64,000 nucleotides of DNA from an uncultured Solirubrobacterales bacterium (GTDB lineage: Bacteria; Actinomycetota; Thermoleophilia; Solirubrobacterales; 70-9), in NCBI GenBank assembly GCA_963728875.1, contig CAVSLJ010000002.1, forward strand, positions 461,821 to 525,820. The letters run 5' to 3'. The notes beneath the pieces were generated by a model. That model made no database searches, was not told the DNA's origin, and was given only the letters and a program-made list of their open reading frames with translations. The translations under genes were made by a program, and so were the position numbers. Numbering within the stretch: the first letter of the stretch is position 1; each line of letters starts with the position of its first letter. Positions 1-64,000 of this stretch are shown here, piece by piece.

Positions 1-1
1 C

Positions 2-1597
2 GACGAGATCGAGGCGCTCTACGACCGGACCGAGGGCTGGCCGGCGGCGCTCTACCTGGCGGGGCTGGCGCTCGGAGACAGGAACGACACCTCGGTCGAC
101 GCGACCCACTTCGGCGGCGACGACCGCTTCGTGGCCGACTACATGCGGGATGAGTTCCTCGCGGGCGTTTCGATCGCCCGCCTCAGATTCCTGATGCGGA
201 CCTCGGTTCTCGAGACCCTCGACCCCAAGGTCTGCGACGAGGTTCTCGAGCGGACGGGATCCGGCCGGGTCCTGCGTGAGCTGGCTCGGTCCAAACTTCT
301 ACTGGAGCCGCTGGATCACGCCGACGGCACCTATCGCTACCACCCACTCTTCAAGCAGACGCTGACCGCGGAGCTCCATCGCCGGGAACCCGAGGTCGAG
401 TCCAAGCTCCATCGCCGGGCCAGCGTCTGGTACGCGGATCACGAGCGCTTCGAGGAGGCCATCGATCACGCGACCGCTGCCGGGGATGACGGGCACGCCG
501 CCGAGCTGATCTGGGCTCGCGCCGCGCCCTACCTGGCCGAGGGCCACACCGAGGACCTGCGCCGGTGGCTGGAGCGCTTCAGCGACCGGAAGGTCGCGCG
601 CTCCGCTCAGCTCGCGCTCACGACAGCGCACCTGTATCTGGCGCTTGGTGACGGGAACCTTGGCGCGCACTGGACATCGGTCGCCGGTGAGGCGTTCGAC
701 GAGACCGCGCTCGACGACCCCGACCTCGAGGCCGACCTGCTCATTCTGAGGGCCACCTTGCCGGCCGCCGGAATCGGGCAGATGGGTGCCGACGCGATCC
801 GGGCGGGCGAGCTCCATCCTCCTGAGAGTCCCTGGCGGGCGATGTCGTACTTCTACGCCGGTGTCAGCCGGCACCTCGCGGATGACACCGAGAGCGCCAG
901 GGAGCTGCTCGAGGAGGGAGCGCGCAAGGGATCGGCGACCGCCCCGATAGCCCAGGTCTTCTGCCTCGTCCAGCTGACCTTTCTTCATATGGAGAGGGAC
1001 GACCTCGGGGACGCGCTCCGGGTTGTCGCTCAGGCCAGGGAGCAGCTGGAGCGATTCCGGCTCGGCGAGTATCCGATTCTCGCCTTCTTCTTCGTCGCAT
1101 CCGCGCTGACGCGCGCTCACGAGGGCCGCATCGAGGAGGCCGCCGCCGACGGCAGCCGCGCCCGGGAGATGCTCGAGGCACTCGATGGCTTCCCCGACTG
1201 GTACCAGGGCGAAGCACGCATTCACCTGGCCCGCGCCTGCCTGCTCTTGGACGATTCCTCCGCGGCCAGCGAGTTGCTCGTCGAGGCCGCCGAGTTCGCC
1301 GGCAGGCTCGACGACGCGCCGGCGCTCAGTCGCTGGCTGTCGGAGGCGGAATCGGCGGCCGCCGCCAGGGCCGGCACGGGGGACCGATCGGAACTGACCC
1401 CGGCGGAGCTGAGAACGCTGCGATTCCTGCCGAGCCACCTCTCGTTCCGCGAGATCGCCGAGCAGAGCTTCGTGTCGGCCAATACGGTGAAGACGCAGGC
1501 GCAGGCCATCTATCGAAAGCTGGATGCCACGTCCCGAGGGGAGGCCGTCGAACGCGCACGCGATCGCGGCCTGCTTCAGGATGTATCCCATGGCTGA
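2..1597 (+). CDS. LuxR/MalT-family transcriptional regulator (5' end outside window)
   Basis: The frame is open from the window edge (DEIEALYDRTEGWPAALYLAG..., typical of MalT-like regulators). A TPR-like helical middle is followed by a C-terminal LuxR HTH (LTPAELRTLRFLPSHLSFREIAEQSFVSANTVKTQAQAIYRKL). Confidence 0.8.
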   Translation, partial: DEIEALYDRTEGWPAALYLAGLALGDRNDTSVDATHFGGDDRFVADYMRDEFLAGVSIARLRFLMRTSVLETLDPKVCDEVLERTGSGRVLRELARSKLLLEPLDHADGTYRYHPLFKQTLTAELHRREPEVESKLHRRASVWYADHERFEEAIDHATAAGDDGHAAELIWARAAPYLAEGHTEDLRRWLERFSDRKVARSAQLALTTAHLYLALGDGNLGAHWTSVAGEAFDETALDDPDLEADLLILRATLPAAGIGQMGADAIRAGELHPPESPWRAMSYFYAGVSRHLADDTESARELLEEGARKGSATAPIAQVFCLVQLTFLHMERDDLGDALRVVAQAREQLERFRLGEYPILAFFFVASALTRAHEGRIEEAAADGSRAREMLEALDGFPDWYQGEARIHLARACLLLDDSSAASELLVEAAEFAGRLDDAPALSRWLSEAESAAAARAGTGDRSELTPAELRTLRFLPSHLSFREIAEQSFVSANTVKTQAQAIYRKLDATSRGEAVERARDRGLLQDVSHG

Positions 1598-2981
1598 TCT
1601 CCTCACCGCCGGCGAGAGCGAGGCCGCGGGCAAGGCGGCGCGCAAGCGGACGCCCCGCTCGGCGCTTGGAGGATGGGAGGCGGCTTCCGATCGAACGGAT
1701 CCGGTGGAGATCCTGGTGGGTCAGGACAAGACGCGGGTCCAGCAGCTGGTACCGATCCGCCACGGTCGGATGGCCGCCTCGGCGTTCACCTTCTACCGCG
1801 GGGCTGCGGCGATCATGGCGGAGGACCTAGCCGCCGGCCCGGATTCCGGCCTGATGGTTCAGCTCTGCGGTGACGCGCACCTGTCCAACTTCGGCGTCTT
1901 CGCCGCGCCCGACAGGCGACTGATCTTCGACATCAACGACTTCGACGAGACCCATCCGGGGCCGTTCGAGTGGGACGTCAAACGGCTAGCGGCCAGCTTC
2001 GCGATCGGCGGACGCAACCTGGGCTTCCGCGAATCCGAGCGGCGCGCGGTGCTTGCCGAGGCGGGCGGCGAGTACCGGCGCGAGATGCGCAGGCTGGCGG
2101 CCATGCGCACGCTCGAGGTCTGGTACGAGCGCATGGACGTCGACGCCATCGAGCGCTACCGGTCGCAGATGTCCCGCAAGACGGCGAAGCGCTATGAAAA
2201 GCAGCGAGCCAAGGCGGAGAGCAAGAACAGCATGCGGGCCTTCGCCCGGCTGACGCAGTCGGACGGGGGAGAGGCCCGGATCGTCAGCGACCCGCCCCTG
2301 ATCGTTCCGATCGCGGAGATGTTGGAGGGCGTTGACCCCAAGATGATCGAGAAGCGGCTCCGCGAGGTCTACTCCGCCTACGTGCGATCGCTCGACCGGG
2401 ATGTGCGGCAGCTGGTCGAGCGCTACCGCTTCGTGGACATCGCTCACAAGGTCGTCGGAGTGGGGAGTGTCGGGACCCGTGCCTGGATCCTGCTCCTGCT
2501 CGGCCGCGACTCGCACGATCCCCTGTTCCTGCAGGCGAAGGAGGCCCAGGCTTCGGTGCTCGAGCCCTTCACCGGCGCGGGGCCGTTCAAGCAGCAGGGA
2601 AGGCGCGTCGTGGAAGGGCAGCGCCTGATGCAGGCCGCCAGCGACATCTTCCTGGGCTGGACCACGGCGAAGGGGGTGGACGGGAAGCAGCGGGACTTCT
2701 ACGTCCGCCAGCTCTGGGACGGCAAGGGCTCGGCGGAGATCGAGCGGATGAACCCCACGACCATGGGCCTGTACGCGAAGCTCTGCGGGTGGACCCTCGC
2801 CCGGGCCCACGCCCGCTCGGGCGACCGCTTTGCGATCGCCGCCTACCTCGGCAAGGGAGAGAGCTTCGACCGGGCCATCAGCGACTTCGCCGAGATCTAC
2901 GCGGATCAGAACGACCGCGACTTCAAGGAGTTCACGCAGGCGATCTCCAAGAATCGGCTCGAGGCCATCACCGGGATCTGA
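1590..2981 (+). CDS. DUF2252 family protein
   Basis: Motifs [22 protein letters not shown] and [11 protein letters not shown] are characteristic of DUF2252. ATG 1590 overlaps the LuxR stop (ATGGCTGA) and is preferred over the longer track start at 1524. Confidence 0.75.
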
Positions 2982-4134
2982 TCTCGGCCGCACGTCGCTC
3001 CAGGAAGCGCCGTTCCGGATCCGAGTGCACGAGCTCGAGCGCCCGCTCATAGGCCGCCAGGGCTTCGTCGTCCCGGCCGAGGCGGCCCAGCAGCTCCGCG
3101 CGGGTGCTGTGCAGATAGTGGTAGCCCTGCAGGTCGAGGCCGTCGGCCAGCTGCAGCGCGGCGGCCGGGTCGCCGGCCTCGGCGATGGCGGCGGCCCTGT
3201 TCAGCTCCACGACCGGTGATCCCGTCAGCCGCGCGAGCTCCCCATAGAGCGCGGCGATCTGCGGCCAGTCCACCTCCTCTTCCGTATGCAGAATGGCGAT
3301 CGCGGCCTGCAGCACATACGGGCCACGACCGCCGAGAGCCATCGCGCGATCCAGCGCCGTCCGGCCCCGCCCGATCTCCTCGTCGTCCCAGAGCGAGCGA
3401 TTCTGATCGGCGAGCAGGACCAGCTCGCCCTCCGCGAACCGCGCCTCGCTGCGAGCTTCGTTGGCCAGCATGAGCGCGAGGAGCCCGAACACCTCCGGCT
3501 CGTCCGGCATCAGCTCGGCCAGCGCCCGGTCGATCCGGATCGCCTCCGCGGCGAGGTCCCCGCGCCCGCCGTAGCCCTCGTTGAAGATCAGATAGATCAC
3601 CGCCAGCACGGCGGCGAGCCGGTCGGGAAGAAGGTGGGGAGGAGGCACGCGGAACGGGATCCCGGCCGCCTCGATCTTGTGCTTCGCGCGGACCAGCCGC
3701 TTGGCCATCGTCTCCTTCGGGACGAGAAAGGCGCGGGCGATCTCCTCCGTGGTCAGGCCGCCGAGCGTCCGCAGCGTCAGCGCAACCTGGCCTTCGAGCG
3801 CCAGGGCGGGGTGGCAGCAGGTGAAGAGCAGCTCGAGGCGCTCGTCGGGAATGGTGGTCCCATCCATTTCGTCCTCCGTGGCCTCCGGCACGTCGAGCAG
3901 GCGCGTCTTCTCGGCGAGGGTGCGGTCCCGCCGGATCCGGTCGATGGCCCGGTTGCGGGCGGTCGTCACCAGCCAGGCCCTGGGGTTGTCAGGCGTCCCC
4001 TCGCGGGGCCAGCGCTCCGCCGCGACCGCGAACGCCTCCTGAGCGGCCTCCTCGGCGAGCTCGAAGCTGCCGAGGAAGCCGATCAGGCTGGCGAGGACGC
4101 GGCCCCATTCGTCTCGGAAGACCTGCTCGAGGAT
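2968..4134 (-). CDS. ECF-type RNA polymerase sigma factor with long C-terminal TPR-like extension; start codon uncertain and non-canonical
   Basis: Region 2 ([19 protein letters not shown]) and region 4 ([33 protein letters not shown]) are recognisable. The conserved N-terminus continues upstream of the GTG at 3969 with no canonical start. It is paired with a YciI gene, as is usual for this sigma group. Confidence 0.75.
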
Positions 4135-4136
4135 CG

Positions 4137-4496
4137 CTATCCCCCGTGGACAGGCCGGATCTCGATCGCGCCGCCCAGGCGGGCCGCCGGGATCCGCGCC
4201 GCCAACTCGATGGCGGCGTCAAGGTCGTCGGCCTCATAGGTGAGCCAGCCGCCGAGCGCCTCCTTGACGGACACGAACGGCCCATCGGTGGTCAGCGTCT
4301 TGTCGTCCTCGACGCGAACGGTGGTCGCGGTCTCCGGCGAATCCAGCCGCACGTCGTTCGGCGTGACGCCGGGGGTTTCGTTGACCGCCATGTAGTCGGT
4401 GTAGACCTGCTTCCGCTCGTCCTCTGAGAGCTTTTCCCAGGCCTCATTGCCGGGGACCGCGCCGGCCCCCTGATGGATCAGCAGCACGTACTTCAT
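4137..4496 (-). CDS. YciI-like (YCII/DGPF domain) protein
   Basis: Small protein MKYVLLIH...DGPF...[22 protein letters not shown], the typical YCII domain. It lies immediately upstream of the ECF sigma gene. Confidence 0.8.
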
Positions 4497-4559
4497 GGCT
4501 ACCTCCTTGTTGAGAGTGTCGCCTCAGAGACGAACGGAGGATCGCGAAATGGACAGCCC

Positions 4560-5951
4560 TCAGTGGGTGACGCTGGTCTTGACCCGCTTGCGCTCGGACT
4601 CGCTGACCGGACCCTTCTTGTCCAGGGTCTTGAGCGCATCCGCGATGTCCTCCACCAGCCGATCGACCAGGGACCGGCTCAGGTTGACCTTGACGAGCGC
4701 CCGCATCATCTTCACGTCCTGCGCATCCGGCGGCATCGTGTAGGCGGGCACCATCCAGCCGCGCTCGGCCGAGAGCTGGAAGGCGATGTCGAACTCGTCG
4801 TAGGCGCGCTGCTCGGCGAAATTGAACGCGACCAGGGGCAGCGTCTCCTCGCCCTTGCCGATGATCTGGAACGGGCCCATGCCCTCGAGGTCCTTGGCGA
4901 GCGCGTCGGCATTCTCCCGCATGATCTCCATGATCAGCCGATAGCCGGCCTTGCCGAAGCGGACGAAGTTGTAGTACTGGGCCAGCACCATCGCGGAGCC
5001 GGTCGAGAAGTTGAGCGTGAAGGTCGCGTCGGTCTTGCCGAGGTAGTTCTCGTAGAAGACGAGGTCCTCGGCGAGGTCGGACTTCTCGCGGAAGATCAGC
5101 CAGCCGATCCCCGGGTAGACCATTCCGAACTTGTGCCCTGATGCGTTGATCGAGCGGACCTGCTCGAGGCGGAAGTCCCATTTCGAGTCCGGGTATAGGA
5201 AGGGCCAGACGAAGGCGCCGCTGGCGCCGTCGATGTGCAGGGGGATGTCGAGCCCCTTCTCGTTCTTGCGGCTGAGCAGCAGCTCGTTGATCCCGACGAC
5301 GTCATCGGCGTGGCCGGTGAAGGTGGTCCCGACCACGGCCGCCACGCCGATCGTGTTCTCATCGAGGTGGGGCTCCACGTCCTCCGGGCCGATCGTGTAC
5401 TTGCCGGCCTGGAGGGGGACGATTCGCGGCTCGACGTCGAAGTAGCGGCAGAACTTCTCCCAGACGACGTGCACGTCCCCGCCGAAGACGAGGTTGGGCT
5501 TGTCGGTCGGCTTTCCATCGGCCTCTCGCCGCTTCCGCCAGTTCCACTTGAGCGAGAGAGCGCCGAGCATGATCGCCTCTGAGGAGCCCTGCGTCCGGGC
5601 GCCGGTCGTCTCGCCCGGGGCGTTGAAGAGTGCGGCGAGCATCCTGATACAGCGCTGCTCGATCTCGGCGGTCATCGGGTACTCAGCGTGATCGATGAAG
5701 TTCCGGTGCAGGTTCTCGTCGATCACCACGCGGGCCTCGGGCTCCATCCAGGTGGTGACGAAGGTCGCCAGGTTCCGCTCGGGGATTCCCTCTACGGCGA
5801 GCTCCTGGGTAACGAGACGCATCGCGGCGATCGAGTCCATCGCGTGCTCGGGAATCGCCTCCTGAGGGGCGTCCTCCACCAGCCAGGCGCCTCGCGGCTC
5901 CTCCTTGAACTGATCGAGCAGCTTGCTCAGCTTGTCCTTGCCGGTCGCCAT
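4560..5951 (-). CDS. gadB: Glutamate decarboxylase (PLP-dependent)
   Basis: Full-length 463 aa with the group II decarboxylase PLP-lysine motif SINASGHKFG and a Gad-like N-terminus (NLATFVTTWMEPEA). Confidence 0.9.
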   Translation of the reverse strand: MATGKDKLSKLLDQFKEEPRGAWLVEDAPQEAIPEHAMDSIAAMRLVTQELAVEGIPERNLATFVTTWMEPEARVVIDENLHRNFIDHAEYPMTAEIEQRCIRMLAALFNAPGETTGARTQGSSEAIMLGALSLKWNWRKRREADGKPTDKPNLVFGGDVHVVWEKFCRYFDVEPRIVPLQAGKYTIGPEDVEPHLDENTIGVAAVVGTTFTGHADDVVGINELLLSRKNEKGLDIPLHIDGASGAFVWPFLYPDSKWDFRLEQVRSINASGHKFGMVYPGIGWLIFREKSDLAEDLVFYENYLGKTDATFTLNFSTGSAMVLAQYYNFVRFGKAGYRLIMEIMRENADALAKDLEGMGPFQIIGKGEETLPLVAFNFAEQRAYDEFDIAFQLSAERGWMVPAYTMPPDAQDVKMMRALVKVNLSRSLVDRLVEDIADALKTLDKKGPVSESERKRVKTSVTH

Positions 5952-6077
5952 CAGTCTTTCGCAGCCAACCCTAGCTAGTGGTCGCTGTCGTCATCCCGAT
6001 CGGGTGAAATCTCCCCCCGGCGGTTCTCGCCTCGTCCGATCGGGTAGACCGACGGTGCAGCTACGAGAGGAGGCTTC

Positions 6078-6425
6078 ATGGCCGACCGCATGGTTCACCC
6101 AGATGAGTGGCGGGCTTCGGAGAACATGCCGCCGCTCAGCAGGGAGGACATCATCAGCATCGCGGTGGCCGGGCTTGGGACCGCGGCCGTCATCCTGATC
6201 GCCTTGGTCAGCGCCGGGGGGGAGCACGGCAACTACAGCAACGTCACCATCGCTCGCACCCTGATCGCCACCGGGATCCTGTTGATCAACATGGCGCACG
6301 TGGTCGGGATCCTGTTCTTCGAGAGCGTCGACTATCACGGACCGTTCCAGCACTTCATCGCGCGGCTGAGCACGTTCGGGACGATCGGCGCCATCGTCGT
6401 CAGCCTCGCCATCGGCCTGCTCTGA
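6078..6425 (+). CDS. Small integral membrane protein (about 3 TM), unknown function
   Basis: Three hydrophobic segments are present. A GAGAGGAGG Shine-Dalgarno lies 6 nt before the ATG. Confidence 0.6.
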   Translation: MADRMVHPDEWRASENMPPLSREDIISIAVAGLGTAAVILIALVSAGGEHGNYSNVTIARTLIATGILLINMAHVVGILFFESVDYHGPFQHFIARLSTFGTIGAIVVSLAIGLL

Positions 6426-6462
6426 ACGGCTGGGCGTCCTGGCCGGCGGCTAGGTTCGCCGC

Positions 6463-6840
6463 ATGAACCCAAGAACCGCAGTGATACTGGCCGGGCTGGC
6501 GCTGGTTGTCGGCGTCGTCGGCCTCGTGATCGGAATCAGCGCCAAGAACGGCAACCAGAGCGATCAGGACATCGCCGACGCGACCAAGACCCAGCTCGAG
6601 CAGCAGCTCGGCACGACGGCGTCCCAGGTCCAGGGCACGGAGCAGGCCCAGGCCACGAAGCAAGCCGACGTGACCGCCAACGTCAACAAGCAGTTGCGCG
6701 CGCTGCGCACATCGGTGACCGCGATCCAGGCCAGCGTCAACACCCTGAACACGACGACCGCGACGCAGGCGACCGACATCAAGAACCTGCAGAAAGACGT
6801 CGACAAGCTGGATATGAGGGTCAGCAACCTCGGCGGCTAG
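6463..6840 (+). CDS. N-terminally membrane-anchored Q/T-rich coiled-coil protein, unknown function
   Basis: One N-terminal TM segment (AVILAGLALVVGVVGLVIGI) is followed by a heptad-like Q/T/A-rich region. A strong hairpin follows the gene. Confidence 0.55.
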   Translation: MNPRTAVILAGLALVVGVVGLVIGISAKNGNQSDQDIADATKTQLEQQLGTTASQVQGTEQAQATKQADVTANVNKQLRALRTSVTAIQASVNTLNTTTATQATDIKNLQKDVDKLDMRVSNLGG

Positions 6841-6860
6841 CCGCGAACCGCCATGCAGCA

Positions 6861-6892
6861 CGAAGGGCCGCCTCCTGGGAGGCGGCCCTTCG
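6861..6892 (+). terminator. GC-rich hairpin (CGAAGGGCCGCCTCC / GGAGGCGGCCCTTCG), terminator-like, no clear U-tract
   Basis: Near-perfect inverted repeat 21 nt after the stop at 6840. Almost the same arm sequence recurs at 17901-17926. Confidence 0.5.
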
Positions 6893-7160
6893 CATTTGAC
6901 GCGGTGATGAACGAGCTTGGGAGTGGCGGTGGGGCGGGACGGCTCCCACCTCCGTTCGCTCGCCGGTGCCCGGGTTGGATTCCGCCGGACAGCCGCGTGC
7001 CGTCCTGACGGCCCCTTGGGCCCTACGTAACAGCGCCCGGGCCTAGCGGCCCTGCACCTCCAGAGTCCCGTCAAGCAATGAATTCAAGTTAGGACCACCT
7101 CCTTTCTCTGGTCCCACTATTCAAGCATGCGCCCCGGCCGTGGCTAGAGTGCGCGTCCAG

Positions 7161-7634
7161 ATGATCCGCCGGCACTGGATTCCGATGGTCCTTGTGATCG
7201 CCCTGGTCGGTGCCGTCGGTGCCGGCTGCGGCGGCGGGAAGGAGCAGGTGTCGGCCGCGGAGCTTGTCCAGAAGGCAGACCAGGCCTGTCAGGAGGAGCA
7301 GAGCCGGTTCCGCGAGATCCAGGCGACGCCTCCGGCCAACGCCTCCGAGGCCGCCGACCAGACCAAGGCGCTGATCGAGGCAGCCGAGAACGCCAGTTCC
7401 ACGATCGGCGACCTCGAGCCGCCCGATGAGCTCCGGACGCAGTTCGACGCCTATCTCAATGCCCGCGATCAGGCGATCGAGGACCTGAAGAAGGGGCAGG
7501 ACGCCGCCGAGGACCAGGACTCACATGCGTACGGGGAGGCGCAGTCAGCGGTGACGAAGAGCGCGCCCCATCGGAAGAAGCTCGCCGGCTCCCTCGGCTT
7601 CACGGTCTGCAGCCGGAACGCCGGAGCCGCCTGA
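7161..7634 (+). CDS. Putative lipoprotein, unknown function
   Basis: Signal peptide ending in the lipobox-like VGAGC (MIRRHWIPMVLVIALVGAVGAGCGGG). The start could instead be GTG 7140. Confidence 0.55.
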   Translation: MIRRHWIPMVLVIALVGAVGAGCGGGKEQVSAAELVQKADQACQEEQSRFREIQATPPANASEAADQTKALIEAAENASSTIGDLEPPDELRTQFDAYLNARDQAIEDLKKGQDAAEDQDSHAYGEAQSAVTKSAPHRKKLAGSLGFTVCSRNAGAA

Positions 7635-7639
7635 CCCTC

Positions 7640-7990
7640 CTAGGACTCGGTCTGCGAGAGGTAGGCGAAGCCCAGCGTCATCGCCAGGTTGCTGAGGCCC
7701 GCGAACCAGAGCCCGGCACGGGCGCCGGGCCGCGAGAACGCTGGTGAGCGCGACCAGATGATGTCGGTGGCGAGCTCGGTGCCGCGGAGCCAGGAGAGCG
7801 CCCACCAGTCCTTCGGCCGGTTGCGGCGGTAGGCCACCAGATGGGCGGCCGCGAAGGTGAGCCAGATCGGGCCGCAGCGGCGAAAGAGCTCCCTGGCGTC
7901 GTCGGAGGGCTCGTCGTGGCCCAACACCCGCAGGGTCTGCGACGGCGCCAGCAGGGCGCCCGACCCCAGCACGAGGTCGAAGGCGATCAT
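7640..7990 (-). CDS. Hypothetical small membrane protein
   Basis: Only the last 116 codons of track ORF 7640..8296 look protein-like (hydrophobic segments, ATG at 7990). The N-terminal part of that ORF is Arg-rich and looks non-coding. Confidence 0.35.
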   Translation of the reverse strand: MIAFDLVLGSGALLAPSQTLRVLGHDEPSDDARELFRRCGPIWLTFAAAHLVAYRRNRPKDWWALSWLRGTELATDIIWSRSPAFSRPGARAGLWFAGLSNLAMTLGFAYLSQTES

Positions 7991-8262
7991 GTTCCGGTTC
8001 GTCCGGCGGAGCTGCCCGTCGAGGCTCACGCCACGATCCAAGCACATTCGCGGAATGAGACGACCGATTCCCAGTCCCTGTACGCCCGGATGACGCACCT
8101 GGCACGTCGCAGCTCTGCGTCCTCGGGCTCGCCTTTGGCACCACCAAAGGCTTCGCCCTGCGTCCTTGATCTGCTCGACCAGCCGCGCCCCCGGTCGCAC
8201 ACGGATTAGAAATCGATCGTCGGCAAGAAGGGAAACCCAGGCGGGCAGCGAAATCATCGCCC

Positions 8263-9132
8263 GTGGCACGGACCGCGACCAAGACCCATCCCACACGGAA
8301 GAGCCTCTCGGACTTCATCACCGAGCGCTTCGACGACTTCTCGCGCTCCCAGAAGGACGTGGCTCGCTACATCGTCGACCACCTCGACGAGGCGGCCTTC
8401 CAGACGGCCGAGGAGCTGGCGCGCCGCGCCAACACCTCGTCCTCGACGGTCGTCCGCTTCTCCCAGGCCCTCGGTTTCGACGGCTACCCGGAGCTCCAGC
8501 AGGCAGCGATCGAGGAGTACCGCCACAAGGTCGCCGAGGGCCAGCCGAACGGCAACGGGGGGAGCGGCGCAGCGGCCCTCTTCAACTTCGACCACTCGGA
8601 GTTCGAGGCCTCGCTCGGCGCGGACTACTCGAACATCGAGGAGACGGCCCGCAGCCTGACGCGCGAGCAGATCGAGGCGTCGGTCTCTGCGCTCGCCACC
8701 TCCAGGCGCGTGCTGATCGTGGGCGTGGAGCAGATGGCCTTCTTCGCCAGCTACCTCCGCCATCTGCTCGGGCTGCTCGACGTCCGCGCGGAGATCGTCG
8801 CCTCCCCGAGCCAGGACAACATCCAGAAGCTTTCGCGGATGGACGAGGACACCCTGCTGGTCGTGCTGACCGCCGGGCGCGCGCATCCGCTCATCCTGCG
8901 GGCCCTGAAGCTCGCTCGCCACCGCCGCGCGCGGACCATGTCGATCACCGACGCGACGCTCTCGGATGTGGCCGAGCACTCGGAGCTGATGCTCTACTAC
9001 TCGTCGAACGGCCCGTCCTACATCCGCTCCAACGCGGCGCTGATGGGCCTCGTCCAGGCACTCGCCCACGGGGTCTATTCCCGCGACGAGGCGGCGCATC
9101 GGGACCGAATCCGCGCCTTCAAGCTGAAGTAG
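8263..9132 (+). CDS. MurR/RpiR-family transcriptional regulator (HTH + SIS domain)
   Basis: N-terminal HTH_6 signature (FSRSQKDVARYIVDHLDEAAFQTAEELARRANTSSSTVVRFSQALGFDGYPELQ) followed by an SIS-like domain. Confidence 0.85.
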   Translation: MARTATKTHPTRKSLSDFITERFDDFSRSQKDVARYIVDHLDEAAFQTAEELARRANTSSSTVVRFSQALGFDGYPELQQAAIEEYRHKVAEGQPNGNGGSGAAALFNFDHSEFEASLGADYSNIEETARSLTREQIEASVSALATSRRVLIVGVEQMAFFASYLRHLLGLLDVRAEIVASPSQDNIQKLSRMDEDTLLVVLTAGRAHPLILRALKLARHRRARTMSITDATLSDVAEHSELMLYYSSNGPSYIRSNAALMGLVQALAHGVYSRDEAAHRDRIRAFKLK

Positions 9133-9325
9133 CCGGCGTTTTCGCATAGCCGCAGGCCCGGGGGGCGATCCGGACCTGCAGCCGATATCGGGGTCCGGGG
9201 GAATGGACCCCAAATCAATCTGAGTGAACCCGGCCCCGCCTTCCAGAAGCCCCCTATCGGCGAGGTACAAGGAAGGTTGCCCGACCACCAATGAGGCAAA
9301 CACGCCTCCCTTCTACTATGGGGCC

Positions 9326-10213
9326 ATGCCAGAGCGAGCGACCTTCCGAGTAAAGACCGGTCTCGCCGAGATGCTCAAGGGCGGGGTGATCATGGACGTC
9401 ACCAACGCGGAGCAGGCGAAGATCGCCGAGGACGCCGGGGCCTGCGCCGTGATGGCCCTCGAGCGCGTGCCGGCGGACATCCGCGCACAGGGCGGCGTCG
9501 CCCGCATGTCGAACCCGGCCGTGATCAGGGAGATCCAGGACGCGGTGACGATCCCGGTGATGGCCAAGGCCCGGATCGGCCACTTCGCCGAGGCGCAGGT
9601 CCTTCAGTCCCTCGAGGTCGACTACGTCGACGAGTCCGAGGTCCTGACGCCGGCCGACGAGTCGAACCACATCGACAAGTTCGCCTTCGAGATCCCGTTC
9701 GTCTGCGGCGCCACCAACCTCGGCGAGGCCCTTCGCCGGCTCGGCGAGGGCGCGGCGATGATCCGCTCGAAGGGCGAGGCCGGCACCGGCAACATCGTCG
9801 AGGCCGTTCGGCACATGCGCGAGATCACCGGTGGCATCAAGCACCTCGCGTCGCTCCGCAATGAGCAGCTCGCGGGGGCCGCAAAGGAGCACCAGGCGCC
9901 GCTCGACGTCGTCCAGGACGTCGCGGAGCGAGGCTGGCTGCCGGTTCCCCTCTTCTGCGCCGGCGGAATCGCCACCCCGGCGGACGCCGCGCTGATGATG
10001 CAGCTCGGGGCCGAGGGCAACTTCGTCGGCTCGGGCATCTTCAAGAGCGAGGACCCCGCCCGGCGCGCCCGCGCCATCGTCGAGGCCACCACCCACTTCG
10101 AGGACGCCCAGCGCGTCGCCCAGGCCTCGATGGAGCTGGGGGACGCGATGCCCGGCCTCGAGATCGAGGCATTGGCCCAGGACGGCGGCCTGCTGCAGGG
10201 CCGCGGCGCGTAG
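9326..10213 (+). CDS. pdxS: Pyridoxal 5'-phosphate synthase, lyase subunit PdxS
   Basis: Highly conserved PdxS sequence ([42 protein letters not shown]...). ATG 9326 gives the normal length. Confidence 0.95.
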
Positions 10214-10214
10214 T

Positions 10215-10814
10215 TTGAGCGACCGTCCTCTCCGTATAGGCGTATTGGCCCTGCAGGGCGACTTCGAGGCGCATCGCCTGATGCTGGAGTCGCTCGGCGC
10301 GGCGGCGAGCGAGGTTCGAACGCCGGAGCAGCTGGTCGGGTTGGACGGCCTGGTGATCCCCGGCGGCGAGTCGACCACGATCACGATGGGGATGGAGAGG
10401 GAGGGGCTCGACAAGGCGATCTCGTCCTTCCACGATTCGGGCGGCCCGATCCTCGGGAGCTGCGCCGGGATGATCGTCTGCGACCGCGACCACCTCGCTC
10501 TGGCGGACTACGTCTGCCGCCGCAACGCCTTCGGCCGCCAGCTCCAGAGCTTCGAGCAGGACCTCCGAATTGAGGGGCTCGGCGAGGAGCCCCTCCGCGC
10601 CGTCTTCATCCGCGCGCCCTGGGTCGAGACGCACGGGCCGGAGGTGGAGATCCTCGCGGAGGCGCAGGGGAACCCGGTCGCGGTGCGCCAAGGGGGCCTG
10701 CTCGCAGTCGCTTTCCATGCCGAGCTCACGGACGATTTTCGCCTGCACGCCCTGTTCATGGCGATGTGTACTAGCGTCGCGGAGGACCTATCGAGATCGA
10801 GAGGCAGGGGCTGA
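10215..10814 (+). CDS. pdxT: Pyridoxal 5'-phosphate synthase, glutaminase subunit PdxT
   Basis: RIGVLALQGDF...GLVIPGGESTT...CAGMI motifs. The TTG start lies 1 nt after the pdxS stop. Confidence 0.9.
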   Translation: MSDRPLRIGVLALQGDFEAHRLMLESLGAAASEVRTPEQLVGLDGLVIPGGESTTITMGMEREGLDKAISSFHDSGGPILGSCAGMIVCDRDHLALADYVCRRNAFGRQLQSFEQDLRIEGLGEEPLRAVFIRAPWVETHGPEVEILAEAQGNPVAVRQGGLLAVAFHAELTDDFRLHALFMAMCTSVAEDLSRSRGRG

Positions 10815-10815
10815 G

Positions 10816-11793
10816 ATGAGCACGTCGCAGAGACTTCCCTTCCAGAGACGTCACGTCCGAAGCGCGATGCTGGTGGCGTCGCTGTTGACCGCGTTTCTGC
10901 TGGGTGGCGCTGGCGTCGCGCGTGCGGATACGGTGGCCTTTGGATTTACGGGAGGCGAGCAAACCTTCGCCGTGCCGGGAGGGGTGACGAGCGTCCGGGC
11001 CGTGCTCATCGGCGGTCACGGTGGCAACGGCGGCTTGAACCCCCCGAATCTGATCGGTCCGGGCGGTCTGGGCGGTCTCGCGGTCGGAGACCTCGTGGTC
11101 ACACCCGGGCAGATCCTGTACATCGAGGTCGGGGGAAACGGCGGCAACGGAGCCTCCAGTGGCGGCAACGTTCCGGGCGGATTCAATGGTGGCGGGACTG
11201 GCGGTGCAAGCATTGGGCCCACAGGCGGAGGGGGCGGCGGGGCGACCGACATCAGAACCACGAGTAGCAGCGTCGGCGCATCATCGCTCTCCACCCGGCT
11301 GCTGGCCGCCGGCGGCGGCGGAGGCGGTGGAGGAGCAGAGGACACCCTTGGGGGTCCCGGAGGGGCCGCCGGCGCGAATGGAGGCAACGGGGGCGCGGCT
11401 GGTTCTGGTGCTGGCGGAGGCGGCGCCACGGCGTCGGGTTCGGGCACAGGAGCCACAATTAACGGCGCCGTGGGGGAATTTGGCATCGGCGGAGCGGGAG
11501 GGGGGCAGACCGTGACCGGAGCCGGAGGCGGTGGCGGCGGAGGAGGCGGCATGTTCGGCGGCGGGGGCGGCGGTCATGGCCCAACCGGGAATCACGACGG
11601 CGGCGGTGGCGGCGGCGGTTCGAGTGCGTCCGGTGCCGGAGCCAGCAACGCATTCTTCGGGCTGGACGCCACTGGTGTCCCTTCAGCGACTCTGACCTAC
11701 ACGCCGGCGACGAAGAAGAAGTGCAAGAAGCACAAGAAGAAGCGCGCGGCCTCCGCGAAGAAATGCAAGAAGAAGAAGAAGAAGCGGAAGTAG
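10816..11793 (+). CDS. Secreted glycine-rich protein with C-terminal polylysine/Cys tail (paralogue 1)
   Basis: The ATG lies 1 nt after the pdxT stop. A signal peptide (AMLVASLLTAFLLGGAGVARA) is followed by an FxFTGxxQxFxVPxGVTSV...GGxGG start typical of bacterial Gly-rich domains and by long GGxGG tracts. The tail is TYTPATKKKCKKHKKKRAASAKKCKKKKKKRK. Confidence 0.75.
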   Translation: MSTSQRLPFQRRHVRSAMLVASLLTAFLLGGAGVARADTVAFGFTGGEQTFAVPGGVTSVRAVLIGGHGGNGGLNPPNLIGPGGLGGLAVGDLVVTPGQILYIEVGGNGGNGASSGGNVPGGFNGGGTGGASIGPTGGGGGGATDIRTTSSSVGASSLSTRLLAAGGGGGGGGAEDTLGGPGGAAGANGGNGGAAGSGAGGGGATASGSGTGATINGAVGEFGIGGAGGGQTVTGAGGGGGGGGGMFGGGGGGHGPTGNHDGGGGGGGSSASGAGASNAFFGLDATGVPSATLTYTPATKKKCKKHKKKRAASAKKCKKKKKKRK

Positions 11794-11815
11794 CGGGGCC
11801 GGTCGAGATGAGCCG

Positions 11816-12919
11816 ATGAGGGATCCCCGCGTCACGGCGCTCGCGCAGATCCTCGTCCGCCACTCGACCAAAGTGGCGGACGGCGACGTCTGCACGATCG
11901 AGGGTGAGTCGGCTGCCGAGCCCCTCCTGCAGGCGGTCTACGAGGAGGTCCTGAAGGCGGGGGGAAACCCGATCGTGAACATGGCATTGGAGGGCCAGTC
12001 CGCGTCCTACTTCGAGCACGCCTCAGACGAGCAGCTGGAGTGGATCTCGCCGGTCGCCGAGTGGGCGGTCGAGAACGCCGATGTCCGCATCGCGGTGATG
12101 GCGAGCCAGAACACGCGAGCCCTCTCGCAGGTGCTGCCCGAGAGGCAGGCGATGCGCCAGGCCGCGACGCAGAAGTTGATGAAGAGGGCCATGGAGCGGA
12201 GCGCCGAGGGCAGCTATCGCTGGGCGCTCACCCTGTTCCCGACCCACGCGTACGCGTCGGAGGCGGGCATGGGCCTGAGCGCCTACGAGGACTTCTACTA
12301 CGGCGCGTGCCTGGCGACGGACGAGGATCCGGTGGGCGCCTGGACGCGGACCTCCGAGGAGACCAAGCGCCTGGCGGACTGGATCCAGGGCCGCTCGGAG
12401 GTTCACGTCACCGGCGAGGGCACCGACCTCCGGCTCGGGATCGAGGACCGCACCTTCATCGCCGCCGACGGCAAGCACAACATGCCCGACGGAGAGTTCT
12501 TCACCGGCCCGGTCGAGGACTCCGCCGAGGGCGAGATCACCTTTCACCTGCCTGCGAGCTACGCCGGGCGCGAGGTCGCGGGCGTCCGCTTCCGCTTCGA
12601 GGGCGGCAAGGTCGTGGACGCGAGCGCCGAGAAGGGGGAGGAGTTCCTGATCGAGACGCTCGACACCGACGAGGGGGCGCGCAGGCTCGGCGAGCTCGGC
12701 ATCGGCACCAACTACGGGATCACGGCCGGAACCGGGGAGATCCTCCTCGACGAGAAGATCGGCGGAACCGTCCATCTGGCCGTCGGCCGCTCATACCCCG
12801 AGACCGGCGGCGTCAACGAGTCGGCCATCCACTGGGACATGATCTGCGACCTGCGCGAGGGCGGCCAGATCGAGGTTGACGGCGAGACGTTGCAGCGCGA
12901 CGGCGCATTTGTTGTCTAA
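11816..12919 (+). CDS. Aminopeptidase, peptidase M29 (AmpS/PepS-type) family
   Basis: The N-terminus (RVTALAQILVRHSTKVADGDVCTIEGESAAEPLLQAVYEEVLKAGGNPI) and the C-terminal GELGIGTN...IHWDM motifs fit the M29 thermophilic metalloprotease family. There is no signal peptide. Confidence 0.8.
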   Translation: MRDPRVTALAQILVRHSTKVADGDVCTIEGESAAEPLLQAVYEEVLKAGGNPIVNMALEGQSASYFEHASDEQLEWISPVAEWAVENADVRIAVMASQNTRALSQVLPERQAMRQAATQKLMKRAMERSAEGSYRWALTLFPTHAYASEAGMGLSAYEDFYYGACLATDEDPVGAWTRTSEETKRLADWIQGRSEVHVTGEGTDLRLGIEDRTFIAADGKHNMPDGEFFTGPVEDSAEGEITFHLPASYAGREVAGVRFRFEGGKVVDASAEKGEEFLIETLDTDEGARRLGELGIGTNYGITAGTGEILLDEKIGGTVHLAVGRSYPETGGVNESAIHWDMICDLREGGQIEVDGETLQRDGAFVV

Positions 12920-12947
12920 AGGGCGTCGCTGCTGATAGGAATAGGGA

Positions 12948-13883
12948 GTGTCTCGGCTTCGCCGCAGCCTGATCGGGGGGTCGGTCCTGGTCGGCTGCTT
13001 GGTCATGGCAGGAGTGGCTCAGGCCGCGAGCACCACCGTCACCTTCTCCTCGACCGGGGCGGAACAGCTCTTCGCCGTCCCCGCCGGCGTGACGAGCGTT
13101 CACGCCGTCGCGATCGGCGCGCCGGGCGGCATCTTCGCGGGCTCGGGCCCGGGCGGGTCGGGCGGCCTCGCGGTCGCCGACCTGGCCGTGAAACCCTCAC
13201 AGACGCTCTACATCGAGGTCGGCGGCCGAGGCGGTAACGGGAGCACCGTGGGCGGGGCGCCCGGGTTCAATGGCGGCGGGGCCGGTGGCCACTGCGCCGC
13301 GGCGGGCGGCGCCGGGGGCGGAGGCGCCTCTGATATCCGCACCCAGCCGCTCTCGCTTGGAGATCCTTCACTCCTTTCGCGCCTGGTCGTCGCAGCGGGC
13401 GGAGGCGGGAGCGGCGCGGAAGAGGGCAACAACGCCGGCGGCGCTGGCGGCGCGGCGGGCCTCCCGGGTGGGAACGGAGTCGGGACCGCGGTCGGCGGTC
13501 AAGGCGCGACGCCGACGGGAACGGGCCAGGGCGGGGGTAGCGGCGCAGGGGCCGGAGCCATCGGCGCGTTTGGCATCGGCGGCGCGGGTGGCACGATTGG
13601 CGGCCCGGTCAGCTGCGGAGGCGGCGGCGGAGGCGGCGCAGGCCAGTTCGGTGGCGGCGGGGGCAGCAGCGGCAACTTCGGCATGGATCCGGGCGCCGGA
13701 GGAGGCGGCGGCTCGAACGGCGCCGGCGCCGGCGCCTCCAGTCTGCTCTTCGGCATCGACACGACAGGGGTGCCGTCGGTGACCCTCACCTACACGCCCG
13801 CGGCGAAGAAGTGCAAGAAGAAGAAGAAGCATGGGCGGGCCGCTGCCGCCAAGAAGTGCAAGAAAAAGAAGAAGAAGCACTGA
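12948..13883 (+). CDS. Secreted glycine-rich protein with C-terminal polylysine/Cys tail (paralogue 2)
   Basis: Same architecture as 10816..11793: signal peptide, TVTFSSTGAEQLFAVPAGVTSVHAVAIGAPGG, Gly tracts, and the tail TYTPAAKKCKKKKKHGRAAAAKKCKKKKKKH. Confidence 0.75.
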   Translation: MSRLRRSLIGGSVLVGCLVMAGVAQAASTTVTFSSTGAEQLFAVPAGVTSVHAVAIGAPGGIFAGSGPGGSGGLAVADLAVKPSQTLYIEVGGRGGNGSTVGGAPGFNGGGAGGHCAAAGGAGGGGASDIRTQPLSLGDPSLLSRLVVAAGGGGSGAEEGNNAGGAGGAAGLPGGNGVGTAVGGQGATPTGTGQGGGSGAGAGAIGAFGIGGAGGTIGGPVSCGGGGGGGAGQFGGGGGSSGNFGMDPGAGGGGGSNGAGAGASSLLFGIDTTGVPSVTLTYTPAAKKCKKKKKHGRAAAAKKCKKKKKKH

Positions 13884-13972
13884 GCCCGCAACCCAGGCCC
13901 GCCTACCGGGTTTAGGGGATGACAACAGCAGGCGCTCGGGGGGAGACGGGCCCTCATTACAGGAGGGACATC

Positions 13973-14590
13973 ATGTTCGGACGCAAGCTGGGACTGGTCG
14001 CCGTCGCGGCGCTGGCCCTGGGTCTCGTTGTGGCGGCGCCGGCCGCGCAGGCGCGGAAGAAGGTCGTCACCAAGACGTTCGAGGTGGGAGTTGGCGCCCC
14101 CGGAGGTGGTGTGGCGATCCCCATCCCGGACGGCGCGGGCCAGGCGACGCAGCTGGCCCGCTCGAGGATCGACGTCAGAGGCCTCAACCCGCGCGGGAAG
14201 ATCAAGGACGTCAACGTCGGGGTCCGTGCTCAGCACCCCTTCGCGAAGGACCTCGAGTTCTATCTCGCCACCCCGCGCGGGGTGATCAACCTCTCGCACG
14301 ACGTGGGCGGTGACGGCAACAACTACGGGGCGGGTCCCGCGAGCTGCGCCGGCATCTTCACGACGTTCGACAGCGACACTCCCACCAGCATCGCCACCGA
14401 TGGGCTGCAGGCGCCGTTCGCCGGTTTCTTCGCCCCGATGGAGAGCCTCAACCTGCTCAACGGGCTCGGTGACAAGAAGGCGACCAACGCCGGCTGGTCG
14501 CTGCTCGCCGAGGACGATGACAACAGCCATCCCGCCGGGACGCTGGAGTGCTGGTACATGACGATCGTCACGACGAACCCGAGGCATTAG
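13973..14590 (+). CDS. Secreted stand-alone proprotein-convertase P-domain protein (paralogue P1)
   Basis: AGGAGGG Shine-Dalgarno before ATG 13973. The signal peptide ends AAQA, followed by RKK. P-domain hallmarks are present: IPD..., IKDVNVGVRAQHPFAKDLEFYLATPRG, and GWSLLAEDDDNSHPAGTLECWYMTI. Confidence 0.75.
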   Translation: MFGRKLGLVAVAALALGLVVAAPAAQARKKVVTKTFEVGVGAPGGGVAIPIPDGAGQATQLARSRIDVRGLNPRGKIKDVNVGVRAQHPFAKDLEFYLATPRGVINLSHDVGGDGNNYGAGPASCAGIFTTFDSDTPTSIATDGLQAPFAGFFAPMESLNLLNGLGDKKATNAGWSLLAEDDDNSHPAGTLECWYMTIVTTNPRH

Positions 14591-14614
14591 GACAGCTGCG
14601 CTGACGGAGTGGGC

Positions 14615-14634
14615 GGGGCGCCTTCGGGCGCCCC
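14615..14634 (+). terminator. Hairpin GGGGCGCC-TTCG-GGCGCCCC followed by GTCTACGTTTGG
   Basis: Perfect 8-bp GC stem with a tetraloop, 25 nt after the stop at 14590. Confidence 0.5.
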
Positions 14635-14670
14635 GTCTACGTTTGGGGCGGTACTCCTAGAATCGTCGTC

Positions 14671-15426
14671 ATGTCGGGTCACTCGAAGTGGTCATCGATC
14701 AAGCACAAGAAGGGCGCGGCCGACGCGAAGCGCGGCAAGCTCTTCACGAAGCTCGCGCGCGCGATCACCGTCGCCGCCCGTGACGGTGGCGGCAACCCCG
14801 AAGCGAACCCTGCGCTCGGACTGGCCGTCCAGAAGGCTCGCGACGCATCGATGCCGAAGGACAACATCCAGCGCGCGATCGACCGCGGCACCGGCGAGGG
14901 CGACGACGCCGCTGCGATCGAGAGCGTCTCGTACGAGGGATACGGCCCGGGCGGTGCGGCCATCCTCGTCGAGACCCTGACGGACAACCGCAACCGAACC
15001 GGGTCCGAGATACGCCATGCTTTCGAGCGGAACGGTGGGAGCCTTGGTGAACCGGGATCGGTCGCCTGGCAGTTCGAGAAGCGCGGGGTGATCCTCGTGG
15101 ACGGCGACCGCTACGGCGAGGACGACCTGATGCCCGCGATCGACGCCGGCGCCGAGGACGTCTCGGAGGACGGGGACCTGCTCAAGGTCACCACTGCGGC
15201 ACCGGATCTGGCGGCCGTCCGCTCCGCGCTGGAGTCGGCCGGAGTCGAGGTCCAGTCGGCCGAGCTCTCGATGGAGCCCAAGTCCACGGTCGAGGTGGGG
15301 GAGAGCGATGCCCCGGCGCTGCTCCGCCTGATGGACGCGCTCGAGGAGCACGACGACGTCGACTCCGTGCACGCGAACTTCGACGTGCCGGAGGAGATTC
15401 TCGAGAAGGCCGCAGCCGCCGGCTAG
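14671..15426 (+). CDS. yebC: YebC/PmpR-family DNA-binding regulator
   Basis: Canonical MSGHSKWSSIKHKKGAADAKRGKLFTKLARAITVAAR... sequence at full length. Confidence 0.95.
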   Translation: MSGHSKWSSIKHKKGAADAKRGKLFTKLARAITVAARDGGGNPEANPALGLAVQKARDASMPKDNIQRAIDRGTGEGDDAAAIESVSYEGYGPGGAAILVETLTDNRNRTGSEIRHAFERNGGSLGEPGSVAWQFEKRGVILVDGDRYGEDDLMPAIDAGAEDVSEDGDLLKVTTAAPDLAAVRSALESAGVEVQSAELSMEPKSTVEVGESDAPALLRLMDALEEHDDVDSVHANFDVPEEILEKAAAAG

Positions 15427-15433
15427 CGGGCGG

Positions 15434-16417
15434 CTACTTCTTCTTCTTTTTCTTCCTCTTCTTGACCGTGTCCTTCGCGCAGTACGCGTAGGTGGCGGCG
15501 GAGCTGCCCGGCGGCTGCGCTCCGAAGCTCTGCAGGCCGAGGTGCCAGGTGCTGTTGCTCGTCGGCTCGAACTCGTCGATGCCGACGACGGGAGGGGATC
15601 CCATGTTGGACGGAATCGGGGAGAGGATGAACCCGCCCGAGAGGACATGTTGCTTTGCGGGACAGCTCGCGTCGGCGGACGCGCGGGAGTTGCTGCCGAA
15701 GGGGACGAGCGCCGAGACCTCGTTGATCGAGCGGCCCTTCGCGTCTCGTTCGCACAGGGCGGAGACGTTGATGTTGCCGCTGGCCGGGTTGGCGCTGCTC
15801 TCGAACGCCGAGATCGTCCACTGATTGAGGGCGGTCCGGCGCGACTGCAGGATCAAGATCCTGAAGGCACCGAAGCCGTTCACGTACGTGCCGAGGCCCG
15901 TGCCGTCGTATCCCGCGCTGACCACGTGCGTTCCGGCGGGACATTGGATCTGCAGGTTGGCGAGGATCCCGGAGGGGACCGTCGCCGTGCCGCTGACGAC
16001 CGTCGCGATCTGGCTCAGGTTGTTCGACTCACACCGCGCGACGGCGGTCAGGCTTCCCGACGCAGGTGGAGCCTGGAACGCATCCGACCTGGCGTTCCAG
16101 GCCGTCACACCAACTGGAACCGAGGTGGACGTCTCCGTCCGCAGGCCGCTGTTGTTGCTTGGCTCGTAGTGGGGGGAAACGATGTAACCGCCGCCCGAGA
16201 GGTGGGTTTTGCCGGCACAGTTGGTGGTCGCGCTGGCTGTGCCTGCTGACGACATCGGGGAGACGGCGGTCGTGCTGATTGCCGGCACCGGGTTCTTCTT
16301 CTTTTTCTTCTTGGCGACCGCCGGCGAGGCGACACCGAGGAAAAGCATCGCAGCGAGCGCCGCGATGCCGATCAGACCGAGGCGCCTGCCGAATCGGGCC
16401 TTCTCCCTCCCTCGCAT
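15434..16417 (-). CDS. Secreted protein with three tandem Cys-bracketed repeats of about 95 aa and polylysine runs at both mature ends
   Basis: Start chosen at the internal Met (MRGREKARFGRRLGLIGIAALAAMLFLGVASPAVA). KKKKKK follows directly after the AVA site. Three repeats each begin C(P)AGxHxxSGG(Y/F) and end xxxC. The C-terminus is CAKDTVKKRKKKKKK. Confidence 0.65.
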   Translation of the reverse strand: MRGREKARFGRRLGLIGIAALAAMLFLGVASPAVAKKKKKKNPVPAISTTAVSPMSSAGTASATTNCAGKTHLSGGGYIVSPHYEPSNNSGLRTETSTSVPVGVTAWNARSDAFQAPPASGSLTAVARCESNNLSQIATVVSGTATVPSGILANLQIQCPAGTHVVSAGYDGTGLGTYVNGFGAFRILILQSRRTALNQWTISAFESSANPASGNINVSALCERDAKGRSINEVSALVPFGSNSRASADASCPAKQHVLSGGFILSPIPSNMGSPPVVGIDEFEPTSNSTWHLGLQSFGAQPPGSSAATYAYCAKDTVKKRKKKKKK

Positions 16418-16518
16418 CGCGGCGATCCTATCGCTTGCGACCCGCCGAATCCCGGCATAGAGTTCCGACCCATCCGGGCGACAGGGAGACCCGGACCTAG
16501 ACGGGAGGTGCCCCTCGA

Positions 16519-17181
16519 ATGAACGCAAGACGATCTCGGCTCGCGGTGATCGGTGTCCTCGCTCTGGCGGTCTGTGTCGCCGTCAGCCTGGCCGCCGGAA
16601 CCGCGGAGGCGAAGAAGGGCAAGAAGAAGCGTCTCACCGGAATCACGGTCAGCAGGATCACGCCGACCGCGATCCCCGCCGGAGACGGGACCAACGCGGT
16701 GGCCGGGGTGGCCTCAGTGCCGCTCACGGTGGGCAAGAAGGCCAAGGGCAGGGTGGTTAGCCCCAACTCGCTGTCCGTGACCTACCAGTTGACCGATCCG
16801 GCGGCGCACCTCGACGACATCGACATCAAGGTCACCGCGCCGGGCGGTCGCACCGTCTTCCTCGACAACCCCGCAGTGTTCTTCGCTGGGGGGGATACGG
16901 TGACCACGGTCGGGCCCCTGACCGAGTCGCCGGACTCGTCAACGGGCTTCTGCTTCCCGAACCCGGCCCCACCGCCGGCCGGATGCCCGGACGGCGACCC
17001 GGACAACTCGCTTGCACCGCCCTGGGCCGGTACGGCGAGGCTTCTCGCTCTCGCCAACTTCGCCGGTCTCGGCGCGAGGGGAACCTGGACGGTCAAGGCG
17101 CTGAACTTCAGTACGCGGGACACGCACGTGCTGAGCTCGGTGAGCATTCACATGAATCTGATCGCCAAGCCCGCGGGTTAG
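16519..17181 (+). CDS. Secreted P-domain-like protein (paralogue P2)
   Basis: GGGAGGTG Shine-Dalgarno. The signal peptide ends AEA, followed by KKGKKKR. It has IPAGDG..., DIDIKVTAPGGRTVFL, and a C-terminal GTWTVKALNFSTRDTHVLSSVSIHM. Confidence 0.65.
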   Translation: MNARRSRLAVIGVLALAVCVAVSLAAGTAEAKKGKKKRLTGITVSRITPTAIPAGDGTNAVAGVASVPLTVGKKAKGRVVSPNSLSVTYQLTDPAAHLDDIDIKVTAPGGRTVFLDNPAVFFAGGDTVTTVGPLTESPDSSTGFCFPNPAPPPAGCPDGDPDNSLAPPWAGTARLLALANFAGLGARGTWTVKALNFSTRDTHVLSSVSIHMNLIAKPAG

Positions 17182-17257
17182 AGTCCCTGAATCCGGGCGG
17201 TCTGTGGGTTGGGAGAAGCGGGCGGGTCCCGGAAGTCAGACACAGGGGAGGTCCCGA

Positions 17258-17881
17258 ATGGCAAGGAAGCGTTCTCGCCTGGCGTTGCTGGGGGCGCTGA
17301 CGGTCGTGCTCACCGTCACCGTCGGTCTCGTCTCGGGCGGCGTCGCCGACGCGAAGAAAAAGAAGAAGAAGAAGAGCGCCAACGTCGCCTCCGTGAGCAG
17401 GGCGGTCAACGCGCAGATCCCGGATCGCGGGCCCGGAGCGGCCGGTCAGTACGGGCGGCTCGACACCGTCCTCACGGTCGGCAAGAAGTTCAAGGGCAAG
17501 ACGGTCGGCGTCCTCGAGTTCACCTTCCAGACGACCGGCGACGCCGTCAACTCGGGCGGCGATCTCCAGTTCGACATCACCGCCCCGAACGGCTACAGGC
17601 TCCCGGGCGACTGGTGGGACAACAGCATCGGCGGGCAGTCGATCGGTCCGCTGACGATCACTCCGAACTCGCCCCTGCGGACGTGCAACACGGCTACCCC
17701 GCCCTGCGCGAGTCCGTTCCAGACGCTGAACCGGCCGTTCGCCGGGACAGCCGGCGACAATGTGTTCGCCTGGTTCAGAGGGCTCCCGATGAGGGGCAAC
17801 TGGACGGTCACCGCGCTCGACACGGGCGTCGGGGACACCAGCATCCTCAACTCCGTGGCGCTCAAGATCACGGCGGCTTAG
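17258..17881 (+). CDS. Secreted P-domain-like protein (paralogue P3)
   Basis: GGGGAGG Shine-Dalgarno. The signal peptide ends ADA, followed by KKKKKKK. It has IPDRG..., VGKKFKGKTV, DLQFDITAPNG, and GNWTVTALDTGVGDTSILNSVALKI. Confidence 0.7.
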   Translation: MARKRSRLALLGALTVVLTVTVGLVSGGVADAKKKKKKKSANVASVSRAVNAQIPDRGPGAAGQYGRLDTVLTVGKKFKGKTVGVLEFTFQTTGDAVNSGGDLQFDITAPNGYRLPGDWWDNSIGGQSIGPLTITPNSPLRTCNTATPPCASPFQTLNRPFAGTAGDNVFAWFRGLPMRGNWTVTALDTGVGDTSILNSVALKITAA

Positions 17882-17900
17882 CGGCCGGCACAGGTCGGGT

Positions 17901-17926
17901 GAAGGGCCGCCTCCGGGCGGCCCTTT
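17901..17926 (+). terminator. Hairpin AAGGGCCGCC-TCCG-GGCGGCCCTT
   Basis: Perfect 10-bp stem 20 nt after the stop at 17881. The arm sequence is nearly identical to the hairpin at 6861-6892. Confidence 0.5.
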
Positions 17927-17997
17927 CGCGTCCGCAGGTCGTTCGTCCAGGGCCGGGGTTGACCGGCCCAGCTCGCAGCGAATACTGTCTCGCCGGG

Positions 17998-18639
17998 ATG
18001 AGGACCGGGGAATCGCGCCTCGCGCTGTTCGGAATCCTTGTGCTCGGGCTGATCGTCGCCATGAGCGGCGGCGGTGCCCAGGCGAAGAAGAGGGGCAAGT
18101 CGGGGGGCACCGCCGACGTCACGACGCAGGTGAACGCCGCGATCCCCGACGCGGTCGGGAACACCCGGGGGCTGCTCACCTCGACCATCGAGATCGGCGG
18201 AAAGCGGTTCAGGGGGACCAGAGTGCGCGACGTCAACGTCACCGTGCAGACGACCGGCACCATCTCGTCCTCGGCTCAGGACCTGCAGGCGCGACTGACC
18301 GCGCCAAATGGGGCCACCGCCTGGCTCTTCGCCGGGCTGAGCGGGCAGTCGATCGGGCCGCTCACCCTCGACGACCAGTCGCCGACCTTCCTCAACATCG
18401 GCTCGACGCCGCAGGACAACATCCCCGGGGCGCTCGGCCTGCCGTACGCCGGCATCGCGCAGCCCGACTGCCTGGAGGCCCGCGGCGGCTGTCCGCTCGG
18501 GGTGATGAACGACACCCCGGCGCGCGGCACCTGGACACTTCGGACCTACGACACCTCCGGCGCGACCCCCGGCCGGACGAGCACACTCAACTTCTGGCGG
18601 CTCAGGGTCGTCGCCGGCATGCCGTACAGGACGAAGTGA
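17998..18639 (+). CDS. Secreted P-domain-like protein (paralogue P4)
   Basis: Only the last 213 codons of track ORF 17209..18639 are used. The signal peptide ends AQA, followed by KKRGK. It has IPDAVG, GGKRFRGTRVRDVNVTVQTTG, DLQARLTAPNG, GPLTLDD, QPDC...GGCPL, GTWTLRTYD, and the C-terminus VAGMPYRTK. Confidence 0.7.
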   Translation: MRTGESRLALFGILVLGLIVAMSGGGAQAKKRGKSGGTADVTTQVNAAIPDAVGNTRGLLTSTIEIGGKRFRGTRVRDVNVTVQTTGTISSSAQDLQARLTAPNGATAWLFAGLSGQSIGPLTLDDQSPTFLNIGSTPQDNIPGALGLPYAGIAQPDCLEARGGCPLGVMNDTPARGTWTLRTYDTSGATPGRTSTLNFWRLRVVAGMPYRTK

Positions 18640-19316
18640 GCACGCGGACGAGATCCAGGAACCTCGCCCGCCGGGGCCCGATCGGCGTCCTCGCCATCGC
18701 CGTGGCCGCGGCGCTGGGGTCCGCGTTCACCGAGATCGCCGTGGCGAAGAAGAAGGCCGGAGGCACGGTCAACATCACGCGAATCATCAACGGACCGATC
18801 CCCGACGCCCAGGCGGGCGCCCCGTCAACGACCTGGGGCCGGCTCACCTCCACGATCAACGTCGGCAAGCGCTTCAAGGGCACCAGGATCCGAGACGTCA
18901 ACGTCACCTTTCAGACGACGGGCGCCGGCATCAACTCGGCGAGGGACCTCCTCATCACGTTGACTTCCCCCAACGGGTCCTCGACCGTCCTATTCGGCTT
19001 TCCGGGCGGAGGCCGCTCGGTCGGCCCACTCACGGTCGACGACGAATCGGTGAACGCCCTCCAGGCGACGGACACAACGCCGCCCTCCGACCCTCCCAGG
19101 GACTCGACCCATCTGGCGGACCCATGGGTCGGGACGGCGCAGCCGTACTGCTTCCAAGCCGCGGGAGGCTGTCCCCTCGCCCTGCTGGACAACGGCCCGG
19201 CGAAGGGCGGCTGGACGCTCACAGTCTGGGATTCAGACACCGTCGCGGACCAGACCAGCATCCTCAACTTCTGGCGGTTGAACGTCGTGACCGGCAAACC
19301 CTTCGCAACCGGGTGA
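18636..19316 (+). CDS. Secreted P-domain-like protein (paralogue P5)
   Basis: The GTG start overlaps the P4 stop (GTGA). The signal peptide ends AVA, followed by KKK. It has VGKRFKGTRIRDVNVTFQTTG, LTSPNG, GPLTVDD, QPYC...GGCPL, GWTLTVWD, and VTGKPFATG. Confidence 0.7.
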   Translation: MSTRTRSRNLARRGPIGVLAIAVAAALGSAFTEIAVAKKKAGGTVNITRIINGPIPDAQAGAPSTTWGRLTSTINVGKRFKGTRIRDVNVTFQTTGAGINSARDLLITLTSPNGSSTVLFGFPGGGRSVGPLTVDDESVNALQATDTTPPSDPPRDSTHLADPWVGTAQPYCFQAAGGCPLALLDNGPAKGGWTLTVWDSDTVADQTSILNFWRLNVVTGKPFATG

Positions 19317-19325
19317 CGAGCGTCG

Positions 19326-19961
19326 ATGAATAGGGCAACTTCGCGCGCTGCTCGGACGGGAACCCTGGCCCTGGTGCTCATCCTGCTCGTCGGGGCGTTG
19401 TTCGCCGATCTCGCCGATGCCAAGAAGAAGGGTGGCGGGACCGTGAACATCACCAGGCAGGTCGGCCTGCCTGTCCCCGACGCGACGGCGACGTCCAACG
19501 GCGTGCTCACCTCGACGATCCGGGTCGGGGGCAAGAGGTTCAAGGGCACCGTGATCCGGGACGTGAACGCGACGCTCCAGACGACGGGCTCGGCGGCCCA
19601 GTCCGCGAGCCAGATCGATGCTCGCCTCAGCGCTCCGAACGGGATGACGACCTGGTTGCTCGGCGGCAATCTCGCCGGGCAATCGATCGGGCCTCTCACG
19701 CTCGACGATGAGTCGCCCAATTATCTCGGCGGGACCGCGCCGCGCGACCCGACTGACCTGGTCTCTCCTTACATCGGCACCGCGCAACCGGATTGCTTCT
19801 CGGACCAGGGGGTCTGCACTCTCTGGCCGATGGATGGCGGCCCCGCGAGGGGGACCTGGACGCTTCGGGTCTACGACATCGACGACGCGCCCCTCGCGAC
19901 GAGCATTCTCAATCTCTGGCGCCTGACCGTGGCGACGGGCAAGCCCTACAGGACCAGATAG
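19326..19961 (+). CDS. Secreted P-domain-like protein (paralogue P6)
   Basis: Starts 9 nt after the P5 stop. The signal peptide ends ADA, followed by KKKGGG. It has GGKRFKGTVIRDVNATLQTTG, LSAPNG, GPLTLDD, QPDC...GVC, GTWTLRVYD, and ATGKPYRTR. Confidence 0.7.
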   Translation: MNRATSRAARTGTLALVLILLVGALFADLADAKKKGGGTVNITRQVGLPVPDATATSNGVLTSTIRVGGKRFKGTVIRDVNATLQTTGSAAQSASQIDARLSAPNGMTTWLLGGNLAGQSIGPLTLDDESPNYLGGTAPRDPTDLVSPYIGTAQPDCFSDQGVCTLWPMDGGPARGTWTLRVYDIDDAPLATSILNLWRLTVATGKPYRTR

Positions 19962-20046
19962 CCGCCTGATGATCTTCCCAATCTGTCCGGGAAGGTGTTT
20001 CCGGGCCGTTAAAGGACATCCGGATGCCGAGCGAGAATGATCACGC

Positions 20047-20598
20047 GTGATCGTCATCGGTATCGATCCGGGTACTGCCAACACCGGATTCGGCGTGGTT
20101 CGCACGTCCGGTGAGCGGATGGTCGCGCTCGACGGCGGGGTCATCGAGACCCCCTCCGATCTGCCCGTCGAGCAGAGGCTCACCCGGCTGCACGACTCGC
20201 TCGGTGAACTGATCCGCTGGCACGAGCCCAGGGCGATGGCGCTCGAGGACCTCTTCTTCGGCAAGAACGTCGCCTCGGCCTTGAGCGTGGGCGAGGCGCG
20301 GGGGGTCGTCATGCTGGCCGCCGCCAGGCAGAATCTCGCCTGCTTCGACTACACGCCACAGGCGGTCAAGAAGGCCGTCTGCGGCTCCGGTTCGGCCGAC
20401 AAGGGCCAGGTGCAGCGCATGGTTGCGAGCCTCTTGGGCCTGCCCGAGCCACCGGCGCCGGACCACGCGGCGGACGCCTTCGCGGTGGCGATCTGTCACG
20501 CCGGCACGGCCGGTGCGCGAAACGCCCTCTCGTCTTTCGGGCGGGCTCCCGTCGGCACGACGGCGGCTCTCGCGGCGCGTCAGCGTTTGGCCGGCTAA
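20047..20598 (+). CDS. ruvC: Crossover junction endodeoxyribonuclease RuvC
   Basis: VIGIDPGTANTGFGVV ... LEDLFFGKN ... DAADAFAVAICH motifs. Confidence 0.9.
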   Translation: MIVIGIDPGTANTGFGVVRTSGERMVALDGGVIETPSDLPVEQRLTRLHDSLGELIRWHEPRAMALEDLFFGKNVASALSVGEARGVVMLAAARQNLACFDYTPQAVKKAVCGSGSADKGQVQRMVASLLGLPEPPAPDHAADAFAVAICHAGTAGARNALSSFGRAPVGTTAALAARQRLAG

Positions 20599-20678
20599 CG
20601 CCCACCTCATCAATCGGGTCGCGCCTGCGGCGCGCCCTCGCGTAAAGGCATCCGGGCCGCAGCGCAGAATCACGAGGC

Positions 20679-21278
20679 ATGATCGCCTCCGTCAGCGGAG
20701 AGGTTCTGGTGCGCCGCCCCGACTACGTCGTGATCGACGCGAGCGGCGTCGGTTACCGCCTCGCCGTCTCGGCCGAGACGCTCAAGGCCGTGCCCGCGCG
20801 GGGCAAGCACACCGCGCTGCACGCCCACCTGGTCGCCCGCGAGGACTCGCTCAGCCTCTACGGCTTCGCCAGCGAGGAGGAGCGCGATCTCTTCCTGCAC
20901 CTGATCTCGGTCGGGGGCGTCGGGCCGAAGGTGGCGATGGCGGTGCTCTCGGGAGGGACCGTGCGAGAGCTGCTGCGCGCGATCGCCGCCGGTGACGCGA
21001 AGCGCTTTCAGGCCGTCCCGGGAGTCGGCAAGCGGACGGCGGAGCGGATCATCGTCGAGCTCCGCGAGAAGGTGGCCGGGGAGATCGAGGGCGACGCCGA
21101 CGGCGCCGCACTCGCCGGCGACGAGGAGGACCCGCGATCGCTCGCGCGCGAGGGCCTGCTCAACCTCGGCTACACACCGCCCGAGGCCGAGAAGCTGCTC
21201 TCCAAGGCAGCCGGCGAGAGCCCAGAGGAGATCGTGCAGTCGGCGCTGCGCAGCGCGGCGGGGGCGAAGGCGGCGTGA
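20679..21278 (+). CDS. ruvA: Holliday junction branch migration complex subunit RuvA
   Basis: MIASVSGEV...GVGYRL...[17 protein letters not shown]...[19 protein letters not shown]. Confidence 0.9.
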
Positions 21279-21318
21279 TTCGCGTAGCCCCCGGACGCGA
21301 AGCGGAGGAGGCGGAGCG

Positions 21319-22389
21319 TTGATCGAGCCGGGCAAGGGGATCCGCACCCCGGGGATTGACGAGGACGAGACCGAGGTCGTCATCCACGACGCGCGGGCGG
21401 CGGGGCCGGACGAGGACTTCGACCGCTCTCTGCGCCCGCCGAAGCTCGAGGACTTCGTCAACCAGGTCCAGGTCACCGAGCAGCTCGGGATCTTTATCGA
21501 GGCAGCGCGCCGGCGCGAGGAGGCGCTCGACCATGTCCTGCTGGCCGGCCCGCCGGGCCTCGGCAAGACCTCGCTCGCTTACATCATCGCCTCGGAGCTG
21601 AGCGTGCCGATGGTGCAGACGGCAGGGCCGGCGCTCGAGCGCAAGGCGGATATCGCCGCATTTCTCACCTCGCTGGAGCCGGGGAGCGTCTTCTTCATCG
21701 ACGAGATCCACCGCCTCGGCCGTGCCGTCGAGGAGACGCTCTACCCCGCGATGGAGGACCGGCGTCTGCCGGTGGTCCTCGGGCAGGGCGCCGGCGCCCG
21801 GACGGTCACGCTCGACCTGCCGCCCTTCACCCTGATCGGCGCGACCACCAGGACGGGCCTGCTCACCACGCCGCTGCGTGACCGGTTCGGTGTCTGCCAC
21901 CGGCTCGAGCACTACGACGCGGTGGACCTCCGCCAGATCGTCCTACGGTCGGCCGGGATCCTCGGCATCGAGGTGAGCGAGGACGGGGCGGAGGAGATTG
22001 CGAGCCGGGCGCGGGGGACGCCCCGGGTCGCGAACAGGCTGCTTCGCCGGGTGCGCGACTTCGCCGAGGTCAAGGAGCGCGGGGCGATCGACGCCGAGCT
22101 CGCTTCGGAGGCGCTGGAGATGCTCGAGGTCGACCGCGCCGGCCTCGACCGCCACGACCGCCAGCTGCTGGAGCTGATGGCGTCGAAGTTCGGGGGCGGC
22201 CCGGTGGGCCTCTCTACTCTCGCGGTGGCGATCGGCGAGGAGGCCGACACCGTCGAGGACGTCTTCGAGCCGTATCTCCTCCAGCAGGGCCTGGTGAAGC
22301 GCACCCCGCGCGGCCGGGTCCTCACCGAGCGAGCGTACGAGCACCTCGGGCTGCCGGTCCCCAGCGGCCACCAGGTCGGCCTCCTCTGA
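21319..22389 (+). CDS. ruvB: Holliday junction branch migration DNA helicase RuvB
   Basis: [12 protein letters not shown]..., Walker [12 protein letters not shown], and FIDEIHRL are present. The in-frame TTG at 21319 was chosen because the longer track ORF overlaps ruvA with Arg-rich junk. Confidence 0.9.
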
Positions 22390-22391
22390 GC

Positions 22392-22456
22392 GAGGGCGAA
22401 GCCCGAGCGGTTATGTCGGCCGGCCGCTTGTGGCCGCGATTTGATGGCGAAGCCGT
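22392..22456 (+). repeat. Intergenic repeat element, copy A
   Basis: The 36-nt core CGGCCGCTTGTGGCCGCGAT(T/C)TGATGGCGAAGCCGT matches 34040-34075 at 35 of 36 positions. About 30 nt upstream are loosely similar. It lies directly after the ruvB stop. Confidence 0.7.
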
Positions 22457-22486
22457 GCTCACCGGTTGGCTAGCCTTGGGGCAGGC

Positions 22487-22972
22487 ATGCCGTACTTCAT
22501 CTGTCCGAACTGTGGGAACCGGGAGCTGAGCGGAGAGCGCACCGCCGGCTTCTCGACTCGCCCGAAGGGCTGTTCCAAGTGCGGCTTCGGCTTCCTATTC
22601 GAGTTGCTCGACGACTACATGCCCGCGCCCGGTGCGGCCTTCTTCACGCTCGACCAGCAGGCCAGGGTCCTCGACCTCGGCAAGGGCGCCTTCGAGCTCA
22701 CCGGATTGAAGGACGAGCAGGTGATCGGGCGCCCGGTTCGTGAGGTGCTCGGGCTGCAGTGGATCGACAGGGGGGACGGCGGCGAGACCGCCGACGCGGA
22801 CGGTGACGGCGAGACCGATCCGATCGAGACGACCCTGGAGTGGGGCGTCCGCTCGCTCGGCAAGAAGGTGGCGGTGAACGCGGAGGGTGACCTGCCCACC
22901 GAGGCGACCGCCGATCTCTTTCCGGCGTACGACGACGACGGCGGCCTGCTGCTCGTCTTAACTCCGGAATAG
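22487..22972 (+). CDS. Hypothetical protein with N-terminal zinc ribbon (CPNCG...CSKCG) and PAS-like middle
   Basis: MPYFICPNCGNRE...GCSKCGF gives two CxxC pairs. No family was recognised beyond that. It sits where yajC is usually found, between ruvB and secD. Confidence 0.5.
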   Translation: MPYFICPNCGNRELSGERTAGFSTRPKGCSKCGFGFLFELLDDYMPAPGAAFFTLDQQARVLDLGKGAFELTGLKDEQVIGRPVREVLGLQWIDRGDGGETADADGDGETDPIETTLEWGVRSLGKKVAVNAEGDLPTEATADLFPAYDDDGGLLLVLTPE

Positions 22973-23049
22973 GTCTGGTCGCTTAGCTGGTGTGTTGCAA
23001 TTAGCGCTGTTACCGCGCCCGAGACCGCTAGCGTGACCACCTCAACACC

Positions 23050-26013
23050 GTGAGCAACCGCCGCCGCAACATCTTCATCCTCGCGTTCGTCGCGCTCCTG
23101 ATCGTCGGGTCGGGGCTCGTCATCGCGACCAAGAAGACGACGCTCGGCCTCGATCTGAAGGGCGGGACCGAGCTGATCTTCCAGGCGAAGCCCACTCCCC
23201 AGAACCCGACGATCGACAGCGCGGACATGGACCGCGCGATCGAGATCATCCGGAAGCGGACCGACGCCTTCGGCGTGTCCGAGCCCGAGATCTCGAGGAT
23301 CGGCTCGGACTCGATCCGCGTCGGCCTGCCGGATGTCTCCAACGCGGCCCGCGCCAGCGACCAGGTCGGGCAGACCGCGCAGCTGCACTTCTACGACTGG
23401 GAGCCCAACGTCATCCCGAACCCGGCGAAGACGAACGTGCCGAACGGAGAGTCCTCGTTCGACCGGCTCTACGACGCCGTCCAGGTCGCCTCCAAGCAGA
23501 CCCCCGAGTGCTTCGAGAACAAGTGCACGACGACCGGGGCCCGCCATTACCTCTTCGACTCGCAGACGCACCAGTACATCTCCGGGCCGGCGGACAACAA
23601 GCAGGACCTCTTCAGCGAGCTGCCGGGGCAGAGGCAGCCCGCCCACAGCGAGATCCTCACCGTCCCGCAGGGGACCCTGGTGGTGGAGAAGGAGGGCCTC
23701 AACGGACCGGCGCCGGATGACCCCAACAGCCCGGAGGCCGAGTGGTTCGTGATTCGGGACCGTCCGGCGCTCTCGGGGACCGACATCAAGGACCCGAAGG
23801 CGAACTTCGACCAGTTCAACAACCCGGACGTGACGTTCGGGTTCACCGACACTGGCAGGGAGGAGTTCTCGGACGTCACCAAGGCGATCGCCCAGCGCGG
23901 GCTGCAGAGCGCGCCGCCGGGGGTCGCGGGCAACTCTCAGCTCGCGGACCAATACTCGGGGCACTTCGCCGTCGTCCTGGATCAGCAGATCAAGTCGCGG
24001 CCGATCGTCAACTTCGTCGACAACCCGAGCGGGATCGACGGCCGAACCGGCGCCGAGATCAACGGCCTCGGGCTGCAGGAGTCGCAGGACCTGGCCGAGA
24101 TCCTCCAGATCGGCGCGCTGCCGGTCACCCTGAACCAGATCTCGAGCTCCACGGTGTCGGCGACCCTCGGCCAGCAGGCGCTCGATCAGGGCCTGAAGGC
24201 GGGGATCGTCGGGCTGATCCTGGTCTGCCTCTTCCTGCTCATCTACTACCGCTTCCTGGGCTTCGTCGCGGTCGTCGGGCTGGCGATCTACGGCGTGCTC
24301 TTCTTCGCGCTGATCAAGCTGATCCCGATCACCCTGACCCTGCCGGGCATCGCGGGGTTGATCCTCACGATCGGGGTGGCGGCCGACGCCAACATCGTCA
24401 TCTTCGAGCGCATCAAGGAGGAGGCGAGGGGCGGCAAATCGATGCTGAGCGCGATCTCGGCCGGCTACAAGCGCGGGATCGCGACGATTATCGACGCGAA
24501 CGTGATCACGCTGATCACGGCATTCATCCTCTTCGCGCTCGCGACCTCGAACGTCAAGGGCTTCGCCTTCACCCTCGGCGTGGGAACGATCGCCTCGCTG
24601 TTCACGGCCGTCGTCTTCACGCAGGCCTTCCTCGGGCTCTTCGGGCGGGCGCACTTCCTGCGCTCGCCGGCCGCACTCGGAGCGCGCGAGCAGCGCTTCA
24701 AGTGGCGCTTCGACTTCAGCCGGGCGAGCAAGTACTTCTTCAGCCTCTCCGGCTGCATCCTGCTGATCGGCGCGCTCTCCTTCGCGACCAAGCAGCTCAA
24801 CCTCGGCATCGACTTCGAGGGCGGCAGCCGCATCACCGTCGGCCTGGCGAAGGCGGTGTCCGTGAACGACGTGCGGGACACGGTCGAAGCGGCCGGGATC
24901 AAGGACCCGCAGATCACCAAGGCGACCAACAAGGAGCTGGGCACGAACGTCTTCGAGATCGACTCGAAGGCGAGCCCCGAGGAGGTCCAGAAGGTTCAGC
25001 CCGCGCTGCAGAGCCAGTACGGCATCGTGACCAACGGCTTCAACTCGACCACGGTCGGGCCGACCTTCGGCCAGCAGGTGGCGAAGAGCGCGATCGAGGC
25101 GATCATCTTCTCGCTGCTGGTGATCGCGGCCTACGTGGCGTTCCGGTTCGAGCCCAAGTACGCGGTCCCCGTGATGATCGCCGTGGCTCACGACATCCTG
25201 ATCACAGGAGGCGTCTACTCGCTGACGGGGAGGGAGGTGACCAGCGGCACCGTCGCCGCGTTCCTGACCATCCTTGGTTATTCGCTCTACGACACCGTCA
25301 TCGTGTTCGACCGAATACGCGAGAACGTGCCGCGGCTGCCGCGGGCGACCTTCTCCCAGATCGTCAACCGCTCGATGAGCGAGGTCCTCACCCGGTCGCT
25401 GATCACCGGACTCTCCAGCGTCTTCCTCGTCTCGGTGCTGTTCGTGTTCGGGGGCGCGACCCTGAAGGACTTCGCCTTCGCGATGATGATCGGCCTCCTC
25501 TCGGGAACCTATTCGTCGATCTTCATCGCCTCGCCGGTGCTGACCCATTGGAAGGAGCGCGAGCCCGCCTACCGCCGCCGGCGCGAGCGAATCGAGGAGC
25601 AGATGGGCGGCGTGGTCCCGGCGTTCCCCGAGGAGAACGTGGTGGCTCGGGTGGACGGACATGAGGAGCCCGTGCAGGCCGAGACGCCGGTGCCCGCCGC
25701 GCCCGCTCCCAGCCGCTCCCAGGTTCCCGGTGTGGTCCCCGAGCCGCCCGGACCGGTGGCCCCGCCGCCGGCTCAGCCCGAGCCGCCGGCGCCCGCGGCC
25801 GAGCCCCAACCGCCCGCACCGGTCGGCGTTCCTGACACCGGCACCGACAGCGGCGACGGCAGCGGCCAGAGCGGCGACGGTGAGACACCGGCCGGCAATG
25901 GCGGCGCCGAGCCCGAGCGCCCCGAGCTCAGCGAGGCGAGCGCCGCCGCTCTCCGCCGAGCGCGCGAGCAATCCGGTGGCCGCAAGAAGCGAAAGCACGG
26001 GAGGAACCGCTGA
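23050..26013 (+). CDS. secDF: Protein translocase subunit SecDF (fused SecD-SecF) with Pro/Ala-rich C-terminal tail
   Basis: SecD periplasmic domain and two 6-TM modules (GLDLKGG..., IGVAADANIVIFERIKEE, LGIDFEGG..., DTVIVFDRIREN). The last 130 aa or so are low-complexity P/A/G/E. Confidence 0.9.
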   Translation: MSNRRRNIFILAFVALLIVGSGLVIATKKTTLGLDLKGGTELIFQAKPTPQNPTIDSADMDRAIEIIRKRTDAFGVSEPEISRIGSDSIRVGLPDVSNAARASDQVGQTAQLHFYDWEPNVIPNPAKTNVPNGESSFDRLYDAVQVASKQTPECFENKCTTTGARHYLFDSQTHQYISGPADNKQDLFSELPGQRQPAHSEILTVPQGTLVVEKEGLNGPAPDDPNSPEAEWFVIRDRPALSGTDIKDPKANFDQFNNPDVTFGFTDTGREEFSDVTKAIAQRGLQSAPPGVAGNSQLADQYSGHFAVVLDQQIKSRPIVNFVDNPSGIDGRTGAEINGLGLQESQDLAEILQIGALPVTLNQISSSTVSATLGQQALDQGLKAGIVGLILVCLFLLIYYRFLGFVAVVGLAIYGVLFFALIKLIPITLTLPGIAGLILTIGVAADANIVIFERIKEEARGGKSMLSAISAGYKRGIATIIDANVITLITAFILFALATSNVKGFAFTLGVGTIASLFTAVVFTQAFLGLFGRAHFLRSPAALGAREQRFKWRFDFSRASKYFFSLSGCILLIGALSFATKQLNLGIDFEGGSRITVGLAKAVSVNDVRDTVEAAGIKDPQITKATNKELGTNVFEIDSKASPEEVQKVQPALQSQYGIVTNGFNSTTVGPTFGQQVAKSAIEAIIFSLLVIAAYVAFRFEPKYAVPVMIAVAHDILITGGVYSLTGREVTSGTVAAFLTILGYSLYDTVIVFDRIRENVPRLPRATFSQIVNRSMSEVLTRSLITGLSSVFLVSVLFVFGGATLKDFAFAMMIGLLSGTYSSIFIASPVLTHWKEREPAYRRRRERIEEQMGGVVPAFPEENVVARVDGHEEPVQAETPVPAAPAPSRSQVPGVVPEPPGPVAPPPAQPEPPAPAAEPQPPAPVGVPDTGTDSGDGSGQSGDGETPAGNGGAEPERPELSEASAAALRRAREQSGGRKKRKHGRNR

Positions 26014-26285
26014 TGGCCGCTCTGGTCTGGTTCACGATGGGCGTCGCGCTCTGGCACTTCACCGTGTTCGTCCCCGACCGCTTCCGCGGAGGCATCGTGG
26101 GCGCCTTCCTGGGCGCCGCCGTCGGGGCGATGGCGAGCGGCGCGATCGCGCAGATCCTGCTCGACAAGACCATCGGCGACACCGACCTGGCGACCGCGAT
26201 CTACGCGATCCCAGGCACGATCATCGGCCTCGCGGTCGTCTACGCGATGGGCGTTCGAGCGGGCGTCGAAGCCGAGCACATCTAG
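26013..26285 (+). CDS. GlsB/YeaQ/YmgE-like small membrane protein
   Basis: 90 aa with three Gly-rich TM segments (GGIVGAFLGAAVGAMASGAI). The ATG overlaps the secDF TGA by 1 nt. Confidence 0.6.
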   Translation: MAALVWFTMGVALWHFTVFVPDRFRGGIVGAFLGAAVGAMASGAIAQILLDKTIGDTDLATAIYAIPGTIIGLAVVYAMGVRAGVEAEHI

Positions 26286-26300
26286 CCCCACGCCGGAGAC

Positions 26301-26408
26301 GAAAACCGGCGTGAAGGTGCGCCGGCTCCGAAACCGCGATGAAGGGGCGCCGGCCCGAAACCGCGATGAAGGGGCGCCGGCCCGAAATCCGGCGATGAAG
26401 GGGGAGAG
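26301..26408 (+). repeat. Tandem direct repeat, four units of about 27 nt (two identical, two degenerate)
   Basis: GAAACCGCGATGAAGGGGCGCCGGCCC occurs at 26330-26356 and 26357-26383. Degenerate units flank it at 26301-26329 and 26384-26408. Confidence 0.85.
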
Positions 26409-26420
26409 ATCGGCGGTGTT

Positions 26421-26457
26421 GGTGACTTCTTCCGGGTATGCCGGAAGAACTCACCAG
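26421..26457 (+). repeat. 37-nt hairpin-containing direct repeat, left copy (spans the DUF559 start codon)
   Basis: GGTGACTTCTTCCGGGTATGCCGGAAGAACTCACCAG matches 27291-27327 at 32 of 37 positions. Confidence 0.8.
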
Positions 26458-27295
26458 ACGTGGTCGTGATGCCTCGGTGGCGCGCCTGGGCACTCGGCAG
26501 CACGGGGTCATTTCGCTGTCGCAGCTGAGGAGCTGTGGACTTTCCGACAGTGCCGTCGGCGACCGGGTTGCCAGCGGTCGCCTTCACCGCATCCACCGCG
26601 GGGTCTATGCAGTCGGCCACGCGGGACTCGGCAACGAAGGGAGATGGATGGCGGCAGTACTCGCCTGCGGCGATGGTGCCGCTCTCAGCCACCTGAGCGC
26701 GGCCGAGCTGTGGGGGATGGTGCGGGAGACACGAAGGTCGAGTGATGAGCTCCCGCTGATCCACGTCACCGTTCGCGGTGACGGCCGGAGTAGGCCGGGA
26801 ATCCGAGTTCATCGGTCGGCCACCGTTTCCCCAGCCGATGTAACGCGCCGCCTTGGCGTCCCCGTCACAAAGCCGGCGCGCACTCTGGACGATGTGCGGC
26901 GCACGCTTTCCAGCGGGGTCTTCGCCTCGGCGCTCCGCCAGGCGGAATTCCTTGGTCTTCCAATCGGCGATCCGTGGAAATCCGACCACACCCGCAGCGA
27001 GCTCGAGGCCAGGTTCCTCAAGCTGATCCGTCGTCACCGCCTTCCACAGCCGGAGGTGAACGTTCGAGTCGACAGATACGTCGTGGATTTCCTCTGGCGT
27101 GCCGAGCATTTGATTGCCGAAGTCGATGGTTGGGGATCTCATGGCGGCCGGGCCGCGTTCGAGGCGGACCGATCCCGGGACAACCGGCTCCGAGTGCTGG
27201 GGTTCAAGGTCGTCCGGTTCACCTGGCACCAGGTGACGCGGCCGTCGGATGAGGTCGGCGGGACCATCCGGTCCCTCCTGACGGGCCTCTGGTGA
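26438..27295 (+). CDS. DUF559 endonuclease-like protein with N-terminal AbiEi_4-like wHTH
   Basis: The N-terminus (RQHGVISLSQLRSCGLSDSAVGDRVASGRLHRIHRGVYAVGH) and the C-terminal Vsr/DUF559-like core (VDFLWRAEHLIAEVDGW...FEADRSRDNRLRVLGFKVVRFTWHQV) support the call. Confidence 0.8.
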   Translation: MPEELTRRGRDASVARLGTRQHGVISLSQLRSCGLSDSAVGDRVASGRLHRIHRGVYAVGHAGLGNEGRWMAAVLACGDGAALSHLSAAELWGMVRETRRSSDELPLIHVTVRGDGRSRPGIRVHRSATVSPADVTRRLGVPVTKPARTLDDVRRTLSSGVFASALRQAEFLGLPIGDPWKSDHTRSELEARFLKLIRRHRLPQPEVNVRVDRYVVDFLWRAEHLIAEVDGWGSHGGRAAFEADRSRDNRLRVLGFKVVRFTWHQVTRPSDEVGGTIRSLLTGLW

Positions 27296-27327
27296 CTTGT
27301 TCCCGCTATGCGGGAAGAACTCCCCAG
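27291..27327 (+). repeat. 37-nt hairpin-containing direct repeat, right copy (spans the DUF559 stop codon)
   Basis: GGTGACTTGTTCCCGCTATGCGGGAAGAACTCCCCAG. It contains TGA followed by an ATG that opens only a 7-codon remnant. Confidence 0.8.
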
Positions 27328-27376
27328 GTGACCGATCAGGGGCGGTTCCGTCGGGGGGCGAACTTAGTTTGGGTGG

Positions 27377-29989
27377 ATGGCCTCGACCGGATCCGCACGC
27401 GCCTTTCAGGCTGACCCGTACGACTACGGCGAGGTCCGCCGGCTTGCGTCCGAGTTGGAGCTGGCCGAGCCGGTCGCCGTCACGCTCGTCCGCCGCGGCT
27501 ACCGCACGGTGGACGCGGCGCGCCGCTTCCTCGAGGCCCGGGAGTCCCACGAGCCGACCGAGTTCCGCGGCATGGAGGAGGTCTGCGAGCAGATTCTGTC
27601 GATGGTTCGCGCTCCGGGGCGGATCACCATCCATGGGGACTACGACGTCGATGGTGTCACCTCGACCTCGATCCTCGTTTCAACGCTTCGCCGGCTCGGC
27701 GCCGACTGCGACTGGTTCATCCCCGACCGGCTCTCAGACGGCTACGGGCTGACGATGTCGAGCGTGGAGGAGCTCCGGCGCCGCGGCACCGAGCTCGTCA
27801 TCACCGTCGACTGCGGGATCGGCTCGGTGGAGGAGGTCGCGGCGGCGCGGGCGGCCGGGATCCAGGTCGTGGTCACCGACCATCACCTCCCGGGAGAGCA
27901 GCTCCCGGATTGCCCGATCATCCACCCGGTCGTCTCCGGTTATCCCTTCGAGGGGCTTTGCGCCGCCGGGGTCGCGCACAAGCTCGCCACCGCGCTCTGC
28001 GACGCGGCCGGCCGGGGCGCCGTCGAGACGGCTGCTGGGAGGAGGCACCCGACCGACGCCGACCTCGACCTGGTCGCGCTCGCGACGGTCGCCGACATGG
28101 TTCCTCTCGTGGGCGAGAACCGTCGCCTCGTGCGTGAGGGTCTCCGGCGCTTCCGGGAGGGCCCCCGCGTGGGACTGCGCGCGCTGATGGCGGCGGCGTC
28201 GGTCGACCCCGAGACGGTCGATGCGGGCGCGCTCGGCTTCCGCCTGGCCCCGCGGATCAACGCGGTCGGCCGCCTCTACCGAGCCGACGCCGGCGTTGAG
28301 CTGATGCTCACCGACGACCTCGACCGAGCCGCCGCGATCGCCGCCGAGCTGGACAAGGCGAACGCCGAGCGCCGCTGGGCTGAGCAGAAGGTGGTGGAGG
28401 GGGCGGAGCGCGCTCGCTCGGCGCTGTCCGACGAGCAGAAGGAGGCGCCGGCCCTCGTCCTGGTCGGCGAGGGATGGCACCCCGGCGTGGTCGGGATCGC
28501 CGCGTCCCGCATGGTCGAACGCCACTTCCGCCCGACGATCCTGCTCTCATCGGATGGCGGTCACGCCAAGGGGTCGGCCCGCAGCATCCCGGGATTCGAC
28601 CTGGTGGCGGCGCTCGACGCCACCGCCGAGCACCTTCATCGCTACGGCGGCCACCGCGCCGCCGCCGGCTTGGAGCTGGACGCCGACCGCGTTGACGCCT
28701 TCCGTGACGCCTTCATTGCCCACGCGGCATCCGAGATCGATCCCGCCGACCTGGTCCGCCGGGAGCGCCTCGATGCTCTCGTCGGCGTGGGCCGCGAGGG
28801 CATCGGGATGGATCTGGCGCGCCAGCTCGAGAGCCTCGGCCCGTTCGGCATGGGCAACCCGGGTCCCCGGCTGCTCGTCCCGTCCGGTCGCCTCCGGGAG
28901 GTCCGGCCGCTCGGAGAGGAGGGCAAGCACTCCCGCTTCCAGCTCGAGAGCGGTGCCGGCCGCGCGGCCGGCGTGGCGTTCGGCATGAACGGCGAGCTCT
29001 CCGGGCGTGAGGACCAGCCTCTCGACCTTTCAGTTGAACTTGAGGTTGACCGCTGGAACGGCGCCGAGCAGCCGCGAGTCGTGGTGCGAGAGCTCTACCC
29101 GCTCGACGGCGCCGAGCGCGATCCCGACGGCGGGCCGTGCGGCGAGGGTTGCCCGGGTCCCGACAGCGAGTGGTGGGAGCGCCTGGAGCACGAGCACGAG
29201 CGGGTGGCCGCGGGCCGGCCGGGCGCCCTGCTCGAGGTCCGCGCTCCGGCAGGCGCGAGGCGCGAGCAGATCGACCGCCGGGGCGGGGCGGCGGTGGCGT
29301 CCCTCGCGGAGCTGATCTCCAGCGGCGAGTCCGTGCTGGCGATCTGCGCGGACGCTGCCCGGCGCGCGAAGCTCGCCTCCGCCGCTGCGGACCCGCGGCG
29401 GTTCGGCGCTTCGCTCCCGCGAATCGCCTGCTGCCGCTGTGGATCGGACTCCCTCGACGCGACCCTCCACGCCTCGGAGGGCGCCGGCCTGGTGCTGGTC
29501 GACTGGACCGTGGTGGCCCAGCGCCCCGAGGCGCTCCCAGGCTTCCGCCACGTGGTGGTGATCGATCCCGCGCCCAGTGAGGCGCTGGAGGGCCTGGCCC
29601 GGGCCGCCGCCGGATATCTCCACCTGGCGTGGGGGCCGGCGGAGCTTCGGCTGACCGAGCGCCTGCTCGCCAGGGAGTGGGAGCTCCGGGCCGCGATCGG
29701 AGAGATCTGGCGGGCGCTGCCGGAGGCGGGGGGAGAGGCGGAGGGCCCGGCCCTGCGCTCGGCCCTCGAGGGTGCCACCGACTACCCGCGGACGCCCGAG
29801 ACGGCCGCCCGCTGCGTGCGGGTTCTCTGCGAGCTCGGGTTGTGCGAGTGGCGGCCTGATCGCGCCGCCCCCGCGCTACGGGTCTTATCCTCGGAGAGGA
29901 CCGATCTGGGGCGATCCCGGGCCTACGGGGCCTGCATCGCCAGACACCAGGAGGCCATCCGATTCCTGCAAGCAAGAGCACAGACCTGA
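27377..29989 (+). CDS. recJ: Single-stranded-DNA-specific exonuclease RecJ with a C-terminal extension of about 290 aa
   Basis: DHH motifs (ITIHGDYDVDGVTS, VITVDCG, VVTDHH) and the DHHA1 motif (GGHRAAAGL). The last third has no motif I recognise. Confidence 0.85.
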   Translation: MASTGSARAFQADPYDYGEVRRLASELELAEPVAVTLVRRGYRTVDAARRFLEARESHEPTEFRGMEEVCEQILSMVRAPGRITIHGDYDVDGVTSTSILVSTLRRLGADCDWFIPDRLSDGYGLTMSSVEELRRRGTELVITVDCGIGSVEEVAAARAAGIQVVVTDHHLPGEQLPDCPIIHPVVSGYPFEGLCAAGVAHKLATALCDAAGRGAVETAAGRRHPTDADLDLVALATVADMVPLVGENRRLVREGLRRFREGPRVGLRALMAAASVDPETVDAGALGFRLAPRINAVGRLYRADAGVELMLTDDLDRAAAIAAELDKANAERRWAEQKVVEGAERARSALSDEQKEAPALVLVGEGWHPGVVGIAASRMVERHFRPTILLSSDGGHAKGSARSIPGFDLVAALDATAEHLHRYGGHRAAAGLELDADRVDAFRDAFIAHAASEIDPADLVRRERLDALVGVGREGIGMDLARQLESLGPFGMGNPGPRLLVPSGRLREVRPLGEEGKHSRFQLESGAGRAAGVAFGMNGELSGREDQPLDLSVELEVDRWNGAEQPRVVVRELYPLDGAERDPDGGPCGEGCPGPDSEWWERLEHEHERVAAGRPGALLEVRAPAGARREQIDRRGGAAVASLAELISSGESVLAICADAARRAKLASAAADPRRFGASLPRIACCRCGSDSLDATLHASEGAGLVLVDWTVVAQRPEALPGFRHVVVIDPAPSEALEGLARAAAGYLHLAWGPAELRLTERLLAREWELRAAIGEIWRALPEAGGEAEGPALRSALEGATDYPRTPETAARCVRVLCELGLCEWRPDRAAPALRVLSSERTDLGRSRAYGACIARHQEAIRFLQARAQT

Positions 29990-30030
29990 CGAGCACCGAG
30001 AACGGCGAGGACGTCCCCGCTGACGGCGCC

Positions 30031-32322
30031 GTGCGCAATGCCGATCGCCGCGGGCACACCCGGGTCGGAGAGGTCGACGGCCACGCGAGCACGCCCCGGG
30101 CCGACTCGATCACCCGTGAGCTGACGACGGAGCAGCGCGCTCTCCTCGGCGACCTCTTCGCCGTGATCGAGGAGCACAAGTCGGAGGCCGCGGAGCCGAT
30201 CGACCGGCAGGAGATCGAGCGTGCCTTCGCCTTCGCCTGCGAGAGCCATGCCGGCCAGGAGCGGAAGTCGGGTGAGGACTTCATCACCCACCCGCTCGGG
30301 GTGGCGCGGATCTGCGCCGGCCTGCGCCTCGATACCGCCACGCTCTGCGCCGCGCTCCTCCACGACACGGTCGAGGACACCAGCGCGAGCCTCGAGCAGG
30401 TCCGCGACGCCTTCGGCGACGAGATCGCCCAGCTGGTCGACGGCGTCACCAAGCTCACCGAGATCACCTTCAAGAGCCGCGACGAGAGGCAGGCCGAGAA
30501 CTACCGCAAGATGATGGTGGCGATGGCCACCGATGTCAGGGTGATCCTGATCAAGCTGGCCGACCGCCTCCACAACATGCGCACGATCGGCGCGCTGCCG
30601 AAGCAGAAGCAGCAGGAGAAGGCGCGCGAGACCCTCGAGATCTTCGCGCCGCTGGCCCACCGCCTCGGGATCCACGCGATGAAGTGGGAGCTCGAGGACC
30701 TCTCCTTCGCCACGCTCCACCCGCGCAAGTACGACGAGATCAAGGAGCTGGTCGCCCAGCAGCGCGTCGAGCGGGAGCGCTATGTGGAGGAGGCGGGTGA
30801 GTTCCTGGCCAAGGAGCTGTCGAAGGTCGGCATCGAGGCCGAGATCTCAGGCCGCGCCAAGCACTTCTATTCGATCTACACGAAGATGACCCGCAAGGGC
30901 CGGGAGTTCAACGAGATCTTCGACCTGACCGCGATGCGGGTCCTGGTCGACTCGGTGAAGGACTGCTACGGCGCGATCGGGATCGTCCATTCGCTCTGGA
31001 AGCCGCTGCCGGGCCGCTTCAAGGACTTCGTCGCGATGCCCAAGGCGAACGCCTACCAGGCGCTCCACACCACCGTGATCGGCCCCGAGGGGCGCCCGCT
31101 GGAGATCCAGATCCGCACGCCGGAGATGCATGAGCTCGCCGAGTACGGGATCGCGGCGCACGTGATCTACAAGGAGGGCACGTCCGAGGGCGATCCGGGC
31201 AAGGAGAAGATGACCTGGCTCCGCCAATTGATCGAGAACGAGCAGGACCAGGGCCCGAAGGCGTTCCTCGACGCACTGAAGGTCGACCTCTTCGAGGACG
31301 AGGTGTTCGTCTTCACGCCGAAGGGCGAGGTCAAGAACCTGGCGGCCGGATCGACGCCGCTCGATTTCGCCTACTCGATTCACACCGACGTCGGCCATCA
31401 CTGCGTCGGCGCAAAGGTGAACGGGAAGATCGTGCCGCTGCACTACTCGCTGCGGAGCGGAGACATCGTCGAGGTGCTGACCGCGAAGCAGGGCCGCGGG
31501 CCTTCGCGCGACTGGCTCAAGCTCGTGCGGACGAACCGGGCGCGCAACAAGATCCGCGCCTGGTTCTCCCGAGAGGGTCGCGAGGACGCCGAGCACGAGG
31601 GTCGAGACCAGCTCGCTCAGGCATTCAAGAAGCGCGGGCTGCCATATCCGAAGCTCGCCGGCTCGCCGCTGCTCGTCGACGTGATCCGCGAGATGGGCTT
31701 CCGCAAGGCGGACGACTTCTACATCGCGCTCGGACAGTCCAAGGTCTCCACCAAAGTCGTCACCAACAAGGTCCTGCAGCGCCTCAAGCGCGGCGAAGCC
31801 GTCGAGGAGGAGCCGGCCGAGGGTCTGATCAAGGGCACCGACGACGCACGGCGGCGAACTCGCGAGGCCACCAGCTTCGGCATCAAGGTGAAGGGCATCG
31901 ACGACGTGGCGGTGCGGCTCGCCAAGTGCTGCCGCCCCGTGCCCGGCGATGACGTCGTCGGCTACGTGTCGCTGGGGCGCGGCATCACCGTCCATCGGGA
32001 GGACTGCCGAAACGTCGCCGCGCTCAAGAAGGCACCGGAGCGCTTCACCGAGGTGGCGTGGGATGGCGACAACGAGTCCTCGTACCGGGTAGAGCTCCAG
32101 GTGGATGCCTGGGACCGAACGCGCCTCCTCGAAGACCTATCGCGCACCTTCGCGGAGGCGGGCCTGAACATCCTGGAGGCGCGATGCACCACCAAGCATC
32201 CGATGGTGAAGAACCGCTTCGTGCTCGAGGTCGGTGACACCGAGCAGCTCAAGGCCTGCATCTCGAGGCTGCGCAACGTCGACTCGGTCTTCGACGCCTA
32301 CCGGGTCACTCCAACCGGCTGA
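30031..32322 (+). CDS. rel: Bifunctional (p)ppGpp synthetase/hydrolase, RelA/SpoT family
   Basis: HD hydrolase domain (HPLGVARI...LLHDTVEDT), synthetase domain (RAKHFYSIYTKM...DLTAMRVLV), then TGS and ACT domains. Confidence 0.92.
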   Translation: MRNADRRGHTRVGEVDGHASTPRADSITRELTTEQRALLGDLFAVIEEHKSEAAEPIDRQEIERAFAFACESHAGQERKSGEDFITHPLGVARICAGLRLDTATLCAALLHDTVEDTSASLEQVRDAFGDEIAQLVDGVTKLTEITFKSRDERQAENYRKMMVAMATDVRVILIKLADRLHNMRTIGALPKQKQQEKARETLEIFAPLAHRLGIHAMKWELEDLSFATLHPRKYDEIKELVAQQRVERERYVEEAGEFLAKELSKVGIEAEISGRAKHFYSIYTKMTRKGREFNEIFDLTAMRVLVDSVKDCYGAIGIVHSLWKPLPGRFKDFVAMPKANAYQALHTTVIGPEGRPLEIQIRTPEMHELAEYGIAAHVIYKEGTSEGDPGKEKMTWLRQLIENEQDQGPKAFLDALKVDLFEDEVFVFTPKGEVKNLAAGSTPLDFAYSIHTDVGHHCVGAKVNGKIVPLHYSLRSGDIVEVLTAKQGRGPSRDWLKLVRTNRARNKIRAWFSREGREDAEHEGRDQLAQAFKKRGLPYPKLAGSPLLVDVIREMGFRKADDFYIALGQSKVSTKVVTNKVLQRLKRGEAVEEEPAEGLIKGTDDARRRTREATSFGIKVKGIDDVAVRLAKCCRPVPGDDVVGYVSLGRGITVHREDCRNVAALKKAPERFTEVAWDGDNESSYRVELQVDAWDRTRLLEDLSRTFAEAGLNILEARCTTKHPMVKNRFVLEVGDTEQLKACISRLRNVDSVFDAYRVTPTG

Positions 32323-32367
32323 GCAAAACCAATCCTTTTGCGCTTGAATCGCGTTACAAGGACACGG

Positions 32368-33051
32368 ATGTTCAAGCGCGGGACGACAGGGAGACGGCTG
32401 GGGCTGGCGATCGCGCTGGTCGTTCTCGGAGCGATGGCCTACGCGGGCATCGCGCTCGCCGCCGCACCGATCATCGGCCAGGGCGACGACACCTACTCGG
32501 CGTCGACCTACACGATCGACCAGGGTGAGGTGGCGCAGCTGCAGGTCACAGGGAGCTCCCACAACGTCACGGCCAATCAGGCCGGACCGGACTCGAAGGC
32601 CCTGTTCCGGACTCCGACGATCTCCGGCGGCTCTGCCGGTGTGGACGGAACCCAGTACCTCTCCGCCGGGGACTACACGTTCTTCTGCTCAGTTCACCCG
32701 AGCACCATGCAGGCGACGCTCCACGTCAGCTCGAACGGGGCACCGCTGTCCCGGCCGTCCGCGCAGGTCTCCGTGCGAAGCAAGAAGCTCGCCAAGGCGA
32801 CCAAGAAGGGGATCCCGGTCGCGATCACCACGAGCGCGAAGGTCGACGGCGTCTCCCTGGTCGCCAAGCTCGGCAAGAGGACGATCGGCAAGCTGGACGG
32901 GCTCTCTCTGGCCGCGGGCCAGAGCTTCGCGACGGTGAAGCTCACCAAGGCCGGGAAGAGCAAGCTCTCCAAGAAGTCCAAGGCGTCGGTGTCCGTGACG
33001 GCGGACATCCCGTTTGGCTCACCCGCCACGGGCAAGGCCAAGCTGACCTAG
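32368..33051 (+). CDS. Secreted cupredoxin (type 1 copper) protein with K-rich C-terminal beta-module
   Basis: Signal peptide, then ligand pattern ...SSHNV... and YTFFCSVHPSTM (Cys-x2-His-x3-Met). A C-terminal module of about 100 aa is rich in K/S/T. Confidence 0.65.
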   Translation: MFKRGTTGRRLGLAIALVVLGAMAYAGIALAAAPIIGQGDDTYSASTYTIDQGEVAQLQVTGSSHNVTANQAGPDSKALFRTPTISGGSAGVDGTQYLSAGDYTFFCSVHPSTMQATLHVSSNGAPLSRPSAQVSVRSKKLAKATKKGIPVAITTSAKVDGVSLVAKLGKRTIGKLDGLSLAAGQSFATVKLTKAGKSKLSKKSKASVSVTADIPFGSPATGKAKLT

Positions 33052-33479
33052 GCCTTCGCCGCAGCGCTCCGCACGCGCTCGGCGACCTTCCGCATCTCGT
33101 CCTCCGAGCCGTACTTCGTGCGCGGCCAGAAGAAGCCGCGCAGGCCGTCCTTCGGCTTGCGCGGGACGACGTGCACGTGCAGATGCGGGACGCTCTGGCT
33201 GACGGTGTTGTTGAGCGCGACGAAGGAGCCGGGCTTCCTCATCGCCCTTGGAACCGCCACGGAGAGAAGCTTGGCGTTCGCGAACAGGGGCTCGACCAGA
33301 TCGGCGGGCAGATCGCCCAGCGTCTCGTGGTGATCGCGCGGAACGAGCAGGCAGTGCCCCGGGAAGAGAGGGCGGTTGTCGAGGAAGGCGATCGTGCGCT
33401 CGTCCTCGAACACCACGTGCGCGGACTCGTCGCCGGCGATGATCTGACAGAAGCGGCAATTAGGGTCCTGCTTACCCAA
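33048..33479 (-). CDS. HIT-family protein
   Basis: CRFCQII... and the histidine triad HLHVHVVPR. TTG 33479 gives the usual 143 aa or so; the maximal ORF reaches 33554. Confidence 0.8.
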   Translation of the reverse strand: MGKQDPNCRFCQIIAGDESAHVVFEDERTIAFLDNRPLFPGHCLLVPRDHHETLGDLPADLVEPLFANAKLLSVAVPRAMRKPGSFVALNNTVSQSVPHLHVHVVPRKPKDGLRGFFWPRTKYGSEDEMRKVAERVRSAAAKA

Positions 33480-33520
33480 GTCCGCGATACTGTCAGAGCG
33501 GGCTGGGGAGGAGAGGAACC

Positions 33521-33979
33521 TTGAAGGGAACGAAGACACTTCGCAGGACGGCAATCCTCGTGCCGCTCGCCCTGCTGTTCGTGGTGGCCCAATGGACCGT
33601 TCCCGCTGGGGCGGGCACCCCGATCAAGACGGGCAAGTACAAGGGCAAGACCACTCAGCAGGCCATCGGCGACAGCTTCCGCGCGATCCAGTTCACCGTC
33701 AAGAAGGGCAAGGTGACGATCACGACCGAGCCGTCGGTGGCCCGCGAGGACTGCGTCTCCACTCCCGTCTTCACCCAGGACGGGACCTCGAGCAAGAAGC
33801 TCGCCAGCAATCGAACCTTCACGCTCACCCACACCTTTCTCGGCAACAAGATCGACAAGATCCACGGCAAGTTCGTGGAATCGAACGAGATCCAGGGCTA
33901 CGCGATCTACCACTTCAGCCAGCAGGACCTCTGCTCAGCGGGCAACAGCAAGGTCAACTTCACCGCGAAGCACAAGTAG
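33521..33979 (+). CDS. Hypothetical secreted protein
   Basis: TTG start and signal peptide (AILVPLALLFVVAQWTVPAGAG). No recognisable domain. Confidence 0.45.
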   Translation: MKGTKTLRRTAILVPLALLFVVAQWTVPAGAGTPIKTGKYKGKTTQQAIGDSFRAIQFTVKKGKVTITTEPSVAREDCVSTPVFTQDGTSSKKLASNRTFTLTHTFLGNKIDKIHGKFVESNEIQGYAIYHFSQQDLCSAGNSKVNFTAKHK

Positions 33980-34008
33980 CGGCCACCAGGCCGCTCCACT
34001 TTGGAGCG

Positions 34009-34075
34009 GAGGCCGAAGGCCGTAGCGACTCATGTGGGGCGGCCGCTTGTGGCCGCGATCTGATGGCGAAGCCGT
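34009..34075 (+). repeat. Intergenic repeat element, copy B
   Basis: See copy A (22392-22456). It sits between convergent gene ends and finishes 3 nt before the stop of the minus-strand kinase gene. Confidence 0.7.
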
Positions 34076-34078
34076 CCC

Positions 34079-35095
34079 TTAGGCAACTACGGTCAGCGCG
34101 CCGGGGTCCACCCCGAAGCTGAGCTCCGTGTGCTCGCCGATGTAGTCGCCGTCGACCTGCACGGGGAACGGACGGGGCTGCCCGTCCTCGTCCATCGAGA
34201 TCGAGCGGACCATCGCCTCGCCGACGTCGTCGAACTCCTCGATCTGGCGGTGCTTCGAGGCGTGCAGGCGCCGGCTGAGGACGCGGGCCGCGATCGGCAG
34301 CATGTCGCGCTGCTTGGCGCGGCGAAGGAGGGCCATCGAGAGGGTGCCGTCATCGAGGCCGATGTCCTCGCAGATGCGAATGGGGACGTTGGCGAAGTAG
34401 GTGAAAGGGTCCGAGTTCTGGGCAATGGCGGTGACGCCCTCGTGCTTCTCGCCGTCGAGCTCGAGCTCGAGCTCGAGCCGCACCGGGTTGCGCAGGTAGT
34501 GGCGGTAGAAGCCGGAGATCGCAGCCCAGGTGTAGTACCACTGGCGGGCCCGGGCCTTGAGGAGCGGGTGGCCGTCGACCCGCTTGACGACCGTGGCGTC
34601 CAGGCCGACGCCGCAGGCGAAGACGAAGCGGCGACCGTTGCAGCGGCCGAGGTCGATCTTCCGGGGCTGGAAGTCATCGGCGAGCCCGATCAGGTGCTCG
34701 GTGGCGTCGACGACGTCGTTCGGGATGCCGAGGGTCCGGCAGACGACGTTGGTGGAGCCGCCCGGGAGAACCGAGACGGGGACGTCGGTCCCGGCCAGGC
34801 CGTTGGCCACCTCGTTCAGGGTGCCGTCCCCGCCGAAGGCGACGACGATGTCGTACTCGCCGTGGCGGGCCTCCCGGCCGATCTCGATGGCATGCTCGGC
34901 GGCCTCGGTGTCGACCGCCTCGACCTCGTATCGCGCCTGTAGCGCGTACACGACCAGGTTCTTGAGCCGATCCGAGACGGTGGTCGCGTACGGGTTGACG
35001 ATGATCAGCATCCGCTTCTTGTCAGCGTCCGGCTCGAGCGGGACGGCCTGGGCGGCGGGGGAGGGATCTCTCTGGGCAGGGGCGATCGTCGGCAC
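34079..35095 (-). CDS. Diacylglycerol/lipid kinase family protein (YegS/BmrU-like)
   Basis: LIIVNPYA..., VVAFGGDGTLNEV, LPGGSTNV motifs. Confidence 0.8.
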   Translation of the reverse strand: MPTIAPAQRDPSPAAQAVPLEPDADKKRMLIIVNPYATTVSDRLKNLVVYALQARYEVEAVDTEAAEHAIEIGREARHGEYDIVVAFGGDGTLNEVANGLAGTDVPVSVLPGGSTNVVCRTLGIPNDVVDATEHLIGLADDFQPRKIDLGRCNGRRFVFACGVGLDATVVKRVDGHPLLKARARQWYYTWAAISGFYRHYLRNPVRLELELELDGEKHEGVTAIAQNSDPFTYFANVPIRICEDIGLDDGTLSMALLRRAKQRDMLPIAARVLSRRLHASKHRQIEEFDDVGEAMVRSISMDEDGQPRPFPVQVDGDYIGEHTELSFGVDPGALTVVA

Positions 35096-35102
35096 GCCTT
35101 TC

Positions 35103-36173
35103 CTAACCCCGCGTGACGGCGGGGTTACCGCCGGGGATCAGGTCTCCGAGCTGGTCGATCGGCGGATCGGAGGTTGCCTCGTAGCGCAACACCTCGCCGT
35201 CGTCGACCTCGCGGACGTAGCCCGCATTGACCAGGAGGTCCACATGGCCGATCACCTCCGAGAGGGTCAGGAAGGCCTGGGTGACGGCGACGTCGCCCCA
35301 GAGCGCCTGTGCGAGCTCATGTCCGGTGCGGGGCTCCTCCGCGATCAGGCCGTAGAGCTTCTCCGCCCGCCGCTGGTGCATCGCGAAGCGCTGGTCGATC
35401 AGGGCGACGTGGTCGGTGATCGGCTCGCCGTGCCCCGAGAGGACGATCTCGGCCGGGAGCTCGCGCGTCTTCTTGAGCGACTCGAGGTAGGCGACCAGCG
35501 CCTGCGTGCGCTCGGCCGAGCCATCGAGCGGGCGCGAGATCAGGGGGTTGGAGGAGATGTGCTTGATCAGATGGTCGGCGGCGAGCAGGATCCGCCGCTC
35601 CTCGTCCCAGAAGACCGTGTCGGACGGGCTGTGGCCGGGTCGGTGCTGAACCTCCAACCGCCTATTGCTGAGCTCGACCACCTCGCCGTCGTGGAGCGGC
35701 CTCGTCACCTTCGCCTTCGACCCCCAGGCCCGGAAGCTGCCGGTCACCTGGCGGAGCGCCGTGACCACCTCGTCCGAGATCCCGTGCCGCCGCATCAGGG
35801 CGGCCGCCTCCTCGTCGTCGCGCTCGGCGTCGTCCCCGAAGTTCTCCACGAAGGGCACGAGCAGATCGAGGGCCGCCACTTCCGCCCCTGACCGCTTGGC
35901 GACGATGTCGACGAGCCCGAGATGGTCGATGTGCTGGTGCGTGATGATCACCAGCTCCAGGTCCTCGATCTTGTGACCCAGGGCTTCGAGCTGCCGCTCG
36001 AGCTCGTCGAGAGCCTTGCCGGAGTTGGGGCCGGAGTCGACGAGGGCGAGCGGCTCGCCCTCCAATAGGTAGGTGTTGACGCGCCCGACTTGGAAGGGGG
36101 TCGGGACCCGCAGCACCCGGATGCCGGCGTCCGTGATCCGCTGCCAGACCTCGACCGGGGTTTCGTCAGTCAC
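35103..36173 (-). CDS. MBL-fold metallo-hydrolase with C-terminal winged-helix-like domain
   Basis: ITHQHIDHLG motif with downstream His/Asp ligands. Confidence 0.75.
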   Translation of the reverse strand: MTDETPVEVWQRITDAGIRVLRVPTPFQVGRVNTYLLEGEPLALVDSGPNSGKALDELERQLEALGHKIEDLELVIITHQHIDHLGLVDIVAKRSGAEVAALDLLVPFVENFGDDAERDDEEAAALMRRHGISDEVVTALRQVTGSFRAWGSKAKVTRPLHDGEVVELSNRRLEVQHRPGHSPSDTVFWDEERRILLAADHLIKHISSNPLISRPLDGSAERTQALVAYLESLKKTRELPAEIVLSGHGEPITDHVALIDQRFAMHQRRAEKLYGLIAEEPRTGHELAQALWGDVAVTQAFLTLSEVIGHVDLLVNAGYVREVDDGEVLRYEATSDPPIDQLGDLIPGGNPAVTRG

Positions 36174-37546
36174 GAGCGGATCAGGCCCAGCACCTCGTCC
36201 CGCTTCTCCTCCATGTGCTCGCGAGAGACCAGCGATTCGAGGTTGAGGCGGAGAAGCGGCTCGGTGTTGGAGGGGCGCACGTTGAAGTGCCAGTCCGGGT
36301 AGTCGACGGAGATTCCGTCGAGGTGCCCGACGTCGCCGTCCGAATAGCGCTCCTCGATCTCGTGCATCTTCGCGTCCTGGTCGGCGACCTCGGAGTTGAT
36401 CTCGCCCGAGATGAAGTACTTGGAGCGGAACTCCTCCATCAGCTCGCTGAGCGAGCGCCCGTCCTTCGAGATCAGCTCGAGCATCAGCAGGGCGGGCATC
36501 GTTCCCGAGTCCGCGCAGTAGAAGTGGCGGAAGTAATAGTGCCCCGAGACCTCTCCGCCGAATGCCGCGCCGGTCTCCCGCATCCGGATCTTGAAGAAGG
36601 CGTGCCCGACCCGGCTCAAATCGGACTTTCCGCCGGCCGCCGCCACCGTGTCGGGGACGGCGCGGCTCGAGCGCGGGTCGTAGAGGATCGTCGAGCCGGG
36701 CTCCTTGGCCAGCGCGGCGCGGGCGAGCAGGGCGCAGACGAAGTCGCCGTCGCAGAAATTCCCCTGACCGTCGATGAAGAAGCAGCGGTCGGCATCCCCA
36801 TCCCAGGCGATCGCGAGATCGAAGCCGCCCCCCTTCACCTGCTCGACCAGCATGCCGCGGTTCTCCTCGAGGAACGGATTCGGCCCCGCCTCGGGGAAGT
36901 CGCCGTTCGGCGCCCAGCGGCTGGTGGTGACCTCGATGTCGAGCTGATCGAGGAGGGGGCCGATCATCGGGCCCGCCATGCCGTCGCTGCCGTCGGCCAG
37001 GATCCGCAGGGGGCCGATGGAGGCCGGGTCGATCACCGAGATCATGTGCCTGTGGAAGTCGGGATAGACGTCGACCTCCTCGACTGAGCCACCGCCCGGC
37101 GGATCGGGCAAGCCGGCCTCGATCTTTGCGCGCACGTCCTGAATGCCGGCGTCGCCCGAGAGCGCCAGCGCACCTTCGCGCATCAGCTTCACCCCCGTGT
37201 ACTTCTTCGGGTTGTGAGAGGCGGTGACCATCGCACCTCCGTCAAGCTCACGGGAGCCCACCAGGAAATAGCTCAGCTCGGTCGCGATCTGGCCGGCGTC
37301 GATCACCGTGACGCCCTCGTCGACCAGCCCACGCCGAACTCCATCCGCCATCTCAGGCCCGTTCAGGCGCATGTCGCGACCCAGCCCGACACGGAGCTCC
37401 GAGGGCTCCTTCTCGCGCAGCTTCGCCAGCACCCGTGCGAACGCTCGGCCGATCAGGTGGGCGGTCTCGCCATCCAGTTGCTCGCCATAGACGCCGCGGA
37501 TGTCGTAGGCCTTGAAGATCTCGGCCGGGGGAGCGGTGATGGCCAT
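36170..37546 (-). CDS. Phosphomannomutase/phosphoglucomutase
   Basis: Active-site loop TASHNPKKYTG, a metal loop DGDADR, and GEVSGH. Confidence 0.9.
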   Translation of the reverse strand: MAITAPPAEIFKAYDIRGVYGEQLDGETAHLIGRAFARVLAKLREKEPSELRVGLGRDMRLNGPEMADGVRRGLVDEGVTVIDAGQIATELSYFLVGSRELDGGAMVTASHNPKKYTGVKLMREGALALSGDAGIQDVRAKIEAGLPDPPGGGSVEEVDVYPDFHRHMISVIDPASIGPLRILADGSDGMAGPMIGPLLDQLDIEVTTSRWAPNGDFPEAGPNPFLEENRGMLVEQVKGGGFDLAIAWDGDADRCFFIDGQGNFCDGDFVCALLARAALAKEPGSTILYDPRSSRAVPDTVAAAGGKSDLSRVGHAFFKIRMRETGAAFGGEVSGHYYFRHFYCADSGTMPALLMLELISKDGRSLSELMEEFRSKYFISGEINSEVADQDAKMHEIEERYSDGDVGHLDGISVDYPDWHFNVRPSNTEPLLRLNLESLVSREHMEEKRDEVLGLIRS

Positions 37547-38049
37547 CAGCCGCCGAACGCCTTGCGGACGGTCTCGAAGCTGTCCTCGAGCGTCTGGTTC
37601 ATCACGCGTGTGTCGCCGAGGACGGGCATGAAGTTGGTGTCGCCGCCCCAGCGCGGAACGACGTGCATGTGGATGTGGTGCTCGACCCCGGCGCCCGCCA
37701 CGCGGCCCTGATTGAAGCCGACGTTGTAGCCGTGGGGCGCATAGCTCGACTCCAGCGCGTTCATCCCGCGCTGGGCGAGCGCCATCATCTCCGCGATCGT
37801 GTCGGCATCGATCTCCTGGAGTGCGGCGACGTGCTCGTAGGGCGCCACCATCAGGTGACCGTTCGTATACGGGTACTTGTTGAGGATCACGAAGCAGCGC
37901 TCGCCGCGGTGGACGATCAGATTGGCGGCGTCGTCACCGGCGTCGAGAGCGGCGCAGAAGACGCAGGCGTCGGAGTTGTCCTTGGAAGCGTCCTTCACGT
38001 ACTCGAGCCGCCAGGGAGCCCAGATCCGCTGAGTGGCCACCCGCGGCAT
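37546..38049 (-). CDS. HIT-family nucleotidyl hydrolase/transferase (Ap4A phosphorylase-like)
   Basis: RIWAPWRLEYV..., CVFC, ILNKYPYTNGHLMVAP, and HHIHMHVVPRW. The start could instead be 38100. Confidence 0.75.
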   Translation of the reverse strand: MPRVATQRIWAPWRLEYVKDASKDNSDACVFCAALDAGDDAANLIVHRGERCFVILNKYPYTNGHLMVAPYEHVAALQEIDADTIAEMMALAQRGMNALESSYAPHGYNVGFNQGRVAGAGVEHHIHMHVVPRWGGDTNFMPVLGDTRVMNQTLEDSFETVRKAFGG

Positions 38050-38153
38050 CGTACGCAGCGTCGCCTGCCCGGGCCGCCCTGGGGTGTCCTTTGCCACCAT
38101 TTTGGACGGGAAGCCGCGACCGAGTTGGACTTAAAGGCTGCAACAGAAGTCAC

Positions 38154-38182
38154 TTGACTCTCGTGGCAAGGCGGGGGAGAAT
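38154..38182 (+). promoter_or_regulatory. Candidate sigma-70-type promoter (TTGACT, 17 nt spacer, GAGAAT)
   Basis: By-eye match in the intergenic region about 60 nt upstream of the kinase gene. Confidence 0.25.
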
Positions 38183-38241
38183 CGCCTTGAGTCCGGCGGT
38201 TTTGTTGGGGGAGGGCTCGACAGGGGAAACCAACCGGGCAG

Positions 38242-39834
38242 TTGGAGCAGCCCTCGGAAGGCGTCCGAATTCCAGACACGCAGTCATCGCAAGCGACTTC
38301 GCAAGCGACTTCGACGTTCGAGCAGTTCCTGGAGTTCGTCCCAGACGCGATCGTCGGAGCGACGGCTGACGGCTCGATCGTGCTCGTCAACCGGCAGGCA
38401 GAGACCCTGTTCGGCTACTCGCGTGATGAGCTGCTCGGCAGGCCGCTGGAGATCCTGGTTCCGCGGCGGTTCCAGGAGTCGCACCCGGGACACCGGGCGA
38501 CGTACTTCAGCGAGCCGGGGACGCGCCCGATGGGGGCCGGCAGGGAGCTGGCGGCGGTCCGCAAGGACGGCAGTGAGTTTCCGGCCGAGATCAGCCTGTC
38601 GAGCATCGAGATGGAGCAGGGGGTGGTCGCTGCGGCGGCGGTGCGCGACATCTCGGAGAGAGCCGAGAGCGAGCGCGAGAAGGCGCTGCAGGAGCAGCTC
38701 AATCGCGCCCGGAGGCTGGAGAGCGTCGGGCAGCTCGCCGGAGGCATCGCGCACGACTTCAACAACCTGCTCGGCGTGATCATCAACTACTCAAGCTTTG
38801 TGGCTGAGGATCTGCCGGAGAGCTCACAGGCCAGGGAGGACCTGGCGGAGATCAAGAAGGCGGCGGAGCGCGGGGCGTCACTGACCCGCCAGCTCCTGAT
38901 CTTCAGCCGCCGCGATACCGCCCGGCCGGAGGTGCTGGATCTCGCCCAGGTCGCGGCCGAGCTGGAGAACCTGCTGGAGAAGGCGCTCGGCGAGCGAGTG
39001 GAGATGAAGACGGTCTTCGCCGAAGACCTCTGGCCGATCGCAGCGGATCCAGGTCAGATGGGGCAGGTCCTGGTCAATCTCGCCGTCAACGCGCGGGATG
39101 CCATGCCGGGCGGCGGCCAGTTGGTGATCGAGGGCGGCAACATCCGTCTGGACGAGGAATACGGTGAGCTTCACCCCGACACGCCGGCGGGCGACTACGT
39201 ACGCCTCATGGTGAGCGACACGGGGGTGGGAATGGATCGCGACGTCGCCGAGCGCGCCTTTGAGCCCTTCTTCACGACCAAGGACAAGGCCAAGGGGACC
39301 GGTCTGGGCCTGGCCACGGTGTACGGCATCGTCACGCAGAGCGGCGGGCGCGTCGACCTCTACTCCGAGCCCGGGATGGGCACGACCATCAAGATCCATC
39401 TGCCTGCGAGCTCGGAGGCGCCGCGCACCGCGGCCGCCGAGCCGGCGGGTCCCAGATCCGGCCAGGGTGAGGTGATCCTGGTGGTGGAGGACGAGCCCGA
39501 CGTGCGGAGCATGACCGAGCGGATCCTCTCGAAGGGCGGCTACGGGGTGATCGGGAGGAGCGACGGTGAGGCCGCGCTGGAGCTCTGCGAGGCGCCCGAG
39601 CAGTCGATCGATCTCCTGCTCACGGATGTCGTGATGCCGGGCATGCTCGGCACCGAGCTGGTTCAGCGCATCACGGAGATTCGCCCCGATCTCCCCGTCA
39701 TCTACATGTCCGGCTACAGCCACGAGGTGCTGGCGGCGAGCAGGTTCGGCGAGGAGTCGGGAGCCGCCTTCATCGAGAAGCCGTTCAACAGCCGTCAGCT
39801 CCTGGAGATGGTCGGAGGACGTCTCGATGGATAG
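38242..39834 (+). CDS. Hybrid sensor histidine kinase/response regulator (PAS-HisKA-HATPase-REC)
   Basis: PAS domain (PDAIVGATADGSIVLVNRQAETLFGY), H-box (GGIAHDFNNLL), N/G boxes (NLAVNARDAM, GTGLGLATVYGIV), and a C-terminal REC domain (ILVVEDEP...DLLLTDVVMPG). Confidence 0.9.
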   Translation: MEQPSEGVRIPDTQSSQATSQATSTFEQFLEFVPDAIVGATADGSIVLVNRQAETLFGYSRDELLGRPLEILVPRRFQESHPGHRATYFSEPGTRPMGAGRELAAVRKDGSEFPAEISLSSIEMEQGVVAAAAVRDISERAESEREKALQEQLNRARRLESVGQLAGGIAHDFNNLLGVIINYSSFVAEDLPESSQAREDLAEIKKAAERGASLTRQLLIFSRRDTARPEVLDLAQVAAELENLLEKALGERVEMKTVFAEDLWPIAADPGQMGQVLVNLAVNARDAMPGGGQLVIEGGNIRLDEEYGELHPDTPAGDYVRLMVSDTGVGMDRDVAERAFEPFFTTKDKAKGTGLGLATVYGIVTQSGGRVDLYSEPGMGTTIKIHLPASSEAPRTAAAEPAGPRSGQGEVILVVEDEPDVRSMTERILSKGGYGVIGRSDGEAALELCEAPEQSIDLLLTDVVMPGMLGTELVQRITEIRPDLPVIYMSGYSHEVLAASRFGEESGAAFIEKPFNSRQLLEMVGGRLDG

Positions 39835-41287
39835 CCCGAACCAGACACACTTGTCCGGACCCGCCCAGTACGCAGCCAACGGCCGGACCGAGGGCTCAGC
39901 ACGCATTCTCGTCACGGACGACGAGGCGGCCATGCGGTCGATCATCGTCCGGGTCCTCGGCGATCGATACGTCTGCGATGAGGCGGCCGATGTCCCCGAG
40001 GCGCGCGAGAGGCTCGAGCAGGAGGAGTACGCGCTGGTCCTCTGCGACATACACCTGCCGGGCGAGTCCGGGTGGACTCTCGCCGAGGAGATTCTGGAGC
40101 GCCATCCGAGCACCGCGGTGGTGTTCCTCACCGGGGAGGGCGACATGCGGCTGGCCCAGGACGCGATCAACCTGGGGGCCTTCGGCTACATGGTCAAGCC
40201 CTTCGAGCGGGGCCAGCTTCTGATCACGGTCATGAACGCCCTGAAACGACGAGATCTCGAGTTGGCCGAGGGGGCGCACAAGCAGGCGCTCGAGCGGCAG
40301 CTCCAGACCGTGATCGACAGATCTCCACTGAGCATCTACATCAAGGACCGGGATCTGCGATTCATCGCGATCAACCGCGCCGGCAGCGTTCCGTCCGGAC
40401 TGGAGCCCGAGGAGCTGATCGGGAAGACCGTGGACGTGTTCATGACGCCCGAGGCAGCCCTGACCTCTCGTGAGGGCGACCTCCGGGTGTTCGAGAGCGG
40501 GGAAGCCTATGAGGCCGAGGAGACGCTGACGATGAGCGGGACGATGAGCACGCTGCGGACCGTGAAGTTCCCTCTGCTGGGCGAGGACGGCGAGGTCCAG
40601 GCGGTCTGCGGGATCTCGCAGGACATCACCGCGGAAAAGGAGGCCCAGCGCCTGCACGATGAGCTGGTGAGAACGCAGCGACGCTCAATCGACGAGCTGC
40701 GCCAGTCCAGGCGGGAGACCGTCGCTCTGCTCGCGCGGACGGTGGAGTTGCGCGACGGCGAGACGGGCGCGCACGTCACCCGGATGGCCCGGGTGACCGC
40801 CTTCCTTGCAGCGCTCTTGGGAATGGACGAGGTTGAGATGGACCTGCTGCAGGAGGCGGCGGTGATGCACGACGTCGGGAAGATCGGGATCCCGGACGAG
40901 ATCCTGCTCAAGCCAGGTTCGCTCACCGAGGAAGAGCGCAAGGCGATGCAGCTTCACACCACGATCGGGGGCGAATTGCTCGCGAACTCGGACACCGCGC
41001 TGTTGCGTCTGGCGGCAACCATCGCCCTGACTCATCACGAGCACTGGGACGGGACCGGGTATCCCCGTGGGCTCGCTGGGGAGTCGATACCCCTCGAGGG
41101 GCGAATCGTGGCGGTGGCGGACGTGTTCGACGCTCTGCTCAGTGACCGCCCCTACCGGCCGGCCATGGAGCTGGACAGGACTCTCGAGATAATCCGCGAG
41201 GGGCGTGGGACGCACTTCGACCCCGCAGTCGTCGACATGCTGCTCGCGCATGTCGACGAGACGTGCGCGATCCGCGAGCGGGGTTGA
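39827..41287 (+). CDS. Response regulator with PAS and HD-GYP (c-di-GMP phosphodiesterase) domains
   Basis: REC domain (ILVTDDEAAMR...LCDIHLPG), PAS domain, and HD-GYP (HDVGKIGIPDEILLKPG...HHEHWDGTGYPRGL). The gene overlaps the kinase gene by 8 nt. Confidence 0.88.
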   Translation: MDSPNQTHLSGPAQYAANGRTEGSARILVTDDEAAMRSIIVRVLGDRYVCDEAADVPEARERLEQEEYALVLCDIHLPGESGWTLAEEILERHPSTAVVFLTGEGDMRLAQDAINLGAFGYMVKPFERGQLLITVMNALKRRDLELAEGAHKQALERQLQTVIDRSPLSIYIKDRDLRFIAINRAGSVPSGLEPEELIGKTVDVFMTPEAALTSREGDLRVFESGEAYEAEETLTMSGTMSTLRTVKFPLLGEDGEVQAVCGISQDITAEKEAQRLHDELVRTQRRSIDELRQSRRETVALLARTVELRDGETGAHVTRMARVTAFLAALLGMDEVEMDLLQEAAVMHDVGKIGIPDEILLKPGSLTEEERKAMQLHTTIGGELLANSDTALLRLAATIALTHHEHWDGTGYPRGLAGESIPLEGRIVAVADVFDALLSDRPYRPAMELDRTLEIIREGRGTHFDPAVVDMLLAHVDETCAIRERG

Positions 41288-41291
41288 GCGG

Positions 41292-42293
41292 CTAGAGCCA
41301 GCCGCGCTTGCGGAAGTAGGCCACCATGCCGGCCAACAGGACCACCATGACCCCGGCGATCTCGTAGAAGGCAGGCGTGCTGCCTTCGCCCGGAACGCGG
41401 ACGTTCATGCCCCAGATGCTCGCCAGCAGCGTGAGCGGCAGGACGATGACGCTGATCGAGGTCAGCACGCGCAGGATGTCGTTGACGCGGTGCGAGATCA
41501 CCGACTCGTTGGTGTCCTCGAGCGCCTCGACGACCTCCTTGTAGTTCTCGAGCATGTCCCAGATGCGCTCGTGGGCGTCGACGATGTCGTCGAAGTAGAT
41601 CTCCAGGTCCATGTCCGGCGCCAGGTAGCGCTGCTTGACCTTCTCCAGGTCCCTGAGCACCGGCCGCTGCGGGCGGATCACCTTGCGGAAGTTGATGATC
41701 TCCTGCTTGACGTTGGAGATGTCGCGCACGATCTCCTCGGAGCGGCCCTCGAAGATCTCCTCCTCGAGCACGTCGAGCTTGTTGCCGATCTTGCGCAGCA
41801 TCGGGAAGCAGTAGTCGAAGCCGTCGTCGACCAGGCGGTACAGCAGGTAGCCGGAGCCGCGCGAGAAGAGCTGCTCGCGGATCTCCTCCTTCTGGCGGCA
41901 GCGCTCGAACAGGTACTCGACCGGCTGCAGCGGCTGGTTGGGGATCGTGATCAGGAAATCGGCGCCGACGAAGAGGTCGAGCTCGCCGGCGCCCAGGCGC
42001 CGGGCCGAGCGGTCGAAGATCGGGAACTGAAGGACGATGAAGAGGTAGTCGTCGTAGACGTCGATCTTCGGCCGCTGGTTGCGGGAGAGGACGTCCTCGT
42101 AGTCCAGGGCGTGGAAGTCGAAGTTCTCCTCCAGCCAGGCCTGCTCGAGCGCACCGGGGTGGTCGATCTTGATCCAGCGCAGGCCCTCGGCCGCGATCTC
42201 CTCGACGTTCGGGGTCTGCGGCTCAGGCGGAAGCGGCGCGACGAGCTCGCCCGGGCGGGTTCGGCGCAGTCTGGGACGAGGGAGGTTCGGCAT
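41292..42293 (-). CDS. corA: Magnesium/cobalt transporter CorA
   Basis: C-terminal two TM segments with a GMN motif (IWGMNV) and CorA-like length and N-domain. Confidence 0.88.
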   Translation of the reverse strand: MPNLPRPRLRRTRPGELVAPLPPEPQTPNVEEIAAEGLRWIKIDHPGALEQAWLEENFDFHALDYEDVLSRNQRPKIDVYDDYLFIVLQFPIFDRSARRLGAGELDLFVGADFLITIPNQPLQPVEYLFERCRQKEEIREQLFSRGSGYLLYRLVDDGFDYCFPMLRKIGNKLDVLEEEIFEGRSEEIVRDISNVKQEIINFRKVIRPQRPVLRDLEKVKQRYLAPDMDLEIYFDDIVDAHERIWDMLENYKEVVEALEDTNESVISHRVNDILRVLTSISVIVLPLTLLASIWGMNVRVPGEGSTPAFYEIAGVMVVLLAGMVAYFRKRGWL

Positions 42294-42440
42294 CTTCCGG
42301 ACCTGTCGTGTTCGTCGCTTCGATCTCCATAGTTATTCCACTGTACTGCGACGCCGGGCGAGCGGCGCACGCCGGGGCCCGGTTTTGCGCATGTAAATGC
42401 GGATTGAGCCCATTGCTATATTCCTCAGTCACATAGTCAC

Positions 42441-42612
42441 CACATCAAGAGGGGTGGAGGGACTGGCCCGATGAAACCCCGGCAACCCCCTCGGATCTCG
42501 GTCCGAGGAAGGTGCCAACTCCAACAGGTGTCGTTCCGCAAATGCCTGGAAGATGTGGGAAGAGCGCTCCTCACGGAACCTCCGCCCACATCCAGCCCGG
42601 CGGAGGTTTTTT
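42441..42612 (+). promoter_or_regulatory. SAM-I (S-box) riboswitch with intrinsic terminator
   Basis: Core aptamer sequence is AUCAAGAGGGGUGGAGGGACUGGCCCGAUGAAACCCCGGCAACC ... GGUGCCAACUCCAACAG ... GAAGAUGUG closing P1. The terminator is ACCUCCGCC...GGCGGAGGU plus U6 at 42578-42612. CCCACAUC can pair with GAUGUGGG as an antiterminator. Confidence 0.85.
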
Positions 42613-42626
42613 CGTAGAGGAGCCAG

Positions 42627-43862
42627 ATGGCAGTCGAATCTCTCAAATGCAAGGAATGCGGGGAGACCTATCCGCTCGAGGCCCGTTTCGTCTGCGAGCA
42701 GTGCTTCGGGCCGCTGGAGGTCTCCTACGACTTCTCGGATCTGGACGCCGAGGAGGCACGGCGGAAGATCCAGGCCGGCTCGCGGGGCATCTGGCGCTAC
42801 TCGGACTTCCTGCCATTTGATGGCCGACCCGGCGATCCGCTCGAGCCGGGGCTGACGCCTCTGATCCGGGCCGACCGGCTGGCCGACCGGCTTGGCATCG
42901 GCGAGCTCTGGATCAAGAACGACGCCGCGAACCCGACGCACTCCTTCAAGGACCGGGTCGTCGCGGTGGCCGTGGCCAAGGCCAAGGAGCTGGGATTCGA
43001 GACCGTCGCCTGCGCGTCGACCGGGAACCTCGCCAACGCCGTCGCCGCCCACGCGGCCGCGGCCGGGCTCGACTCCTACGTCTTCGTCCCAGCCGACCTC
43101 GAGGAGCAGAAGCTGCTCGCGACCGGGATCTACGGCACCAACCTGGTCGGGATCCGGGGCACCTACGACGACGTCAACCGGCTCTGTACTGAGCTCAGCC
43201 AGACGCACCCCTGGGCCTTCGTCAACGTCAACCTGAGGCCGTACTACTCCGAGGGCTCCAAGACCCTCGCCTTCGAGACGATGGAGCAGCTCGGCTGGAG
43301 CCTGCCGGACCGGATCGTCGGGCCGATCGCCTCGGGCTCGATGTTCACGAAGCTCGCGAAGGGGATCCGGGAATGGCTCGATGTCGGCCTGGTGGAGGGG
43401 GACCTGCCCACCTTCTGCGGCGCCCAGCCCGAGGGCTGCTCTCCCGTGGCGACCGCCTTCGCGGAGGGCTGGGACGTCTGCAAGCCCGAGCGGCAGCCCG
43501 ACACGATCGCGAAGAGCCTGGCGATCGGCGACCCGGCGGATGGCCCCTATGCGCTCGAGCTCGCGCGAAGGACCGGTGGCGCGATCGAGTCGGTCAACGA
43601 CGATGAGATTCGCGCCGGGATCAAGCTGCTGGCGGAGACCACCGGAGTGTTCACCGAGACGGCCGGAGGCGTCACCGTCGGCGTCCTCGCGAAGCTCGCC
43701 GAGGCGGGCGAGATCGGATCCGACGAGCGTGTCGTCGCCTACATCACCGGCGAGGGCCTGAAGACGCTCGACGCCGCGCGCGAGTCCTTCCGGATGCACG
43801 AGATCGATCCCACCCTCGACGCGTTCGAGGCGGAGTTCGAAGGGGTCGGCGTCTCGACCTGA
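42627..43862 (+). CDS. Threonine-synthase-like PLP enzyme with N-terminal zinc ribbon (candidate sulfur-carrier-dependent homocysteine synthase, MetM-like)
   Basis: CKECG...CEQC ribbon, PLP lysine motif NPTHSFKDR, and ThrC-fold length. It is preceded by the SAM riboswitch and followed by a MoaD/ThiS-like gene. Confidence 0.7.
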   Translation: MAVESLKCKECGETYPLEARFVCEQCFGPLEVSYDFSDLDAEEARRKIQAGSRGIWRYSDFLPFDGRPGDPLEPGLTPLIRADRLADRLGIGELWIKNDAANPTHSFKDRVVAVAVAKAKELGFETVACASTGNLANAVAAHAAAAGLDSYVFVPADLEEQKLLATGIYGTNLVGIRGTYDDVNRLCTELSQTHPWAFVNVNLRPYYSEGSKTLAFETMEQLGWSLPDRIVGPIASGSMFTKLAKGIREWLDVGLVEGDLPTFCGAQPEGCSPVATAFAEGWDVCKPERQPDTIAKSLAIGDPADGPYALELARRTGGAIESVNDDEIRAGIKLLAETTGVFTETAGGVTVGVLAKLAEAGEIGSDERVVAYITGEGLKTLDAARESFRMHEIDPTLDAFEAEFEGVGVST

Positions 43863-43881
43863 TGACTAAGATCTTCGCCCG

Positions 43882-44154
43882 ATGAGCGTCACCGTGAAGA
43901 TCCCGGCGCAGCTCCGTGCCGCCACCGGCGGCGACGGCGAGATCGAGGTCGAGGGCTCCACCGTCGGCGAGGCGCTCGACGCGGTCTTCGACCAGCACGA
44001 CGGCCTGCGCGAGCGGATCACCCAGGACGGAGACCTGCGCCGGTTCGTGAACGTCTACGTCTCCGGTGAGGACATCCGCTTCCAGGACGGCCTCGACACG
44101 GCCGTCACGGACGGCGACGAGGTGACGATCCTGCCGGCGGTCGCCGGCGGCTGA
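43882..44154 (+). CDS. MoaD/ThiS-family sulfur carrier protein (ends in GG)
   Basis: 90 aa with the beta-grasp pattern (MSVTVKIPAQLR...FVNVYVSGEDIRF...DGDEVTILPAVAGG stop). Confidence 0.8.
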   Translation: MSVTVKIPAQLRAATGGDGEIEVEGSTVGEALDAVFDQHDGLRERITQDGDLRRFVNVYVSGEDIRFQDGLDTAVTDGDEVTILPAVAGG

Positions 44155-44198
44155 CGCTCGCGGGATTCGGGCGCGGCGCGTCCGGGTAGGGAGGGGCC

Positions 44199-44666
44199 GT
44201 GCGAAAGCTTCTGGCAGCGGTCGTGCTGGTCGGCGTACTCGTGTTCCTCGCCGCGCCCGCCGGGGCGAGGAAGCACCACAGCCACAAGCCCTCGGGAGTC
44301 GCCGGGACGGTCCTCAACTCCACCTGCCCCGGCGCCTGTGCCGAGCCGCCTCCGCCGGAGCCGCTCTACACGGGCGAGGTGACCATCACCGTCACCCGGG
44401 TGAGCGACGGGCGGCAGGTGGCGAGCCAGGCGATCAGCGAAGGCCACTTCAGGCTGAGGCTGAAGAAGGGCGCCTACAGCGTCAGCTCGGTGCCGCCCAG
44501 TCCGCCGACCTGCGATCCGACGCCGCAAACGGTCTGTCCCCTGGACCAGGCGCAGGGCGCCGCGATCGTGCGCCCCTGCATGCAGGGCGAGACGAAGCAG
44601 ATCCAGGTGCGCCGCCACCGCTTCACGCACGTCGAGCTGCGCGTGAGCAACGTCTGCATCGTGTGA
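44199..44666 (+). CDS. Hypothetical secreted Cys-containing protein
   Basis: Signal peptide (LLAAVVLVGVLVFLAAPAGA). The middle resembles a carboxypeptidase-regulatory-like beta sandwich (GVAGTVLN...GHFRLRLKKGAYSV). This is weak. Confidence 0.45.
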   Translation: MRKLLAAVVLVGVLVFLAAPAGARKHHSHKPSGVAGTVLNSTCPGACAEPPPPEPLYTGEVTITVTRVSDGRQVASQAISEGHFRLRLKKGAYSVSSVPPSPPTCDPTPQTVCPLDQAQGAAIVRPCMQGETKQIQVRRHRFTHVELRVSNVCIV

Positions 44667-44701
44667 GCGAGACGCTTTCCTGAGGGGAGTAGGCTCGAGT
44701 T

Positions 44702-45034
44702 GTGCCTGCTCCATTGGTCGAGTTCCCGGGCGACGACCCCGAGCGGGCGAGGCGGTTCTGGGGTGGCGTGCTCGGAGTCACGCTCGCGCCGAGACCCAGC
44801 GACGCTGGGGCCGGTTGGGAGGCAAACGGCGCCGACCTCCGTATCGGACTGCACCAGCGAGGGCCGGGGCCGGGCGACACAGCCTCGCTGCCCTACTTCA
44901 CCGTCGACGATCTGCCCGCCGCACTCGAGCGCGTGGGGGACCTCGGTGGGTCGGTGATCCATCCAGGTGAGCGCTGGGCCATCTGCCGTGACTCCGAGGG
45001 CAGCCCGTTCGCGCTCGCGGCGGCTGGTTCCTAA
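44702..45034 (+). CDS. VOC (glyoxalase/bleomycin-resistance fold) family protein
   Basis: Pattern of about 110 aa (FWGGVLGV...YFTVDDLPAALERVGDLGGSV...RDSEGSPFAL). Confidence 0.6.
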   Translation: MPAPLVEFPGDDPERARRFWGGVLGVTLAPRPSDAGAGWEANGADLRIGLHQRGPGPGDTASLPYFTVDDLPAALERVGDLGGSVIHPGERWAICRDSEGSPFALAAAGS

Positions 45035-45047
45035 GAGCGCGACGAAA

Positions 45048-45121
45048 CGCGCCCGGCAGGATTCGAACCTGCGGCCTCTCCCTCCGGAGGGGAGCGCTCT
45101 ATCCAGCTGAGCTACGGGCGC
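45048..45121 (-). tRNA. tRNA-Arg (anticodon CCG)
   Basis: The reverse complement folds as a cloverleaf: GCGCCCG-TA-GCTC-AGCTGGATA-GAGC-G-CTCCC-CTCCGGA-GGGAG-AGGCC-GCAGG-TTCGAAT-CCTGC-CGGGCGC-G. 74 nt, no encoded CCA. Confidence 0.9.
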
Positions 45122-45146
45122 GGGCGGCCAAGTCTAGGCTAGGCCC

Positions 45147-46130
45147 GTGGACCTCTCGGTCGTCTTTCTAGGCACCGGCGGCTCCGTGCCCTCGGCGCGG
45201 AGGGCCACCGCCTGCGTTCTGATCCGCGCCGGAGGCAGCCGCGTCCTGGTGGACGCGGGGGAGGGGGCCCAGCGGCAGATGATCAACTCGACCGGGCTCG
45301 TCCAGGTCGACGACATCTACATCACGCACTTTCACGCCGACCATTATCTCGGCCTGCCCGGGCTCCTCAAGACCTATGACCTGATGGAGCGCCAGGCCCC
45401 GCTGCGGATCGTCGGGCCGGCCGGACTGCACGAGCTGTTCGAGGCGCTGCGGCGCATCTTCGGCCGGCTCCGGTACGAGGTGGAGCTGGTCGAGCTCGGG
45501 CCGGGGGAGGGAATCGAGCACGACGGCTTCGAGATGAGTGCCTTCGCGGTCGAGCACCGGATGAAGGCGCTCGGCTATGCGTACGTCGAGCCGGAGCGCC
45601 CCGGCCGCTTCGACGTCGATGCCGCGCGCCGCCTCGGGATCACCGATGACCGGGACTTCGGCCGCCTGCAGCGCGGCGAGACGGTCGCGGTGGACGGCTC
45701 GGAGGTTCGCCCCGACCAGGTTCTCGGCGAGGCGCGTGCCGGCCGCAAGGTCGTGATCACCGGCGACACCGCGCCCTGCGAGATGACGCGCATCGCCGCC
45801 CACGCGGCGCAGCTGCTGATCCACGACGGCACCTTCGCGGTCGAGGAGGCGGCCAGGGCCGCGGATACCGGTCACTCCACAGCAAGGGATGCCGCCCAGC
45901 TCGCGGCCGACGCCGAGGCTCGCATGCTGGCGATCGTCCACGTCTCCTCGCGCTACAACGTCTCGGCCGTCCTCAAGGAGGCGCGCGACGCCTTCCCGGC
46001 CACGGTGGCGCCCCGCGACTTCGACCTGGCTGAGATCCCGTTCCCCGAGCGGGGCGATCCCGAGCTGATCCAGGAGGGCGCGAAGCAGCGCCCGGAGCCG
46101 CTGGCCGATCCCGCACCGGCCGGCGACTAA
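45147..46130 (+). CDS. rnz: Ribonuclease Z
   Basis: FLGTGGSVP..., [16 protein letters not shown], and a C-terminal HSTA...IVHVSSRY. Confidence 0.88.
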
Positions 46131-46207
46131 CGCCGCAACCTGCGGCTTCATCGCCGGAGATCGTCGCATCCCGCTGCTACGCTGGCGGGGCAGGCCCCTT
46201 TAACCAC

Positions 46208-46230
46208 GGTCCCGTGAGGCCGGGAAGGAG
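46208..46230 (+). promoter_or_regulatory. Possible PyrR-binding hairpin overlapping the pyrR Shine-Dalgarno
   Basis: GGUCCCGUGAGGCCGGGAAGGAG resembles the PyrR binding-loop consensus (GUCCAGAGAGGCU). The hairpin is UCCCG/CGGGA, and its 3' arm abuts the AGGAG located 7 nt before the ATG. Confidence 0.4.
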
Positions 46231-46237
46231 CAGCAGC

Positions 46238-46807
46238 ATGAGCGACGAGAAGGTCGTGCTCGATCACGACGATCTACGGCGGACGCTTGTCCGTATCGCC
46301 CACGAGATCGTCGAGAAGAACGAGGATTCGGACCGCCTGGCGCTGGTCGGCATCCACACGCGCGGGGCCGTCATCTGCCGCCGCCTGCACGCGCTGATCG
46401 GAGAGCTCTCCGGCGCCGAGGTCCCGCTCGGCGATCTGGACATCTCCTTCTACCGGGACGACATCGAGCGGCGCGAGCCACGCGACGCGCCGATCGTCCA
46501 CGACTCCCACCTGGACTTCGACCTGGCCGGGCGAACGATCGTCCTCGTCGACGACGTGCTCTACACCGGCCGCACCGTGCGCGCCGCGATCGACGCGCTC
46601 TTCGACTACGGCCGGCCCGCGCGGGTCCAGCTCGCGGTCCTGGCCGACCGCGGCCACCGGGAGCTGCCGATCCGCCCCGATTACGTCGGCAAGAACCTGC
46701 CGACGGCGCCGGGCGAGCGTGTGAATGTCCGGCTCGAGGAGACCGACGGCGCCGACGAGGTTGCGATCACGCCTGCCGCCACGGCGACAGCGAAGGAGGA
46801 CGTATGA
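46238..46807 (+). CDS. pyrR: Bifunctional pyr operon regulator/uracil phosphoribosyltransferase PyrR
   Basis: [10 protein letters not shown]... and the PRPP loop [16 protein letters not shown]. Confidence 0.92.
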
Positions 46808-47763
46808 AGCACCTGCTCGGAGTGGAAGGGCTCTCCCGCGAGGAGATGGATCGCATCCTCGAGCGAGCGCAGAGCTTCGCCGAGGTCGGCCGGCGCGACA
46901 TCAAGAAGGTCCCGACGCTGCGCGGCCGGACCATCGTCAATCTCTTCTACGAGGCCAGCACCCGCACGCTCTCCTCGTTCGAGCTCGCCGCCAAGCGCCT
47001 CTCCGCCGACGTGGTCAGCGTCAAGTCCGCGGGCTCGTCGGTCGACAAGGGGGAGTCGCTGAAGGACACGGTCGCGACCCTCTCGGCCTATGACCCCGCG
47101 GCGATCGTGATCCGCTCCCCGCACGCCGGCGCCGCCGGCCTCGTCGCCCGCTGGACCGAGGCGTCGGTCATCAACGCAGGCGATGGCAAGCACGAGCACC
47201 CGACGCAGGCGCTGCTCGACGTCTTCACGCTCCGGCAGCGCCTCGACTCCCTCGAGGGCACCAACATCTGGATCGTCGGCGACGTCCTGCACAGCCGGGT
47301 CGCTCGGTCCTGTCTCCTCGCCTTCCAGAAGATGGGGGCGAAGGTGACGCTCTGCGGGCCGCCGACCCTGATCCCGCGCGGCATCGAGGCACTCGGCTGC
47401 GAGGTCACCTACGACCTCGACGGGCTCGGCGAGGCGGACGTCGTCTACGCCCTCCGCATGCAGCGCGAGCGGATGAGCGAGAGCTTCGTCCCTTCGCTGC
47501 GGGAGTACGCGAGCCGCTACCAGATCGACTCCCGGCGGCTCAGCCCTCGCCAGCTGCTCATGCACCCGGGCCCCGTCAACCGCGGCGTCGAGCTCTCACC
47601 CGAGGTGATCGACTCGCCGCAGTCGCTGATCACCGCGCAGGTGGAGAGCGGCCTGGTGGTCCGCATGGCGATTCTCTACGAGCTGCTGGCGGGGAGCGAC
47701 CGGGCTCGGCCCGACCGCGGTCCCGCGCCCGCCGACACCCCGACGATCGGTCAGCCGGCGTGA
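46804..47763 (+). CDS. pyrB: Aspartate carbamoyltransferase catalytic subunit
   Basis: [23 protein letters not shown], and [10 protein letters not shown]. Confidence 0.95.
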
Positions 47764-49139
47764 GCGTCACGGAGAACGGATCCGACGGAGCCGCCGGGGC
47801 GCCCAAGCTGATCTCGCGGCCGGGGCCGGGGGCGAACCTGGTGATCCGGGGCGCCCGTCTCCTCGATCCCAGGGCGGGCCTCGACGGCGCACATGACCTG
47901 GTCGTGCGCGACGGCGAGATCGCGGAGATCACGGCGGCGGGGAGTGCGCCCGAGGTCGAGGGCGCCGAGGTCGTCGACGACGAGGGCCTGCTGGCCCTGC
48001 CCGCATTCGTCGATCCGCACGTCCACCTCCGGGTCCCGGGCCAGGAGCACAAGGAGGACCTCGAGACCGGCACCCGCTCGGCCGCCGCCGGCGGCTACTG
48101 CGCCGTGATCGCGATGGCCAACACCGCGCCGCCGATCGACTCCGCGGCGGTGCTCGGTTCCGTCCGCGAGCGCGCCGAGCGCGAGGCGTCGATCCCGGTC
48201 GGCTTCATCGCCAACGTCACCCGGGGGATGGAGGGGAGGGAGCTCACCGAGATGGCCGAGCTCGCCGAGTGCGGCGCGATCGGCTTCTCCGACGACGGCC
48301 TGCCGATCGCCAACGCCCGAGTGCTGCGCCGCGCGCTCCAGTATCAGCGCCTGGCGGGCGGCGTGATCGCTCTGCACGAGGAGGACCCGGACCTCTCCGC
48401 GGACGGGGTCATGAACGAGGGCGAGGTCTCCGCCGCGCTAGGCATGGCCGGCGTGCCCGCGGTCTCCGAGTCGACCATGATCGCCCGCAACTGCGCGCTC
48501 GCTCTCTACGAAGGGGCGCGGATCCACGTGCAGCATCTCTCGGCGCGGGCGTCGGTGGAGGAGATCGCCCGGGCCAAGGCGGCCGGGGTGCAGGTCACCT
48601 GCGAGGCGAGCCCGCATCACCTGACGCTCACCGACGAGGAGGTTCGCAGCCTCGACGCTCGGTTCAAGATGAATCCTCCGCTGCGGACCGAGGACGATCG
48701 CCAGGCCCTGATCGACGGCCTCCGCGACGGCACGATCGACTGCGTCGCGACGGATCACGCCCCGCACGCCGCGGAGGAGAAGGAGGTGCCCTTCGAGGAG
48801 GCCGCCATGGGGGTGACCGGGCTCGAGACCGCCTTCGCAGCTCTCTACACCGACCTGGTGCTGCCCGGCGTCCTTCCCCTCGAACTCCTGGTCGAGCGGA
48901 TGACCTGCGGCGGCGAGCCCTTCGGCATCGAGGCGCCCCGCCTCGAGGCCGGTGCGCTCGCGAACGTCGCGCTGATCGACCCGGAGCTGACCTGGACCGT
49001 CGGCGAGGACGGCTACGAGAGCCGCTCCTACAACAACTGCTTCGCCGGCCGGGAGCTGACCGGGCGGATCCTGATGACGGTCGCCGCCGGCCGGGTGGCG
49101 TTCCGTCAGCGCAGCTTCGCCCTCGGGGTCGCCTCGTGA
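47760..49139 (+). CDS. pyrC: Dihydroorotase
   Basis: DPHVHLRVPG and TDHAPH motifs. There are 4-nt overlaps within the operon. Confidence 0.92.
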   Translation: MSVTENGSDGAAGAPKLISRPGPGANLVIRGARLLDPRAGLDGAHDLVVRDGEIAEITAAGSAPEVEGAEVVDDEGLLALPAFVDPHVHLRVPGQEHKEDLETGTRSAAAGGYCAVIAMANTAPPIDSAAVLGSVRERAEREASIPVGFIANVTRGMEGRELTEMAELAECGAIGFSDDGLPIANARVLRRALQYQRLAGGVIALHEEDPDLSADGVMNEGEVSAALGMAGVPAVSESTMIARNCALALYEGARIHVQHLSARASVEEIARAKAAGVQVTCEASPHHLTLTDEEVRSLDARFKMNPPLRTEDDRQALIDGLRDGTIDCVATDHAPHAAEEKEVPFEEAAMGVTGLETAFAALYTDLVLPGVLPLELLVERMTCGGEPFGIEAPRLEAGALANVALIDPELTWTVGEDGYESRSYNNCFAGRELTGRILMTVAAGRVAFRQRSFALGVAS

Positions 49140-49166
49140 GCAGCGCTCGAGCGGGATCGAGCCGCG

Positions 49167-49724
49167 CTGGTCGTCGTCGACGTCCAGGAGGGCTTTCGCA
49201 AGGCAATCCCCGAGTTCGAGCGCATCGCGAAGGCCACCGCAACGCTGATTCAGGGCGCCGAGGCGATCGGCATCCCGATCGTGATCACCGAGCAGTATCC
49301 GAAGGGACTGGGGGAGACCGCGCCGGAGGTGTCGGAGCACCTGCCCGACGGGACCGCCCCGATCGAGAAGGTCGTGTTCTCGGCCGCCGAGGCGGAGGGC
49401 TTCGACCTCTCGGACCGCGACCAGGCTCTCGTCTGCGGGATCGAGGCGCACGTCTGCGTCAACCAGACGGTTCTCGACCTGCTCGCGGAAGGCAAGGAGG
49501 TCGAGGTGGCCGAGGACGCGGTCGGCTCGCGGACCGAGGAGAACCGGCGGATCGGGCTCAACAAGATGGAGCGAGCCGGAGCCACGCTGACCAGCGTGGA
49601 GACTGCGCTCTTCGAGCTGCTCGGCCGCGCAGGCAGCGATGAGTTCAAGGCGATCCAGAAACTGATACTCGAATACGCCCCGAACCCGGAGACCATGCCG
49701 AAGCCGAGGGAGAGGGTCACGTGA
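49167..49724 (+). CDS. Isochorismatase-family hydrolase; start codon unresolved
   Basis: ALVVVDVQEGF...GIPIVITEQYPKGLGET...VCGIEAHVCVNQT. The conserved N-terminus lies upstream of the first ATG/GTG/TTG (49281), in frame with pyrC and beginning right after its TGA. CTG 49167 is listed only as a placeholder. Confidence 0.6.
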   Translation: MVVVDVQEGFRKAIPEFERIAKATATLIQGAEAIGIPIVITEQYPKGLGETAPEVSEHLPDGTAPIEKVVFSAAEAEGFDLSDRDQALVCGIEAHVCVNQTVLDLLAEGKEVEVAEDAVGSRTEENRRIGLNKMERAGATLTSVETALFELLGRAGSDEFKAIQKLILEYAPNPETMPKPRERVT

Positions 49725-50819
49725 GCGGCTACGTCCTGCTCGAGGACGGCACGCGCCTCGAGGGCGAGCTGCTCGGCTCCGGCGAGGCCATGACCGGCGA
49801 GGTCGTCTTCAACACCTCGATGACCGGCTACCAGGAGGCGGTCACCGACCCCAGCTACGCAGGCCAGATCATCACCTTCACGTACCCGCTGATCGGCAAC
49901 TACGGCGTCTCGGGCGAGGCGATGGAGTCCGAGCGCGTCCAGGCCCGCGGCGTGATCATGCGGGAGGGGAAGAACACGGAGGACGCAGCGACCGCCGAGG
50001 GCGGCTGGCTCGACTGGCTCCGCGACTGCGGCATCCCGGCGATCTCCGGGATCGACACCCGCGCGCTCGTCCGCCACATCCGCGACCGAGGCGCCATGCG
50101 GGGCGGGATCTTCCCGGCCGGCCTCGCGGAGTCCGAGGCACGCGAGCGCGTCGCGGCCGAGCCCTCGATGGACGGCGCCGATTTCGCCAGGACGGTGACG
50201 CCGGATCAGCCCGTCGAGATCGACGGCGACGGCCCGCACGTGGTCGGCATCGACACCGGCATCAAGCACAGCATCCTGCGGCAATTCCGCGAGCGGAATT
50301 GCCGGTTGACCTTGCTCCCGTGCTCAGCTTCGGCTGACGAGGTTCTGGAAAGGGACCCCGACCTCGTCTTCCTCGCCAACGGCCCCGGTGACCCCGGCGC
50401 CCTCGATTACGTCGTCGAGAACGTCCGCGGGGTGGTCGGGAAGAAGCCGGTCGTGGGGATCTGCCTGGGCCACCAGCTGCTCTGCCGGGCGGTCGGCCTG
50501 GAGACCTTCAAGCTGCCCTTCGGCCACCGCGGCGCCAACCACCCGGTCAAGGACCTGGAGACCGGCCGGATCGACATCACCTCCCAGAATCACGGCTTCG
50601 CGGTGCTGGGCCCAGGCGGCGACAGGACCATCGACGGCGATGAGCCCGTGCGCTGGGAGACCGACTTCGGCGAGGCCGAGCTCTCACACCTCAACCTCTA
50701 CGACCGGACGGTCGAGGGCCTGGTGCTGAAGGACGTCCCGGGCTGCACCGTCCAGTACCACCCCGAAGCGGGCCCAGGCCCGCATGACGCCCGCTATCTC
50801 TTCGATCGGTTCCTCGAGT

Positions 50820-50833
<14 letters not shown>
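49721..50833 (+). CDS. carA: Carbamoyl-phosphate synthase small (glutaminase) subunit
   Basis: [11 protein letters not shown]..., GICLGHQLL, and a His-Glu end. Confidence 0.95.
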
Positions 50834-53926
<3,093 letters not shown>

Positions 53927-53930
<4 letters not shown>

Positions 53931-54799
53931 CCGCCGGAGCGGCGCGGGGGCTGGGGGAGAGGGTGGTCGCCCCCTTCGGCCGGCGCCTCTGCGAGGTGAG
54001 CCGCAACATCACCTCCGGCGGCTACCGGATCTTCTCGGTCCTCGATACGGCGGGACCGGAGCCCGCCGCCGGCCAGTTCTACATGCTGGCCGCGGACTCG
54101 GGCTGGGGCGGCGACGAGGGGCGGCCCTACCTCGCCCGCGCGTTCTCTGTTGCTGACGCCGAGCGGGAGGCCGCGGGGGTCCGTCTCGACTTTCTGGTGC
54201 AGGCGGTCGGGCCGGGGACCTTGCGGCTTGCCGCTCTCGAGCCCGGGGAGGATCTCTGGATTCACGGCCCGCTCGGTCGCCCCTTCGCCGCTCCGCGCGA
54301 CGTCTCGGCCGACGCGGCCGGCGCGATCCTGGTCGGCGGGGGAATCGGGGTCGCGCCGCTGGCACTCTGGCGTCGCCGGCTGCAACGTGCCGGGATCGCA
54401 GCCCGCGTCTTGCTCGGCTTCCGCGATCGGCCCAATTCAGGCGGCCTCGACCTCTTCGACTGCAGCGAGATCCGGCTGGCGAGTGAGGACGGGCACACCG
54501 GTCACCGCGGCTACGTCACCGGCCTGCTCTCGGTGCTCCTGGAGGGCGACGATTCCTCCAGCGCCGCCGTCTACGCCTGTGGTCCCCCGGCGATGCTGGA
54601 GGCGGTCCGGATCATGTGCGGAGATCGCGGCGTCGCCTGCGAGCTCGCGCTGGAGGCGCCGATGGCCTGCGGGTTTGGAGCGTGCTTCGGCTGCGCCATC
54701 CCAATGAGTGACGGCGGATACATGCGCCTCTGCGTCGACGGCCCGGTTGTACGGGGCGACGAGATCGAGACGGCGCTCGTCAAGGGTTCGGGCCATTGA
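53927..54799 (+). CDS. pyrK: Dihydroorotate dehydrogenase electron-transfer subunit (FAD/2Fe-2S)
   Basis: RAFS FAD motif, GGGIGVAPL, and the C-terminal cluster CGFGACFGC...C. Confidence 0.85.
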
Positions 54800-55668
54800 T
54801 CGACTTCTGTGGAATCGAGCTTCGCCACCCGGTGATCAACGGGTCCGGCACGTTCGACGCGATCGCAGCGCGGAGAGCCTTCGGGGACGCGCTGATCGAC
54901 GAGTTCCCGTTCTCCGCCTTCGTCTCCAAGACGATCACCCCTGAGCCGCGCGCGGGGAACCCGCCGCCGCGCCTCTGGGAAACGCCATCGGGTCTGATCA
55001 ACTCGATCGGTCTGCCGAACAAGGGCCTCGACGGATTCCTGGAGCACGACCTGCCGCGACTGGCGGAACTGCCCGTGCCGTTGATTGTCTCGGTGATGGG
55101 GACGAGCCACGAGGAGTTCGGCCGGCTGGTTGACGGGGTCGGCGGCCGCGAGGAGGTCGCGGCCCTGGAGCTCAACGTCTCGTGTCCCAACGTCAAGTCC
55201 GGCCTGATCGTCGGCGAGTCTCCCGAAGAGGCGAATTCCCTGCTCAGGGCCACAAAACCGCTGACCGAGAAACCGCTGATCGTGAAGCTGACGCCGAATA
55301 TCGCCGATCCCGTGCGGGTCGCCCAGGCGGCGGAGGAGGGCGGTGCGGACGCCGTCTCCCTGATCAACACCCTGCGCGCGGTGGCCTTCGATCCCGACAA
55401 GGGTGACCGGTGGCTCGGCGGCGGCACCGGGGGTCTCTCCGGCCCGGCGGTCCGGGCCGTCGCGCTCGCCCAGGTCCATGCCGTCGCCGGCGCTGTCTCC
55501 ATCCCGGTGGTGGCGATGGGGGGTGTCTCGACGGGCCGCGACGCCGCCGAGATGTTGCGTGCGGGTGCAAGTCTCGTTGCCGTCGGCACCGAGAGCTTCC
55601 GAGATCCAGCGGCCGGGTCGCGGATCGCTGCCGAGCTGGGCGGGGAGCTGGCACGGATCTCCGGTTAG
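54796..55668 (+). CDS. pyrD: Dihydroorotate dehydrogenase, class 1B catalytic subunit
   Basis: NGSGTF..., LELNVSCPN, LINT, and GGLSGPAV. Confidence 0.9.
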   Translation: MIDFCGIELRHPVINGSGTFDAIAARRAFGDALIDEFPFSAFVSKTITPEPRAGNPPPRLWETPSGLINSIGLPNKGLDGFLEHDLPRLAELPVPLIVSVMGTSHEEFGRLVDGVGGREEVAALELNVSCPNVKSGLIVGESPEEANSLLRATKPLTEKPLIVKLTPNIADPVRVAQAAEEGGADAVSLINTLRAVAFDPDKGDRWLGGGTGGLSGPAVRAVALAQVHAVAGAVSIPVVAMGGVSTGRDAAEMLRAGASLVAVGTESFRDPAAGSRIAAELGGELARISG

Positions 55669-55701
55669 ACGGGAGTTTTTTTCACAATCCGCGAAAAGGG
55701 G

Positions 55702-55730
55702 TTTCCGCTCAACGCGGCCGCGGATATACT
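55702..55730 (+). promoter_or_regulatory. Candidate promoter for mihF (-10 TATACT ending 10 nt before the ATG; near-leaderless)
   Basis: TATACT lies at 55725-55730. A weak -35 (TTTCCG) lies 17 nt upstream. There is no Shine-Dalgarno between the -10 box and ATG 55740. Confidence 0.3.
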
Positions 55731-55739
55731 GCCGCCCCG

Positions 55740-56072
55740 ATGCAGGCCCCGGTCCAGTCCTCCAACGCCGCCCCCGAGAGATCACTGGACCAGCGGATGG
55801 AAGCCCTGAAGAGGGCAAATGACATCCGCTCCAAGCGCGCCCAGCTGAAGCGCGACCTCAAGGGCAACAAGGTCAAGATCCAGACCCTGTTGATGGACCC
55901 GCCCGAGTACGTCCAGACCGCCAAGGTCATCGACATGCTGATGGCCGTGCCCAAGTACGGGCGGGTGAAGACGAACCGGATCCTCAATCAGTGCCGGATC
56001 TCCCCGTCGAAGACCATCGGCGGCCTCTCCGAGCGCCAGCGCGCCGAACTCGTCGCACAGCTGCGCAAGTAG
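55740..56072 (+). CDS. mihF: Actinobacterial integration host factor MihF
   Basis: RMEALKRANDIRSKRAQLKRDLK...VIDMLMAVPKYGRVK...GLSERQRAELV. It occupies the conserved position before gmk-rpoZ. Confidence 0.88.
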   Translation: MQAPVQSSNAAPERSLDQRMEALKRANDIRSKRAQLKRDLKGNKVKIQTLLMDPPEYVQTAKVIDMLMAVPKYGRVKTNRILNQCRISPSKTIGGLSERQRAELVAQLRK

Positions 56073-56126
56073 CGCGGCACTTCAGGAGCTTTTCGCGGCC
56101 GTCCCGGCGGTCATGATCCAGTCGCC

Positions 56127-56690
56127 GTGGGGAAGGTCTTCGTCATCACCGGGCCGTCCGGGGTCGGGAAGGGCACGCTGATCGAGCAGTTGCTCGATCG
56201 GCTCCCGGAGCTCGAGCTCTCCATCTCGGCCACGACCAGGGCGCCGCGGCCCGGAGAGGTCGACGGGCGCGACTATTTCTTCCTCGCACCGGAGGAGTTC
56301 CGACGGCGCCTCGAGGGCGGTGACTTCCTCGAGCACGCCAGCTACAGCGGCAACTACTACGGGACCCTGCGGGAGGAGGTGGAGCGCCGGCTGGCCGAAG
56401 GCCACTCCGTCGTCCTCGAGATCGAAGTGCAGGGCGCCCGGCAGGTCCGCGATGCGCTGGGGGACGACGCCGTCCTGATCTTCATCGCGCCGCCCGACGA
56501 GAAGGTCCTGCGCGAGCGCTTGGAGGGACGGGGCACCGACTCAGCGGAGGACATCGAGCAGCGGCTGCGCACCGCGGAGGTCGAGCTTGCCGCGCGCTCG
56601 GAGTTCCCGCTGGAGGTGGTGAACGACGAGGTGCAGAAAGCGGCCTCCGAGCTGGAGGGACTCGTCCGCGACGAGCTATCCCTACACTGA
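56127..56690 (+). CDS. gmk: Guanylate kinase
   Basis: P-loop GPSGVGKGT, plus TTR...G...DYFF. Confidence 0.92.
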   Translation: MGKVFVITGPSGVGKGTLIEQLLDRLPELELSISATTRAPRPGEVDGRDYFFLAPEEFRRRLEGGDFLEHASYSGNYYGTLREEVERRLAEGHSVVLEIEVQGARQVRDALGDDAVLIFIAPPDEKVLRERLEGRGTDSAEDIEQRLRTAEVELAARSEFPLEVVNDEVQKAASELEGLVRDELSLH

Positions 56691-56697
56691 CGAACCC

Positions 56698-56934
56698 ATG
56701 TCAATGATCACGCCAAGAGTCGACAAGCTTCTCGCGCACACCGACACCCACTACGCCGCCGTTCTGGTCGCGGCGAAGCGGGCCCGCCAGATCAACGCCT
56801 ACTACCACTCCCTCTCCGAGGGCGCGTACGGCGAGTACACGCCGCCGATGGTCGAGGTTCCCAGCGGGAACTACCTGACCATCGCCCTGGAGGAGACGGC
56901 GGCGGGCAAGCTGAAGTACGAGTACAAGGCCTAG
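56698..56934 (+). CDS. rpoZ: DNA-directed RNA polymerase subunit omega
   Basis: 78 aa with YAAVLVAAKRARQIN. It follows gmk. Confidence 0.88.
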   Translation: MSMITPRVDKLLAHTDTHYAAVLVAAKRARQINAYYHSLSEGAYGEYTPPMVEVPSGNYLTIALEETAAGKLKYEYKA

Positions 56935-56952
56935 CCAGTCAAGGAGGGCGTA

Positions 56953-58212
56953 ATGGCCCGCATCCTGCTCGGGGTGAGCGGCGGAATCTCCGCCTACAAG
57001 TCGCTGGAGCTGGCCCGCCTCGCCACCAAGGAGGGGCACGCCGTCCGCGTCCTGATGACGCCTGCGGCGCAGAGGTTCGTGGGCGCGGCTTCCTTCGAGG
57101 GCATCGTCGGCGCTCCGGTCCTCACGGACGAGTTCGAGCGCGATCCCACGCGAGGCGCCTTCCCGGGCGACCCGGTGCCCGAGCACGATCCGATCGGTCA
57201 TCTCGAGGTGGTCGCGAACGCCGACGCGTACCTGGTCGCCCCGGCGTCGGCGAACACGATCGCGAAGCTCGCGGCCGGGATCGCCGATTCGATGGTCACC
57301 ACGTCCTTTCTCGCCTGCGAGGCGCCGCGGCTCGTCGCTCCGGCGATGAACGACCGCATGTATCGCGACGCGGCAACCCAGTCGAACCTGGCGACGCTCC
57401 GCCGGCGGGGCATCACGGTGATCGAGCCCGAGGAGGGCGCCCTCGCGTCCCGCGCAGAGCACGGCGTCGGGCGGCTGCCCGAGCCGCGCACGCTGCTCGA
57501 CGCGATCGAGCAGGCCGCGCCCGGACCGATCGGGCCGTGGGATGGCCTGCGGGTCCTGGTCTCGGCCGGCGGCACCCGCGAGCCCATCGACCCGGTCCGC
57601 TTCATCGGCAACCGCTCCTCCGGTCGCATGGGCCTCGCGCTCGCCGAGCGCGCCGCGCGGCGCGGCGCGGAGGTGACGCTGGTAGCCGCGAACGTCTCGC
57701 TTCCCGCTCCTCCGGGTGTGAGGCGGGTCGACGTCGAGACAGCGTCCGAGCTCGCCGGCGCCCTGGGCCGCGAGTTCGACTCCACCGACGTGCTTGTGAT
57801 GGCAGCCGCCCCGGCCGATTTCCGGCCCAAGCGCATGGCGGGGGAGAAGATCCACCGCGAGGGCGGCGACGTCGAACTCGACCTCGAGGCGACCGAGGAC
57901 ATCCTCGCCGCGCTCGCCGCACGCCGCCGCGAGGGGCAGACGATCGTCGGCTTCGCGGCTGAGACGGACGCCGATCCACAGCGGGCCCGGGAAAAGCTCC
58001 AGCGCAAGGGAGCGGACGCGATCGTCTTCAACGACGTCTCACGATCGGAGATCGGCTTCGAGAGCGCCGAGAACGAGGTCGTGATCGTGGAGTCGGCAGG
58101 CGACCATCACGTGCCGCTCGCCTCCAAAGAGCAGGTGGCGGATGCGATCCTCGATCGCGTCGAGGCACTCCGGTCCGGCGTTGGTTCTCGCCGAGCCGAG
58201 CATCGGGACTAG
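56953..58212 (+). CDS. coaBC: Bifunctional phosphopantothenoylcysteine decarboxylase/phosphopantothenate-cysteine ligase
   Basis: ILLGVSGGISAYK, PAMN, RFIGNRSSGRMG, and AAPADF. Confidence 0.92.
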   Translation: MARILLGVSGGISAYKSLELARLATKEGHAVRVLMTPAAQRFVGAASFEGIVGAPVLTDEFERDPTRGAFPGDPVPEHDPIGHLEVVANADAYLVAPASANTIAKLAAGIADSMVTTSFLACEAPRLVAPAMNDRMYRDAATQSNLATLRRRGITVIEPEEGALASRAEHGVGRLPEPRTLLDAIEQAAPGPIGPWDGLRVLVSAGGTREPIDPVRFIGNRSSGRMGLALAERAARRGAEVTLVAANVSLPAPPGVRRVDVETASELAGALGREFDSTDVLVMAAAPADFRPKRMAGEKIHREGGDVELDLEATEDILAALAARRREGQTIVGFAAETDADPQRAREKLQRKGADAIVFNDVSRSEIGFESAENEVVIVESAGDHHVPLASKEQVADAILDRVEALRSGVGSRRAEHRD

Positions 58213-58255
58213 CCGGCCCGCCGGGCGCCCTTGCGCGCCCTTTTACACTGGGTTC

Positions 58256-58642
58256 ATGGCCCAGCAAGAGCATCCGCAGGCAGGCGAGTCTCTGTATTCG
58301 CTCTACAGGCGGGGTATGGAGCTGCTCGAGGACGGCGACTTCGAGGAGGCGACGGTGCCCCTGAAGGAGGCCGCGCGCCAGGCGCCCGAGAAGAGCTCGG
58401 TGCGCGAGGCGCTCGGCCGCGCGCTGTTCCGCACACGCCACTACGCCGAGGCGGCGACCGAGTTCGAGGCGGTCGTCGAGACCCATCCCGTCAACGACTA
58501 CGCGCACTTCTGCCTGGGTCGCGCGCTCAGCAAGACCGGAGAAACCGGGCGCGCTCGCCATCACCTGGCGCTGGCCTCGAACCTGCGCCCCGAGCGCCGC
58601 GACTACCGGATCTACAGAGAGCGCCTCGCTGCCAGCATCTAG
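58256..58642 (+). CDS. Tetratricopeptide-repeat protein
   Basis: TPR-like helical pairs (YRRGMELLEDGDFEEA..., ALGRALFRTRHYAEAATEFEAVV..., HFCLGRALSKTGETGRARHHL). Confidence 0.6.
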   Translation: MAQQEHPQAGESLYSLYRRGMELLEDGDFEEATVPLKEAARQAPEKSSVREALGRALFRTRHYAEAATEFEAVVETHPVNDYAHFCLGRALSKTGETGRARHHLALASNLRPERRDYRIYRERLAASI

Positions 58643-58651
58643 CGGCGATCA

Positions 58652-59524
58652 ATGACCGAGATCCGCCTGATCGTCGTTCCCTACGAGATCGGAGCGATCC
58701 GGATGGGAGTGGGGCGCGGGCCGGAGCGGTTGCTCGAGGCCGGAGCCGAGGAGGCGCTCGTAAGCCGTGGAGCCTCCGTCCAGGTGGAGCTCATAGAGCT
58801 CCGCGAGCACGAGCGGGATGCAAGCGGCGCCAGCGAGGCCGGGGCCGGCTTCGAGCTGATCCGGCTGGTGGCCGCCCGCGCTCGGGAGGGGATCGCCGAA
58901 GGTGCGTTTCCGGTACTGCTCTCCGGCAGCTGCTTCGCCGGGCTTGGAATGGTCGCGGCCATGGATGAGTCGTCGCCCGGGGTCGTTTGGTTCGACGCCC
59001 ACGGTGACTTCAACACCCCGGAGTCCACCGTTGACGGGTACTTCGACGGAATGCCGCTGGCGATCCTGACGGGCGGCGCCTGGCGGACGATCGTCTCCCA
59101 GGGAGAGGTCCGGACCGTTCCCGAGTCCTCCGTCGTGCTCGCGGGCGCGCGTGACTTCGATCCACTGGAGCAGCTGCGGCTGGACTCATCGGCCGTCAGG
59201 CATCTGCCGCCCGCGGAGATCGACGCCGACGATGCCGTGGCCCGAGCCGTGAACGCGGCTCAGCCGTCGCCGACCGGTGTGTACCTGCACCTGGACCTGG
59301 ACGTTCTCGACTCCGATGAGGCCAGGGTCAACATCTACAGCGTGTCCGCCGGGCTCAGCGCAGGCCGGCTCGAGACGCAGGTCCGCTCGCTGCTGGACGC
59401 GTGCCCGGTTCGGGCCGTCTCCCTGACCGCCTACGACCCGGAGGTGGACTCCGATGGGCGGGTGCCGCCGATCGCCATGCGCCTTCTCGAGACCGTGGCC
59501 GACCGCCTCTCCCGAGAGCCTTGA
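58652..59524 (+). CDS. Arginase/agmatinase/formiminoglutamase-family hydrolase
   Basis: Mn-ligand motifs ([28 protein letters not shown]). Confidence 0.75.
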
Positions 59525-59937
59525 GGGCCCTGGTCCAGCGCGTCAGCCAAGCGGCGGTCGACGTGGAGGGGGAGAGGGTGGCTCAGATCGGCCCGGGAAT
59601 GCTGGTGCTGCTGGGCGTCTCTCGCGACGACACGGAGGCCCAGGCCGACCGGCTCGCGGAGAAGGTGCGCGCGCTGCGGATCTTCGACGACGCCGACGGC
59701 AGGATGAACGAGCCGCTCGGCGACCGCGAGATCCTCTGCGTCAGCCAATTCACCCTCTACGGGGACACGAAGAAGGGGACCCGCCCCAGCTACATCCAGG
59801 CCGCGCCGGGCGATCAGGCCGAGCCGCTCTACGATCGCTTCTGCGAGCGGGCGCGCGCGAAGAAGGGCGTCTTCGGTGCCTGCATGGGCGTCGCGCTTGT
59901 CAATGATGGGCCGGTCACGGTCATGCTCGAGGCTTGA
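59521..59937 (+). CDS. dtd: D-aminoacyl-tRNA deacylase
   Basis: The TTG overlaps the upstream TGA (TTGA). Sequence: [10 protein letters not shown]...[10 protein letters not shown]...[16 protein letters not shown]...NDGPVT. Confidence 0.88.
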
Positions 59938-59946
59938 GAGCCTCCG

Positions 59947-60828
59947 CTAGCGCTTGCGAAGCTTGACCTTCAGGGACTGCGTGAGGGGATCCCCGCCCGA
60001 CGGGGTGAAGGTGATCTGAGGCCTGACCTTGACCTTGCCGGTCTGTGCGAGGCGCCTCCGCTTCTTTCCCCTGGCCTTGATCCGAAGCAATACGGTGCCC
60101 GGCCCGGCGACGACCGTAGGGGCGCCGGCGCTCTTCACGGCATTGCCGGAGAGATCGAGCTCGCCGGGGTTGGGCACGTTGACCGGAAGCGATGCGCTTC
60201 CCCTCCTGGTGTTCCGGCTGATCTTCCCGAAGGTGAACTTGCTGGTCGGGGTGATCACGGCGGCTGCGTTGACCCGGAAGAAGGGTGTGGTGGTGCCGAA
60301 ATCTCCGGCCTGACCATCGGCGAGATCGCCTTGCCGAGTGAGCGCCGTCTCCCCGGGCACGGAGAAGTTGCAGGCATCGTCGCCGGGGTTGGTTCCGGAG
60401 TTCAGCCCCAGGATGTCGCCCGGCTTGGCGAGTACGTCGGCGGCGAACGTGTTGAGGACTCCGGGTGTCAGGTCATGAGGTACGTCGTGCGCGACGGCTT
60501 GATAGGTCGGCCCGGCGACCTGACGGAAGAGCTTCATCGTGTAGGTCTGGCCGGTATCCGTCGATGCGTAGGTGCTCCAGGACGTCACGGTCCACGAGGC
60601 GACGCCGTTCACGCTCGGCACGACATAGGGATTCCCTGACGTCACCGTCGGCTGTGTGGTGTCCCTCTGCGTGCTGCAGGCCCCCATCGGCGTCGACGCC
60701 GGCAGCTGCCCGATCGTCATCGTTGCCGCTCTCACGGCCGAGGCACCCACGGCGAGCCCAAGCACCGCCAGGATCGTCGCCAGGGCGAGCCGCCTGACCG
60801 GTCGCCCCTGTCGTTTGCACCGGGACAA
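59947..60828 (-). CDS. Hypothetical secreted protein with K/R-rich C-terminal beta-module
   Basis: TTG start and signal peptide (LALATILAVLGLAVGASAVRA). No recognised domain. The C-terminal 95 aa or so resemble the tail of the cupredoxin protein at 32368..33051. Confidence 0.5.
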   Translation of the reverse strand: MSRCKRQGRPVRRLALATILAVLGLAVGASAVRAATMTIGQLPASTPMGACSTQRDTTQPTVTSGNPYVVPSVNGVASWTVTSWSTYASTDTGQTYTMKLFRQVAGPTYQAVAHDVPHDLTPGVLNTFAADVLAKPGDILGLNSGTNPGDDACNFSVPGETALTRQGDLADGQAGDFGTTTPFFRVNAAAVITPTSKFTFGKISRNTRRGSASLPVNVPNPGELDLSGNAVKSAGAPTVVAGPGTVLLRIKARGKKRRRLAQTGKVKVRPQITFTPSGGDPLTQSLKVKLRKR

Positions 60829-60861
60829 GATGCCGCAATCCTACGGGGTGCAAAAGCCGCA

Positions 60862-60889
60862 TTGCGCGTGCGTGAGGCGGGGCTATACT
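60862..60889 (+). promoter_or_regulatory. Candidate promoter of the rimP-nusA-infB operon (TTGCGC, 16 nt spacer, TATACT)
   Basis: By-eye sigma-70-like match about 75 nt before the rimP ATG. Confidence 0.3.
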
Positions 60890-60926
60890 CGCCTCGGAAC
60901 CTTTTTTCGCACCTGACCGCGTGTTG

Positions 60927-60954
60927 AAAGGTGGGCGAGCGCCCGCCTTTTTTT
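60927..60954 (+). terminator. Intrinsic terminator/attenuator in the rimP leader
   Basis: AAAGGUGGGCG-AGC-CGCCCGCCUUU stem followed by a run of seven U that ends 10 nt before ATG 60965. Confidence 0.55.
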
Positions 60955-60964
60955 GGGCCTTCAA

Positions 60965-61405
60965 ATGGACACAGAACTCCAGCAAATCCAGCAGAACATC
61001 GAGACCCGGCTCCAGGAACAGGAGCCGGACGTCGAGCTGCTCGCGCTCGAGCGGCCCGCCACCGAGCGGCTGCGGCTGGTGATCGACAGCCCGGACGGCG
61101 TCGACATCGCCCTCTGCGAGCGGGTCACGGGAGTGCTCCGCGATCTGCTCGAGGACTGGTCGCTGGAGGTCTCATCGCCCGGGCCCGAGCGGCCACTGAC
61201 CAAGCCCGAGCATTTCCGCCGCTTCCTCGGCAACCGGATCCGAGTGAAGACGAGCGATGAGATCGCGGGTCGGCACAGCTTCACAGGCACCCTGACCGCC
61301 GCGGATGACGAGCGAGTCAACGTCGAGGCCCCGGACGGCGCGGTCACCATTCCATTGCAGAGCGTCCGCCGTTCAAATCTTGTCCCTGAGGAGGAGGTCG
61401 CATGA
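60965..61405 (+). CDS. rimP: Ribosome maturation factor RimP
   Basis: LEVSSPGPERPL motif. The gene lies directly upstream of nusA with a 4-nt overlap. Confidence 0.85.
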   Translation: MDTELQQIQQNIETRLQEQEPDVELLALERPATERLRLVIDSPDGVDIALCERVTGVLRDLLEDWSLEVSSPGPERPLTKPEHFRRFLGNRIRVKTSDEIAGRHSFTGTLTAADDERVNVEAPDGAVTIPLQSVRRSNLVPEEEVA

Positions 61406-63180
61406 CCCAGGAGATCGTCGATGCCGTCAAGATGCTCGAGCAGGAGAAGGGAATCGCGGCTGACACCCTGATGGACGCCCTTCAGGACGCGCTGCTCTCC
61501 GCCTACAAGAAGACCCCCGGCGCCGCCAAGTACGCCAAGGTCGAGCTCGACCACGGAAGCGCCGACTTCCGCGTCTACGAGCTGATCGTTCCGGAGGACC
61601 TCGAGAAGAGGTTGCTCGACGAGCAGTTCGAGGAGCAGCTCCAGGCCGCCGAGGCGGCCGAGGCCGCCGGCGAGCCGGTGCCGGAGATCCAGACGGCCGG
61701 CCCTTCGATCGACCCCGAGACGGGCGAGCGTCGGGAGCCCGAGGAGGAGGAGCTCGAGCCCGAGCGCCTCGAGCCCTACATGGACCAGATCAAGACACAG
61801 GACGTCACTCCCGATGACTTCGGCCGCATCGCCGCCCAGACGGCCAAGCAGGTGATCCTCCAGCGGATTCGCGAGGCCGAGCGGGGCATGATGTTCGAGG
61901 AGTACAAGGACCGCGTCGGCGAGCTGGTGACCGGGATCATCCAGCAGTCCGACAACCGCTACACGCTGGTTCAGCTCCGCGAGCGAGTCGAGGCTCTCCT
62001 GCCGCGCTCCGAGCAGGTCTACAACGAGCGCTACGACCACGGCATGCGCGTCAAGGCCGTGATCACCGACGTCTCGGCCGACACCAAGGGACCGAGCATC
62101 GTCGTCTCGCGCCGCAACCCGGAACTGATCAAGAAGCTCTTCGAGCTCGAGGTCCCCGAGATCGCCGACAAGCTGGTCGAGATCACCGGCGTCGCCCGCG
62201 AGCCGGGCTGGCGCTCGAAGATCGCCGTCGTCTCGCACGCCGACGGTGTCGACCCGGTGGGCGCCTGCGTCGGGCCGCGAGGCTCGCGCGTCCGCATGGT
62301 CGTCTCCGAGCTCCGCGGCGAGAAAATCGACATCATTCCCTACAACGAGGAGCCCGCCCGCTTCGTCGCGAAGGCGCTCTCCCCGGCCCGCGTCCGCGAG
62401 GTGCTCGTCGACGACGAGACCAAGGAGGCGACGGTGATCGTCCCCGACGACCAGCTGTCGCTGGCGATCGGGCGCGACGGCCAGAACGCTCGCCTCGCCG
62501 CGCGTCTGACCGGCTGGAAGGTGGACATCACCTCCGAGACGGACTTCGCGCAGCAGGAGGAGGACATCGAGTACGAGGGCGAGGAGGCCGCGGACGGCCG
62601 CTGCATGGCCGTGATGACCACCGGGCGCCGCTGCCCGAACGCCGCCCTGCAGGGCTCCCAGTTCTGCGGCCTGCCGCAGCACCAGGCGCTCGCCCGCTTC
62701 AGCACCAACCAGGTCGCGGTGCTGAGCCCGCTGAGCGACGAGGAGGTCGCGACGCTGGCCGCCGGCGACGACGACGGTCAGATCAAGACGATCGTCGAGA
62801 AGGCCGAGAGCCAGTTCGACGAGAGCGCCGAGCCTGAGGCCGAGGAGGAGGAGGCTCCCGCTGAGGAGACGCCCGCCGAGGAGGAGGCCCCCGCCGAGAA
62901 GGATGCTCCTGCCGAGGAGGAAGCCCCGGCAGAGGAGGAGCCCGCCGCCGAGGCCGAGGAGCAGACCGTTCCCAAGGAGGGCGACGACGCCGAGGGCCCG
63001 GAGCAGAACCTCGAGCCCGAGTCCGATGACGAGAACGAGCGCGGCGAGTCCGCGGAGGGTTCGGAGGACGGCGGCGAGCCCGCCGCCGAGGAGTCCGAGG
63101 AGTCCGAGGAGTCCGAAACGGTCACGCAGACGGCGGCCACGAACACCGCCGCCGGATCAGAGGAGCCGAAGAGCGAGTAG
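61402..63180 (+). CDS. nusA: Transcription termination/antitermination factor NusA with Cys-rich insert and acidic C-terminal tail
   Basis: NTD, S1 domain (VTGIIQQSDNRYTLVQL), and KH1/KH2 (GACVGPRGSRVRMVVSEL, LSLAIGRDGQNARLAARLTGWKVDI), followed by an E/A/P-rich tail of about 190 aa. Confidence 0.92.
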   Translation: MTQEIVDAVKMLEQEKGIAADTLMDALQDALLSAYKKTPGAAKYAKVELDHGSADFRVYELIVPEDLEKRLLDEQFEEQLQAAEAAEAAGEPVPEIQTAGPSIDPETGERREPEEEELEPERLEPYMDQIKTQDVTPDDFGRIAAQTAKQVILQRIREAERGMMFEEYKDRVGELVTGIIQQSDNRYTLVQLRERVEALLPRSEQVYNERYDHGMRVKAVITDVSADTKGPSIVVSRRNPELIKKLFELEVPEIADKLVEITGVAREPGWRSKIAVVSHADGVDPVGACVGPRGSRVRMVVSELRGEKIDIIPYNEEPARFVAKALSPARVREVLVDDETKEATVIVPDDQLSLAIGRDGQNARLAARLTGWKVDITSETDFAQQEEDIEYEGEEAADGRCMAVMTTGRRCPNAALQGSQFCGLPQHQALARFSTNQVAVLSPLSDEEVATLAAGDDDGQIKTIVEKAESQFDESAEPEAEEEEAPAEETPAEEEAPAEKDAPAEEEAPAEEEPAAEAEEQTVPKEGDDAEGPEQNLEPESDDENERGESAEGSEDGGEPAAEESEESEESETVTQTAATNTAAGSEEPKSE

Positions 63181-64000
63181 TGGCGAAGAAGCGCGTACAT
63201 GAGATCGCCAAGGCCCAGGGCCTGACCAGCAAGGAGCTGCTCGCCAAGCTCAAGGCCGCCGGGGTCGAGGCCAAGGCCGCCCAGTCGAGCGTCGAGGAGT
63301 CCGATGCCCTCGCGGCTTTGAAGGGTTCCGGGGACGGCGGCTCCGCCACGGCGACCGCAACCAAGGCGAAGGCGCCGGCGAAGCCGGCCAAGAAGGCACC
63401 GGCACCGAAGGCCGACGGAGGCTCCACCGGTACGAAGTCGTCGCCCGCAAAGCCCGCCGACGGATCCACCGGCGGGGATGGAGCGTCCGCGCCTTCCAAG
63501 AAGGGCCCCGCAAAGAAGCGCCGTCGCGTCGTCATCGACTCTCAGGCAGCCCGTCGCGACCACATCGCCAAGACCCAGCCACCGCCGCGACCGCCACGCC
63601 GCCGCGGCGGCCGCCGCCGCCGCCCGCTGCTGGAGGAGCCCAGCGACAAGGAACTGAAGCAGCCAGAGGAGCAGCCGGCGATCAAGGTCAATTCCGGCGC
63701 CACCGTCCGCGAGGTCGCCGAGAGCCTGGGGCTGTCCGCGGCAGAGGTGATCAAGGCGCTGATGAAGGAGGGAGAGATGGCGACTCTCACCCAGACGCTC
63801 ACGGACGAGTCCGTCGAATCGATCGCCAAGCAGTTCGACCGCGAGATCGAGATAGTCACCACCGCCGACGAGGAGGTCGAGGCCCCGGTCGTCGAGGAGG
63901 ACGACGAGGGCGACCTCGCCGCCCGCCCGCCGGTCATCACCGTGATGGGCCACGTCGATCACGGCAAGACCTCCCTGCTCGACGCGATCCGCCAGACGCA
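63180..64000 (+). CDS. infB: Translation initiation factor IF-2 (3' end outside window)
   Basis: The GTG overlaps the nusA TAG by 1 nt. Sequence VAKKRVHEIAKAQGLTSKELLAKLKAAG, a basic/Pro-rich linker, then the start of the G domain (PPVITVMGHVDHGKTSLLDAIRQT). The frame stays open to the window end. Confidence 0.92.
   Translation, partial: MAKKRVHEIAKAQGLTSKELLAKLKAAGVEAKAAQSSVEESDALAALKGSGDGGSATATATKAKAPAKPAKKAPAPKADGGSTGTKSSPAKPADGSTGGDGASAPSKKGPAKKRRRVVIDSQAARRDHIAKTQPPPRPPRRRGGRRRRPLLEEPSDKELKQPEEQPAIKVNSGATVREVAESLGLSAAEVIKALMKEGEMATLTQTLTDESVESIAKQFDREIEIVTTADEEVEAPVVEEDDEGDLAARPPVITVMGHVDHGKTSLLDAIRQT

Follow-up and report, generated by a model that had tools for sequence, protein, structure and literature searches.

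In the LPXTG/sortase, PEP-CTERM/exosortase, and GlyGly-CTERM/rhombosortase systems, an extracellular domain is followed by a spacer and then by a terminal sorting signal composed of a motif, a hydrophobic helix, and a short basic cluster. Non-covalent wall-binding classes comprise the GW, LysM, SLH, choline-binding, and WxL modules and the S-layer C-terminal regions, and a polybasic-tail class is absent from the review that describes them (PMC5817068). Among glycine-rich domains, one of the closest described counterparts of the proteins studied here is the TG domain of ALK and LTK (PDB 7LRZ, 7LS0, 7N00, 7NX1, 7NX4, and 7NWZ), of which the Gly runs in ALK form 14 polyproline-II-type helices according to Li et al. 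2021, as cited in PMC11364801.

The present locus lies in a 64,000-nucleotide stretch of DNA (the window) from an uncultured Solirubrobacterales bacterium, in which two genes for secreted glycine-rich proteins, denoted A and B, stand on either side of an M29 aminopeptidase gene (Table 1). The Solirubrobacterales, a group of soil Actinomycetota, are abundant but have hardly been cultured, and to our knowledge next to nothing has been learned of their cell surface. The lysine-cysteine tails of A and B (KC tails) were found to represent a modular terminal element that is apparently undescribed.

Table 1. Coordinates of the two glycine-rich-protein genes, their parts, and the intervening aminopeptidase gene in the window.
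Feature	Position	Strand	Description
Gene A	10816..11793	+	Intact ORF, ATG start, 325 aa; secreted glycine-rich-domain protein with lysine-cysteine tail
Gene A signal-peptide-like segment	10816..10926	+	Residues 1-37, ending ...GAGVARA/DT; read from sequence
Gene A glycine-rich domain	10927..11709	+	Residues 38-298; 39% Gly, net charge -7
Gene A tail TKKKCKKHKKKRAASAKKCKKKKKKRK	11710..11790	+	27 aa, net +19; matches the tail profile family
M29 aminopeptidase	11816..12919	+	Pfam PF02073, E 2.9e-83; conserved gene between A and B
Gene B	12948..13883	+	Intact ORF, GTG start, 311 aa; paralogous secreted glycine-rich-domain protein with the same tail type
Gene B signal-peptide-like segment	12948..13025	+	Residues 1-26, ending ...AGVAQA/AST; read from sequence
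Gene B glycine-rich domain	13026..13802	+	Residues 27-285; 35% Gly, net charge -5; two Cys
Gene B tail AKKCKKKKKHGRAAAAKKCKKKKKKH	13803..13880	+	26 aa, net +16; in the tail alignment and profile

The original prediction had ascribed a signal peptide, an N-terminal motif, Gly tracts, and a GVPS ending to both proteins, all of which were found in the ORF translations. The two share the start TVxFxxTGxEQxFxVPxGVTSV, long Gly tracts, and the ending GVPSxTLTYTPA, and the start motif is almost invariant in 71 homologues. Together with the yield of the tail profile given below, this places the likeness of the two proteins well outside what chance would produce. The signal-like segment of A reads as a basic n-region, a hydrophobic stretch, and a terminal AxA site, and a helix occupies residues 10-29 in its AlphaFold model. 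For gene B, orthologues in two relatives (L012 and L016) have ATG where B has GTG, and begin with MGLVRRSLIGG at the same place. A comparison of A with B by phmmer gave E-values of 1e-66 to 1e-69, and their identity in the family alignment is 58%, though composition-corrected BLASTP covers only the last 56 residues. As judged from sequence, A and B are true paralogues, as had been supposed. They are single chromosomal genes, and no prophage context was seen at the locus.

The gene order pdxS-pdxT-M29-secreted protein-yebC is kept without A or B in approximately 20 close relatives, in which the gaps beside the M29 gene measure approximately 15-45 bp and hold no glycine-rich genes. Gene A is missing at its position in approximately 20 close relatives, and glycine-rich copies beside the M29 gene were found only in L012 and L016, always downstream, at the position of gene B. 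Since the neighbourhood is conserved in relatives that lack both genes, comparison of the gene rows indicates that A and B are accessory: each occupies one of two intergenic gaps that are otherwise tiny, within a row of conserved housekeeping genes. The flanking of the aminopeptidase by A and B, on which the original prediction remarked, is hence physically true but incidental, as the relatives keep the M29 row without them, and its caution about a functional link to this peptidase was justified by the synteny. The aminopeptidase itself has no export signal.

The glycine-rich domains had been expected to belong to the Gly_rich, or ALK, type. Gene A matched Pfam PF12810 (ALK_LTK_GRD, formerly Gly_rich) with 25.9 bits (E 1.2e-5), which is above the curated gathering threshold of 24.5 bits, while gene B scored 19.2 bits (E 1.3e-3) and fell below it; the Pfam check thus succeeded for A and not for B. 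A homologue search yielded 1188 sequences, mostly PF12810 members, of which the named ones are Solirubrobacterales, and the family profile matched ALK (E 1e-6) and LTK among PDB sequences via their non-glycine N-terminal strands. The AlphaFold model of gene A was obtained with a pLDDT of 90.5 and a pTM of 0.83; its domain showed pLDDT 86-98 across all 10-residue blocks and 95-98 in most of them, and contained few DSSP strands or helices, most of the pLDDT 95-98 core being DSSP-blank, as polyglycine-II or polyproline-II helices would be. When this model was searched against the PDB with Foldseek, the best 21 matches were all ALK or LTK (probability 1.00, E 5e-6 to 4e-4), though with low TM-scores of 0.32-0.39. 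Together with PF12810 and the profile matches, these hits bear out the ALK-type assignment. The next entries on the list were the Bxb1 tail tip and the Pam3 fibre. Glycine-rich proteins of phage virions match the model better than ALK/LTK do (TM 0.5-0.6), and 138 phage or virus matches were obtained at E <= 0.001. This fold is that of the region in which ALK and LTK bind their ligands, and many phage virion and tail-fibre proteins have it too. Within the ALK-type fold, the domains of A and B fall into an uncharacterised branch of bacterial and phage proteins, of which they are ordinary representatives. Since the model fits virion and tail-fibre proteins best, its role may be that of a rigid element exposed on the surface, for binding or for structure. 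The charge of the domain is opposite to that of the tail in both proteins (Table 1), and this acidic PF12810 domain would probably act as a rigid binding or structural domain displayed on the surface.

The near-identical Lys-rich tails with two Cys each were also confirmed. The KC tail consists of two lysine runs with one Cys embedded in each, and has the consensus KKCKKKKH(K)RSAESAKKKKCKKKK. Both Cys are invariant in the tail alignments, the spacer H(K)RSAESA is conserved, and two variant classes end with LPV or LRG; the second Cys is typically followed by 3-9 residues, which are mostly Lys, Arg, or His in class 1. In the gene A model, the tail has a pLDDT of 56-70 and no secondary structure. 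The database search for other K-rich, Cys-containing tails that had been proposed was productive: a tail-only profile detected 362 protein clusters (50% identity) among 1.84 billion at E <= 0.001, a metagenome scan located the tail on at least 98 ORFs, and it stands at the extreme C-terminus in at least 108 of the 127 newly found carriers. It is preceded by a spacer in which 67% of the residues are Pro, Thr, Ser, Ala, or Gly, and the carried domains include adhesin-like beta-helix, RTX, Ig-like, and PMP repeats as well as an NHL propeller protein. Signal peptides were scored by a crude pattern, to which 48 of 62 full-length ORFs conformed. An N-terminal version was found at 13 loci, with the tail module directly after the AxA cleavage site, and in five neighbours within the window this post-signal place is taken by poly-K runs free of Cys. 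The tail is kept in the closest homologues of A and B, as expected of a conserved element, and homologues of the glycine-rich domain that lack it carry PASTA or Ig-like C-terminal domains in its place. Tail genes are scattered elsewhere in the genomes at the loci examined. No Pfam or NCBIfam model matched the tail in searches of A, B, and the 127 carriers, and no paper describing it was found. It is a position-independent module under selection, restricted to the Solirubrobacterales lineage (as assigned from a few named MAGs and GC content) and present there on hundreds of unrelated secreted proteins. Some tail genes form tandem arrays, and the L012 gene has a remnant of a tail upstream of it.

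The position of the tail was compared with that of known anchors. Of the 127 carriers, 36 contain choice-of-anchor Q (choice_anch_Q), and others contain choice_anch_D (5), choice_anch_R (3), CSLREA_Nterm (11), or GlyGly_RbtA of rhombotarget A (7). The choice-of-anchor families of NCBIfam are defined by the variable anchors they carry. The domain arrangement of the carriers thus places the tail in the terminal slot where other lineages put sorting signals. Reading of the tail sequences revealed no hydrophobic stretch, and hence no tripartite signal, and no NCBIfam sorting-signal model matched them.

The number of cysteines outside the tail was even in 48 of 48 carriers and odd in none (p = 3.6e-15), and in the glycine-rich family 67 Cys counts were even and 5 odd. 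In the mature A protein, the two tail residues are the only Cys, and the mature B protein contains four in total. The strict parity among the 48 carriers points to a loop closed by a disulfide and not to thiols that are free or lipidated, so that the two tail cysteines probably form an intramolecular bond. Neither the analogy to eukaryotic polybasic-plus-Cys tails nor the thiol-dependent attachment that had been suggested is supported, and the tail has no CAAX-like end. Processing as a bacterial lipoprotein (Lgt/Lsp) was rejected as well: the lipobox L-[AS]-[GA]-C is absent from the signal segments, which end with ARA/D in A and AQA/A in B, and also from the N-terminal tail versions, in which Cys is preceded by lysines after the AxA site.

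We consider it somewhat better than an even chance that A and B are accessory glycine-rich exported proteins with a generic, non-covalent, polycationic tail for surface retention, to which the M29 aminopeptidase is unrelated. Each gene, recently duplicated or inserted, would encode a two-part exported protein. After export into an oxidising compartment, the tail cysteines would form a disulfide that closes a loop of approximately 11-19 residues, leading to a compact polycation (net +16 to +19) that may hold the protein on the envelope through a wall polymer, anionic lipid head groups, or another anionic component. Hundreds of extracellular domains that are unrelated to one another bear this module in the lineage, behind a spacer rich in Pro and Thr, where it fills the slot of LPXTG, PEP-CTERM, or GlyGly-CTERM; it can also stand at the new N-terminus directly after signal-peptide cleavage. 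The electrostatic attachment of the original prediction is probably correct and is strengthened by a tail that is conserved, modular, and adjacent to choice-of-anchor domains. Because of the positive-inside effect, a stretch of 15-20 lysines should pass through Sec only with difficulty.

The KC tail might instead be a true sorting signal that a dedicated Solirubrobacterales enzyme cleaves or couples covalently to the envelope, possibly via the cysteines, in analogy to the sortase, exosortase, and rhombosortase systems, a reading we regard as unlikely, yet the best of the alternatives. The tail sits exactly where such signals do, adjoining choice-of-anchor, CSLREA, and rhombotarget-A domains, it is lineage-restricted and borne by many proteins, and its invariant Cys, HRSAESA spacer, and LPV/LRG termini resemble recognition motifs; the conserved spacer and these ends exceed what charge requires and could mean recognition by a dedicated enzyme. 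However, the tail is devoid of the hydrophobic helix found in every known signal of the sortase, exosortase, or rhombosortase type, the module occurs at the mature N-terminus also and Cys-free poly-K runs occur in the same place, the even-Cys parity suits a simple disulfide, and no candidate enzyme was located beside tail genes in the 13-20 kb loci examined. A broader version, in which the tail is the recognition element of a new Solirubrobacterales system for sorting or surface assembly (through covalent coupling by an enzyme, thiol-disulfide exchange, or a tail-tail disulfide layer), appears slightly less probable still; a sorting element usable at either terminus would be unlike any known sorting signal.

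Of about the same low likelihood as that broader version is a tail that does not keep the protein on the producer cell but binds polyanions outside it (extracellular DNA, acidic exopolysaccharide, humic material, or surfaces of clay and silica, for example), which would make it a matrix or soil-adhesion tag. A charge of this size on an unstructured peptide obeys the same physics as surface retention, all carriers come from soil metagenomes, and many of the carried domains are adhesin-like. The association with choice-of-anchor domains and the PASTA alternative in homologues nevertheless favour the cell's own envelope over external binding.

A K-Ras-like membrane anchor, that is, a polybasic segment with a lipid-modified or thiol-reactive Cys, is very improbable. 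The formal likeness of a lysine-embedded Cys near the terminus is opposed by the absence of CAAX or a lipobox, by the 3-9 mostly basic residues beyond the second Cys in most carriers, by the presence of always two Cys with an even total, as for disulfides in exported proteins, and by the N-terminal export signals. We give slightly less credence again to the idea that the tail-coding DNA acts as a nucleic-acid element (a hairpin, antisense terminator, or recombination site) with the peptide as a by-product. The minus-strand tail DNA of A and B does look terminator-like, as a CTTCTT run comes after a GC hairpin, and the remnant and tandem arrays mentioned above would fit; however, 94 distinct tail-coding sequences had a folding energy of -11.8 kcal/mol versus -11.3 kcal/mol after resampling of synonymous codons (z = -0.22, p = 0.22). 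As this is no lower than the controls, such a reading is largely refuted, and the conservation is in frame, at the amino-acid level, and at the protein termini of hundreds of unrelated genes. Least probable of all is a functional unit or operon in which the M29 aminopeptidase would act on its neighbours A and B, processing either the whole proteins or just the tails: adjacency and a common strand in the window alone speak for it, the missing export signal and the scattered tail genes speak against it, and the synteny comparison already refutes it.

The tail marks a large part of the Solirubrobacterales secretome, as at least 362 distinct protein clusters carry it, and could therefore serve right away as a tag in sequence data by which their surface proteins are listed from metagenomes. 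Should the tail prove to be a polycation anchor, stapled by a disulfide and reversible by salt, it would be a very small and position-independent addition to the known anchoring devices, and a tail of 25-30 residues might serve as a display tag; if a partner enzyme is required, the KC tail would define a new sorting system. The bacterial glycine-rich domains, read as surface-tethered, may offer a starting point for learning what the ALK-type fold binds.

The domains of A and B resemble the ALK/LTK TG domain in the Pfam model, in the profile and Foldseek matches, and in their long Gly runs. They differ from it in being bacterial, free-standing, and secreted, without a kinase, EGF, or MAM context, in an identity of 16-22% over 19 near-full-length alignments at the above TM-scores, and in carrying a polycationic tail, and no ALKAL-type ligand is known for them. 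Their likeness to the glycine-rich domains of phages, namely the tail tip of mycobacteriophage Bxb1 (9D93) and the fibre of cyanophage Pam3 (7YPX), is closer (25-32% identity), and many structural proteins of cyanophages and caulophages in BFVD are included among these matches; A and B are, however, chromosomal single genes with signal peptides, and the phage proteins have no KC tail. The KC tail shares with K-Ras4B-type tails the lysine runs and a Cys near the terminus, but has no CAAX box, contains two Cys with disulfide-type parity, and is extracytoplasmic. With the sorting signals it shares the order of domain, spacer, and terminal element, and it differs from them in being fully hydrophilic and in its use at the N-terminus as well. 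The job proposed for it, reversible retention on wall polymers, is that of the GW, LysM, SLH, choline-binding, and WxL modules and the S-layer C-terminal regions; those are folded repeats of 40-80 residues, whereas the KC tail is an unstructured polycation of 25-30 residues with one probable disulfide.

Genes A and B, which flank an M29 aminopeptidase gene in a window of approximately 69% G+C, encode secreted glycine-rich proteins of closely similar build. The N-terminus consists of a basic and a hydrophobic segment reaching to an AxA site (ARA↓D in A and AQA↓A in B), and the middle part of approximately 260 residues (35–39% glycine) shows the conserved start TVxFxxTGxEQxFxVPxGVTSV and ends in GVPSxTLTYTPA. 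The last 26–27 residues form a lysine-rich tail with two embedded cysteines (TKKKCKKHKKKRAASAKKCKKKKKKRK in A and AKKCKKKKKHGRAAAAKKCKKKKKKH in B). The net charge was −7 (A) and −5 (B) for the glycine-rich parts, which hold just 3–4 Lys and Arg in sum, and +19 (A) and +16 (B) for the tails. Kinship was judged by HMM-based comparison (phmmer, E ~1e-66 to 1e-69; 58% identity in the family alignment) and not by composition-corrected BLASTP, which aligned only the last 56 residues; phmmer was also used to seek flanking glycine-rich genes. On these sequence comparisons, A and B are clear paralogues, and every shared detail named in the original prediction (signal-like segment, start motif, glycine tracts, ending, and tails) was confirmed from the reading frames and the comparison of A with B. 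The third-position G+C was 0.73 in A (10816–11790) and 0.84 in B (12948–13880) versus 0.88–0.94 in the adjoining housekeeping genes, a difference that mixed glycine codons or recent acquisition may account for. No record in the public assemblies matched protein A exactly, and a search of sequence runs gave matches only in two soil DNA runs (5% of the sampled words) and in no RNA runs.

Positions of the genes and sequence features discussed (window coordinates unless a compared DNA locus, L-number, is named)
Feature	Position	Strand	Sequence or remark
Gene A	10816–11793	+	Intact ORF
Gene B	12948–13883	+	Intact ORF
Direct repeat on either side of gene A	10813–10821 and ~11806–11814		9 bp, GAGATGAGC
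Terminator-like site, tail DNA of A	11738–11757	−	GC hairpin, then CTTCTT run
Terminator-like site, tail DNA of B	13834–13900	−	GC hairpin, then CTTCTT run
Small secreted protein	13919–14590	+	AQA↓RKKVV
Small secreted protein	16519–17181	+	AEA↓KKGKKKR
Small secreted protein	~17258–17881	+	ADA↓KKKKKKK
Small secreted protein	19326–19961	+	ADA↓KKKGGG
Secreted protein, lysine runs at both ends	15434–16417	−	AVA↓KKKKKKNPV at mature start; ...YCAKDTVKKRKKKKKK (KKRKKKKKK) at end; six Cys
Fused SecDF export-membrane protein	23050–26013	+	987 aa; end ...GGRKKRKHGRNR
Secreted protein, basic C-terminal domain	59947–60828	−	...FGKISRNTRRGSASLPVNVPNPG...ITFTPSGGDPLTQSLKVKLRKR in last ~100 residues
Tandem tail-bearing genes	L201 9794–11822		Three; two look like C-terminal fragments
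Tandem tail-bearing genes	L202 9887–11118		Two
Tandem glycine-rich genes	L016 7132–10130		Three copies, one frameshifted
Tail remnant	L012 ~7270–7330		AKKCKKKKHG, then stop
Possible deletion scar	L001 ~7100–7130		CACCGGCTGA
N-terminal two-Cys lysine module	L081, L087, L102, L103, L121, L122, L126, L134, L142, L157, L171, L183, L192		Directly after AxA site

The tail is not absent from orthologues, as the homologues nearest to A and B (proteins P0001 and P0003, and the copies at L012 and L016) have it too. Approximately one-tenth of the best 100 homologues carried this tail or a longer variant, and the rest had PASTA or Ig-like C-terminal domains instead; the same tail also ends an NHL-repeat propeller (L018). 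A word-indexed search with a tail-only profile gave matches of at most 102 residues, on fragments located after TSP3-like, P-domain, NHL, and Ig-like domains. When 1.84 billion cluster representatives were searched exhaustively by HMM, proteins with such tails came up in 362 clusters at E ≤ 0.001; the tail lay at the very C-terminus in at least 108 of the 127 newly found clusters. A pattern scan of metagenome DNA detected at least 120 loci, with at least 98 ORFs in which the motif lay no more than 25 residues from the stop; the contigs concerned all had 62–72% G+C. These sequence searches indicate that the tail is a general module, not peculiar to A and B. Its consensus reads T-KKKCKKKKH(K)RSAESAKKKKCKKKK[KRH], in which both cysteines are invariant, lie 11–19 residues apart (most commonly 15), and are followed after the second by typically 3–9 residues; Pro, Thr, Ser, Ala, and Gly account for 67% of the 22 residues upstream. 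Two variants were recognized among the 98 matches listed, namely class 2 with TGQRAAALKKCKKK-x7-13-KKCKKKAxxLP[VLIA] (19 matches, e.g., L082, L089, and L128, as in ...KKCKKKAxxLPV) and class 3 ending in ...LRG, ...KKCKKKRRSAAALRG (4 matches, e.g., L097, L114, and L189), whose conserved non-basic ends could be recognition motifs. Tail-bearing genes also occur in tandem at L201 and L202, where the public calls for several of them are just 60–100 aa, which suggests either that gene callers often cut tail genes short or that decay is under way in many copies.

A complete two-Cys lysine module was also located directly after the AxA signal-peptidase site, i.e., at the mature N-terminus, in at least 13 metagenome loci. 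There, a short spacer comes next and then a small globular domain (often ...VVRATLTWSNGG...), which contains two more cysteines and lacks a C-terminal anchor. Cys-free lysine runs occupy exactly the same place in five secreted neighbors of A and B in the window. The four small ones share a weak proprotein-convertase P-domain signal and contain exactly two Cys each, and their lysine runs look like a Cys-free N-terminal form of the same polycation idea. The fifth has a second lysine run at its C-terminus, which is kept in the orthologues of L001, L007, and L016. Judged from these placements, the tail module is position-independent. A basic end was also seen in the fused SecDF protein, which may be relevant to the export of highly charged proteins. 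The last ~100 residues of the secreted protein at 59947–60828 match a basic C-terminal domain that glycine-rich homologues also carry (for instance P0091, E 5e-24) and represent a further shuffled C-terminal module that no Pfam model matches.

Proteins carrying the tail consist typically of extracellular domains, such as beta-helix, Ig-like, RTX, LamG, PMP repeats, P-domain, and propellers. The NCBIfam family choice-of-anchor Q was detected in 36 of 127 carriers, and others contained choice-of-anchor D or R, CSLREA, or rhombotarget A. Families of the choice-of-anchor type in NCBIfam are defined by members that end in different sorting signals across lineages. Because the carriers include such families with lineage-variable terminal sorting signals, the tail occupies the “anchor” slot. 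Scans with Pfam and NCBIfam gave no model matching the tail, and no description of the motif, including lysine-rich tails in Solirubrobacterales, was found in the literature searched; no class like it is listed in a wide-ranging review of how monoderm bacteria display surface proteins (PMC5817068). The tail seems to be a lineage-wide terminal module that has not been described before, while the general idea of terminal surface anchors is already known.

The tail is predicted to have no fold of its own. Its pLDDT was 56–70 in the full AlphaFold model of A, and the tail yielded no fold when modeled by itself from an alignment of 39 tails (pLDDT 65, pTM 0.13), so that a helical hairpin was rejected. 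A Cys2His2 metal site was also rejected, since the flanking His are not conserved. Outside the tail, 48 of 48 full-length carriers with a recognizable export signal had an even cysteine count (0, 2, 4, or 6) and none an odd one (p = 3.6e-15). Even and odd counts were 67 versus 5 in the glycine-rich family, and every secreted window protein examined had an even count; the only cysteines of A are the two in its tail. Such strict parity is characteristic of exported proteins in which every cysteine is engaged in a disulfide bond, and it implies that the tail cysteines would pair intramolecularly or tail-to-tail. The electrostatic attachment put forward in the original prediction holds as a reading that we consider somewhat better than evenly probable: the tail would be oxidized after export into a closed lysine loop, which would retain the protein, by non-covalent contacts, at an anionic component of the envelope. 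We infer this loop and hold from the export-type N-termini of carriers (crude pattern), the modular terminal position after a spacer, the anchor-slot domains, and the extreme positive charge on an unstructured peptide with two invariant cysteines of disulfide-type parity. Action of a dedicated sorting or attachment enzyme on the tail is unlikely while keeping some weight, as the spacer, which is conserved, and the variant ends LPV and LRG speak for it, but the tail has no hydrophobic helix and the module is also used N-terminally. Adhesion of the tail to external polyanions (DNA, exopolysaccharide, or minerals) is likewise unlikely and receives slightly less weight; the present data would fit this adhesion and attachment to the producer's own wall alike. 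A K-Ras-like lipid anchor or lipoprotein, the thiol-dependent analogy drawn earlier, was rejected as very improbable because there is neither CAAX nor lipobox and the even parity argues for disulfides. Even less credible is a nucleic-acid element in the tail-coding DNA: the minus strand of both tails scores terminator-like (seven such sites versus 1.9 expected from shuffles), but 94 distinct tail-coding sequences showed no folding advantage over synonymous-codon controls (−11.8 versus −11.3 kcal/mol; z = −0.22, p = 0.22), and amino-acid content and codon usage account for the scores.

The M29 protein is 96% identical to its counterpart in an uncultured Solirubrobacterales MAG, and the approximately 40 nearest loci are all from Solirubrobacterales or Thermoleophilia. 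The order pdxS-pdxT-M29-secreted protein-yebC is kept in approximately 20 close relatives, with gaps of ~35–45 bp from pdxT to M29 and ~15–25 bp from M29 to the next gene, and the 1.0-kb and 0.96-kb segments with A and B are missing at that site. A functional operon of A, M29, and B, the least probable of all readings, is ruled out by this conserved row; the link to the aminopeptidase, originally called unproven, was not borne out, and M29 is a bystander. Glycine-rich genes beside M29 were observed only in L012 (one copy) and L016, both only at the B position. Several signs, including the direct repeat around A, the L016 copies, the possible scar in L001, and the remnant just upstream of the L012 gene, after which the leader sequence found in B recurs, point to rapid gain, duplication, and loss of these accessory genes.

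The glycine-rich domains of A and B belong, as new members, to a known family. The score of A against PF12810 (the Pfam ALK/LTK glycine-rich domain, formerly Gly_rich) was 25.9 bits, above the curated cut-off of 24.5 bits, and that of B was 19.2 bits (E 1.3e-3), under the cut-off. At least 1188 homologues of A were obtained from 8000 candidates scored, nearly all annotated as PF12810, with the named ones from Solirubrobacterales. A profile of 71 family members matched ALK (E 1e-6) and LTK (E 2.5e-4) among PDB chains, the remaining matches being synthetic Gly-Ser linkers. The ALK/LTK match was strongest over the non-glycine N-terminal strand region and is therefore not a low-complexity artefact. 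The AlphaFold2 model with the family alignment was confident and not disordered (mean pLDDT 90.5, pTM 0.83, core mostly 95–98). Few strands or helices were assigned, and no DSSP class was given to most of the confident core, a pattern that polyglycine-II-type helices would produce. The ALK glycine-rich domain comprises 14 helices of this kind (Li et al. 2021, as cited in PMC11364801). The best 21 Foldseek matches in the PDB were all ALK or LTK glycine-rich (TG) domains, with a probability of 1.00 and TM-scores of just 0.32–0.39; the tail tip of mycobacteriophage Bxb1 and a cyanophage fibre came next. These several independent lines agree with the family assignment made originally, and the domain therefore belongs to a branch of the ALK-type fold from bacteria and phages that is known but functionally uncharacterised. 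Numerous phage glycine-rich proteins among the matches to predicted viral structures (BFVD) bear the UniProt-derived name “receptor protein-tyrosine kinase”, evidently by automatic transfer from the ALK-based Pfam family and not as a true kinase annotation. Whereas ALK and LTK resemble the model of A in fold at low TM-scores, the viral proteins, chiefly cyanophage and caulophage virion or tail-fibre proteins, are structurally closer to it (138 matches at E ≤ 0.001, TM 0.5–0.6, 25–32% identity).
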